DNA of 62,809 nt, the filler included, from Folioceros fuciformis (Eukaryota): assembly GCA_049999805.1 (NCBI GenBank). It is 10 parts of 10 records of this genome, joined end to end, with 100 filler letters (N's around TTAATTAATTAA, not from the genome) between each part and the next. Parts side by side here need not be neighbours in the genome. Positions count along the whole stretch, not along the records: positions 54,513 to 58,333 come from JBNGIO010005242.1; positions 58,434 to 60,932 come from JBNGIO010005243.1; 8 more parts are not named here. One strand, written 5' to 3'. Positions 1 through 62,809 of this stretch are shown here, piece after piece. Position 1 is the first letter of the stretch. Each line of letters starts with the position of its first letter. A model generated the notes under the pieces. The model saw only the letters and a list, made by a program, of their open reading frames with translations, did not search any database and was not told where the DNA came from. The position numbers were made by a program, and so were the translations under genes.

Positions 1-92
1 TGGGCTTGGGCTTGGGCTTGGGCTTGGGCTTGGGCTTGGGCTTGGGCCTGGGCTGGGGCTTGGGCCTGGGCCTGGGCCTGGGCATGGGCCTG
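1..92. repeat. (TGGGCT/TGGGCC)n hexamer microsatellite
   Basis: About 15 near-perfect 6-bp units at the window start. Confidence 0.9.
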
Positions 93-3000
93 GGACTCCT
101 GGGAGGCTGGGAGTCATGGGACCCGAAGGAAGTGGGAGTTGGAACTTGAATCCGGAACCATGCAATAAGACAGGAATCTGGGAGTACAGTATGTACTTCG
201 TCAACCCGCCGGCCATGTGACGGTGGTGCTGGGCACATTCGATAAAGCAACGTACCGTATGGGAAGGGACATCGGATCATGGGTTTGCTTAGAGGCAGCA
301 ACTGCAGCAGTGGGGCTGTGGTTGGATCATCAGGTGACTTGCACTTGCCTACATACTTGCCGTGATCACTCCCCGCCGTGAGGCCCACGGTATCCCAGGC
401 CAAGGTCGCAGGAATTTCCTTTTTTGCTGCATGCACTATCGACAAGCTCCACTAATGGAGGCATGAGCGCCCGGCAGCAGGAAGGAAGGGTGGCAAGCCG
501 GCGGGCAATGGGCTTCCAGAGAGAGAGATCCAAACATATTGTATTGTATGTAGTTTTATCACGGCACAGTCGCACACCCAAGCCGGTGGATGATGGAAAG
601 CCAACAACCCGATGCCGGGCCCGGTACTATTTGGCCGACAATCAATGTACAGGGCTCGTCCAAGGACGCAGTTTATGGTATCTAATGGAGTCAGTGACGC
701 AGTACGAGCACACGCGCCCTGGGAANNNNNNNNNNNNNNNNNNNNNNNNNNNNNNNNNNNNNNNNNNNNNNNNNNNNNNNNNNNNNNNNNNNNNNNNNNN
801 NNNNNNNNNNNNNNNNNNNNNNNNNCAGGGTCAGAGCCAGAGCCGGCTCGGCTCGCCTCGGCTACCTCCCCCCTCGGTCCTCGGCGGCAATGACACACAC
901 TCGAGGCGCAACCAAACAGTTGCGTTGTGTTGTGTTGTGCAATGTAGTGTAGTTTTGTGTGTACCATCCGCAGAGTGCATGCAGCATGCAGCAATTCTCG
1001 TTGGGAGGAGGATAGCGCCATGGCTTTGCAAATCTGGAGCCGGTTCCAGCCCCGGGCCGGCCCTGGCCCATAGATAGCCGGGAAGCCGGGCTGGGTTGTT
1101 GGCTGGACCAACTGTGGATGCCCCTCCCTCCCTCCTGCCGGGCCGGCCTGACCCTGTGGCCCCTGTGTGCAGCAGCAGTGCTGTGCTGTGATGCTGTGAT
1201 GTGCTGTGCTGTGCGGTGTGTCTGTCGGTGCCGCCTGTTCCGTTCCCACGTTCGCTTTGGCCGCATCCTGGAGGCTGGCTGTGGGTGACGACGGAATGCA
1301 ACAGGCAGTACGACACGGGAGTGCGCGCCGGGCACGAGCCAAGATACCGTATCCTTCTGCCCGGCCGTCGACGTCGCCGCTGCTCCGTCCCGATCCGCTA
1401 CCGGTCCCCGGGCCGTGTGGGCCAGCCATAGCCCCCCCCACCGCCGGAAGCCCGCGGCGGTGGAAGCTTCCCTACCAGTCCCGGCACCGTGCTCTGGTGG
1501 GCAGTGCTCCACGGCGCCCCAGCTGTCCCTTCCTCCTCTCCTCGTTTCACCCCGTCCAACTTATTTATCATTCTGTCGGAAGCAGGGCTGGCTTTGTCAA
1601 TCATTGATATTTTCTTCCTCATCTCTGGCCCGCTATTGGAGCTTCCTCTTTTTGGGCCGATAGACCCTCCCTCTCTCCCGAGTCCCCGTCCGCGTCCGCG
1701 TCCCCGTCCCGTCCCCGTCTCGCCTTGCCAGCACACACACACGGATACCGGATACCGGATGCCGGATGCCGTGATAGGGCAGCTAAATCCATCCTTCCCA
1801 TACTACGCCCCTTGCCTAGGCCACGCTGTGCGGTATGGTATGTCTGTACATACAGTACAGTACAGTACAGTACACACAGTTAGGTCATTTATGGGGAGTG
1901 GAGGAGTGGAGGAGTGGCCAAGTCTTTTCGATTGTGCCCTTGAGGTGCAAAAGTGGACAAGTGCTGGAAAGTGCCATACTTTCCCCGATAACTTCGGTCG
2001 GGGCCTCATCTCGACTCGATCCGACTCTCCTCGACACTCGTATCTCCAATTTCTGCCTGGTCGCGCAAGCAGTAACCAGTAATAATGGCAAACTACCTGC
2101 CCACCGCCCTTTCTGCAGCCATATCCATGTATGTAAGTTACCCCAAATTATATGAATTCCTGGTGGACCACAAAAACCTGCTTTTAAAATTATACACCGT
2201 TCCAATTTTCTTCCACAGGCCATTAAGTACACCTTGCAGCCATAATTCCACACGCCTCCTCATGGCACAACCATAAAACAATTTACAGACTTTTAAATTT
2301 CATGTACTCCGGTGGTTCTGCCGTCCTGTTCAAGGTTTCATCATGTAGCCATGACTCGGCCACAATCTGGGCTATAAAGTAATATTCTAGTAAAATATCG
2401 ATTATTTTATATCATTTTTATTCATATTTTAAAATTTGATGATTTTTCATTTTATACTAATAATATTTAACCTTTAAATATATATTAATAATTCATATTT
2501 TTTTCATATATGAATTTATTATGAAAAAAATTATCTTCTTGATCTGGCTTAAAAATATTGCACCATAAAAGCCCTAGAAGAAACTATATTCTAAATTGAG
2601 TGATGCACATCTATATTGCAAGTTTTAGATTCCTCTTGTATATATATGGTGATTATGGTGAGTCTAACTTTTTTGTAAGTATAGCGCTGTTCCAACAAGT
2701 TTCTTTGCTTACTAAAGGGTGGTGAGTATGGAAGACCGATGGATAGGGATCACAAACTCATGTTTTTTTTTGTTGGAATGCGTATTTTATACGCAAATAT
2801 TCCATGGCATCTAAGAATATTCCTATGTATACAATATATAGCAAAATTTTTTAAATATCTCTAACCTCTTTGTAAACCGAAAAGAACATACTAGTTTTCT
2901 TAAGTTTCTAGCACAGCATTTCATGACAATCGGGAGCTCTCCTGATTCTCTTCCTATCCTTGCTATGCATGCTACTAGTGCATAGCACTAGTAGCGGGTG

Positions 3001-4340
3001 AACTAGATGTCCGAGTGCTTGGAAACAGGCACAGCGCTAGTAGCGGGTGAATTTGATGTCCGGGTGCTTGGAAATAGGCTGACACCGAAGTGTGGTTCTA
3101 GAATCACGAGGGGAGTGAAGACCAGACCACCCGACATGAATTCTGTCCCAACCGGCTGGTTTCTTCCGAGCATTTGCAAGGTGATGATTTTAGCATCCGA
3201 CACACTCTAGCTGGACGCAAGAGCAAGTGTGGCACCAGGCAGCTTGGAATCCACCCCCGCCGGCTTACACTTGTCGTCAAACTAGAGAACTTGCTTAGAC
3301 TTCCTGGTTCGGGCCTCCTGAGATTGACTGCGATCTTGGAGCAATGCAGAGTCTGACGCAAACTTCTCCCACAAGAATTGCTGGTCGATGAAAGACCCGA
3401 TACTAGCCAAAACTCCGGTTGCACGAGTTGGCTCTATAGCCAAATTGCTGCACCTAGCGGCTTTGTTGTGTGCCAACATCTGCTTCCGTGAAGTCAGCTG
3501 GGCGAGAGGCCTCCCTAGCAAGCCTGTCACCCTCCACACAGCCATGGCTCTTGCACAAACCTACGGATGCTGTGTCCCCCCACTTGCCCTAGAGCTTGTT
3601 CTAGAGCTGCACCTGGCCAGGACCCATCCCGATCGAGGCACAAATGTTATGTCCCTTATCTTTGCACCGTATACCACCACTCTAAATTTTTTATGAAAGA
3701 ACCCTCCGATATTCCATAGATGAGTCTAATGACTAAAGCAATGTCCAAGATAGCCATGACTGCACACAATACTTACTAGCACTAGTTACCAGTCATACCT
3801 TGGCCGTTCCCCATTCTAGACACGATATTCTTGGGGCAATTGGTAATTCCAAAACTATATCTGATGGTGGCTAGTTCTGCCAAGTTTAATGATGGCTTTG
3901 GTAAAATTGTGCTTCCTCTTTTTTTTTTTTTTTTTTTGAGTGGATGGTATAATCAATCTTTTCTTGTTAATAAAGTTGTTGGTAGTATGAGCATAATGAA
4001 TTTGTGTTTAGGGTTCAAAAAAGAAAATTCATATATTTTTTAATCTGGCTTATTGATTTGATTTTATGTTTTTCTTCTTCAATATTTAGTAAGAAGTAAA
4101 CTTTTGAAACATTTTTTATTTAACCTCTTGGTTGGCAGAAATAGAAATATGAATTACAAACACAACTTTGGGCCACAATGTTATGTATATTTAGTGTGAT
4201 TTGTGACTTGATTTGAACTTGTATACAGATTTCAATTTAATGAACCATACATTCAAACAAGACTGTTTTACATGTTGTCAATGTGATGGTCATCCAAAAT
4301 TGAAAATGGCTTAAGCGAAGAAGAATAGATCATTGTAAAT

Positions 4341-4445
4341 AAATTTGTGGGTCACTTACAATTATGAGTATGAAATTTCGTGACACACGGATATAAATAA
4401 AATTGTGGGTCACTTACAATTATGAGCTTGAAATTTGGCGACACA
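4341..4445. repeat. Tandem duplication, about 57-bp period
   Basis: ttgtgggtcacttacaattatgag..tgaaattt occurs twice in tandem. Confidence 0.75.
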
Positions 4446-6461
4446 AGGATATGAACTGGGTTGAAAACATGAATTGAGTTAGAGAAGGCCTTTAGAGTCA
4501 GAAGATTTTGTCTTTGTCTTGTCATAGGGATTGTGATTCCTGTACATATGTTGACAATGAGAGAAATAAGTGAACTAATTAATTCTTTTGAAAAAAAATG
4601 AACGACAGCTAGTGCTAAAAAAACACAAGCTAATCTAACAAAATGGAGAAGTTCTTCACGTATTAAGCACCTTGTTAATGAATATATATATATATATATT
4701 AAAAATAATAATATATTATATAAAATACAAAATTCATTTAACAAGTTAAATAATAATTTCTGTCGAAAAAATGTATAATTGATGAACTCAGGCATGAGGT
4801 AAGGAAAAATAAGGAAAGGAGTAGGAGAGAGGAATCACGCAACAATTTGGAAAAGAAGTTTTATTATTTTGCTGTAAGTTATTATTATATGTATATGTTT
4901 TTTTTGGCTGGGAGGAAAGGAAAGTTTAATTTAAGAGATAGATACTTTGTATGGGTATGTATGCCATGTGGTGACATGGAAAAATAATAGAATGGTAAGA
5001 AGAGTGCGGTGTGCATGGGGTGTGTGGGTGGGCGCGTCCGTCCAAGCTCCTTTTTTAGTGTAGTGTAAGTTAGTACATATACAGAGATAGATACGGTAGA
5101 GAGAGCGAGGAGGCGGGTGGTCCGGTCCGGTCCGGTCCGGTGTCTCGAGTCCCGAAGCTTGGACAGGTGGGGGCTGGGCCCAGGCTGGGCCGGGAGAAGT
5201 AAGCGTGTGGGACAAAGTGGAGAGCGAGCGTTTGGGAGTGGGTGATAAAATTAGCATGGGCGGGCGAGGCGAGGGGGATTGGCCATTGGCCGGACGCCGG
5301 ACCCGGGACGCGGGACGCGGGACGCGGGTAAGGTGAGGTGAGCCACCGCCTGCCCGCTATCTATTGGGCGCAATGCAGTGCAGTGCAGTGCAGTGCAATG
5401 CAATGCAGTGCAGTGCACAGCAGACCAGACACCAGAAACCAAACACCAGACACCAGAGTGCAGAGTGCAGAGAAGAGAGCAAAATTTGGAATGCAAAATC
5501 TAGTGCGATCTGCGGTCCGATGCGATGGGATGCGGTGACGTGCGCCAGGTCAGGAGGGCGAGGCATGGGCACGGCATGCCTGCGACTGGCATCGCATGTC
5601 CTCTCTGATTGGGCTTTGCGCACAGACACCCAACACACAAAGACGAAGCTCGTAGCTCGTAGTAGCACAGTTGCTGTGTGCTGTGTAGGGTAGGGTAGGG
5701 GCGGTGGGGAGTCCAGTTTGTTTCTATAATTAGGGCGCGGGGCTGGGGCTTCGGGGGGCACGTCCAGGGCTTGTGTGCGTAGCGTAGCATTATGATGGCG
5801 GCAGCACCACTCCCACATGCAAGGCAATCATGAAGAGCAGCTTGAGCTGTTTCTGTTGCTGTTTATGCTGTTTATGTGTGTGCGGGGCGCATGTCCGGCA
5901 TTAGGGTTTACTCTGCATATGAATGACCGACTGTGGAACGACACAGTGGGTCAGGTCACGGTGAGCCAAGAGAGAGAGGGACAGCAGCTCCGGCTCCGCC
6001 TCCGGCTTGGGCTGCGGAATCGGATGCAAGGAATGGCATTACATCTATGTATGTACATGGTGGGGCTTTAGGGTTTTTCTTGCCTAATGCACGCAAGAGG
6101 TGAATGGGACTGTTGTATGGCGTAAGCCATATATTATTATAACATGGCGGACCCGCCCTTGTCCCGGCGCTGCCCTGCCACCGCCACCGCCACCGTGCCG
6201 ATGCCGCTGCCGCTGCCGCTGCCGGTGCAGTGCATTGAATGGGCGGTGCCCAAGGGAGAAGAGACGCCCCAAATGCAGACAGGATTGCGGTGTGGCCAGT
6301 TGATGGCCGTCCGATGGGCTCCCCCGCAGTGCGCGTTGGCCACTTGTGCGTCGTCCGATGCTCTGCGTCGCTCGCCAATGGCACCACTCCACTCCGCTGC
6401 TGTCCACTCGGGAATAGCAAACACCCCCGCCTCTTACCAAATGGCCCATATTATTATAGGC

Positions 6462-6561
6462 NNNNNNNNNNNNNNNNNNNNNNNNNNNNNNNNNNNNNNN
6501 NNNNNTTAATTAATTAANNNNNNNNNNNNNNNNNNNNNNNNNNNNNNNNNNNNNNNNNNNN
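6462..6561. other. Assembly gap with artificial TTAATTAATTAA linker (also at about 11003, 18009, 24312, 37409, 45781, 54457, 58378, 60977)
   Basis: An identical 12-mer with stops in all six frames is centred in 100-nt N runs. Confidence 0.97.
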
Positions 6562-6687
6562 ACCCGACAGTTATTTACAGTTTAGGTTTTAGTTTATGAA
6601 ACCTTTAGAAATCTCATTGTTATTAATTCTAGATATTCACTTTCCTAATTCACTTCTCTATACTATGCTGCAGCTAGGCTACAAACA

Positions 6688-9600
6688 TCACACTTTTCTA
6701 CTCCCACTTAGACTAGCTTGCTGCATATCAACTTTCACTCCACTTGGGTCTTGTTCTTCGAATGCTGTAACACCTAACGCTTTAGTGTGTTTCCAGTGTG
6801 CCTCCTTGGAAAGTGACTTTGTCAATTGATCTGCCATATTATCACTCAAGCTAATATACTTCAGCTCAAGCACAACATCTTCTATTGCCTTACGAATAAA
6901 GTGTTGTTTAACATCAATATGTCTTGTTCTTGAGTGAGCCACAGGATTCTTAGCTATGGCTATTGCGGATTGCTTATCACACTATTGCGGATTGATTATC
7001 ACACCAGATACATGAAGGTAATTTCTGGTCATGTCCAAGTGTTTCTAGCAATGACCTCATATGCATCAACTCTTGAGCTGCATATGTGACTTCCGAATAC
7101 TCTACCTCTGTCCACGACAGAGCAACGACAGATTGCTTCTTCGATGACCAACTTACCAAATTTCCACTTAACTTCAGACAAAAGTCAAAGACTCATCTCC
7201 TAGTATCCTTGTCTGACGCCCAATCTGAATCTGCATAGCACGTAAGCTCAACTCCAGTCTCAGCTTGTCTCTTATAGTGTATCCCATGACTTGCTGTGCC
7301 TTTAAGGTAGCGTAAAATCCTTTGAGCTGCTGACCAGTGTTGCTGGCTAGGGTTAGAAAGAAATTGTGATACGACTGAAGTTGCACATGCTATGTTTGGC
7401 CTCGTCCATGAGCTTAACCACAGCAAACATCCTACAAGCATCCTTTAAGGAACATTGACCATCTCATCTATCTCTGCCTAGCTGTTAGGGCACTGATCTT
7501 GTGTAAGGATAACTCCCACTGCAATCGGCGTTGCTACAGGCTTAGCATCTCTCATGTTAAATTTATCCAAAAGCCTCTCCACATAGTGCCTTTGATGTAA
7601 CACAATGTCACCAGATTGCTTGTTATTTAAAACCTGCACTCCTAAGAAGAAACTGCACTGTCCAATATCAGACATTTTAAATTAAGACGACAGAATCTGC
7701 TTTACCTCATCCACGATTTGCATAGAAGAACCTATGATGAGAGTGTCATCAACGTAGACCGCTAGGTAGGCTAATTCACTGCCCTTTGTGTAGACGTATA
7801 CACTCCCATCAGTTGCTGATTGCTTGAAGCCATGCTGCAAAAGAAACTTGTTCAAACGTCGATTCCACCCCCTTGGGGCTTGCTTCAAGCCATACGGAGT
7901 CTTCTTCAATCTGCAAACTTAGTTTGGATATTTTCGGCTGACGAATCCTTCTGGCTAGTGCATGAAAACTGTCTCCTCAAGCACTCCATTTAAAAACGCT
8001 GTTTGAATGTCCATCTAGTGGACATGAAATCCCTTCAACGCAGCAATGGCCAACAGGGTTCTAACAGAAGAAGAGCGAACTACAGGCGAGAAAATCTCAT
8101 TATAATCTATGCCCTCACGCTGAGAAAAATCACGCACCACAAGTCTGGCCTTAAACCGAGATATGGTACCATCAGGATTGAGCTTTCGTTTGAAATCCCA
8201 ACGATTTGTGACTGGTGTTCTTCCATGTGGCAACTCTTCTAGCACCCAGGTATCATTCTCGATCAGTGAATTATACTCTGATCTTATGGCCTCAAGCCAC
8301 TTGTCCTTGTCCTTTGATGATATTGCCTCTTGATACGTTTGTGGTTCTCCTAGATCTGAGGCTGCTAGATATACCTGAGATATCATAGCTAAACGAGGCA
8401 GTTGCCCTTCCATGGCATAAGGAACTTCATTCCACTCAAGAGGAGACGAAGTGTGCTTGCGAGTTGATCTACGTGGGTGAACAACGTCCTCTTATGATGT
8501 TTGTTGAGGTAGCTGGCTCACACTCACATTCAAATCAGCTTCATCATCAAAATCATGAGCTCCCACTTGCTCAGAACTGTCACTCACATCTTCTGGTTCA
8601 ACGTCATGGAAAAACGACACCTCCAACCACTCTAAGTTAGCTTCTTTTTGTTGTTCAGGTTGATGTAAAGAGAAATGATCTGGTTGGTCAGTTGGTACGT
8701 GAATCTGTTGTCCAGGCATGCCATGAGAAGCTTCATATTCTTCTGAGTCCAGAAAATCATCAACAATTAATTCACTTTCTTGATACTTGAGAGGAGAAGC
8801 TGCCAAAGTTGATCTTTCATTGAATTTGCCAAATCGAGCATGTGTGACTCTGCTTGTTCCTGGATCATAGGCTTTATATCCCTTAATACCTTCTGAGTAT
8901 CCAACAAAAAGCATTTGCTTGGCCTTGAAGTCGAGCCTTGTCCTGACTTCCTTAGGTATGTGTACAAAGACCTTACATCCGAAGATCTTAAAATGAGAAA
9001 TAGCTAGCTTCCTACCTATCTAGCGTTCAAACGGTGTGGAGTCCTTGAAAGCTGTCGTGGGAAGTCGATTTTGCACATAAGTAGCAGTGTGAACTGCCTC
9101 TGCCCAATACCTCCTTGATAGTCCTGACTGGTACAGCATGGCTTTTGCAGCTTCTTGCAGATAGCGGTTCTTAGATTTTGCAAGTGGATTTTGGCTGGAT
9201 GTGTATGGGACAGTGATCTGTCTTCCTATGCCAAGTGATCTGCAAAAGTCTTGGAAATCACCACTATTGAACTCTCCTCCTCCATCACTTCGAAGAACTT
9301 TAACTTTATTCCCAGTCTATCTTTGTGAATAATTCACATAATCCACAAATCGATCAAGTGCCTCTGATTTTTGACGTAGGAAATATGTCATAGTAAAACG
9401 GCTGTAATCATCCACCAGCACCATAAAGGAGGAGGCTCCTCCAAGAGATTTGACAGACATAGGTCCGCATAGGTCGGTATGTACGACAACAAGAGTTTCT
9501 GTGGCCCTATTTTGCTCATGAGGTTTCTTGGCATTTTGTTTTGGAACCTTAGCATGAATACAGGCATCACAAAATACATCTACTTCCTGGACTGTCCATG

Positions 9601-9865
9601 GAACCTTCTCTTGATACAGGTGTTCACCAACCATGTTCTTCATTTTATTATAGTTCGGGTGTCCCAAACGGCAATGCCAAAGTAGCTGATTATTGTCTTC
9701 ATCCAGACGCTTAGCTAAGTGTGCTTGAGTATGTGAGCTACTCGCACTTATCCCAACATGGGTGCAGCAATTGAGCCTATACAAGTCTGAATCCAAAACT
9801 CCTATGGCCAACTCGTTATGAGTCTTGCTATCAATCAATCTGCACTGATTTTCATCAAAGCTCAC
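6688..9865 (-). pseudogene. pol: Copia pol (GAG-pre-integrase, integrase, RT, RNase H) with stops and frameshifts
   Basis: LWHCRLGHP..CDAC; VHTDLCGPM; FVGYS; RFKARLVVRDFSQREGIDY; YGLKQAPRGW; YVDD; CYADSDWA; SWSSKKQSVVALS; HSRTRHIDVKQHFIR. Confidence 0.95.
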
Positions 9866-10056
9866 TTTCTAGGATGGCCCTAGCCTTCAAATCCTTCTTA
9901 TTCCAGGCTGTAATGTCTACTACCGCTGCGTTTTGTCCCGGGTGAGGAGCAGAGCCATCCACCACCTCCCATAGGTCTTCTATCATCAGAAGAGTCTTAA
10001 CCCTATGTGCCTAGACATCATAGTTGGACCCTGTGAATCGGTCCTTGTCCTTAAAA

Positions 10057-10680
10057 TCAAGCTTCATTGAAGTCGTCATGTTTGGTTGAATTCTCCGTTG
10101 ATGAGCAACTGACTGCGTGAGCCAAGTTGGCAGGTTGCCCGAAAACCGATCTCGTGATTTGACGGGGGTGGAGAACACGACCTTGACTGGGAACGAGGTT
10201 GCCCGGCTTCTCTCAATTTCTTTGTGGAGGTGGCTCTCTTAAGTAGCATATTGGACATGCCACCTTAACAGGCTCGAAAGCGTCCTCATGTTGTTCACGA
10301 CCTCTAACAGGAACTTGCGATTGAATCACATGCGTCGTGTCAAAAAGGACTTGTAGCCTTATGGATACTCCCTCCAGAATCTGCTCCAGAGAAGTGATAT
10401 GATCATGCAACCCCTTAATCAAAGAAGGCAAATGATCCAGTAAGCCTAAGTCCGATCGTTTGGTTAGGTATCCCGATTACTTACAACATGAACAATTGGA
10501 CGGTTGCCAAAAAAATCTTCTTGACGGTATAGCTGCAGAAGAAGGAGGGTGCGTTTTCTGGCAATCTCCGTGCCTAAGAGTTCGAGAAAACGCCTCTCCT
10601 ATGCTGGACAGAAAACTTGGCGAGAAATCTCTACTCTGCCAGCCTACAGAGCACCCTCTATCGCTGCCTCTGCGCGACAT
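10057..10680 (-). pseudogene. Extra ORF (about 207 codons, 2 internal stops) upstream of Copia gag
   Basis: ORF pieces 10477-10680 and 10213-10431 are in one frame, which runs to a TGA at 10057-10059. It starts MSRRGSDR, has a heptad-like segment (LPSLIKGLHDHITSLEQILEGVSIRLQVL) and overlaps the gag ATG at 10079 (MTTSMKLDFKDKDRFTGSNY). Confidence 0.55.
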
Positions 10681-10888
10681 GGCGCCTGCAATTCATGTGG
10701 ATAAAAACCGTAGACAGGAAGAAACCGAAACTTGCCGATGCTGCATACTAGAAATTGCAGGAGTCTGTGCGTGCAACGCTGCCGAAGCCATGGCACGAAT
10801 TCTGCAGGCGCCTAATCATAACACCCCGGAGAATCTAGCCGCGAGCATCCGGTAGTGATTCCATCTCATGCCGCGCTCAATCTGAATG

Positions 10889-10904
10889 CCTGTAGACGCC
10901 ACCA
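10889..10904 (-). promoter_or_regulatory. Primer-binding site for a non-Met tRNA (TGGTGGCGTCTACAGG)
   Basis: TGG-initiated sequence 2 nt inside the 5' LTR end (..TTCCCA AG TGGTGG..). Confidence 0.7.
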
Positions 10905-12985
10905 CTTGGGAACCCGACAGTTATTTACAGTTTAGGTTTTAGTTTATGAAACCTTTAGNNNNNNNNNNNNNNNNNNNNNNNNNNNNNNNNNNNNNNNNNN
11001 NNTTAATTAATTAANNNNNNNNNNNNNNNNNNNNNNNNNNNNNNNNNNNNNNNNNNNNCCCTGACTCCCCATCCTGACCGATCTGTGGCCTCAGATCCTC
11101 CGATCCATCGGGCGAGGGTTGCGAGGGATGCTCCTCAGGCAGCGCGGCCGATCCCATGGATGCGCAACAGACTCTGCCTCTCGAGCACCCCCGACCATCC
11201 AAAGCCACGCCAGCTGCAACACACGCTACACAGAGACAAGGCAAGAATGGCAGGCCCGGGCCCCTGCAATTTCGCCCAATCCGATCCGCCCAGGTCTTGA
11301 GCTCGATCACACACTTCCCTCCTTGTCCCTGCTCCTGCACCTGCTCCTCCCCCTCCTCAGTCCCAGCATCGGCCTCCTCCTTCCAGACGCGATTCCGTGG
11401 CCAGCGCAAGCACTCTCCCGCGTCCCTCTGCGGTCACTCGCCCTGGCCTTTGCATCCAGGCCTGCACCCAAGACCCCACACGCCCAGCCTCTCCTTCTGC
11501 GCCTTTCACACTAGCATCCACGTTTTTCCGTTCACCGACTGCCCGAACCTATCATAACCAAAAGCAATTATATTATAGCACCAACAACACCACCACACCT
11601 GTAGGTTCATATTGCCTTCCGTTTAGAGTTTAGGGTTCTATTAGACTCTACTTGCTCCCAAAGCCTCATCGTTTCCTTGCTCCATAGGCATACTGAGTGC
11701 GGGATGCTGCTGAACTTGTGTCCATTTGTGTTAAGCTATTTGGACACATCTAACATAGCTTACCAAATCAAGCCCAAGTGAGTTGAAGCAACAATTAGTG
11801 AGTTGATCTCCATATTATGTAGTAGACTTAATAAATCAGTGTAAATAAATATTCTCTTGCATGATATATTTTCAATAATAGTAATTGTGCATGCGGAGGG
11901 TGGAGTGGGTAAGCCTCATGGGCTGCGGCTCTCATGTCGTCTTGCGAGTGGTGAGAAACACAGAACATTCGTCTCGGTCGACGGCGTCTTCTTGGAAGCC
12001 TGCGACGTGTCAATGCGATTTTGCCAAGAAGGGGGGAACGACGTTGCGTCTTGCAATTGCTGCCGCACACAGGCAGCGGCATGGACGCTCCAATCAGTTG
12101 TTGGGAGACAGGCCCAGGGCGTGAAGGAGCCCGTGGCTTGGCCCAGCCAATTCGGCCTATTCGAACTGGAGTTTGACAGGTGGGGTCTCCAGTTTCGAAT
12201 GCACAACGCTAACCTACACCGGGAGCGCCTTGAGCTGGGCTCGAAAGAACCCGAACCCGGAGGGCCTGGCCTGGCCGGACCGGACAGTTCACACATGATC
12301 TGGGCCGCACCCCGGTCTTACCCCGACTATTTTCACCTACTTTGTACCGGTTGATATACTGGTTGTTTGGGTCTGTCCGTTGAAGCTCTACTGACTACGC
12401 CTACCCTGGTTTGAGAAATTCCGCGAGGCACACTTTATTCAGTGCTTTTCACAAACCCCACGAACCACCCCCTCGTGACGCGTTTGCGTCAACATATTTC
12501 GAAGGACGGGGTTCCGGTTGAGTCCGGGAGCAGTGGGTTGTGGATGGTGCCAGCAATAAGGTGGTTTTTTATATTTGAATTATAACTCCATCAAGTATGA
12601 AGTAATGTTTTAATTTATGGTGTGGTTATGACCATCACGAAATATGTAGAAAATTTATTTCAGTTTAAATAAGTGGATACTTACTAGTGCAAGAATGCTA
12701 ATATTTACTAATACAATAGTGTTAATATCATGGCATCAAGATTCTAAGGAGAATTGGTTCTTGAAGATGTTGTACAAGAACTTAATTTGTGCTTTGCCTT
12801 TGAGTTATTGGCCATACTTGCAATGTTGGATAACTTGAACTAATTGACAAGACAACTCTTGTATGGGGTACAAAAGGAGTTTGTAAGTTATTCTGTGCTT
12901 TGCATTATGGCCTTTGTACAACAAAGAAAAATGAGTGGAGATTTTTTTGGTTTCCAAAGAATTTCATTGTCAACTTTTCAAGGTC

Positions 12986-13731
12986 AGGCTAGTTGTAAAG
13001 GGATATGCACAACAATATGGTATTGAGGCTAGTTGTAAAGGGATATGCACAACAATATGGTATTGATTATGAGGAGACCTTTAGCCCTCTAGCTAAAATG
13101 GCTACTATGCTAACAATCATAGCATTAGTAACAGCTAAAGGATGGAAGCTATGGCAAATGGATGTCAAAATTGTATTTTTTAATGGTGAGTTGCATGAAG
13201 AAGTGTATGTGGAACAACCTGAAGGCTATATGCATCTGCAGTTTCCAACATATGTATGCAAATTAGAAAAGGCACTATGTGGATTGAAAGAGGCGCCTAG
13301 AGCATGGAATGTTCATATTGCTAACTATGTGAAGGACCTTGGTTTTGGGATTGCTGACGTAGATCCCAAGCTGTTTATCAAACATACTACAAAAGGAAAG
13401 GTACTTCTAGTTTTTTATGTTGATGAATTAATAGTTACAGGTGATTATCAAGATCGGATTGCTAATGTTAAAGCATATTTACAAAAAGGATTCAAAATGA
13501 AGGATTTGGGTAACCTCAAATACTTTCTAGGAATTGAGATTATATCTACACCTTAAGGAATCTAGTTCTTGCAAAAATAGTATGCTTACAATATGTTCCA
13601 GAAGTATGGCATGGTAAACTGTAAAGCTATAGATACACTATTAGAGCAAAACGTAAAATTGCAAATGAATGTTGAAACAGAATTAGAGGATGTTACCATG
13701 TATTGTCATATGGTGGGTAGTTTGATCTACT
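12986..13731 (+). pseudogene. Isolated Copia RT fragment
   Basis: RLVVKGYAQQYGIDYEETFSP, QMDVK, LCGLKEAPRAW, YVDE, MKDLGNLKYFLGIE. It begins with a 40-bp tandem duplication (12986-13065) and is closely related to the RT at 17118-17957. Confidence 0.93.
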
Positions 13732-14059
13732 AACATGGTATGCATCTCACAGTCGGATTACACCATATCGGGCTTCAGATGAAGTTCTTGTGTAATTTTT
13801 GGAGCACATATCCATGATTTTATCATTTTTTTGTGTAACATGCGGAAATGAACTCTAAAAAGTTGATAATAAACTTCCATTTCATTCTGATGGTAATCAC
13901 AAACAACAAAATTGTGAGTGTGTTATAGCAAAAGTAATTGAAACTATCTAGTTACATGGTGGGAATGATGTTCCTAGCCACATAACACATTCCTTGATAA
14001 ATTGCCAATCTGCATTAGAGGTACATTATCAACGTTCCATGGTTCTTAATTCTTAACAT

Positions 14060-14640
14060 TTTCTTGAAGAGTGTGCCGGTAGACTCCACACAAACATCAG
14101 AGTGCGCCGATAAATCGACATACTCTCCCTTCGGCCCATGCATTTTTTTAGCATCTATATAGTTTAACAATAACTATGCATAGTAGAGATAAGAGAAATG
14201 GTGGAGTGGTTGGCACGTCATATCATTTGCGATATAGGAGGTTTTGAGCTCAAACTTGCTTTTTAAACGCAAACTTGAGAACTTTTTTTTTAATCTAGAA
14301 AACTCAATTTATAAAAACATCCTTGAAAACTTTAATTTTAATCAAGAAAACTTTCTTAAGATATTCACTTAGCTGCAAGAGTGCACGGTTTTGATGCTTT
14401 CTAAAATCAAACTTAAGAACTTTGTTTTCAATCTAGAAAACTTGGTTTATGAAAACATACTTGAAAACTTTATTTTCAATCAAGAAAAATTCCTTAAGAT
14501 ACTCATTTAATTGACTTCCTTAATATACTCATTTAACTGCAAGAGTATGTTGGTAGACCAGTGCATGCCGACTCTTGGAGTGCACCAGTAAACCAAGGCA
14601 CGCAAACTATCGGAGTGCACCAGTAGACCGGCGTACCTTG
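14060..14640. repeat. Compound repeats: about 139-bp tandem duplication plus short gagtgc..cc.gtagac motifs
   Basis: The aaactt.agaac..aatctagaaaact block occurs at about 14271 and 14410. The gagtgcaccagtagacc-like motif recurs between 14069 and 14630. Confidence 0.6.
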
Positions 14641-16140
14641 CTTGCTAGAGTATCTTGCTGTTGTCTTTTCTATATCCAGCGTTTTATTTCCTTATAACAT
14701 TGAGGTAACGAACACTTACATAGTTAGCTACGAAAACTTTTTTTTTTTTTTTTGCGAAGGTTAGCTACGAAAACTTAGGGACAATTCAAACTTGTCCCAA
14801 GAAAATGATACAGAAGACCAGAGATTGAAGGATGTGGATGTAGTTGTAGATTCGAAGGAAAACCTTGAAGAACTTGTGTTTGTGTGGAAGGGCACTATGG
14901 TATGAGTGAACTTGTATCATGGTTTTCAAAAAGGATGTCCATTTGTGGCTAAATGTCAAACACATTAAGTGTATTTCAAAACATCATTGAATCAATAAAT
15001 CACTATATGTTTTACCGTTATTGTTCAGTAAATTATCATCTACCGACGCATATTCAAAGGAAAACAAGAAAATCAATATTTGAATATGTAGGTGGTAGTA
15101 GCCACAGTAAAGTTCCTATTATTTAATTTAAAAAACAAAGGACATGATTAAAAATATATATGTCAAGCTAGCCTAGTTTTTGGGAAACATCATTAAAAAT
15201 GGATAACTGATTGGGATATCATTGTTTGTGAAATGTGTTGTAAGCGTGAAGTGTACTACTGGTACTTCGGGGTAAAAACGAAGGAGAAGAAAAGAGGGAG
15301 CAGGATGGGGGTAGAAACAAAGGAGAAGAAAAAGGGGGAAGAGGAAGAGACAAAAGGAGCTGAAGAACTATCCAAGTACCAACTACTACGTGGGGTTATC
15401 TGTTCCACAATCGCGGCCACACAATCCATGGCCATTGTAGTAACATTCCCGGAGACTGTGCCCATGAGTCCGATGTCATGCTATAAGCAGCTATCTACTC
15501 ACCTACTCGACCACTCAACTCATAGTTCTATCTGCAGGTCACTCCCAATACACTAGTTTATTATATGAGGTGGTTAAAGTCCCACCAAATGTTGAAGGAG
15601 TGATAACTTCGTTCACTACACGATTCCTTAGCTACGACGTTGTCATGTATGATTGACGGACTAGTTCTTTTCTCCAACCAGCAATGTTGAGTCCTCCCAT
15701 GTTCGTTAGCAGGTACCTCCAGGGACTTCTTCCCGAGGCTTTACCCATTCGGTTAATGGAGACCACACCCACGACTGACCTTAGGGAGGGGAAAGAACTT
15801 GCACGGCTTCAAGCCGACTACTGGAAGCCCCACCACAATCGCCTCCTTTCCTCCTCCACTGAGGTGGTGGCACATGCCAACCAACGGGGGTTCTCCACTC
15901 TGTGAGCGAGAAGACTCCTTCGTGGCCAAGAGCCAAGGGAAGTGGCATTGTCTACCTACAGCTAGGGGCATTTTATGGACAAAGGCCTCCGCTTGGTGTC
16001 CTTCCACCTACCTTTACAACTACCTACTGACACATCTAAACCGTCGTGCAAGACCTTATGAGCTTGCTAAAATCACACCCAGTTCACTAACTTCCTTTAG
16101 AATCTCAACGAGCGCCAAGACTTTAATGAGGGGAGGATTT

Positions 16141-17964
16141 TGTTGAAATAGCACCACAGGCCAAGAAGGACTCCACAGTTCCTTACTTATGGTGCCATGA
16201 TGCTACATATATAGCCTTCAGGCGGGGCAACCCTCGATAAGGTAAGCCTTAGTCTCGAGGGTGCAATATCCTAGTATATCCTTATAACACTTAGGTGATA
16301 GATAACTACGAGTTCAATATGGGATAATCTACACTATCCTAAGTGTTGTATGCTCTTAATAACAATTCAGTTAAAGCTTGATTTCTAACACTCCCCCTCA
16401 AGCTCAAACTATTTGTAACACTCCAAGTAGTTCACGAAAGTGTAAGAACTTATCTCTACCTAGCGACTTAGTAAAGATATCTGCTACCTGGTCTTTGGTC
16501 TTCACGTGCCGAAGATCTATCTTCTCAGATAATACCGCTTCCCTGATGAAGTGATAATGCACTTCTATGTGCTTCGAACGAGCATGAAACACAGGATTAG
16601 TAGCCAACCTCATGCTACTCATGTTGTCACAGTAGATTGTAACCTTGCTGTTCACTATATTTCCAAGATCATGTAGCAACTTCTGCAACCAAGCTGCTTC
16701 ACAGGCTGCCATTGCAGCTCCTCGATACTCTGCTTCTGTGCTTGACAAAGCAACTGTCGGTTGTTTCTTGCTTTGCCAGCTGATCATACTACTTCCTAGA
16801 CTGAATGCATATCCACTGGTTGATCTTCTGTCATACGCACGACCAGCCCAATCAGCATTTGTATATCCTGTCAATTCAAGATGCTTCATACGCTCATAGA
16901 GCAATCCAAACTCAGTAGTTCCTTTCACATATCTCATGATTCTTCTAACTGCATCCAAGTGCGGTTTCCTTGGGTTCTGCATGAATTGACTAATCAGTCC
17001 TACTACATAACTTAAGTCAGGACGTGTGATAGTCAAATAGATCAAACTTCCGACCATCTGTCGATATATAGTCACATTTTCCAGCTCAACTCCTACATCC
17101 ATTTGCAGCTTGACGTTCTACTCCAATGGTGTATCCATCGCTTTGCAATCTACCATGCCATACTTCTGCAACATATCCTTAGCATATTGTTTTTGGAATA
17201 GCCAGATTCCTTGAGGTGTAGACACAACCTCAATTCCTGAGAAGTATCTGAGTTCACCAAGATCCTTCACCTTGAACTCTTTTTGCAGATTCGCCTTGAC
17301 ATCTGCAATACCATTTGCATCATCTCCTGTGATGATCAGGTCGTCAACATAAACGACAAGACACACTTGTCCTACCTTGGTCTGTTTTACAAACAGACTG
17401 TGATCTGCGTCTCCAATCACAAACCCTCGCTCCTTCAAATAGCTTGTGATACGAGCATTCCATGCTCTAGGTGCCTGTTTGAGTCCATACAATGCCTTCT
17501 TCAGTTTGCAGACGTATGTTGGAAACTTAGGATGAACATAGCCTTCAGGCTGTTCCACGTACACTTCCTCTTGCAACTCACCATTCAAGAAGGCATTCTT
17601 GACATCCGTTTGCCATAACTTCCATCCTTTAGCTGCTGCTAATGCTATGACTGTCCTTACAGTTGTCATCTTGGCTACTGGACTAAAGGTTTCCTCATAA
17701 TCAAGACCATACTGTTGTGCATATCCCTTTGCAACCAACCTGGCCTTGTAATGCTCCAGCGTTCCATCTGACTTGAACTTTAGCTTGTACACCCACTTAG
17801 AACCGATAGGAACCTTGCCATCAGGCAATTGAACCAAATCCCACGTTCCGTTCTCAACTAATGCTGAGTATTCTTCATCCATGGCTTGACACCACTTATC
17901 ATCTGTCACTGCCTCAACAAACTTGGTTGGCTCCTTACAAGCTGTGACCCTTGTCATATACGCA
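16141..17964 (-). mobile_element. Ty1/Copia element, 3' part (RT, RNase H, PPT, 3' LTR)
   Basis: LTR 16141-16390 (TGTTGAAAT..ATTTCTAACA) and PPT at 16391-16400 (tgagggggag on the minus strand). The 5' part is lost in the gap. Confidence 0.93.
16404..17957 (-). pseudogene. pol: Copia RT-RNase H, nearly intact (one internal stop at 17118)
   Basis: YKARLVAKGYAQQYGLDYEETFSPV, LYGLKQAPRAW, YVDD, TRPDL, SWQSKKQPTVALSSTEAEY, CDN, ADIFTK. Confidence 0.97.
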
Positions 17965-18064
17965 NNNNNNNNNNNNNNNNNNNNNNNNNNNNNNNNNNNN
18001 NNNNNNNNTTAATTAATTAANNNNNNNNNNNNNNNNNNNNNNNNNNNNNNNNNNNNNNNNNNNN

Positions 18065-18327
18065 AGGTTTGGCGGATACTAGGTAGGAAAGTGTGGCGAG
18101 ACAACATCAACTACTTCAATGGGTTGACTTATGCATGTATGTTACTACACAACATTCGAATAGGTTGTGGTGATGAGATAGATCCAAGACTGTTGGCAGG
18201 CAAGGAGGACGATGAAGAAGATGGCATGCATCGAAACTTCATAGCAACTAGCTCCAGTAGTGCCGAAGGTCATAGATTAAGAGACATCTTGATGCACATG
18301 TTATGGAGCAATCAGATGAACTCATGA
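18065..18327 (+). pseudogene. PIF/Harbinger transposase C-terminus (element 1)
   Basis: WRIL..ACMLLHNI followed by an acidic tail and GHRLRDILMHML, typical of the DDE_Tnp_4 C-terminus. It is convergent with a Myb-like gene. Confidence 0.8.
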
Positions 18328-18464
18328 ACTAGAAACCATATGCTCAACCCTTTGTTCTTGAGAAATATATGTTGTGTAAGTTCTACCTACCCTTTCTTGC
18401 TATGGGCTGCCTTTATGATAGATGAACTAAGACTTTGGATCCCAAGAGATATATCGGTCATTGC

Positions 18465-19770
18465 CTAGACCACTCCACGCCCAAATTCAGAGTTAGCTTG
18501 CAATCTTTTCTCCTCGATACACTCATGCACCTCCAGTTCCCTTTGCTCCATTGCTGTAATGGATGCTATCTTGTCACGCTCTAAGTCTACGAGTTCCTTA
18601 TGCCATTGTTTCCGATGCTCCTTAGCTTCTCTCATGGCTTCGAGTTTTGCGGCATGATTCTCCTTCATCATGGGCACCAATCTAGTGATGGTGGAGTCCT
18701 TCGATGTTTTCCTCTTTTAACCTTTCCAGGTTGAGGCATGTTCTTACTCCCCGTTGTCTCCAAATAGTTATGCTTGCACTTGGGGGTCCAGCTTAAGGCA
18801 ACACTCAGAATCCACTTGTCTAATATTATCCAAGCTCCCATTACCATTTTTTAGTTTAGTGCTATCAAAAGTGCCATTGGCATTGACTGCCTTGTTGCAA
18901 TAGAACACATACATGGCTTCATACACAGTCTGGAGGAAGGCTTTGGGCAGCTTTTGATCAATTCTCTCAACCTTCTCCATATTCCAATAATTGCTCCGTC
19001 TTGAATTGTGACCAAGTTGCTCCCAATCTTGTACTTTATTGAAGTCCATCATGAGAGCTTCCCAGCGATGACGACATTGCTTCTCCGTCCTGTAAACCTT
19101 ATGGCTTGCACATGAAGTTGAAATTACAGCCCATCTTGTGTTGGCAGGTGTCATCTTTTCTTTTATACCGCCGTCCCTGTGCTTCATAACATCCTCCTTC
19201 CGTACAGAAACCAATATGAGCACTTCAGATTCGTTGCACTTTTTCCCTGTGTTATCTTCGTCAATGAGTGATGAATCACCTTGGATTTGAAGCTTGAACC
19301 CTAGACCTTTTCTTGCCCTCGGCACGGTTGGGATTCACAGACGAGTTCTGAGAACCTTGGCTTTCCAGCTCAGTTTGAAATTGTGGCGTCCAAGCTACGG
19401 AATAGCCAGGACCTTGTAAGTGGTTTGCTACATTATCCTCAGTGTGGGTTTGGAGGAGCAAAGGACCTCCTCCCTCACTCATGCTCAAACTTGGAGCTAC
19501 ACCAAACGACAAATGCTGAGATTGATACACATTTTTGTTAGCAATGTCTTCACAATTTGTAGCATGCTTCACACTTGATACCTACCAGGTACGCTTGGCA
19601 CATTAAATCCAGCTAGAGGTCTTGCTGAAGTCGATATCAGAGCAAAAGAGTCCATCTATACAATGCAGGCGCGCCTTGTCCTCAACGCTAGAATGATTCA
19701 TGTAAAGAGGGCAACTTGCAGTGGTCATGGAAATGGCAAAAAATGGGTGATTCTTGGTCCCGTATGACAT
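18465..19770 (-). pseudogene. Harbinger-associated Myb/SANT (trihelix-like) DNA-binding protein, degenerate
   Basis: RWAVISTSC..RTEKQCRHRWEALMMDFNKVQDWE..NYWNMEKVERIDQKLPKAF..VYEAM, with a C-terminal coiled coil at 18465-18680. Confidence 0.8.
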
Positions 19771-21204
19771 CTAACCCGGATTGTATATAACGCCGTTCCG
19801 TTATTTCAAACGGCGCCAATTGGCATGGTGGGTACTCCGGGTCGGAGAAATCCAAGTGTGCCTAAAAATAAACCCGGCCAAAACCTCGGACCCGGAGTGC
19901 TCAACCTGGCCGTAAACTATTAATGCTCATTGTCTTTTGTACAACGTGGCTGGAAATCCTCCGGGTACGAGTTACATGGGAACCTAACATAAGTGCATTT
20001 GTGGGCTATGGAGTTCGACTGGGCTTTTACTCTTTAGACTTTTGGTCGATCGTAAACTCAAGGATGATCTTTACTTTCTTTAGTCTTTCCCATCACCATA
20101 ACGGGTTGTGAAACCACATATGATCTTAAGGCACAGTCTTGGCTTCCATCAATTATGACCTCCACAGTCATGGCTTCCACTCACTACAAGTGATCAACTA
20201 ATATCTCCACAGCTTTCACTCAATACAGGTGATAAGTATGATCTCCATGGCTTTTACTCGCTACATTGCTTTTTGGAATTCTGTCTCACAATTAAGCATG
20301 CTCGGCTCCACGACCTGCAGCCTGCTGAGCAAGAGCTCTCGGCTTCTTTTGCGGCGGACACTTCTAAGGCTTACTTTAGAACTGGCCAGCAATCCTCCTA
20401 AGCAAGTATTTGTCCTAAAACGCCTTTTGTCCTCTTGGTTGAGTTGTCGGCCCCAATTTACCTCTTGCTTAGAGCACTTCCCTCTCTGAATGCTACTATC
20501 CAATTCAAGTCCTCTTTATAGAACAAACCTAAGGCAAGATGTTGCAAGTTTTTAAACCCCAAGATATGTTCACGGGTGCACATTGGTGAGAAGCCCGTTT
20601 GAAGTAGATGTGAAGAATAGACACTAGCATTGGACAAGAATCGTCAGTAGGAAACATTGCAAAGTGTATTAGACCTATTGCTCCATGAAATTGAGAAGTG
20701 GACTTCCTAAAGCTGTGCACTCATTGTAGAAACTGTGCACTTGAGATCGGGGTTGCTGAAAACCCTTGAATTGGAGATTGGAGTTGCTGAAGACCCTTGA
20801 ACTGGTGATTGGGGTTACTGAAGACCCTTGAGAACCATAACCCTCATAACAAAGACCTACTGCAGAATGCGCTAAGCCTTGGTATGGAACGAAAGATACA
20901 CTTGCGTTTACCATCAACCAAAAGCCTAAAGAGTAAAAGCCCATTCAAACTCTATAGCCCGCGAAGCAGTTCGCCGCTCAAGTGCAGCTTGGAGAATACG
21001 AAAGTATCCAAACCAAAGTACATACAGATCTGTATATCACAAACGTATTTCACATGAATGTAGGGGACGAGTTTGGTACCAACCGGGCCAACAAATGGTG
21101 ATGGATTGAAAACTAACCAGTGGAGTGGAGCCAATTGCCGGGCACGTAACGACGAATCCCGCATGCCTCACGAGACGAGAGGAGGGTAATAAGCTTCGGG
21201 TGAG

Positions 21205-21369
21205 GTTTAGGCGCTGGCGCCTAGACCGACTTTGTGGAATGCGTGGAAATGCAATGTTTGTCACTCATGATGCTATCTCGCATAAGGGTTTAGGCGCTAG
21301 TGCCTAGACCGACTTTGCAAAATGCGTGAAAATGCAATGTTTGTCACTCATGATGCTATCTCGCATAAG
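21205..21369. repeat. Tandem duplication, about 83-bp unit
   Basis: gtttaggcgct..gcctagaccgactttg..gatgctatctcgcataag occurs twice. Confidence 0.85.
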
Positions 21370-21669
21370 TTGTCAACGTTAGGCCCGTTTCACAAGCCTA
21401 GTACATTTTTAGCACATGTCAGTGACATGTGGCACATGTCAGCGCCACGGTGGGCAATGTATACCACCCCTGGCATGGCCACAGTGGGGTTTTCCTCATT
21501 TCACGAGACTGCTATATTTTTTCACATGTAGTCCCACACTCTTTCACATGGACCCACCATTTTACCCATAAAGGTGTATATAAGGCTCTAGCTTTGCTTC
21601 TTTTTGTCATAGGTGTGCAGCTTGGAGGTTGGAGCTTGGATTTTGAGTAGAGGGCTTCACTTAGGGTTT

Positions 21670-22821
21670 ATGATGGATCCCCATGAACAGAACTTGTGGT
21701 GTGTTTTTCTGATGGGCATCATGTTGTATATGGCGTTAGAAGCTACTTCACATTCTTTGCTTTTGAATTTACAAGCTAGTATTTCTAGTACCGTTCATAT
21801 GTTGCAATACAATGAGACAAGCACTAGCAGGGGTTCACATGCACATAGGCGTAGCTGGCATCATTGGGTCATTCAATGTTCTCAAACGTTCTTCCACAGC
21901 AGCCTTATGGGGACATACATTGCAGAGTTGCTCTAGAACATTATGTGTGTAAGTAGACCTACCTTTGACTTCATTTGTATGAAGTTGGCACCTCTACTTC
22001 AAAAACAAAATAGAACTACTAGAGATGCGGTCCCAGTGGATACTCGAGTATCCATTAGTTAAATGCGCTTGGCTGGTGGGAATAGGTTGTCCACTATTGC
22101 TGACCTGTATGAGTATGGTATATCTATTGTTCAAGATATCGTATTACAATTTTGCAATGCTTTTAGGGCTATCTTGCATGATATGTATATCCAATGGCCA
22201 TCAAGAAGTAAGATGGAGATGTATGCAACTGAGTTTGAGGCAATGAGAGGAATTCCTTATGTTATACGAGCAGTGGATGGTAGCCATATTCCCATCATAG
22301 CACCAAAAGAGTAACATGCTGACTATTATTGTAGGAAGGGGTTTCATAGTTGCTTGCTTCAATTAGTAGTTAATGCAAAAGGAATGGTTTGGGATTACGA
22401 TTTCAGTTGGGCAGATAGCATGAATGATTGGAACTTGTGAGAGCGATTGGAAATTGGAAGGAGATGTGCAGCAGGTATGCTAGATGAGTTTGCCTTAATG
22501 GGAGATGTAGGTTATTGGCCTCAAGTACATCTATTAACTCCTTTCCATGGGCATAAAGATGGATTTACATCGAAGGAAGCCTATTGGAATTTTATTCAAT
22601 CTAGTACTCGAATGATGGTGGAAAGGACATACGGCATGCTGAAAAGTAGGTTTCGTATTTTGCTAAAAAGAAATGATATGAAGTTGAAAAATGTGCCTTT
22701 TATTATTAGTGCATGCCTAGTATTGCATAACATATGTGTGGAGCATAATGATAGCTTTCAGGATGAATGGTTCAATCAAGCTACTCTTGAACTTCAAAGA
22801 TACGCTTCTAGCAATCATTAG
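21670..22821 (+). pseudogene. Harbinger DDE transposase (HARBI1-like)
   Basis: LAGGNRLSTIADLY; GIPYVIRAVDGSHIPI; YYCRKGFHS; LMGDVGY; NFIQSSTRMMVERTYGMLKSRFRIL; ACLVLHNIC. Several stops. Confidence 0.93.
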
Positions 22822-23199
22822 TGGTGGACTCCACTGCAACAAGAAGTTCAAGGGCAGCTGTAGAGACTTTGTGTGAAATCAACAATGCATATAATAAGCA
22901 TGAGCAAAGACGAAATATGGTGAATGTGGAAGACCATGCCGATGGTGGAGACCAAAACCCATATGCAAGGGCTAGTTATAGTCAAGGTGTGGCATACCTT
23001 GACTATAACCAAAAGCCAAAAGCTTGTATGAATTCCGCTTGAAAAGACAGGCAAACGAGGTTTTGGGTCCACAGTTTGAGATAGAGAACGAAGGTGAACA
23101 ATAAAAAGTAAAACACTTAAATTTCCAAAACTAGTCCTTAGCTCAAAGTTTGAAACCAAAGGTAAACAATAGAAATTAGAAATGCAAATTCTACCAAAA

Positions 23200-24050
23200 C
23201 TAGCTCATGTGTTCTGTTTGTGCATCAAGTATGTTGCCAAGTGTGTCGTTCATGGATTGGAGTGAAGTCAACTCATGAGCTTCAACTGCCTTGTACTCTT
23301 GTAATAAACATTTGGTGTGCTTGGCCATCTGTTCCATAGTTGCCAGTCTTGGGTCTCCCTTTCTTGCCTTGTTCTCTTTTTGGCCACCTATTAACGGGGC
23401 TTGACCATCTGACTCCTGGTGTATAGGCTCACCATCTAGTGGTGGCTCAAGTTTACTCTCCAAACCATCTGTGACATCCCAAAAAGTAGAGCCCATGGTA
23501 GAGTCCATAAAGCCCCCCCCCTCGGGCATAGCAAATGCTCTAGGAAGGGAGCTGGCATGTGCATGGCAATTGACCACATGACGTTTACCATGGTATTCAT
23601 TCATGAGATAAAAAAACTTACATTTATCAGACCTTCCATGCCTACTTGTCTCGTTCTCGGCNNNNNNNNNNNNNNNNNNNNNNNNNNNNNNNNNNNNNNN
23701 NNNNNNNNNNNNNNNNNNNNNNNNNNNNNNNNNNNNNNNNNNNNNNNNNNNNNNNNNNNNNAAAAAACTTACATTTATCAGACCTTCCATGCCCACTTGT
23801 CTCGTTCTTTGCTTTGTCCTTCCTGTAATCCTTCATAAGGCTTTTGTGCTTTTGACGACATGCCTCAGAATCCTTGTCGAAATCTGGGCAGACCGCACAC
23901 AATCTCGTGTAGAGCTTGTTCCACACGTCGATACCTTGTTTGGGTGCTTTGTTAAAATCCTCCTCCATAGAACCCCTAAGGTGGATCAAGTGGATGGTAT
24001 GGTGTTCAATTCATAATGGACCCCTTCCACCACTTGTCCTTCAAACCTAA
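23200..24050 (-). pseudogene. Harbinger Myb/SANT-like DNA-binding protein
   Basis: WNKLYTRLCAVCPDFDKDSEACRQKHKSLMKDYRKDKAKNETSGHGRSDKCKFFYLMNEYHG plus a C-terminal coiled coil. Confidence 0.85.
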
Positions 24051-24367
24051 TCCTCCGCTTCAAGTTTCAAGTGTTTTTTGCTTATCCCCCTACGCTTCTT
24101 TGACCCTGTGCCAGTGTCCTGTGAAATTGGAACCTCATGACTAGTTTCTAGGTCAATGGCATTGCCTGGTGTAGGCCGTTTGAAACCAGAGCCTAGCATG
24201 ACACTTCCAAGTAGAGGCATTGAGAATGCTTGCTGCTCATGAGGGGAGCATCCTTGTAATATTTGTTNNNNNNNNNNNNNNNNNNNNNNNNNNNNNNNNN
24301 NNNNNNNNNNNTTAATTAATTAANNNNNNNNNNNNNNNNNNNNNNNNNNNNNNNNNNNNNNNNNNNN

Positions 24368-25298
24368 TCTACAACCTCAAGCCGGAGCAGAATCCTGTCT
24401 GTAGCAAATGGATCTGACGTAAGGTTAGGTTGCTCTTCAGCAAATCTTTGCCCTCCTCTTGCAGATGCAAGTAGCTCCTCGTCTTCACCAATTCGTTGCT
24501 TCAAACGGTCTAGCAAGCGTTGGCGATGTGCTGCCACACGGCCTTCAAAACTATTTGGGGAAGCTGATGCTGCTGCAGCACGAATGCTGTGATTTCTCCT
24601 AGCACGCATTCCATCTCTATCAGCAATCCAGCCATCTGTTATCAGCTCATTGTGGCGCCTTTGGATGTACTCCTCCCTGGCTAGAGCTCTAGAAGAATTG
24701 TTAATAGGTGGACGTCCCCAACGTCGTCCATTTCTCCTAGGCATTTTTCCAGGCTAGGATGCTAGTATTCATCTAGCAATATTCTTATTGTTTACTACAC
24801 ATGTGTGCAGGCAGGCGAACCCGCGTTATCATCAGACACATGCATCTATCTAATGATAAATGTAGATGTTCGATGATAACCCTGTTTCGCTTGCCATGCT
24901 CTACATGAATTTAGCTACGTGCCTAGGTAAAGTAAACAAAGTGCAACGGAAAGATCAGAGACACAGCTCTGATACCATGACACGAATTAGAGAACACACA
25001 CAAACATGTACTCAACAGAATGATTGATTAAATTAATGAACAAAATTGTGTCTTATATACTGTGTTAAATATAAACCCTAATTGTTAACTATGTGAAGTT
25101 AACTAACCAAGAGTAACAAACTCTAACATACTGTACAATTGTACAAAGGCCAACCACCCTGAAGGTAAATAAAACATGTCCAACCTGTGCGCTCCCAAGT
25201 TTTGTTGTTGTTGGTTTGACCAATTGAACATCAGAGACTGTGGTTGGTGATGCGCCGGGAGGGCTACCCAAGGATCCTGCATCACCAAGACCGTGTCT
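24368..25298 (-). mobile_element. LTR retrotransposon 5' end (LTR, tRNA-Met PBS, leader ORF) inserted in a LINE
   Basis: LTR about 24978-25298 (TGACACG..CGTGTC); PBS TGGTATCAGAGC at 24966-24977; ORF starting MPRRNGRRWGR at 24744. Confidence 0.8.
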
Positions 25299-27407
25299 CT
25301 CAGCTCCTACCAAGACAAAGGCACCGCCCACATATCAACTAGGCTGTCCCCCCGAATATCCTCACGGAGTTCAACAAAGTTGAAGTCGCTAGCCAACAAC
25401 CACGGAATCTGCTCATCAAGCTGATCTCCCAGCCTACACCAAAGGATACTCCTGTCACTGGCATTTTTAGGCGTGTAAATATTACAGATTCCAACCGGAC
25501 CTTGAGGAGTTTGCAGCACCAGCCACACAAACCTCCCATCCTCATCTTGCCTCGATTCCAAGATATTATGAGTTTGATTTAGGTGAACTATAATGGACAC
25601 TCCTCTGTGGGTCGCTAACACTCTTTGAGAAGAGACGTGTCCACCTCTTGTATCCTCTAGTCTAGCTTCTCCCTATTCTATTCTAAAAGAAAGATTTTCT
25701 TCACTTTCTGGATGTGTTCCAGAGATAGTTTATGCTCTTGCAAGCACACCACATCCCATGTGACTTTCTCTTCTAGCAGAGTCTTTAGTCTTCTGCACTT
25801 CGACCATGGCCCCAAACCCCTAACGTTCCAGGAAATGATCTGCAGGGGAGACCCCCTCTCGTAATTCTTGAGAGTGTCGATACCCATTTAGCAGGACTTG
25901 CTTGAGAGATTCCAGACAGTAGAAGGCGTGGGCATCCTAGCCCCAGACACTGACTTGGGCTGCGCCATATGGTCCTTAGCTTTGAGCTCAAGGAACAATC
26001 TTTGAAGCCTTTCCGACTTGTGCACAACAGGAACAGTCCTCTTGTCTTGGCCATCTAAGGGCCTCTCAACACCCCCCATTGCCATGTCTAGACTCCATAC
26101 CCTGTCTTTTGCCCAAGGCGCATCCAAGGACCACCTCCACTATGGGATAAGTGGCATATTGGGACCATAAACTTGTTTTAGACGGATGTCAGCAAAGAGT
26201 TTACCATCCTTTTGGTAGATACCATTGAAGAATTCCACCTCCTTTCCCTCCTTGCCTACAGAAACCCCTCCGGCAGACAAGAAATCAAAGATCCGTTCCT
26301 GCCCTGCATTCAATTGATGTCTTGTGATGGTAAGGGGTAGCTACTCCCCCCCACCTCCTATCATAACCAGAAAAGAATAAAAATCATGAACCTTTCTCAT
26401 AACCGTTAGGTTGATCGCAAACTGTTTGCCTTTCCTCCTTGTTGCACCTTCCGCCTTCCTGAGCTCTTGGCCACTCAGCAAGCCGGAATCCTCCTACCCT
26501 GGAGGAGGAGAGGTGCTTCCTTCATCTCCGGAGAAAACTACTTGCACTTCATGCGAGACAGTATCAATATCCTCATCGTCCTCAGCACAAGGGGTGGAGA
26601 AAAGGTCCTCCTCGAAAGCGTACACCGCGTTATCCCTCATGGTGGGGCTAGCACAGTTAGAGGGGTTGGCACAATCCACCATGGTTTTTCCGGGACATGC
26701 AGAACCACTACCATCCAATCCAGACCCCAGTCTTGCACCATATTTGTGGTGACCGTAGACTGCCAACGGATCGTTCCCCACACCAGCAAACGTCTTCCCA
26801 AGAGACCTATTGCCTCCCCTTGTCCCTTCCAGCACCTTAATGTTTTTCCCTTTCGGGAAGGTGATATGCAATGCCATGCCTTGAACAACTTTGTTCAACA
26901 CCTTCCTTGCCTTTGCAACAGCAATCTAATCTTGCCGTTTATGTCATGATACCATATCTTCCAAGACACGAGTCCTCTTCCCTACTGCCACCTCCAAGCT
27001 CCTCTGCTCTCCTGTGGTCAAGACAGAAGTTGACGCCGTTTTCTAGGTAGTGGGGTTGTAAGTCGATGTTGCGTCTAGCTCTACGGTTCAAGCATGGCCG
27101 GGGTCCCCCCCAAGCCCGGGAGGTTGATGTCCCGGAGTTGATAAGCTGTGAAGTGTTAGGTCCCCCCACGCTAAGACGAGAGATTGAAGCCCAAAAAGCC
27201 CCTTGGAAGACACTCTTCCCACTTCCTCCCCGACAGCTTGACGAGGAGCGCCAGATCATGTCCCCTGGTTTGAGCCCACAAGAGCCAAACCCTCACAAAA
27301 CATCTGAGGGGGCAATACCGTCAGCTCATCAAGAACTGCGCTGGAACCTGGGGTATTCCCCGAGAGCATGATTAGCATTCCCTCAAAACCAGTAGCCAGG
27401 GGCGTCG
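25299..27407 (-). mobile_element. L1-type LINE fragment (ORF1 remnant and AP-endonuclease start of ORF2)
   Basis: LQIISWNVRGLG..VVCLQEHK; GVSI; DGRFVW; ICNIYTP; WLLASDFN. It is cut by LTR insertions on both sides. Confidence 0.85.
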
Positions 27408-30400
27408 TGTAGCAATGTCAATTAACTACTCAACAAGCACATGCAGGGATTTCTCAGGCGAACCCTCCCCGACTTCGGGCACCTCACGCATCAGATTCTG
27501 GGTCCCTTACCACCTACGACTCACTCACTTTGGATCACACACAGCGACCCTCAATCTCACCGGTGTGAGAGCACTCTCACACCACGCCCTCCGTTAGGTC
27601 ACCATAGTTCCCGCACACATACTTTAAACACAAAAACAACTCCGGCGGGGTCCTTCCCACAGCTCATTCACACTCCGCCACACAGCACATCAGTCACTTA
27701 TACAACCAGTCAGGCGCCACCCGACGACACTTAGCCGCAGCGACTCCTCTGCCACTCAGACCCTCTAGCACTCCAGACACTTCTCCGCCGCCTACATCTG
27801 CGACTTCACCCGTCAACACACTCAGACTCCGGGATTGCAACCATTCAACCGCACCTTCACGTTTCACACACTCACTAACACTTCTCCTTCTCAACACACG
27901 TTCTTCTCTCGATTTCTTCTTACCCACTTGACTCTTGATCAACTCACTTCTCAACTTTTTCTCTCCAACTCGCCCTCCTCCAGGCCTTCTTCTCCCTCTG
28001 GATGTTTAAGGAGGTGGCAGGGACACCAGGGGATAAGGGATGCAGTTGCCGCTTCCACTCTCCAATTGGCAGATTCGTCCCCTCTTGCTCCCACCACCCT
28101 ACACAACGGAAAACGACGGGAATAGCAGGGAAGTTTGGCTTCCACTCGGCGAGGCTCTCCCTCCCGATTCATCCCCGAAACCACCGTCACGGAGCAATCG
28201 CAACTGGAATGCCGCCACCCAGGAACACTGCGTGCGCTCGCTTGCTCGGATCTCCCTATTCAGCAGCGGCCATTGCCAGGCTTCCTCAATTTTGGAATGT
28301 CGGGATCGTTTTTGCTACTTTCCTGAGGCGCCAAACAGACCTCTTGTACACGCTAGTGGCGGGTCCTCTTCTGCCATTAAGTCTGGTCAGGGTGCTCTTA
28401 ATTATGAGTGGCATAGGTCAAAGCAAAAGCATCCTAAAAAAAACTATTCTAAGGTGCATTTACTATTGCCTCTCTCCTCGCCGCGTTTGCCTCCCTCCTG
28501 GCCATCACGCTCCTCCTCTCACTGTCCCGCCTCTGGCCCTCCTTCCCCGCCGTTGGTTGGGCAGATCCTCCCAGAGGATCTCCACCTCGCTGCTGCTACT
28601 GCTGGAGACTGTTGGCGGCGGCGGAGGTGGGTCTCATCGCAAGGAACTCCTCTCCTCCTCTCGTCGCCGATTGCTAAGGATGAGGATAGGTTCCCGTTCA
28701 ACCCACTGCTCCGCCTCCTCATCTATTAGCTTGTGGAGACCACATGAGGAACAGACTCCTGGAAAATGGTAGAGTTTCTTTTTTTGGAAACTCTTATTGA
28801 ATTTTGTAGAGAAACGGTTGGGAGATTAGGTTAGATTAGCAGTTAGATTAGTGGGTTGGGAGATTAGGTTAGATTAGCAGTTAGATTAGTGGGTCAGTGA
28901 ATAAGGTTTAGGAGGGTGTGTGGTAGATAGGACACGGGCTCCGATTCCTCAGGATAGGGTGACAGATGGACAAGGAACCCTAGAACGGGTCATGGGAGGT
29001 GAGTCGGGGTCCCCTTTGGCTGGTGCTGGTGGAAGCGGAAGACGGAGGTAGAGGTGCCTGAGGCCGAGGCACTGAGAGCAAACGTCCACGCTGGGAGGGG
29101 CTAAGGCTGTGGAGACATCAGATCCGAAGGGTAGCTAGGTAGCCAAGGGAGCAGGTGAGCAGTTATGTTCAGGAGGAAGGCCTGAGCGAATGGCCTGGAG
29201 GGTGGAGGCGGGCCGGCTGTGGAAGACCGGCAGGTGGCCCGGCCAACGACTAGGCATCTGGAAGGTGGCTGGCTCGGGAGGCAGACCAGGCGGCGGCGCA
29301 GACTCCATGGGCGTGCCAGGCCGAGTGGGCGGCAGGGGGAAATCGGCCGCGAGTGTGGCTGGATCCGTGAGCCAGCCACTGGCCTGGCTGCAGGTGCACA
29401 AGCCGCTAGCCTAGCTTCTGGGCAGGGAGTTCGGTAGGCAACAAGCCGGGCAGGTTGGTTGCCGAGTTAATTTGGATCGGTTGGCGGCTCCTGGCCCGGG
29501 TAGGCAGAAGACAGCCAGGGTCCCGGCCAGCCAGGCCAGGGGGAATGGGACGGACGGATGTGGAGGAGCTTAACCAGCAGCCGCCCAACGGATGGCTTGG
29601 AGTAGGATCGGGGCCAGGATGGGCACCGACTGCATGGGGCGAGTTCGGCTGGGCAACTTGGCGGATCAGCTGGCTGGGGTTTGCGTCGGGCTGGCTTGCC
29701 AGAATCTGATCCGTAGACTAGGCAAGGGGTTAGCAAGGATGTTGGATCCGGTTGGGTCGTGGCCAAGCGGCTGGCGGGACGGGGTCATGGCAGGTGACTG
29801 GGCAATTGTGAGAGTTGGCTAGACAGGGGCTGGCTAGAGGGTCCTGTCGGCTGGAGGCCGGGTCGCCAAGGTGCTGTAGGTGGTCCAGCAACGTGGACAA
29901 TAGCAGGCCGGCCAGCTGAGGCAGATCCGAAGGCAAGGCACGGCTACTGGGTCCTGGAAGGCGGGGGAGGTCCGAGCCGAGAACGTAGACAAGGCTGCCC
30001 AGCTGCTGAGGAACTTGGCCAGCAGATCGGGTAGGCCCAGTTGCAGGCAGGCAGCGAGTGGGCCGTGGTCTGGGGCTTGGCCAAACCCGGAAGGAAATTG
30101 GCAGACCGCTAGTCGCAGCTGGCTGGCAGGCGACCAGCACCGGATCAAGGCGAGCGCGCAGGCATGTTGGCTGGATCTAGTCCCGATCAGCCGGAGGCCG
30201 GGTAGTTGGGGACAGTCACGGATGATGGCTGTCCAGCCAGTCTAGGGGAACAGTTCGGTCGAACGAGGAGGGGGCTTCAAGTGCCGCTGCACCAGGCTAG
30301 CTGCAGCGGTGGGGGGCCAGAGCAATAGGACGACCGACGGCTCGGCGACAGCTGGGTCTGGAAGCCAGCAGGAGGTTCATTCAAGCCCTGGCCGATCAGC

Positions 30401-33400
30401 TAGCAGCGAACTGCTAGCCAATTGGGCTATGGGCGGGCAGCTCGACAGCTCTGCATAGCAGGAAGCCGGCAGGGCGCATGGCAGATGGATCGGGCTAGGT
30501 CGAAGTGGGTCGGTGGTGGGGCGCTCCGGCGGCCTGTGGTCAACCGAGGTGGATCCAACCGGCAACAGGTCGGGAGCGGGCTGTGGCTATCCGGCTGATG
30601 GCGGGCTGCGGGCTGGGTCGAGCAGATTGGCTGGCCGGGGGGATCCGGGGAGGTGACCCGACTTGTCGATGGCGGCTGGGTCCAGGCAGTCACCAAGATC
30701 GGGCTGCACAGGCCACCGAGATGGATCAGGGCAGGTCGGCTACAGGCGAAAGGGAGGCTACAGGTCATGGCGTGGCAGGCCGAAGCGGGCCGGGTTCAGC
30801 AAGAAGGCAGGCTGGAAGTATTCGGCGCTGGGCTAAGGTCCCGACGGGACCCAGGGTGAGCCAACCTGGGGCTGGGCGATCTGGATGGCAAGGCGGGGAG
30901 CCGGGAGCAAGCCAGGGGTTCCTGGCTGCTGAGGAGCCTGGCTGGCAGCCGGGTCGGCCCAGACCGCTTAGGGCTCAAAGGAGTAGCCAGTTGGCAGGCT
31001 AGCTGGCCGATTTGGGGGAAACAATCAGGCTGTACGCAGGCGGGCCAGCGGGCCGGCTACCTAAGCGGACCAAGCATGGCAGCTGGCTAGGTCGGGTTGC
31101 TAGCAAGAAAGAGACTAGTTTGCCGGGGAAACTGGCGGAATGCATGGCAAGCTTTATCGGGAGTGAAGCGCCTGGCTTGCAAGAACTAGCCAGGGTGGAT
31201 CCATGGTGGGACGCAGGGCGGTGTGGTCGGGTCAGCAGACCCAGCTGCAAGCAACCAGCAGTGATCGGATGGCGGCTTGCCGAGCCGGATCTAGCTAGCC
31301 AGTCTGCGGGCTGACGATATCGGGGGCGAAGCAGCCTGGCTGCAGGAGCCCAGGCGGCCAGGCAAGCTAGCTTGGCCTCTAGGCGGGTGACTCTAGCAGG
31401 CAACCAGGCCGAGCAGGCTGGTTGCTTGGCTAGATCTGGAGGCCAGGGGCCAGCTAGGGGCCTCTGGCCAGTTGGCCGGGCAAGCGGATCGAAGTGGATC
31501 CATCTGGCTTGGCAGGTGGCCTGGTCAGGGCAGGGGGGCATTGGATCCGACTAGCTAGGCAGGCCGGAGCAGATCAGGCATGGTGTTCCTGCTGGGGGCT
31601 GGGTCGCCAAGCGGGAGGAGGCCGGCTGCGTAGGAGGAAATCCAAGCAAGCGGCCCGGCAGGGCGTATGGCATGTGCTGGCCGGAGTGGCTGCAGGCGGC
31701 GGGCAGGTAGGTGGTTGCGTAGAATCGTGCTCAGCTTCCAGCCCAACTATACCCTCCCCACAGTGCACATCCCGACCCCTGCCACTGGCACATGGAACCT
31801 AATCCTTAGTAGCTTAGGGCCCCGATTCGCAGCAGCGCGGAGACTCCTACTGCTCGTGGTGGCCTGGAGTAGTGGGCCGGACTGATTCGGGCATGGCGGG
31901 GTGCCAAAGCTGGATCTTTCGATGCGAGTGTGAATTACGTTGGGGAGCCCACTGGGGATTGCGTGCCTGCACCACGAGGGAAGCCCGCCCATTTTCCATA
32001 GAGCCATCAAGGCTAACGACATTCGGCTGGATGGAAAGTGGAATGCTAAGGTTGCGGATTTCGAGCTATCAAAGCTGGTGCCGGTGCAGAGCAGGGGGGG
32101 TTGAGTCCCGGGCATGGGTCGACGATGGTGAAGATCTTGAAGAAGCATGATAACTAGACCGGGGGTGTCCTTTGCATGTCTTATATCCAGACTGTCCTAC
32201 ACCAGCCTTCTACACGACGGAGCTACGGCCTCAGTTGGTGAAAGACTGTAAGGGGACTTATCAGACTTGTTTTCTATGCCACCCACTTCCCAGCACTAGC
32301 CTGCTGTGGAAGCCCTCCTATTCGGTGAGGGTGAAGACAGTGTGGGCTCCGTAAAGCTCGGACGGATGCTTGTGAGGAGGTTGAGGAGGATCGAAGCCAT
32401 GAGCGCGAGCAATGGGCAGCTGGTGGCGCATCCCTCTCTAAAGTAGCCTGGCTTGCCGCAGGCTCTTGCTAAACATCCTGGAGGATCTCCAAAGTCAGGT
32501 TGCAGCCAATCTCGTGATCCATTTCCAGTTCAAGGGGTTTGCGGATAAGTGGGAGAAGGGGCAGATTTTGGCTCTAGAGTTGCAGGATGATGAGGTCGCA
32601 GCGGTCTGTAGCATGGTTCCGTGGTTGCGGAGCCGTGGAAGGTGGAATGTGCAATGTGGCACCCACACCTAAAGATAAAAGGGAGGAAGTGGCCACCAGT
32701 CAACATGCAATATCTTGAAGTTGACGGGTTGTGTCCAACAGCTCAATCATCATTACAATTGTGGGGCAGATCTTCATGGCTAGTGTGGCCAACATGGTGG
32801 GGGTTGGACGAATCTTTGAGGTTAGCAGGATGGCAGCTGGCTAGAATAGGGGTCAGCACCGAGTGAGTTGGGTCAATAACCTAGCTGATGGCTAGTGGGG
32901 CGCAAGATCACAAGCGGGATCCGGGTTGGATCCAAGCGAACCGTGGTCGACTGAGGTGAAAGAAAGGTCCATCTCAGCCGCCGAGCACCAAACCCCTAAA
33001 AGTGGACATGGGGGGTGGAAACAGCTCGAGTCTGGCTCTGGCTCGAGTATAGCTTCGAGCAAGGGGGTTATGGTGGCCAGGACAAGGGTCGGAGGCGCAG
33101 GCTGCGAGAAGAATGCGCGCAGACAAGACATAAGTGGCATTCGGCTTGCCATCCGCAAGCAGCACGCCTGGTTGTCTGAAGGCGGAAAGCCCTTAGTACA
33201 AGCGTGTTGCTAGTGGGTGGGAAGCCCAGTGATGGTTATGTGGGCAGGATTGGAGGGTTGTCATTCCTAGTGCCCGTCGTCCTGCAAGGTGCTCGGGCGC
33301 TAGATGAGTAGTTTTGCCGGGACAGGGGACTTGGNNNNNNNNNNGGTGCTCGGGCGCTAGATGAGTAGTTTTGCCGGGACAGGGGACTTGGTCAGCATGG

Positions 33401-33418
33401 AGGGGGAACCTAAAGCTA

Positions 33419-33812
33419 TGTTAAGCATAATTAATGTTGAGATTAATTAGTGCTAATTTAGCTTATTGAATTTGTATTAATTAGTAGTAAGAGTGATTAA
33501 GGTTATGATTAATATATATATATATAGCTTATTAGACTTTGCTATGTTAAGCAAAAAAAAGTATTGTAGGGTTTGAGGTCATTTATCCCACGAAACGAGA
33601 GTGCCACCCATAGGTCCATAAAAGAAGGGATGAACCCACTTAGTATATGTAGTCTAACTCCCTCTTCACTTGTATTGTATTGTTTTTGTAATTCTCCTTT
33701 TTATTTGAGTTTAAGAGCCTTGTTATAGTGCTCTTAGTTTTGGGATTCTGCATCTTGCTTCAACTAACTTGTTTTAACCTCCTTTGAGCATGGCGGGGGT
33801 GACATCTCAACA
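33419..33812. mobile_element. 394-bp solo LTR nested in giant LTR copy 1
   Basis: TGTTAAG..CTCAACA termini. It is AT-rich and absent at the homologous site of copy 3 (acctgaagatggaag). Confidence 0.75.
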
Positions 33813-34022
33813 AGATGGAAGACTTCGAAGGTTGCAGGATAATCTGAGGGGAAGGAATGATCTGATCCGAGAGAGAGAGGAGAGTGTTGAGAAGCACTCC
33901 TGATTTTTGGTAGATGTGAGGGGCTGATAATATTGGATAGAGGGCAACCGGCGGTGTCAAGGGGTAACGGACAATTAGTAGCAGGGGAAGGTTAGAGTTA
34001 GAGTGCTTGGTTGGGATCAGAA

Positions 34023-34215
34023 CTAGGTCTGAATAGGTCTAGGTCTGATTAGGTCAGACCTAGGTCTGATTAGGTCTAGGTCTGAATAGGTCTAGGTCTG
34101 ATTAGGTCAGACCTAGGTCAGGTCAGGTTAGGTTAGGTCAGACCTCGGTTAGGTTAGGTCAGACCTAGGTTAGGTTAGGCTAGGTCAGACCTAGGATAGG
34201 TTAGGTTTAGGTCAG
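34023..34215. repeat. GGTTA/AGGTCAGACCT tandem array within giant LTR
   Basis: Homologous arrays lie at about 39705-39870 and 51175-51515. Confidence 0.85.
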
Positions 34216-35015
34216 GACTAGGAGTAGGTATGGTTTAGGAGAGAGAGAGATGGTTAGGTGGATGTTTCGGGTTAACCCTAGTAGACAGAGATGGAGGATT
34301 AGGCGAAGGCAGTATAGGAGGGCAGACCTGGCATTAAGGAGGGGGTGGTCTACGGTGTGATTTCCCTTGACCTTGTGTACAGACTCCCGGCCTAGGATGC
34401 TGAGCCAATTTGAGATTGAACCAAGGGCTTGATTCCCCTTGCCACTAGGGGGACGTGGCGGATCCCAAAAGTGTCGAGATCCGTGTGGCCGGATCCGCAA
34501 TGGCTAACTATTTTGTAGGCCGGCGGAGGTGAAGTGATAGGACCGTGAGCCTGGAGGGCTATCCAGTCCTAGTATCCACACCCATGCTTGAAGACTGCGA
34601 GAAGTGAGGCCAGTGTGTCCTAAATTCTAGGGGTGAGCTGAAGCAAAGCGGGGAAGTGTTGTGGTGACGTGAAGTGAAGTGTGAGCTGCCGGAGTGTAGG
34701 AGTGTAAGCTGAACTGAAAAGTGAATGTCTGAAGTGAAGAAGTGACGGACTGAAGTGGGGATCATGAAGGGTTGAAGGACTGAAGTGCTGGAGCGTGAGA
34801 TTTGTGGGTTGAGCTGAAGATAGGCTAGGATTCTGACCTTTTTGCTGGAGTGCGGTCAAGCCTAGAGACCGGCTGATAGGTAGAAGTGAGAGTAGGCAAG
34901 TGTAGGAATCCTTGACACTAGTTCACTCCCTTGGGAGCGAATCATAAGACTGCAACGACAATAAGGGAAAGTGTGGCCCCTTTGGTGGTTCTTGGGTGCA
35001 AGAAATCACTCCACA

Positions 35016-37233
35016 CAGCTCCACCAGGACTGACTCTGAATAGCAATGAGGCAGTCCGCGCACCTGCCAGCGGTAGTAGTAGGACCCCTTGTGGGTCCTC
35101 AGTTGCAGGCCGTAGCCTCGCATCCCTCCTAAGCCCACACACACATATAAAAATACTTTCAGAAATCGGGCTCCTTCCACATAGAGGCCAGGCACATAAG
35201 CGGCCTCCTCTTCATGTTGCAACACAATCCGACCCTTTGTTGCAAAGGAAGCGCTTACCCCCTCCTCCCGTGGGCTACTTCGGGGTGCTTGCCCTCTGCT
35301 TTCTAGGGGTACTGGAGGATCTTCCATTCCCCAAGCTGTTGCTCCTCCCTACTCAGTCCTCCTGGTGCGGATAGCTCTTCCAGACCGTCAGGTCGCAAGC
35401 GCCTCCACATTCACTCCTTCAGCTACCGGGGTCGAGGCTTCCTCTACCCGCGTTGTTTCTCTTCTACCAGTAGCCTCTTCGGCTACCTCCGTTGTCGCTT
35501 GGCTACCTGGCATGGCTCTGCCCTTCCCCTTCACCCGATTCCTGGCCTCGTCTTACTCCCGCTTGTACCTGTCGGCCAGCTTCTGCACTTGCTCTACCGC
35601 GTCCGCTTTCTGCTCTTGAGCCCTTACTAACTCCTCTTGCATCTCTTGGTTAGTTCCATGGGCTTCCCTCACCTGAGCTAGGAGGGACTCTTGTTGCTCC
35701 TTCAGATCTTGCACCTCTTCCCTCACCTGGCGGACCTCCTCCTCCACTTGTTCCTTAGCTGCGCTCAAGGCCTGTCACGCTTTTTCCAAGTGCTGCCGTT
35801 CAACTTCAGACTCAGCCAGCTTCTTCTAGGCTTCGGCCTCTTTCTCCCAAGCTTCAACCTCCCTTTCCTGGGCTTCGGCTTCCCTTTCCGCCTGCATGCT
35901 CAGCCAGGTTAGCGCTCTGGCAGCCTAGTTCAGCATGTCTACCTAGGCCTGCACCATCGCTGAGGTTAGGCCCGGCAAGTTGACTTGCTGCGACTCCCCC
36001 ACAGGAGCCATCCTCCTGTCCAAGACCTGCCTTCCCAGTAGCGCCCGTAACCTATCCAGTCCTCCGCCTACTACCTAGCCACCAAAGGAATTCTTCTAAA
36101 AATTTCATCCTATCCTGGGAAGGGTTCCTGTTCCGGAGCGTGCCCTAATTCAACCATTACCTCAGACGAGGCCGTTTCCATTTCTGGCACCTATTCGTTG
36201 AGGTGCCTTTGGCTCCTTCTCCGTTGGCTCCTGGACAACTTCCTGCTGCGCTGGCCCGCTTCCTCTTCTAGTGACTTGCCCACCAGTCCTTCTCCCTGTC
36301 CCCACCTTCCTCTTCTGCTTGGTGGGGGCTTCTTCCTCTGAGCTGTCCACACCTCCTGACTCCTAGCTGCTGGAGTCAACTTCCTTTGCTTCCACCGGCT
36401 TCCACTGCACCTCCCTAAGTGGCTTCCACATATGTAAGGAGGCAATCACCTCAACTTCAGGTAGTAGGTTAGCGTAACAGTAAATGTGCACTAAAAAGGA
36501 AGAAATCATTGAAGGCCGAGGGGAGGCTGAGGCCAAGTTCTCCCTCTCCTCGCTCATCCTGTCGTACAAGATCCTGCCCCAATCCACCTTACTGCCCTTA
36601 ACCACTTCATGCACAAATAGGAGCATTTGGTCAGAAAGATAGTTCTGCTTTCGAATCTGCAGGAACACGAAAACCATCTCGCCAGGCCCATCAGCTGGGC
36701 AGTCGCCATGTCCCGAATCAGCCACCCTTTGGCTTCTCTCTTGGTGCCCACCTTGAACAGCGCCGCGGCGGTTGCTGCGGTGTTGCGCTTCTTCATGGAC
36801 TTGAGCACGAGCCCGCCTTCCTCCTCCTGGTTGCGCCCATACACGTGCCGCATTAGCACTAGGTTCCAATCCTGCGGCCTTCCACGAATTCCTTCCTCTC
36901 TGACTGGCGCCCTCAACCTCTGAGCACACTCTCTAACCAGTCCAGTCCAGGGGCTGCGTGGTTCCACCTCTGGGCCATGAACCTGAGGCATAGCTCCTCC
37001 ACCAGCCCTCTGGCTCTGACCCGCTAGTGCTCCATGTTCAGCCATAAGGCAAACTCCACCATCGGGATGGGAGGTTGCTCCCCCCCTTTAGTCCCTATCT
37101 CCCCTACCGACGGCGCCGCGAGGTTCTCCCGCCTCATCCTGCCTTGCCTCCTGAGCAGTCCTGATCGCCTGTTGCCTCTCCTCCGCTCCGCTTCGCTGCA
37201 GCTGCGCTTGCTTCGGCGCCTCGCCAAAGTCAC
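35016..37233 (-). pseudogene. Retrotransposon extra ORF (plant transposon protein-like domain plus coiled coil); C-terminus continues at 28731 to about 28460
   Basis: IRGRPQDWNLVLMRHVYG; KVDWGRILYDRM..MISSFLVHIY; long E/Q/K coiled coil at 35553-35900. ..YSESVLVEL|IDEEAEQWVERE joins in frame once the solo LTR is removed. Confidence 0.6.
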
Positions 37234-37463
37234 GCTCCGCTTCTAATTCCGCTTCCACTCCCCGACCTCGTAGTCACGCTCCTCTTCGAATCGCCACTAA
37301 ACCCTCTAACTTCCTAAGGTTTTATACTGGCCGGGTCATTCCTGTTCCACTACCACCTATGCACNNNNNNNNNNNNNNNNNNNNNNNNNNNNNNNNNNNN
37401 NNNNNNNNTTAATTAATTAANNNNNNNNNNNNNNNNNNNNNNNNNNNNNNNNNNNNNNNNNNN

Positions 37464-40400
37464 NGTGCACGCGGCTTGGCTAGCGCTGAAGGCTGGCTGC
37501 ATGGGAGGAAGGGGCTTTAGACGGCTGGGGCCGGATTCAGTCAGCTAGGCAGATTAGAGGGGAGCGCTGGCCTCCAAGTGACCGACGCTCCGAGCAGGCG
37601 GGTGCCAAGATCAGCCTAGCAGGCCGGCTGGCTGTAGGGCAAAGGTTGGCAGGCGGATCCCGCTAGGCAGCTAGCAGGCAGGCAGCCTGGCCCATCAGCA
37701 TGGCAGGCGGGCGCCTGGTTGGATCGGCAAGGTGAGTAGCAAGGGGGCCGGCTCAGCAGTGACCAGCTGCTGAGCAGTAGCCAGGCGGTCAAGGGCCGAT
37801 CGGGGTGTAGATCCGCTAGCTGGGGCAGCCCGGCAGCTAGGGGAGCAATCATGCCGTCTGGTTGGTAGAAACTGGCCAGGGTAGGTTCACGGCGAGATGC
37901 TAGGTGGCGTGGCTGGTCTTGGATGAGCACTGTGGCCTGGTTGGCCGCCTTAGGTAGTCAATCGCCCGGGCCAGAAGCAGCCAGGAGGATGAAGGCAGAC
38001 GAGCCGAGCAGACCAGGCCCGGGGNNNNNNNNNNNNNNNNNNNNNNNNNNNNNNNNNNNNNNNNNNNNNNNNNNNNNNNNNNNNNNNNNNNNNNNNNNNN
38101 NNNNNNNNNNNNNNNNNNNNNNNNGCCCGGCCGACAACCGGCAACAAGGAGGCAAGCCCAAAATCGGGATTGTGGGGGAGACCCTTGAGGCTTGGCAAGC
38201 ATCCCCCGCCGGAGGACTGCTGGGCAAGGGATGTCTGGAGGGCGGACCCTGGTTGGTGTGCATAGAACGGCCCGGTTGGCAGGATAGGCAACCATGGATA
38301 GCAGCCGAGACAGGCCGCAGGAGTATCCAGCCGGCGGTGACCTGGCAGCTAGAGGTCTCTGCCAGTTGGTTGGGCAAGCGGGACAAAGTGGATTTGAGGG
38401 GGGTTGGGTTAGCGGCCTAGCTAGCTGTCTTAGCCAGGCGAATGCCCGGCCGCGAGCAACCGAGATGAGCCGTGATGGCTGGCCGAACATGGGGGTTGCT
38501 GGCTGGAGATGGCGGTGAGGAGTCTGGTCAGCAACCCATCCTGCTCCAATTGCAAGCGAGTAGTAGGTGGCCTACAGGCTGGTCGCCTGGCCAGATCCAA
38601 GCAAAGGTAGGTTGGCCAGTCGAGTCTGGTTGGCTGGCTAGCTAGCTGAATCAGGAAAACGGCAGGCGACTCGGCAACCAGGCGAGTTGACTGCATCCAG
38701 TCCCGATCAGCCGGAGACCGAACAGCTGGGATAGTCGCAGTTTGGCTAGAAGTAGGGCTAGGGGAGTCACAGCGTGCTGGTAGAATCCAGGGTGTGGCTG
38801 AGGATAAGCGGTTGAATCCGAGAGCACCCAGGCACGGACGGACTTGCCCTTAGTGCACTGCAAACTAAGGAGAGCGGCTTGTTCCAAATCCCAGTCAAAC
38901 CAGGTGTAGTGCAGATCAACTGACCCCATCGGCGATTCTGTATGGTCGTTCCTTCGAGTTGGACAGAATGGTCTCGACCGGATCTAGCAGCCGAAGACTA
39001 GCCAGATGGCTGGTTGGATAGCCAGTAGGCCTAACAGCCGAGTAGATGGCTGCCCAGGGGGAAGATAGGAGAGTGTCCCTGAGGGACACTCCAAGGATGA
39101 CAGCCTGACACTGAAACACTGGTTGTAGGCTACTGCCAGGCAATTTTAGGGCGTGGACTACCCCACCCAAGCATTGAAGGCAAGGGTAGTACATCCCCTG
39201 TACCATGGCAGCCAGTGGCCGTAATTAGCATACGGCTTGCCATCCGCGGTTAGTGCGTTGGAACTGACTCGCTACCGCAGGCAGAGTGCCGAATGCTAAT
39301 TGCGGTGATGATGGATGGTGTGTGCCATGCCAGGACACGACGCCTTGGGGCTATCCGCTCAAGGGCATCAGTCCAGCAGACCAGTCCAGCAGCTTGGAGG
39401 GTGGTCCGCTAAGGACATAAGTGACACTCGGCTTTCCATCCATGAGTAGCAACCCTGGTTGCTTGTAGGCCGAAGGCCTAGCCTAGGGCCAGGAGTCTTG
39501 GCCAACCGTTGCCAGCAGGATGGAGGGAAGGACATGAAGATGGGAGACTCTGGGAAAGAAGGCAGGGTAATCAGAAGAGGGGAGATGATCTGACCCGGGA
39601 GGGGAGAGGGATGTTGAGAGGCACCCCTGATTTTTGCTAAATGTGAGGGGTTGATAATTGTGGGCAGCTAACGGTGTTAAGGGGCAATGGGCAATTAGAA
39701 GCAGGGGTGGGTTAGAGTTAGGATTCTAGGTTAGGTTAGGTCTAGGTTAGATATGGGTTAGGTTTAGGTCAAATCCAGGTTAGGTCAGATCCAGGTTAGG
39801 TCAGACCTAGATTAGGTTAGGTTAGGTTATACCTAGGTCAGGTTTAGGTCAGAACTTGCTTAGGTCAGAGAGAGGAGGTGGGGTAATTGATTCAGGTCAA
39901 CCCTAGTAGACAGAGATAGAGGGTAGGCAATATAAGAGGGGAGACCTGCGATTGAGAGGGGGCTGTCTACGGTGCGATTTCCCTGGACCGTGTGTGCAGA
40001 ACTCTTGGTTTAGGGCGCTGAGCCGGTTGAGGCTGAACCGAGGTCCTGATTTCCCTTGCCACTAAGGGAACATGGAGGATCCCAAGACTGTCAAGATCCG
40101 CGTGGCCGGATCCGCAAGGGCTGAATGATTCATAGGTTGGCTGAAGTGAAGGGACAGGACCGTGAGCCAGGAGGGCTATCCAGTCCTAGTATCCACACTA
40201 CACTTGAAGGCTGCAAGGAGTGAAGTCATTATGTCCCAATTTCCAGGGGATAGCTGAAGCAAAGAGAAGAAGAGTTGGAGTGAAGTGCATAGAAGTGAAG
40301 AGTGAGTTGCTGAGGTGCAGGAGTGTGTGCTGAAGTGAAGGGTGAAGTGCTGAAGTGAGGGAGGAAGGATTGACGTGGGAATCATGAGGGGTTGAAGGAT

Positions 40401-40678
40401 TGGAGAATTGGAGTGTGAGTTGTGTGAGCTGAAGTGAAGAAGGGAGGACTGAAGTGGGAATCGTGAAGAGCTGAAGGATTGAAGACCTAGAGTGCGAGTT
40501 GTGGGAGCTGGTTTGAAGATAGGCTAGGCTTCTGGTCTCCTTGTTGTGTGCGTGTGGACAGGTCTATAGACCGGTTGATAGATTGAAGTGTGAGTAGATA
40601 GCTGTAGGTGTTCCTTGACACTAGTTCACTCCCTTGGGAGCGAATCATAAGACCGCAACAACAATAAGGGGAGGTGTG
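37464..40678 (-). mobile_element. Giant LTR, copy 2 (partial), interrupted about 40 bp from its end by a Copia insertion
   Basis: Homologous blocks, e.g. ctagttcactcccttgggagcgaatcataagac at 40621, 34918 and 52206. Confidence 0.85.
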
Positions 40679-43351
40679 TGTCGAGGGCCTAAGTGTTTGG
40701 GCCTTAGGCATTAAGTAGCCGCATATCATAACCTAAACCTAACCGCCACCAGGACCAACCGCTGTCGGGTATGACGGTTGAGTCAAGGGACATCGTCCCT
40801 AGACCTGGACGTGTCCGCTGACCCTTATGTATCGCGCTGCTCACATGAGCTAATCTAATCTTGTCTTTCTGCTAGCATGCATATGATCTCTAGTTTTTTG
40901 CCTATCTCCTATGTTGCCATAATGCGATATGGTATCAGAGCCATTAATCGCTTTTTTCTTGGCCTGCATCTCGCCTGAGAATGGATTCTTGGAGAATGCA
41001 CAATCTCGTGAGCATTCATCTTAGAAGAGCAGGTCAAGACATTAGCATCTAGGAGAGATCGCAGCGCCTCTCGAGGCCTGCATCATGCCTCGACGCGATT
41101 GAAGATCCCAATGCCAGAATCAGAGTGCCTGGATGCAATCAGAGTTCCAGTCAGTCCAATCTCGGGCACTACAACCGGCAGCTGCGAACTGGAATTCTAT
41201 AGGTCTGAAAGCATATCTACAAGCAGAGATAGAGATACGACCAACCTTCTTGTTCGAATCTCTTGCAAGTTAGATTTGCTGGATAGAGAAGTACGTGACC
41301 TTGCTGTTGCACTCACTTCTCTCAACCTGTGTCCACGAAGAACACAACCCCCTGCATCTGAGAATGGGGTCACATTTTGACCAGTAGATGCATATGGGTT
41401 ATGGTCACCAGTCCATCCTCGTCTGAAGGAGGGTCAACATCCTCATCCAGACCCCAAACACCTCCACAAAGACCAAGGCTTCTCAGAATTCCCTTATGGA
41501 CAACACCCAAGATTCAGGCAGTACCAAGCATGTCTGGAGCTGGTGGCGGTGGCGGTGGAGGGGGAGGAGGCGGAGGAGGGAGTGGTGGCGGTGGTGGTGG
41601 TCCGCAACCACAAGCACCTGTACACACAAGTGTCACACACTTCAAAGTAGACCTCAAGGATAGAGATCGCTTCAATGGGAGCGAGTATGAGATCTGGACA
41701 TAGTCTTGGGAACGAACGTGAAGCCACCAGTAGGTTCCCCACCAGCGGACATTGATGCCTGGGTCAAGGGTGACTGCCGAGCACGGAGCATCCTTGTAGC
41801 AGGATTTGACAAAAATATGTTGCACCATGTGCAAGGACTGGACACAGCTGCTGAGATGTGGTCCACCTTTGATCAGATGTTCCAGACAAAGAACTCTGCA
41901 TCCATGGTTAACTCTACACGAGCCTTTTGGCACCTCAAAATGAAGGAAAGTGAGCCAATTGAGGCTCACCTCAATAAGTTCCGAGCACTTCGAGCTCGTC
42001 TTGCTGCATGTGGCACTAAGGTGGACGAAACCCAGGCTGCAAGAGCTCTTCTTATGTCACTACCTTCCAGCTACTGTACATTTGTCTCCTCATAGAATAA
42101 CAATATGCGGGCTGCTGGTGGAGGTAACCTGACAGAGGTCATCGGTGCAGTACTAGAAGAAGAAGCAACTAGACATGGCAGTCGCCATGATGGTAGGCAT
42201 GATGGTGCAAGCAACTCAAGCAAGGTGCTGTATTCATCTAAAGGAAAAGGACCCTACTTGTCAAATAGCAGGCAAGGGGGAAGACGTACCTTAGTGTCAA
42301 AACCCTACAGCTCCAAGAAGAAGGGAGCTTGCAACTGGTGCAAGATCCCGGGGCACTTCGAGAAAGAATGTCGGAAAAAGGCTGCAAGGGAGCCCAAACG
42401 GGACGGATCCTCCAGTGCTGAGACTCATACAGCTGCCATTAAGAAAACAGGCACCATTCTTGCTACCTGCCTAGTATCTTCAAACGAGGATCGTAAATGT
42501 TGGTTCATGGACTCGGGGGCATCCCATCACGTCTGCAATCAACATGAGGCGTTTACAGAGTACAAACCTGTTTTGAATGATCAGACAATCCGGGTGGGAG
42601 ATAACCGTGAACTACCCATATTAGGGACGGTTCAGTCCCACTAAGTCTGCCATCTAGACATGAAATCACATTGGCTGATGTTCTACATGTTCCTAGGATG
42701 GTAAAGAACCTAGTATCTGTCACAAAATTGAAGGTGACCTTACAAGGGTTCGAGTGCTGTTTGAGTCGGAGCATGATGAATGCCATATTGAACAAGATGG
42801 AACAATCCTGGCCAGAGCATATCCCTCCAACGATTTGTACAAGTTGGAATGCACACCGTCCAGGATCTATCGAGCTGCTCACCTTACACAAGCTGATCAC
42901 TTTGCTCAATTCAGGCTATGGCATCACAGACTTGGCCATATCAATGTGCGTAGGACGAAGGAGGCTGTTGAGGGAAACCTGTACAGAGAACCCCTCAAGC
43001 TTCAGCCTCAACCCAAGTTGTTTTGTGAGCCCTGCATTTACGGCAAGCATCACAAGTCACCTCACTTAGACAAAAACCATACAAGAGCTAAGGTTTTGCT
43101 GGAGTTAGTACATTCTGACTTGTGTGGACCCATGTCCAAGTTGTCTGTTGGAGGAGCAAAATATTTCCTTTCTTTTATAGACGACTGGAGCAGGTTTACA
43201 ATTGTCTACTGTTTGGCTAAGAAGTCTCAGACATTAGAGTCCTTCATGGATTACCTTGCAACTGCACAGCGTCAGACTTCACACCTGCTCAAAACACTTC
43301 GCACAGATGGTGGGGGTGAGTACGGGTCCAATGCCTTCAAACAGCTCTGCT
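40679..43351 (+). mobile_element. Ty1/Copia element 5' half (LTR, PBS, extra ORF, gag, protease, integrase start)
   Basis: LTR 40679-40929 (TGTCG..CGATA); PBS TGGTATCAGAGCC at 40930-40942. Confidence 0.92.
41530..43351 (+). pseudogene. gag-pol: Copia gag-protease-integrase, degenerate
   Basis: Poly-Gly N-terminus; DRFNGSEYEIW; LLMSLPSSY; CNWCKIPGHFEKEC; WFMDSGASHH; LWHHRLGH..CEPC; LVHSDLCGPM; LRTDGGGEY. Confidence 0.93.
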
Positions 43352-45440
43352 GTGGCCAGGGCGAAGTTCCTAATCGAATCTCTCAAATTTTGGCGGCTAG
43401 TAGGCTACTTGCATTGGAAAAGCCCACCTCAGGAGTGCGCCCTATTGCTATGGGGGAGGTATTTTTGTGCCTTATCAGCCGAAGTATTGCAATTCAACTT
43501 CATGAGTACTTCCAAGCGCATCTTGCAACCCACCAATTTGGGATTGCTACCCCAGGTGGGTGTGAATCTGTCGCTTTCGGCATCCAGGCGGCCCTTGAGT
43601 TACATCCTCACTAGGTAGCTTTGCAAGTTGATATTTAGAATGCTTTCAACACCGTCTCTAGGGTCGCCATTTTCTCGGAGCTCAAGAGTGCAGGAGGTCA
43701 ATTGGCAAGTCTTATCCCTTTTGTTCGCTCCTTCTATGGCTCGCCATCCAAGCTCTACTACCAACATGGCCCGACTATTGAGGGGGTCTTAGTTTTTGAT
43801 TCAGCAACAAGCACAAGGCAAGGGGATCTGCTGGGGGGTGCTCTTTTTGCAATGGCACATTTTCATGCGTTGTCCTCTACTACCTTAGCATTTCGAGAAT
43901 GCCTTTTCCCTTCCGTGGTTGATGACACTCATATTCTTGGGCAAGGAGTCACAGTCAAAGCAGCATTTGATTTCTTCTCATCAGAGCTCTCCAAGGTGGG
44001 GTTGCGGGTCAAGCTATCTAAATATAGGGTTTGGTCTCCTTCGAGCACCACTCCCCCCCTTCAATATTTTGGGGGGGGGATATCACCCCCTCGCAGGGAC
44101 TTCGAGTCTTGGGTGTGCCTATGGGACCTCCTGATTTTGTTCATAGGTTTGTGGATGAAGCATTGGATGAAGATTTGGCTCATATCATGGACCTCTCACA
44201 AATCGGTGATCCTCAGATTGCGTTTGGTATCCTTTCTTCTTGTTTTGCACGGCGACCAGGTTACCTCACTAGAACTGTTGCGCCTTCTCTATTTTTCTTA
44301 TCAAGTCTCAAGAAGTTTGATGAACAAGTATGCAGGCTCTTGGGAACATAATAGGTCCGGGCACATTCGAGTGTGTTGTCGGTGATTTGGCTCGGAAGCA
44401 GGCTTCTTTGCTAGTCACCTTTGGAGGGGTTGGTCTTTTGGCCATGGAAACCTCTGCCCCAGCTGCCTTTCTCGACAGCTGGGTCCTCTCAGCTCCAATT
44501 TTGGCCTCTCGTTTTTTGCTACAGGATTCCCCTGTTCTTGAAAGTTTTATTTCAGGTGTTGAGGAGGGCGTTTTCCCTTTACAGGTGTCTCTTAGGCAAG
44601 CGAGGGATTCCCTACCTTTGGAGGCTTGTGAGGCTCTACCTCCTTTCACCTCCTTTTCTAGGGAAGGGTTGAAGGGTCTCCAAGCCTCCCTCCTAGAAAA
44701 GCAATATGACCAAGCACTAAGAGCCCTTCTTTCAAACTCATCCATCCCTAGGTCTTCTTGAGCTCGTATTCGATCTTGTTCAGGTAAAGGAGCGGGCTCT
44801 TGGCTCTTAGCTCGACCTTACATCCAGGCGTTTCGAATCGCACTAGTAACTTTCGCCATCGCGATCAGATTTCACTTAGGTTTGGCCCACCTCTTGGCTT
44901 TTTCTCTCTCTACATGCAGTTGTAGGGTTGTCATTATCAATACAGGGTCCCATTTGGCGCGTTGTCCCGTTGGGGGGCACGACATTGCCACTCATGATGC
45001 AGTTCAAGATGTCATGTTCTCAATGGCTAGGAAGTGTGGGTTTCTTCCGTATAGGGAGCGTCCATATACTTTTCACTTAGAGCCGACCTTTTCTTCACTA
45101 GGGGAGAACAAGTTTGTGTTGATGATGTGATTGTTACGGATCCTGCTAGGGATTCGATTTTTGAGCACGTCATCATCAACCTCCCTGGTTGGGCAGTAGA
45201 GGGTTGTGTGAGTGCCATAGTCCATAAGTATTCTCCATTGCAAGACGGGCGTACTTTCATCCCCCTTGCTCTTGAGACTCATGGAGCTATGGGAAAGGAC
45301 TTTTCAAGGTTTATCAAGGAGTGCGCCAAGGTTTTGAAAATGATATTCGCAGGGGGGAGTACCTCTTTTTGCCTTTGGCCCTAATAAGGTTGTTCCTCCA
45401 ATCTTTGGAGTAGATGGGACTTTCTATCTCTTTTTCAATC
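43352..45440 (+). mobile_element. 5'-truncated CRE-like non-LTR retrotransposon (RT, zinc finger, restriction-like endonuclease)
   Basis: RLLALEK..GVRPIAMGE; HQFGIATPGGCE; NAFN; RQGDLLGGALF; SVVDDTHILG; GLRVLGVPMG; GGVGL; CSC..HLARC..THDAVQD; FIPLALETHG. Confidence 0.85.
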
Positions 45441-45448
45441 ATAGAAAA

Positions 45449-45736
45449 TACACACTCACAAACAAGAACACACGTCTACACTCACAAACAAGAACACACT
45501 TGTACACACACAAACAAGAACACACGTCTCCACTCACAAACAAGAACACAGAAGTCTACACTCACAAACAAGAACACACGCCGATACTCACAAACAAGAA
45601 CACACGTCTACACTCACAAATACGAACACACGTCTACACTCACAAATAAGAACACACGGAACACTACACTCACAAATAAGAACAAACAAGAACACACGTC
45701 TACACTCACAAATACGAACACACGTCTACACTCACA
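45449..45736. repeat. 26-bp minisatellite (ctcacaaacaagaacacacgtctaca)n
   Basis: About 11 units running into the gap. Confidence 0.92.
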
Positions 45737-45836
45737 NNNNNNNNNNNNNNNNNNNNNNNNNNNNNNNNNNNNNNNNNNNNTTAATTAATTAANNNNNNNN
45801 NNNNNNNNNNNNNNNNNNNNNNNNNNNNNNNNNNNN

Positions 45837-47781
45837 GCTCGGCTCTTCCATTCATTTCAGAATGATAGGGGATCGTTAGTTGCCTTGTTATGCCCCTATC
45901 CTCACAGAATTCTTGAAAAGCATGAGACAAGTACTCCTTGGCATTATTTGACCTGATGCACTTGAGCTGTCTGCCTGTTTGCCTCTCAGCGTATGCCAAG
46001 TATTTTTTAAAATAGTCAAAGACTTCACTTTTATGCTTCAGCAGAGACGTAAAAGTGAAATGAGGTATGTCATCCTCGAAGACTACAAAGTATCTTGCTC
46101 CTCCCCAAGAGGAAGAGGACATGGGTCCACATATGTCGGAGTGAACCAGGTCAAGAGTCTCAGTAACCTTACGAGGTTTCCCACTTCCAAAGTGGGACTT
46201 GGACTACTTTCCATGGATACAGGCAACACACAACTCTAGATCATGAAGTTCTAATTCTAAAATACCAGTGACCATTTTTTCCCTAAGTAGACGTCTCATT
46301 GCCTTTATGTGTGGATGACCTGATCTACAATGCCACAAATAGGTTTGGTTAACTGGTGCCTTTGCGTCTGCTACATGTGCTGTAGGTTTAGAGGACTCTA
46401 GAAAGAAATCTAGAAGATAAAGATCATAAAGAGGTCTACCACGGACTATAACGGTGGATGGAGACTGAACTGAAGAAATGGCACACTCTACACCCTCAAA
46501 GGTAATCTTATACAAACCTGTCTTTCCCAAATACATTGTGCTAACAAATTTTTTTGTGAGTAGGGGGACATGCAAGGTATTTGCTAACTCAAAGGGTGAC
46601 CCATTCTGCAGGGTTACTACTACTGTCCTGGAACCATGGATTGGCAACTGTGAGTTATCACCTAGAACCACTGCATGATCATGACCAGAGGGAGTTGGGG
46701 TGTATGTAACAAAAGCTCTTCTCATGGAACACATGTGGTTGGAAGCACCACTATCCAAGAACCAATGAAAGGTGTCTCTTGAGGATGAGGCAAGACACGT
46801 AACAAGCAGCCCTGGCGTCGAGGCCCTGGTAACATGTGTCTCTAAAGGGTGCTTTCCTTGAGCAAAATCATCTGACTTCTTCTTTCTGCAGTCCTTGACC
46901 CAATGGCCTGGTTTGCCACAGTAATTACACACGCCAGGCTTTTTAGCTAAGCTGCTAGAACTACTGTAGTCAGATGAAAATGAAGGTGAGGACATATACC
47001 CTCTGCCTCGACCAGAACCTCCCCTGCCACGGCCTCCTCTTCCGCGACCTCTGCCACGTCCTCGTCCACCAAAAAGAGCTGAGTCTCCATGCTTGTTGAA
47101 CTGACCTGACTTCATGTGCTTTCTACTTGCTTCTGCTTGAAGAAGTGCACCAACCAACTTCTGAACAGTTAAGTTAGTCTGTGCAGGTTGGGATGTGGTT
47201 CCACTGCTACTGCTTGTTGACTGGAGCTCCAAGCTTCATAGCTTGGAGGTAAAGATGCAAGGAGTTGTACTGCTGCCCTACTTTCGGACAAAATTACACC
47301 ACAAGAGGCAAGTCTGGCCCTTGCAGCGCTGAACTTAGCCACATGATTCTCAATGGAGTCAGACTCCCTCATCCTTAAGTTCTGAAAATTCTGAGTGGCA
47401 GCAACCTCGGTCATGATGTCCTTAGACTCATATGTTTCAGCCAAAAGCGACCAGACTTCATGTGTAGTGCTAGTGAGCTTTATGTGTGGTATCATCTCCT
47501 GATACTGATGCAACTAAAATGGAACGAGCCTTCCGGTCGTATCTTGTCCATTCTGCTGCTTGCACGGTTGTCCAATTAACCACGTTCTATCCTCCAGGTG
47601 ACATAGCTCCAGACGGCTGACCAGCAACCCGTTTGGGTATAGAGCAGTCAACAATATCCATGAGAAGCTTGTCTTCCAAAATGCATCTTATGTGAAAACT
47701 CTAGGTATCGTAATTTGAAGGGGTTAACCTGTCCCTTTCAGGTAGGCGGTCATATGATGAGTCTCCACCTTGACTACTCAT
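45837..47781 (-). pseudogene. gag-pol: Copia gag-protease-integrase, degenerate
   Basis: DRLTPSNYDT; LLASLPPSY; RGG-rich tract; CNYCGKPGHWVKDC; WFLDSGASNHM; LWHCRSGHP..CVAC; IRSNNAKEY; EMNGRAE. Confidence 0.93.
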
Positions 47782-47796
47782 TTTGTCACAATTGAT

Positions 47797-48303
47797 TTAT
47801 AGTGCAGAGCCCAAGTTGGGCATTAGCAACTGCCTCATCTCCTTAATTTCTTTGGTATGTCTCTTGACCTCAAGCTCTTGAGATACATTTGAAAGTTTTT
47901 CTGCTTCTCTTAACTTCTCCAAATTATCTAGCCTGGAAATTACACAATCTAACTTACTATTGAGTTCTAGGATTGTGTTGTTATTGTGCAAGCTTGAAAG
48001 AACCAAGGAGTCTACTTGTGGACGAAGAGAGTGTTGGGACTCTGATAGTAGTTTTGGTAAGACAGTATGTGACTTTTGTTTTTCCTCTATGCAAATTGGT
48101 TCCCTCACTGCAGAAGATGAGTGAATGGAAATAGATTGTGATGCAAGGAATGAATCAACAAAGGTTTGAAGAAATTGGAGTCGTTGTTTACTCCCTTTTG
48201 GTGTAATGGACTTCTTAAAGTATAGATCTTCAAATTCTTCAAAAAAGTTGTCTTGTCTTGGTGAGGCTGTCCACAGGTGACTATTGCCTCCCTTTCGAGG
48301 CAT
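47797..48303 (-). CDS. Intact 168-aa extra ORF upstream of Copia gag (coiled-coil C-terminus)
   Basis: Open ATG-to-stop frame between PBS and gag, ending 15 nt before the gag ATG (47781). Starts MPRKGG; contains LELNSKLDCVISRLDNLEKLREAEKL. Confidence 0.65.
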   Translation of the reverse strand: MPRKGGNSHLWTASPRQDNFFEEFEDLYFKKSITPKGSKQRLQFLQTFVDSFLASQSISIHSSSAVREPICIEEKQKSHTVLPKLLSESQHSLRPQVDSLVLSSLHNNNTILELNSKLDCVISRLDNLEKLREAEKLSNVSQELEVKRHTKEIKEMRQLLMPNLGSAL

Positions 48304-49119
48304 TGTGCTTGTAGGATTACAGGTTCAATTCTTCAGACCATCCAAGGCGCTTGTGAATTTTTAAGCCAAACACCTTACACGTCTTCCTAGCCATCTTCTT
48401 GGCTCAAAAACCCGATGTCACCCTAAATGCCACCTTTCTTGTATAGCACCATCGCGACTGATCCTGGGAGAACCGGACGCGTGGTGCTGGTGAAGATCCA
48501 CACAGCTAGTGGTGTAAAAACCCCGGCTCTGATACCATGTAATGGATCTAGAGCTCATGAGAGACTGGATCGCAAACAAGCAGTGGCAAAAGAAAAAGGA
48601 TGCAATAAAACTCTAGGAATATGATACATAAAGTAGCAACTACGACTGGTAGTTATAACTGTCTGCTGAACCTAAATAAAATAAACTTAAACTAATCTAG
48701 GGTATGAACCAATGTCAATAATATATCTAACTTAAGATATCTAACAGAAATGATCGGAATGTAATGTAGATTCTGAAAATTACCCTCACAACTTGTTCCG
48801 AATCGGCTTTCCACAAATTAGGCCTCGATCACTCACACTTGGAGTGTCCCAGCCTCCTATTGAAATTTGGCCGCCCGCGGCTTTGGATTGATCCCAATGC
48901 CTCGCGGCCGGATTGATTCGACGCCCACGCCCTTGCCCACGGCATCCGCATCGCTCCAGCGCTCGCTCTCCAGTGCCCGTGTCCTTGCCCATGGCGTCCA
49001 CGTCGCTCCGATGCCCACTCTATGGCGCCCGCGGCGTCCGCGCTGCCCGTGCTTCGGCGCCCGCGGGGTCAGGCGCTCGGCCGTTGCAGGGGCCTGGGGC
49101 TCTAGTGCCCCTAGCGCCC

Positions 49120-52100
49120 TGTGGAGTCCACATGATGAACAGACTCTTGGAAAATGGAAGGGTTTCTTTTTTGGGGAATCTTTGATTGAATTTTGTAGAG
49201 AAACGGTTTGGAGATTGGGTTAGATTAGTGGGTTAGTGAGTAGGGTCTAGGTAGGGTGTGTGGTAGGTAGGACACGGGTTAGGTGCCTCTGGTTAGGGTG
49301 TCCAGATGTGTGTGGAACCCAGACTCCTGAGTGGAGCTGCCTGGAGTGGCCAGGCAGTGACAATGACGAGGAGACCGAGGGTCGAGGTATGCCTGATAAG
49401 GGGGCAGGGTAGGACGAGGGCTCCGGGGCAAGCGCTGTCAACGATATCATGGCATAAGTAGGTAACCAACAAGGCAGGTCTTGTGGCGCACTCTTGCTCT
49501 CTAGCCGGACTGGATGTGGGTGACAAGGCTAGGGGATGCAAGCGGGACTGGCTTGACCAATGGCCGGGTTGCTCGCTATCTGAGGTGGCTATGGCGGGGA
49601 GTCCTTTCTGATGGCCTATCGTGCCGCCTGTATTGTGGGCACAGGAGGCTGGAAGCTGCAACCAAGCACCAAGATGGCATCTACTTCTGGGGCAGAGAGA
49701 TTCGAAGATCCGTCATGGCAGATCTACTGCGACCGGGGCTCAAGGATGCGGAACGCGGGTTGTTGGAATCATCTAAGGGCTCGACGAACAAGCGGTGTAG
49801 TACAATGCTATGGCGGCAATGGCATAGGGTTCCGGACAAGCTGGGTGGCGGCACTCCATCAACAACTGTGTGAGCATCCAAGTGGTTGTGCAGATAGGCG
49901 TTGTGGCTAGATTCGGGGTTTGGCAGGATGGTCGGGCTGCAGCAGGCCATCATGGGAGGCGGGGTGCAGGCAAGGCCGCCAAGCCGCCTGATGCAGAGTC
50001 CAGAAATTGCGGTCTACTTCTGCCGCTTGTGGTGACCTGGAGTAGTGGTCCAGACTGATTCGGGCATGACGGATTGCCAAAGTGGGGACGGTGCGAAACA
50101 GGAGGGGTTGAGTCCCGAGCATGGGGAAGACCCTGAACGAGCACGATAACTAGATCGGGGGTGCCCTTTGCATGCCTTATATCCAGGCTGTCCTACACCA
50201 GCCTCTACACAATGAAGCTATGGCCTCAGCTGGTGAAAGGCTGTAAGGGGACTTGTCTGACGTCTTTTGAATGGCCCCCATTTTCCAGCAGTAGCCTGAT
50301 GTGGAAGCCCTCCTAGTCGGTGAGGGTGAAAACAGTGTGGATTCTATAAAGTTCCGGGGATGGGGTTAAGTGGACGGATGCTTGTGAGGAGGTTGGGAAG
50401 GATCAAAGCCATGAGCGCAAGCAATGGGCAGCTGGTGGCGCATCCCTCTCTAAAGTAGTCTGGCTTGCCGCAAGTTTTGCTAAACATCCTGAAGGATCTC
50501 CAAAAGTGCGGATTACGGGTATGGTATGTTGATGGGTTGCTGCACTCTGGCTTGAGCCCTGACGAGAAGGTCAAAGGGACTGGACGATTGCTCAGTTGGG
50601 TTGTGGCCAGTCTTGGGATCCATGTCCAGTTCAAGGGGATTATGGTAGTCTGGACAAAGGTCGGAGGAGAAGGCTACCAGGAGGATGTGTGTGGACAAAG
50701 CTGAGGGATTGGCAAACTACCCCATCCAGACATAGGACATAAGTGGCATTCGGCTTTCCATCCACTAGCAGCAAGCCTGGTTGCTTATAGGCTGAAAGTC
50801 TAGCATAGGTGTCCTGCTAGTGGGTGGGAAGCCCATTGATGGCTATGTTGGTAGGATTGGTGGGGTGTCATCTCCAGTGCCCAGCTTGCAAGGTGCTCAT
50901 CCAGGGGCGCTAGGTGGGTAGTTTTGCCGGGACATGAGTCTTGGCCAGCAGAATGGAGGGAAAGACCTGAAGATGGAAGACTCTGAAGGGTGCAGGATGA
51001 TCGAAGGGGAAGGGATGATATGATCTGAGAGAGGAGGGGGGTGTGAGAAGCACTCCTGATTTTTGGTAGATATGAGGGGCTGATAATTTTGGATAGAGGG
51101 CAACCAGCGGTGTCAAGGGGTAACGGGCAATTAGAAGTAAGGGTAGGTTAGAGTTAGGCTTCTTGGTTGGGATTAGAACTAGGTCTAATTAGGGTTGGGT
51201 CAAATCTAGGTTAGGTTAAGTTTAGACCTGATTAGGTTAGGTCAAGCCTAGGTTAGGTTTAGGTCAGACCTAGGTTAGGTTTAGGTCAGAACTNNNNNNN
51301 NNNTTAGGTCAGACCTAGGTTAGGTTTAGGTCAGACCTAGGTTAGGTTTACGTCAAACCGAGGTTAGGTTTACGTTAAACCGAGGTTAGGTTTACGTCAA
51401 ACCAAGGTTAGGTTTACGTCAAACCGAGGTTAAGTTTACGTCAAACCGAGGTTAGGTTTACGTCAAACCGAGGTTAGGTTTACGTCAAACCGAGGTTAGG
51501 TTAGGTTTAGGTCAGAACCAAGTGTAGGTGTGGCTTAGGTCAGAGAGATGGTTAGGTGGTTGATTCAGGTTAAACCTAGTAGACAAAGATGGAGGGTTAG
51601 GTAGTATAAGAAGGCATACTTGCCATTGAGGAGGGGGTGGTCTACGGTGTGATTTCCCTTGACCTTGTGTACAGACTCCCGGCCTAGAGTGCTGAGCCGG
51701 TTTGAGACTAAGGACTTGATTCCCCTTGCCACTAGGGGGACGTGGTGGATCCCAAGATTGCTGAGATTCGTGTGGCCGGATCCGCAATGGTTGAACATTT
51801 TGCAGGCTAGCTGAGGTGAAGTGACAGGGCCATGAGCCAGGAGGGCTATCCAGTCCTAGTTCCCACACCCGTGCTCGAAGACTGCAAGAAGCAAGGCTAT
51901 TGTGTCCTAAATTCTAGGGGTGAGCTGAAGCAAAGTGGGGAAGTGTTGGAGTGAAGTGAAGTGAAGTGTGAGCTGCTAGAGTGCAGAAGTGTGACCTGAA
52001 GTGAAGAGGTGAATGACTGAAGTGAAGAAGTGATGGAATGAAGTGGAGTCATGAAGGGGTGAAGGGCTAAAGTGCTGGAGTGTGGAATTAGTGGATTGAG

Positions 52101-52302
52101 CTGAAGGTAGGCTAGGGATTTTGACCTCTTTGTCGGAGTGCGGTCAGGAGTAGGGACCAGCTGATAGGTAGAAGTCAAAGTAGGTAATTGTAGGCATTCT
52201 TAACACTAGTTCACTCCCTTGGGGCGAATCATAAGACTGCAACGATAATAAGAGGAAGTGTGGCCCTTTTGGTGGTTGTTGGGTGCAAGAAATCACTCCA
52301 CA
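49120..52302 (-). mobile_element. Giant solo LTR, copy 3 (3183 bp)
   Basis: Perfect 8-bp inverted termini TGTGGAGT..ACTCCACA and a perfect 5-bp TSD CGCCC (49115-49119, 52303-52307). Confidence 0.92.
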
Positions 52303-52510
52303 CGCCCCCCGGGCGGCCTGGCGCCTTGGCCGCCGCCCGGTGCTTGGCTCTCACTCTCACTCCCGCTACCGCACTGTCGTGGCCTGAGCATAGCGGGGCT
52401 GGAGCCCCCTGCACCCCGAGATACCACACACGGATCCCCGGATGCCGAATGCTATCCTCATGGGCACTTTGTCTGCAGCACCTGCAGACATCACCATGTC
52501 CACAATCCTA

Positions 52511-52796
52511 GCTCTAATACCAGTTGAAGGATCGCTAGAGGAGCCACATGGTGAAGGAGGAGAGGAGAAAGAGAGGTCTCACACTCTCACAATGTCTCAA
52601 TAGCAAGGGAGCTCCAGGGAGTATTTATACACTTTAGAAGAGCTCCTAAGGAAGCTTCACAAGAAGCGCACAGGAAGCTGCACAAGAAGCTTCCTACATA
52701 TTAGCTTAAGCTAATCTAAACAAATGATACTTAACTAGACACTAATCTTAGACTAAACACATTAATCTAAGCACATTGGGCTTTAATAACCCTACA
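52511..52796 (-). mobile_element. 5' LTR and PBS of a Copia-family element whose GC-rich internal region (52303-52510, 48791-49119) hosts the solo LTR
   Basis: LTR 52525-52796 is homologous to 53925-54251. PBS TGGTATTAGAGC at 52511-52522. Confidence 0.8.
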
Positions 52797-53924
52797 GGGG
52801 TTACTGGGCATAAGCTATTGATTCTGTGAACTATGTTGCCAACCGATTCCCCCTTAAACCTTTGTACAACACAACTCCTTTTGAAAGATGGTCTAGACAC
52901 AAGCCACGTATTGGTCACCTTCGAGTTTTTGGTGCTATGGCATATGCCTATATTCCTACTGATAAGCACTATAAGATGGACAATAGGGCAACCAAACATG
53001 TGTTTGTCGGCTATTCCGACACAATCAAAGGCTATAAGCTTTTTAATCCCCTTACAAGGGAACTATGTATTGCTCGCAATGTAAGTTTTAATGAAGATTT
53101 CATCCTAGACTCACACGCACATACTAGCACTAGCCATGACCTCATACATGCAGGTTCCGTCTATGGACACACACCCTCTGCAATTTTCACTGACCAACCT
53201 GTACAGTTAGATTATGAAGACAACATATACCACCAGTCAGATTTTGATATGAACTTTTAAGTCAACCTCAACCTTTGAATTATGAAGCACCCTTACCAAC
53301 AATTGCAGCACCTGACTTTGATGAGCCTGACATTGACATACCACCTGATGATGATCAGCCTCTCTTCCAGAATCATGATGATCTTGGGCCATCCCATATC
53401 GCTGATGACATATTAGATCCTGATTTACCAGCACTTGTCCGTGTTGCTGTTGAGTCACAACAAGAGCCTTTACAAGATCAGTTACCTTTACGTAGGTATG
53501 CACGGACACATTGTCCAAGAGAAGCTTGGTTGGAACCTTCCTACACACCAGGTGATTCTTTTGTCTCTTGTGCAACATCAAATGCTTCAGACAACATGCG
53601 AGCTACTCTAGCAGAGATGGCTTAGCACATTGCTCTTACCATTATGGAGCCTCCTGATACGCCTATGACATAAGGAAGCTCTTAGTTCACCCCAAAAAGT
53701 AGACTGGCAGAAAGCCATTGATAGTGAGTACCAATCTTTGATAGACAACCACACATGGAAGCTAGTCAAATTGCTTGTGGATGGAAGCTATTACCTCAAA
53801 ATGGGTATTTAAACCTAAGCTTCATCATGATGGGTCTGTTGCTAGATACAAGGCCCACCTTATAGCACGGGGCTACACCCAAGTTCAAGGCCTCGATTAT
53901 AATAAGAATTTTAGCCCCGTAGTC
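52797..53924 (+). pseudogene. pol: Copia integrase C-terminus, linker and RT start
   Basis: YWA*AIDSVNYVANR..TPFERW..HLRVFG..VFVGYS..GYK; KWVFKPK..RYKAHLIARGYTQVQGLDY..FSPVV. Confidence 0.93.
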
Positions 53925-54412
53925 TGTAGGACCACTAGAGGAGCATGGTGGAGGAGAGGAGAAGAGGAGGCAGAGAGGAGAGGAGAAAAAGAGGTCACAT
54001 TGAGAGTAGTTGGCAAGGGAGCTCAAGGGGGTATTTATACCCTCTAGAAGAGCTCCCTAGGAAGCTTCACAAGAAGCTCACAGGAAGCTGCGCAAGAAGC
54101 TTCCTACAGATTAGTTTAAGCTAATCTAAACTAATGATACTTAACTAGACACTAATCTTAGACTAAACACATTAGTCTAAGCACATTAACTAGACACTAA
54201 TCTTAGACTAAACACATTAGCCTAAGCACATTGGGCTTTAATAACCCTACAACCTCCCACTTAAAGGCCAACTTACCTTCATAAGAGAGTGGTCTAGCTC
54301 ATGCCCATGAGTGTCCGAGCTTGTGCGAATTGCTCCGTAGAGAGCTCCTTGGTAAGAACATCTGCAGGGTTCTGACTGGTGTGAACTTTGACAAGCTGTA
54401 CCCTCTTGTCTT
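53925..54412 (-). mobile_element. Copia 3' end (RNase H tail, PPT, 3' LTR)
   Basis: LTR 53925-54251 (TGTAGG..CCTACA); PPT aagtgggaggt; VKVHTSQNPADVLTK. Confidence 0.88.
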
Positions 54413-54512
54413 NNNNNNNNNNNNNNNNNNNNNNNNNNNNNNNNNNNNNNNNNNNNTTAATTAATTAANNNNNNNNNNNNNNNNNNNNNNNNNNNNNNNN
54501 NNNNNNNNNNNN

Positions 54513-55300
54513 GCTATCACTTCAACTTTACCATCAGATGGTGCCGTACCCCTAGGCGCTATAAAATGTCCCACATATGCTATCTTAGAGGACCCAAACC
54601 TGCACTTTTGTGGGTGACACGTCAAACCAACCTCTCTCAGTCTATCCAACACTCGCCTAACATGCTCCTTATGTTCTTCCACACTACTACTAAAGATTAT
54701 TACATCATCTATGTAACATATGGTGAATGACAAACCCCTCAATGCTTCATTCATCGCTCTCTGAAAAGCACTAGGAGCATTCTTCAATCCAAATGGGATA
54801 ACCACCCATTCCCACAAACATCTATTAACCCAAAAAGCAGTCTTCTTCTTATCCTCCTCCTCAATTTCAGTTTGGTTAAAGCCACCCCTCAAGTCCAATG
54901 TTGAAAATATATTACATTCACCAATTGCATCAAAAATCTCCCTTGGCGTTAGCATTGGATATCTATCCATAGGCGTCACCTCATTAAGCGCTCTATAGTC
55001 ACCACACATCCTCTTTTCTGTCCAATTACCATGTACATTCTTCTTTCGTGGGAGCTCCGTAGCTGTTGCATACTCTAATTCCAAAGATCTTATCAATCCA
55101 GCTTCAAGCAGCTCTTGACATTTCTTGTCCACAATCTCATTCTGCAATTTACTCAAACGATATGGCTTTCTAAAAACCGGTTCAAAAGTTTCAAACGTCT
55201 TGTGCCTGCCCAATTCCTTATTGGAAAAAGCAAATACCTGCCTGCTACTTTCCAAAATCCTTACAAAATCCTCCCTATCCTTCAAGGTTATCTCATCAGA
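54513..55300 (-). pseudogene. pol: Gypsy reverse transcriptase
   Basis: PVFRKPYRLS; KRMCGDYRALN; DRYPM; FSTLDLRGGFNQ; KTAFW; PFGLKNAPSAFQR; YIDDVIIFS; HPQKCRF. Confidence 0.96.
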
Positions 55301-55589
55301 AATATCCCACTGAAAATCCATACACTCCTGTTTCTCACAGATGTTAACCTCACAGCTTGAGCTAGCCACATTCTCAGCTTTTCTTTCCGCATCTACCACC
55401 TTTGCCCCATATCTCATTTGCTTGCTCTGCTTGCACTCATCACCTAAAACCTCATCATGCTCTCTCATTCTCTTAGTCTCCCCCCAGCGTCTAGGCCTTC
55501 ATCTCTTCTTACTTTACCTAGACTACGTCCTTCCAACCTTGTGCTTAAAATAACTTTCCACTTTCTCTTGCACTCATGATAAACTTTTT

Positions 55590-56540
55590 TAGACATCATA
55601 AGCCATCTAGCTGTATTCAAATCCATAGCTTGTTTGAGTTTTTTATTCCTCTGCTCAAATGTTATACCCTCCACTTGAGTAGNNNNNNNNNNTCTCTCTC
55701 CATGGGAGATGACACATCCCACACCTTCCTCTTCGTATCAAATATCATCCCAAGCCCTTCCCCTTTAAATGCATTGGCACCCTCAAAACTTACAAATGTC
55801 GGTAACGCCCTCCTGAGTTCCCCCTTTTTATTTACACAATAAAAGGGCTGTCTATCATCTGAAGTCACCTGCCTACTCACTCGCCCGTCATCTAATATCT
55901 GATCAACTATTAAATCATCATCCCTTCGCCACTGACTCAGAAGCATCTACAACAAATGCCTAGGCATCATGTTATTCCAAAAACAGTGATGCCTGTGAGC
56001 CCTAGATCCAAACTGCACTGCCTCCAACTTTATAGGTTCACCCAAATAATACTTGATCTCATCAAAATCTCGCCTCAACGCTACTCTTCTATCCATTTGG
56101 GAATCCACACTCTCAATCAAAAAACCATATTCTTTCTTCTGATGCTTTTGTACCAAATTCAAAATCCTAATCAGCACATAAAATATCACCGATCTATAAT
56201 CCAACAAGCCTTTTGCCTTGCCTGCCATTGAATGCCCTTGACATTCCCAGCCAGCTATTATCATATCAACTTCTTCCTCCACTTGAAATTGTACCAATCC
56301 AATAAGCCTAACATCTTGCGGCCAAACAGAAAACGCTTGCTTCACAGCTTCAACCTTTAATTGCTCAGGATACTTTCTACATAATTTAAACACCCTTGCC
56401 TTCGCAATCGTCTGACAAACTTCATATGGGTCACAATATATGTAACGTCTGACCACATACCCAACAGCCAACACAGCCTCCAGACCATATGCAATCCGAG
56501 CAAACAACTCAACCACAACCAATCCATACTCAGACAAACT
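55590..56540 (-). pseudogene. C5-cytosine DNA methyltransferase domain embedded in pol
   Basis: Motif I VVELFARIAYG (about 56510), II YIYCD, III PQDVRLI, IV VDMIIAGWECQGHSMAG (Cys codon at 56241-56243), V GLLDYRSVIF, VI FLIESV, VIII AVQFGSRAHRHHCFWNN, IX/X PMER..QRNKKLKQAMDLN, all in canonical order. Confidence 0.88.
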
Positions 56541-56633
56541 CAATGTCACAAGTTTATTACACACAGGTTCAAGTGTACAAACTGCTTCCTTTGTACAAAG
56601 CTGAATTTTATCATCTAGTTGAAACTCAGTATG

Positions 56634-57383
56634 TCATTTTTCAAGCTCTCTAAAAATTTCAGCTAATGCTCTACCAACATTTTCTCTCATTGTGATCTCC
56701 TCCACTCTGTTATGACTATATTCCTTTAAACATAACTTATCCATATGACGCTCCACCCACAACTTATCATCTTCATCTTCTTCCTCCTGCTCATCCCAAG
56801 AAGTCGTCATGTTTACTACACACGCATCTTGCATGTCCTCCTGTAATTGCAACTTAAGTGGAATTGTTGCTACTCTCATTCCTTCACCTTGTCGCCAACC
56901 TGGACGATAGTAAAACTCCTCTATCCATAAGTCCACTCCTCCTCCATGCATGAATAAAGACTCTGTCCCTAAAATAACATCAAAATTTCCAGATTTGACA
57001 ATCAAACATTTCATATCAATCGTTGTCTCTTCTTCTGTCCCAGGCTTAAAACATAACTGCAATTTCTCTTTAGTTTCCCCCATAACTACCTTTAGGCCTC
57101 CATTGGCCATCCTAATCTTCCATCTTGTCTCCTGTATATCTTCCTTTCTCAATCCCATAGCATATGCCGTGCTGAAATGGATCAATGTAGGTTGCACTGC
57201 CGAATCTATCAATACCTTTTTAGGTGCAAAACCTTCTATCAAAAATTCACACCCACCATTGTCCAGAAATGCAATTCCTGGTCTAACTTTTGTTCTGTCT
57301 CCATTATTTCGCATATTACCATTGAGACACAGTGAAACTGTCTTGCTTAGCTTTTCACTTGCATTAGGCCTTTCTACTATCAC
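56634..57383 (-). pseudogene. Gypsy aspartic protease region
   Basis: VLIDSA (degenerate DSG), IRMANGG, FDVILGT. Confidence 0.8.
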
Positions 57384-57407
57384 GTCTTGTAAAAGTTCTC
57401 GGATTTT

Positions 57408-58310
57408 TTACTCGCTCACCCCCACTTTGACGCCCAATTCTAACACACTTCGAATACAACCAATCACATCACTTTGAGACACCTGCATTCTCTTGCTCAC
57501 TTGTTGTTCCAACACCTTCACTGCTCTGCCATGCATCTTCTCACCAAAATCTTTCATATCCACATCTAATACTTCAAATGATTGCGGATATTTCCAACCT
57601 GACACCGCTGATCTTCCATGGTCTTTATCCTGACCTTCCAGTCTTGTGTTGTATCTTTTTTGAGCAACCTCTACTTCCAATGCATCTCTCCTGTCCACTT
57701 CACAAACAAATGCATCCAGTTGAAACTCCTTGTAAGCTTTCTCCTTCTCACCCAAATCCTTCCTTTTTTCCATTGTCCTAACTTCCTTGATTTTAACTCC
57801 GCCATTCTCACCACCAGCTGCCTTCAACCTATCATTCTCAGCCTTCAAGTCTACTATCTGCAACTCTAACGATTTGTAAGATTTGTTCATCCGACCCAAA
57901 TTATCTCCATTGGTTCCTCCAAATCTATTTCCTTCAGCCCTCTACACCTATCTCACATTCTTAACAGTATGCCCCTTAAAACCAAACTTTGTGGGCCTGA
58001 GAGATGGATACTTCTGCCAACAAACTTTCTCCAAATGTCCTTTCTTTCCACAATGACCACAACCTACATCCCTCTTAATTGAACACTCCATCATCACATG
58101 AGAACTACTCCCACAACGCAAGCACTTTATCCCTTTTTCTGTCTCTACATTCATGACAAGTTTCATGTACCTGTTGTCCATTCTTGACATGTTCGGCTGC
58201 TCCTGCCAAGTTGGCCTCCATTTAGGCAGAAAATTATGTCGGGAAGCTGTCGCTGAAAATACACCTCCCTTCCTATTTGCCCCAACCTTTCTTCCCATAG
58301 CCTTTAGCAA
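57408..58310 (-). pseudogene. gag: Gag C-terminus with two CCHC zinc knuckles and a coiled-coil linker
   Basis: CLRCGSSSHVMMEC and CGHCGKKGHLEKVC (CX2CX4HX4C); LELQIVDLKAENDRLK. Confidence 0.8.
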
Positions 58311-59819
58311 TGCTCTTGCCTGCTCATGCTTTTNNNNNNNNNNNNNNNNNNNNNNNNNNNNNNNNNNNNNNNNNNNNTTAATTAATTAANNNNNNNNNNN
58401 NNNNNNNNNNNNNNNNNNNNNNNNNNNNNNNNNTTTCTTACTCACACTAGTCTCTTTCTTTATTGTGATGTGGTTTTTCTTAGTCTCTTTCTTATTGGGA
58501 TGTGGTTTCACTTACCTTCTAAGCTTTTTGACTCACACTAGTCTCTTTCAGTATTATGATGTAGTTTTTCTTGGTCTCTTTTTTTACAACAATGAGGTTT
58601 CACTTCCTCTCTTTCTTATTACGATGGGGTATGGCTCGACCTCGTTCTTTGTAACGATGAGGTTTTGATGATCTATGTGTAAGGTTGTGGTTATAGTGCA
58701 CCTCTCTATGACACAAAAACCTATATTGCTCAACCACATAGCAATGAGCAACACTATATTGCTCAACCACATAGCAATGAACAACACATTACCATATAGG
58801 ATGTTTTTTATGATATCATTCTTATTAGCAAAGAGAGAGGCTTCTTTCCTTGTAAGGAGCACTCTTTCATTGTTCACAAGGATGTTTCCCTCAAACCTTT
58901 TTTCACTAATCAGCATGAGTTTATCTTGTGGTTGTGATTGTTGGTGACCTAGAGATTCCATCTATAAACATGTCATCCTTAAACCTCCAATGTAGATGGT
59001 AAAGGTCCACAAATACTCTTTCATGTGGTAGGGGCATGCCTTCATCCCTACGCCATCCAAGTTTATGATGCAATGGGCCAGGCTACTTCTAGGTTTCTTA
59101 AGGTATGTGCACATGGCAAGAAGTAGCATAGTCTTCAGAGTTGGATTGACCGCTTTCAAGCATTGTGGCTTTTCTATGCGCATTATGTGTTCATCTTCCT
59201 TGAGTGGGGCATTGGCTAATGCAGTATATTAGATGATAGCAAGTATAAGGTATGTGGTATCTTCAGCACTAGTTTTAGATAAAGTCCTTCTCTATCACTA
59301 ACATTGATATGCTTGGCATGTAGGCAGTTAGTTATAAGATAGCAACAAAAGAAATTACTCGACCATCATCTTGTGCCCTCCTAAAGATTGTTTCCCTTGT
59401 CTTAGGGTAGATGGGTCCTTCATAGTACATAACAAAGTCTTTATTCTCTCAATTCATAATAGTACTCCAAGCACCATTCGAAGTACATCACACTCCAAGC
59501 ATTGGAGCACCATACTCTCGGCATCTCTTTAAGTGTTCAATTTGCATCCTCTAAGTTTAATTTGCAATGCTTAAAAGGGTGCAACACACAATGCTACAAA
59601 AGGTGTAACAACATAATGATCGAAAGAGTGTGATACACAATGCTGAAAAGGGTGTAACATACAATGCTTAAAAGCGTGCAATATATAATGCTCAAAAGTA
59701 TATTTTACAATGTTCATAAGAGTTCGACATGAAATGGGTATAATATAAGCATACAAGTTAGATCAAGATCGCAAGTTGGTAAAAAGTGAAAAGTCACCAT
59801 TTTCAAAGCATGAAGGAGT

Positions 59820-60012
59820 AACCTTCAATATCCCATTTCGTAGCTCACTAGCATAGAACTCCTTTACTATCTCATTTCATAGTTCACTAACGTGAAATTT
59901 CTTCTCTATCTCAGTTCGTAGTTCAACAGTGTGGAACTCCTTCACTATCCCATTTTATAGTTCAGTAGCGTGAAATTCCTTCCCATTTCATAGTTCACCT
60001 CTGTGGAATTCC
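59820..60012. repeat. About 39-bp minisatellite (tcccatttcgtagttcact..gaactccttcacta)
   Basis: About 5 degenerate units. Confidence 0.75.
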
Positions 60013-60932
60013 TGATAGTATACGCTAGCTGTACAGGTCGTAGGTTAGCAAAAACCCTAACCGTCAGGACATGACTCTTGGGTGTCCAAGACAGCGACGT
60101 CTCATTCATTCGTTTATTCATACGCTTACCAGCTTTCGTGAACGCTCGCACTTGTCATGGTATCAGAGCCGCGGGAATCTTCCCGATTTCTAATATGAAC
60201 ATCTTGTGTCAGCGCCTCCATCATGGCGCCTGAAATTTCCTGATTTTACCATGAATTTCTTGGNNNNNNNNNNNNNNNNNNNNNNNNNNNNNNNNNNNNN
60301 NNNNNNNNNNNNNNNNNNNNNNNNNNNNNNNNNNNNNNNNNNNNNNNNNNNNNNNNNNNNNNNTTTTTTTTCTGGCTTGGCGCCATGGTCACAATTTTCT
60401 GGTGACGGTGGTGCCTGGCACCTCTTTTCTCTGAGTTGAGCGGTGTGGCTCTGCTGTGCTGGTGTTACAGATGATTCTTGGACTTTGGTTCTGGATAATG
60501 TCCACACCACCACACAAGGGTTAGCACCCATGCCTGGCCTGAGGAAATGAGAACGCTTAGCAAGAAGAGCCAGAAGACTTCAAGAGCTAAATGTGTGGAG
60601 AATTGAGCGGGAGGAAACGTATTTACGTTCCCTCGCCCCCACGCGTTGGCAGCAGGTTTGGATCAAAATCTGCATAATTTGTGAACTAATGGCTACACAT
60701 GTTGTACAAGGGTATCCTGCACTTGATGGTTATGACTGGAGCAACTTTGATGTCTCTGATCTTCTTTGAGCACGATTATGCTCCCTCCTAGTCAGGAAAC
60801 CTTGTGCTTGCTTCTACCAGTATCAGCAGCTGAAGCATTTTCTCATTTACATCATCATGTTACCAACTTGTTCAATAAATCATTGGTTTATCAACCTTTG
60901 TACATCATCAAGGAGTTTGTTTCACACATTTT
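60013..60932 (+). mobile_element. LTR retrotransposon 5' end (145-bp LTR, tRNA-Met PBS, leader ORF)
   Basis: LTR 60013-60157 (TGATA..TGTCA); PBS TGGTATCAGAGCC at 60158-60170; degenerate ORF from the ATG at 60530. Confidence 0.7.
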
Positions 60933-62809
60933 NNNNNNNNNNNNNNNNNNNNNNNNNNNNNNNNNNNNNNNNNNNNTTAATTAATTAANNNNNNNNNNNN
61001 NNNNNNNNNNNNNNNNNNNNNNNNNNNNNNNNGGGGGGGGAAGAAGGAAAGAAATTGCCCCACCACGGGCGATGGCAGAGCTCTCCTCCAGCGCTGCAGC
61101 CGGTCCCATGCTCCTTGGTCAGCAGCTAGCAAGCTAGACCCCAACAGCTCATGAGAAGCCTGGCTAGATCTGCATCAATCCGTTGTGATCTCCAACACCT
61201 GGTGTCGATAGCCTAGCTAGCATCCCTACCTGCAACTTGGATCCAAGGAAGAAACAGGGAGGGAAGATTGAGAAGGAAGGGAGGGAAGATTGAGAATGAA
61301 GGGAGGAAGAAGAGAAAGGGGGCAAGAAGGGAATGAAGAAGGAAGGGAGAAAGGGGGAAAAGGGATGGGGGCGGCCGCAACCCCTGCCTCTAGCTCTAGC
61401 TAGGGCATGGCCTCCACGGTCGTTCATGCCAGCCAAGCAATCAGCCAGCCTATCGTCAGACCCTGACACTGACATACCCAGATACCCGTTCCTATGTTCA
61501 AACCATTATTATATTATTTTTATTATTTAATATTATTATATTATTTAATTATTTAATATTATATATCTTTAATTAATATTAAACTAATCACCCAACCCTA
61601 TGGCCTGGTACCGAACCTAAACCTTCCCAGGTCTGGGACCAAACCTATACCCACTCTTATAACTATTTCCTAGTCAATTAACTTAATTAGCACAAAGAAA
61701 AATAGGAAAAATGACCAGAAAATCAAGGAAAATTAGGGAAAATAAGTTGAAAAAGAAAACCAAACCATANNNNNNNNNNTCAAGGAAAATTAGGGAAAAT
61801 AAGTTGAAAAAGAAAACCAAACCATACCACTATTAACCCTTTTTCAACCAAAACAAACTACTACCCCAAACTTTGGAGGTTCACATACTGCAGTGCCCTT
61901 CATCGATGAAGTCCATATCATTGAATTTTCTTTTCTTTGCATTTATGATTTCACGCATACGCCGATCGTCGCGGCAACCCCGTAAAATGCCATAAGGCTC
62001 CTCTTTTTGTTGTTTGTGTGGTGTCACACTCTCATTTAGATCGATTTTGTTATAATTATTTTCTTTTATTTTATCCTGTAAGAAAAGAAGCGCGATAACC
62101 AGTTGCAACAAAGTTAAGGTGAGCGCTTGCTTATGCACATAACCGCATTGCCACAAACTTGAACTTGCACTATGAGACAAGAACATGAATATATTACAAT
62201 TACAAAATCTAAGAGTGAACTTTGAAGTGCAAACATGTCAATCACGTGTATGTGCATCCGCAAGCACACAACACTGTCGACAAAGTGCAAGGCAGCATAA
62301 AATATGCAATGTACAAGCTGCACTACGTACGTACTTATGCACCTAACATAGTATACCACAGTGTGCCACACAAGGTAGCATAAAATATGCAATGTACAAG
62401 TTGCCCTACGGACTTATGCACCTAACATGACATAGGAAAGTGGCTAGTTACGAACCTTGGATGTTGAGTAGGGTGCATTTTGTCTTGCTGCTCTATTATT
62501 TCCATGTTTGGAGACTCGCTCTAAGGATATTTGTTCCTTAGCAGGATTTGCTTGTTTTTGTTCACTATAGTATTGACGAGCGCTTGCATTTTATTAAGCT
62601 TGATCAAGTCGTCAAGACTTTGATCATTAATATTATTTTTATTAAGGTTGTTTCTTATTATATAGTTTGCTTGCTCTTTATTGAGCTTTTCCCTGCTTTT
62701 TTATTGAGCTTAATTAGTTCATCCAAACTTAAGGAGTTCATAGGCCCTTTTTCTTTTGGGCCGTGTAATTGTAGAGGAGCGCGTTCCTTTTCTTGTTTCT
62801 TTAGATTGA

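Follow-up and report, generated by a model that had tools for sequence, protein, structure and literature searches.

From our analysis of a 62,809-nucleotide stretch of Folioceros fuciformis DNA (assembly GCA_049999805.1; hereafter the window), positions 54513–58333 were found to be one entire small unplaced scaffold of a repeat-rich assembly. Ten scaffolds make up the window, each joined to the next by 44 N, a 12-base linker and a further 44 N, and because the scaffold is complete between such artificial linkers, the scaffolds flanking it carry no information on the element. Its minus strand holds, collinearly, a gag portion with two CCHC knuckles, a protease, a predicted Dnmt3-like C5 methyltransferase (DNMT), and a reverse transcriptase (RT) [Table 1]. 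Rfam gave 0 matches over the whole window, and no LTRs, RNase H, or integrase were found on the scaffold, which consists of internal coding sequence only; the Gypsy identity therefore rests on RT similarity and on the relatives of the element.

Table 1. Features of the retrotransposon scaffold (positions along the window).
Feature	Position	Strand	Remarks
gag C-terminal part (nucleocapsid), two CCHC zinc knuckles at ~58020-58124	57948..58331	-	cut by scaffold end
Two in-frame TAG stops (57945-57947, 57939-57941)	57939..57947	-	sequence
Linker between nucleocapsid and protease, charged, helix-like	57408..57941	-	same frame as gag and protease
In-frame TAA stop	57408..57410	-	sequence
Retropepsin-like protease; active-site triad D-S-A at ~57198-57206	56634..57407	-	BLASTP against relatives
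In-frame TGA stop at protease/methyltransferase boundary	56634..56636	-	sequence
Predicted Dnmt3-like C5 cytosine methyltransferase domain, motifs I to VIII and target-recognition region	55701..56633	-	PF00145, PDB sequence search, AF2/Foldseek
In-frame TAG stop within methyltransferase domain	55947..55949	-	sequence
Assembly gap of 10 N within methyltransferase, at motif IX	55683..55692	.	sequence
Methyltransferase C-terminal piece (motif X region, ..LKQAMDLN..) and linker	55465..55689	-	ends in TGA 55465-55467
Overlap of methyltransferase and RT frames	55465..55498	-	contains six-G run at 55480-55485
Reverse transcriptase, open frame of 328 codons, Y-I-D-D present	54513..55498	-	cut by scaffold end

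A single minus-strand frame extends from 58331 down to 55701, and its 877 codons include 5 stops, where simple arithmetic (3/64 per codon) would predict about 40 in a random frame. The gag knuckles were read in translation as two C-x2-C-x4-H-x4-C motifs; Pfam zf-CCHC_5 matched them weakly (15.1 bits, under the cut-off), and the linker gave no credible Pfam match. The Pfam gag-asp_proteas match on the protease was also weak (15.4 bits, under the cut-off), and BLASTP against the protease regions of relatives gave E values of 3e-32 (P0009), 3e-28 (P0005), 4e-22 (L003 ORF1), and 7e-14 (P0039). All four of these relatives have D-T/S-G at the triad site, and the protease alignment of a fifth, P0205, covers only the part downstream of the triad. 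The RT was recognized by RVT_1 (109 bits, E 3.4e-31) over its entire open frame; it is 51% identical to P0004 and 45.8% to L003 ORF2, its closest relatives are RT-RNaseH-integrase polyproteins, and the order PR-RT-RNaseH-INT is present in P0004, P0039, P0205, and L003. The RT frame is −1 relative to the methyltransferase C-terminal piece. By eye, no −1 slippery heptamer was found in the zero frame of the overlap, just the six-G run, and a one-base length variant was present there in each of three DNA runs of the same organism (3 contigs per run).

The sequence-only reading of this DNA had picked out a series of C5-methyltransferase motifs, and all those quoted are on the minus strand in canonical order (VVELFARI, PQDV, DMIIAGWECQGHSMAG, GLLDYRS..F, FLIESV, QFGSRAHR, and PMER / ..QRNKKLKQAMDLN), between the protease-like region and the RVT_1 domain, as had been noted. 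Motifs I, IV, VI, VIII, IX, and X follow the non-permuted order, motif IX being partly masked by the 10-N gap. Relatives read ERE.AMGF at the gap site, loose ends of sister contigs extend into the gap, and the C-terminal piece aligns with residues 1225-1251 of L003 ORF1 and with the GQAMDLNT block of relatives. The profile check proposed with that reading gave 27.9 bits for PF00145 (cut-off 22, E 2.1e-6, on 55947-56633); relatives score 26.7-51.1 bits and are 37-46% identical to the window's domain. A PDB sequence search ranked DNMT3A best (E 7.4e-5), with M.HhaI and M.HaeIII behind it. The proposed comparison of an AlphaFold model with solved structures agreed with this ranking: the AF2 model, which leans on family alignment A2, reached pLDDT 89 and pTM 0.86, and the best 48 of the 171 PDB chains returned by Foldseek at E<=0.001 were all DNMT3A/B/C (best E 3.4e-11, TM 0.5-0.66). 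By the ranking of PDB sequence and fold matches only, the predicted domain is classed as Dnmt3-like. It shares the motif VIII block A-H-R-x-R-x-x-W-x-N with the catalytic domain of animal DNMT3A/3B/3C, its best match by both sequence and fold, but is 17-24% identical to it, is not accompanied in the window by PWWP or ADD domains, and has a motif IV that ends in C-Q rather than C-N, with E replacing P.

The copy in the window is truncated and decayed, a pseudogene of its family and not an enzyme, and is unable to make any of its encoded proteins. It is dead because of the five in-frame stops, the frame change before RT, the altered protease triad, and the replacement of invariant methyltransferase residues, and the activity suggested in the sequence-only reading is not supported for this copy. 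TAG, TAA, and TGA are all represented among its stops in the 58331-55701 frame. The TAA has a different letter within the codon in most sister contigs of two DNA runs (X1 and X2); it is the sole stop with listed sister variants, and the difference, considered with regard to an origin by deamination of methylated cytosine, is a transversion. In the methyltransferase, motif I carries R where 41/41 relatives have glycine, the ENV motif reads E-S-V (asparagine in 47/52 relatives), and motif VIII has H in place of an arginine present in 52/52, while the cysteine and the ENV glutamate are kept. The window differs in 8/44 conserved columns, against a median of 5.7% among the 52 relatives, and the catalytic and cofactor residues used as a membership check (F-x-G-x-G, P-C, E-N-V, R-x-R) are not intact in it. 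The P-C position of motif IV reads E-C; a window-specific P-to-E defect was considered and rejected, as E occurs in 26/52 relatives. A fourth run, X4, taken as RNA, yielded 3 partial contigs of <95% likeness and is uninformative on expression.

We searched for sister copies in the three DNA runs (X1, X2, and X3), taking contigs at >=80% likeness and dividing the element into 30 bins. Matching contigs numbered 758, 700, and 1368, respectively, with 30/30 bins covered in each run and the DNMT bins covered as the protease and RT bins are. The window element is probably a copy of a high-copy Ty3/Gypsy-type retrotransposon. Public protein representatives numbered 880 at E<=1e-3 and 417 at <=1e-10, with 110 distinct clusters at <=1e-30; most are polyproteins of 1000-3400 aa, and the named ones come from Closterium, Klebsormidium, Marchantia, and Calypogeia. 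Residues 654-1214 of L003 ORF1 correspond to 57368-55695 and residues 7-301 of ORF2 to 55366-54515. The order zf-CCHC, (protease), DNMT, RT, RNase H, integrase was found in P0039 and in Closterium P0205, and DNMT, RT, RNase H in P0211 of the liverwort Marchantia polymorpha. The same arrangement in public proteins assigned to Closterium spp. and to this liverwort places it in land plants too, and the novelty implied by the earlier reading is not supported. Outside figures and supplements, the open literature text held no description that we could find of the element in Marchantia or Closterium.

In the RT tree, the window falls in a clade with all DNMT-bearing rows and the Klebsormidium, Closterium, and liverwort rows (FastTree 96; IQ-TREE SH-aLRT 94 under the better model, below the tool's star level), a support that covers membership and not the window's position inside the clade. 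In the DNMT tree, it falls in a 49-row set (support 99) whose rows are all of the PR-DNMT-RT type or unclassified. The two phylogenies, whose comparison had been suggested beforehand together with dN/dS, agree: P0004 is nearest to the window in both, and the nearest relative is 44-51% identical to it. DNMT is a component of the family and varies in concert with RT. It is under purifying selection in intact relatives, where its dN/dS is 0.16 for L003/L002 (dS 0.24) and 0.13 for L003/L004.

Intact relatives carry RNase H, integrase, and a C-terminal PHD finger after RT, and a second domain order, RT-RNaseH-DNMT-integrase, exists in the family. Motif IV among the 52 relatives reads E-C-Q in 26 and P-C-Q in 22, each loop being present in both domain orders; the relatives keep the cysteine (51/52), the ENV glutamate (52/52), R214 (51/52), R216 (52/52), and the motif I glycine (41/41). 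L003 and L004 showed no terminal repeats other than a 144-nt tandem pair in L004. In L002, L003, and L004, TAG CAG TTA or TAG CAA TCA stands between the gag-PR-DNMT frame and an in-frame RT-RH-INT-PHD frame; these three, in which DNMT and RT are separated by the leaky-stop context UAG-CAR-YYA, are close kin of one another, and none of the window's stops has it. As DNMT lies upstream of the stop with gag and protease in these three intact relatives, it would be made with Gag and not in step with RT. The context is like the tobamovirus-type leaky stop UAG-CAR-YYA (Firth et al., 2011, PMC3159437), with the differences that it is absent from the window, where RT is in the −1 frame, and that readthrough in the relatives is putative. 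The E-C-Q loop, the leaky UAG, the integrase PHD, and the moved DNMT are unmentioned in the open text searched, although figures or supplements may show some of them.

The scaffold is, with high probability, a truncated and decayed copy of a high-copy Ty3/Gypsy-type element, from a lineage in which a Dnmt3-like C5 methyltransferase lies between protease and RT. A short unplaced scaffold with an internal 10-N gap in a repeat-rich assembly could also have arisen if a host Dnmt3 fragment were joined to a Gypsy fragment, whether through an assembly error or through an insertion, nested or one-off, confined to this single copy. This explanation is largely refuted, and we give it hardly any credence: gag, protease, and DNMT follow one another in one frame without an intron, the scaffold is collinear with intact relatives over both joints, sister contigs of three runs cover the DNMT bins as they do those of protease and RT, and the DNMT and RT trees agree down to an identical nearest relative. 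A Ty3/Gypsy-type element with a C5 methyltransferase between protease and RT, as described in the sequence-only reading, is supported, and the arrangement is a feature of the family and not a misassembly or single-copy insertion. Just as improbable is that the in-frame stops are decoded, by multi-site programmed readthrough or a variant genetic code, and that the copy is functional. Five stops without a frameshift over 2.6 kb is a tidy pattern, and relatives seem to use one leaky UAG; however, all three stop codons are present and none stands in a CAR-YYA context, one stop falls in the catalytic domain at a position that is a sense codon in relatives, most sister contigs differ at one stop, and the window also carries replacements at invariant residues.

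Within the retrotransposon lineage, DNMT of intact members would be produced together with Gag and protease, being encoded ahead of a leaky UAG in some relatives and fused to RT in others. The protease may then cut it out within the particle, and the released enzyme, which the sequence-only reading supposed to be packaged with RT, could methylate newly made cDNA or the new insertion. We regard this cDNA-methylation step as tentative and rather less likely than not for the DNMT of the window's lineage. Conceivably, a new copy would benefit by resembling already-methylated host DNA, or alternatively the family would limit its own dosage, and the integrase PHD finger would recognize histone tails in selecting target sites. 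Rather less probable is that the domain does not in practice serve as a DNA cytosine methyltransferase, being a pseudo-enzyme that does no more than bind nucleic acid or SAM, or having RNA or RNA-DNA hybrids as its substrate during reverse transcription. The division of motif IV between E-C-Q and P-C-Q in both domain orders would suit such a role, as would the finding that KnitGypsy-Dnmt3 of Klebsormidium nitens gave no methylation in yeast, a result that its authors judge inconclusive (PMC5890265); against it stand the other catalytic and SAM-binding residues retained in relatives, a dN/dS of 0.13-0.16, and the methylation of CG in yeast by related SymbioDIRS-Dnmt3 domains (PMC5890265). Returning to an active enzyme, we put forward, as a possibility held loosely, an old streptophyte Gypsy lineage, including liverworts, with an epigenetic toolkit: a Dnmt3-like enzyme, often E-C-Q, that would be made with Gag and protease before a tobamovirus-type leaky UAG, and hence in excess over RT, an integrase PHD that would serve as histone reader, and a sister branch in which the enzyme would have moved between RNase H and integrase.

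Retrotransposons bearing the enzyme that their hosts usually employ to silence them represent an uncommon turn, as yet unexplained, in the conflict of genomes with their parasites. The dead copy in the window adds just another host to a known element type; its lineage appears broad, extending over Klebsormidium, Closterium, liverworts, and many unnamed environmental sequences, and the natural variants of the family (E-C-Q versus P-C-Q, two domain positions, leaky stop versus fusion) could be used to probe the role of the enzyme. The concept was already published for KnitGypsy-Dnmt3 (de Mendoza et al., 2018, PMC5890265), and the precedents named in the sequence-only reading were correct. KnitGypsy-Dnmt3 likewise has an intronless Dnmt3-related domain in a Gypsy-type polyprotein of a streptophyte host and purifying selection on DNMT (Ka/Ks <0.2), but is described with few copies in K. 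nitens, in contrast to the hundreds of matching contigs here (PMC5890265). With the nearest relative only 44-51% identical, the window element is probably not a member of the published Klebsormidium family itself. Two K. nitens retrotransposon proteins compared by RT, P0195 and P0196, which may or may not be KnitGypsy-Dnmt3 members, share the window's RT clade (96 and 94) but are 43-45% identical to its RT and not its sisters. SymbioDIRS-Dnmt3 and SymbioLINE-Dnmt of Symbiodinium are also retrotransposon-borne C5 methyltransferases, the former Dnmt3-like and within Pol; they differ in element type (a DIRS with tyrosine recombinase and a LINE) and host lineage, and were acquired independently (PMC5890265). 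EpiLTRs, LTR elements with adenine and cytosine methyltransferases and a chromodomain, similarly join a DNA methyltransferase to a chromatin reader, as DNMT and PHD are joined in the relatives here; their DNMT module is, however, sister to DNMT4 and accompanied by a Dam-like domain, and is described by its authors as distinct from the streptophyte Gypsy-DNMT3 (bioRxiv 10.64898/2026.05.21.726589).

The scaffolds joined in the window are ten unplaced scaffolds separated by artificial 100-base spacers (44 N, a 12-base linker and 44 N), and the methyltransferase-bearing Gypsy element is exactly one of them, 3821 bases in length (54513-58333), with a 10-N gap at 55683-55692. As the element is a whole scaffold between artificial spacers, its neighbours are positionally uninformative. 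It is encoded on the minus strand, where a single frame running from 58331 to 55701 extends over 877 codons with only five stops; its domains, and the domain orders of three relatives with the same arrangement, are listed in the table.

Domain layout of the element and of three public protein relatives that repeat its order
Source	Feature or domain order	Placement	Basis
Window element	gag C-terminal end with two C-x2-C-x4-H-x4-C knuckles	first in 58331-55701 frame	
Window element	charged linker	after gag, same 58331-55701 frame	
Window element	retropepsin-like protease	after charged linker, same 58331-55701 frame	
Window element	C5 methyltransferase domain (DNMT)	last in 58331-55701 frame	
Window element	methyltransferase C-terminal motifs (..LKQAMDLN..)	beyond gap, TGA at 55465-55467	
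Window element	reverse transcriptase (RT), 328-codon open frame, -1 frame	after methyltransferase C-terminal piece, runs off scaffold end	
P0039 and Closterium P0205	zinc knuckle, (protease), DNMT, RT, RNase H, integrase		Pfam scan
Marchantia P0211	DNMT, RT, RNase H		Pfam scan

The sequence-only reading had proposed a Gypsy element carrying a C5 methyltransferase between protease and RT, and our analyses confirm that this observation is real. All of the C5 methyltransferase motifs it quoted were found in canonical order, and the domain scored 27.9 bits against the Pfam model PF00145 (cut-off of 22), while RVT_1 scored 109 bits. In a sequence search of solved structures, the best matches of the DNMT domain were DNMT3A catalytic domains (E 7.4e-5), ranking above M.HhaI and M.HaeIII. 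An AlphaFold2 model built from 52 relatives reached a pLDDT of 89 and a pTM of 0.86, and Foldseek with this model returned DNMT3A, 3B or 3C throughout the listed matches to rank 48 (best E 3.4e-11, TM 0.5-0.66); a protein-language-model comparison likewise led to PF00145 clusters. The Pfam models for the protease and the zinc knuckle scored only about 15 bits each on the element. The putative protease aligned to the protease regions of four relatives with the active site covered (E 3e-32 to 7e-14), and at the level of sequence alignment its identity is thereby confirmed.

The DNMT block is not a one-off in this element. In three DNA runs, which are one sample of one organism and possibly the assembly's own source sample, 758, 700 and 1368 sister contigs were found at a likeness of at least 80%; these span all 30 bins of the stretch, and coverage of the methyltransferase bins resembles that of the bins for protease and RT. 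L003, an intact metagenomic relative, is collinear with the element over both joints. A HMMER scan of 1.84 billion representatives with the DNMT domain found 880 relatives at E<=1e-3, 417 at <=1e-10 and 110 at <=1e-30, the majority within polyproteins of 1000-3400 residues. The RT search yielded 194 proteins at E<=1e-10, of which the top two, P0004 (51% identity) and P0175 (48%), both bear PF00145. The named RT relatives are from Closterium spp., Klebsormidium nitens and the liverworts Calypogeia fissa and Marchantia polymorpha, and the more distant ones are from animals. P0176, a close RT-RNase H-integrase-PHD relative sharing 50% identity with the RT of the window, stems from a transcriptome assembly in EukProt, and transcription therefore occurs somewhere in at least one lineage member. 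P0001 is annotated as a DNA cytosine methyltransferase from a bacterial MAG (Candidatus Obscuribacterales) and shares 90.5% identity with the C-terminal end of the gag-protease-DNMT frame of L003; because its source contig is 2.4 kb, P0001 probably represents a piece of a eukaryotic retrotransposon that was binned with bacterial sequence.

We then compared the phylogenies of RT and DNMT, using FastTree on 164 RT rows and an IQ-TREE rerun on 66 of these, picked to represent each group. The window, every DNMT-bearing row and the Klebsormidium, Closterium and liverwort rows formed one RT clade (support of 96 in FastTree; SH-aLRT of 94 in IQ-TREE), with animal and other Gypsy rows outside; the placement of the window is resolved to the clade as a whole. 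In the DNMT tree (164 segments), the window falls within a set of 49 rows (support 99) consisting solely of rows of the protease-DNMT-RT type or unclassified rows. P0004 is the nearest relative of the window in both the RT and the DNMT tree. The DNMT therefore travels with its RT. Fifty rows of the RT tree (P0017, P0035 and 48 others), all from environmental sources, have the order RT, RNase H, DNMT, integrase, PHD and form one RT clade (support 99) within the larger DNMT-bearing clade; rows of this second architecture were recruited by the DNMT search and are hence domain-bearing by construction.

In three nucleotide loci of intact relatives (L002, L003 and L004), one frame closed by TAG encodes gag, protease and DNMT, and RT, RNase H, integrase and a PHD finger lie beyond the TAG in the same frame. 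The TAG junctions (L002 2081-2089; L003 5083-5091; L004 4661-4669) continue with CAG TTA or CAA TCA and match UAG-CAR-YYA, the leaky-stop signal described for tobamoviruses (PMC3159437). Such a context would follow a given stop by chance about once in 512, but the three loci are kin. In P0004, P0039 and P0205, DNMT and RT are in one shared frame. Between natural relatives, dN/dS was 0.16 (dS 0.24) and 0.13 for the DNMT, similar to the protease (0.13) and far below the linker after the DNMT (0.44-0.54); RT, RNase H and integrase were lower still (0.03-0.04). From this frame layout and the dN/dS in relatives, we infer for the family that the DNMT would be made together with Gag and protease, enter the particle and then be cut out, and that the released putative enzyme could act either on the cDNA or on the newly inserted copy. 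The same was proposed by de Mendoza et al. for their own elements, and their text reports a yeast test of the Klebsormidium domain that was negative and inconclusive (PMC5890265).

The window element is of a kind already described in K. nitens, in another host; as a weak lead, the Copia and Gypsy relatives suggest that this host is a streptophyte. As described in de Mendoza et al. 2018 (PMC5890265), a Gypsy element of K. nitens carries a Dnmt3-related domain in its Pol polyprotein, and DIRS and LINE elements of Symbiodinium carry Dnmt3-related domains too; a 2025 paper and a 2026 preprint cite this work as the streptophyte case. In RT, the window element is only 43-45% identical to the retrieved K. 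nitens proteins. Four features of the relatives may be new: the PHD finger after integrase, the candidate leaky-stop arrangement, the E-C-Q loop and the large sister branch of the second architecture.

The window copy itself is dead. Its five in-frame stops are two TAG, one TAA, one TGA and one TAG within the methyltransferase, and a frame change precedes the RT. The protease triad is D-S-A, whereas all four relatives with an alignment over the site have D-T/S-G. In the alignment of the DNMT with 52 relatives, the window has R for glycine in motif I (G in 41/41 relatives), S for asparagine in E-N-V (N kept in 47/52) and H for arginine in motif VIII (R kept in 52/52). Of 44 conserved columns, 8 differ from the family consensus in the window copy, against a median of 5.7% for the 52 relatives, just three of which deviate as much. 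Most sister contigs have a different letter at one of the stops, and some differ by one base in the length of the overlap of the methyltransferase and RT frames; thus the defects are at least partly private to the window copy or its sub-lineage. The E of G-W-E-C-Q was considered as a further defect and rejected, as relatives have E in 26/52 and P in 22/52; this residue before the catalytic cysteine (window residue 130, about 56244-56246) is E or P in both architectures, with the other catalytic residues conserved. L007, a more distant relative, carries an in-frame TAG (2990-2992) within its methyltransferase, immediately ahead of motif IX, at the place of the 10-N gap of the window.

The CpG observed/expected ratio of the element (0.41) is the lowest of the ten scaffolds, inside their range of 0.41-0.73. 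Run X3 looks like a bisulfite-type library, with full-depth G>A changes at sites that are unchanged in X1 and X2. Among the best-supported sites listed, 19/19 of the X3-only full-depth conversions are CHH on the coding strand and none are CG or CHG; CHH makes up 283 of the 440 cytosines of this strand. As they cover just the best-supported sites, these data no more than hint at host methylation of the family at CG and CHG.

The open frames on the other scaffolds were identified by eye. Ty1/Copia-like pieces of gag, integrase, RT and RNase H were seen at 8018-9868 (-), 12999-13553 (+), 16407-17117 (-), 42096-43611 (+), 46207-47235 (-) and 52814-53257 (+). Of these, 16407-17117 was compared with clusters and matches Copia clusters that are commonest in Streptophyta. 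A 248-codon open frame at 43639-44382 (+) resembles a fragment of a non-LTR (LINE-type) reverse transcriptase.
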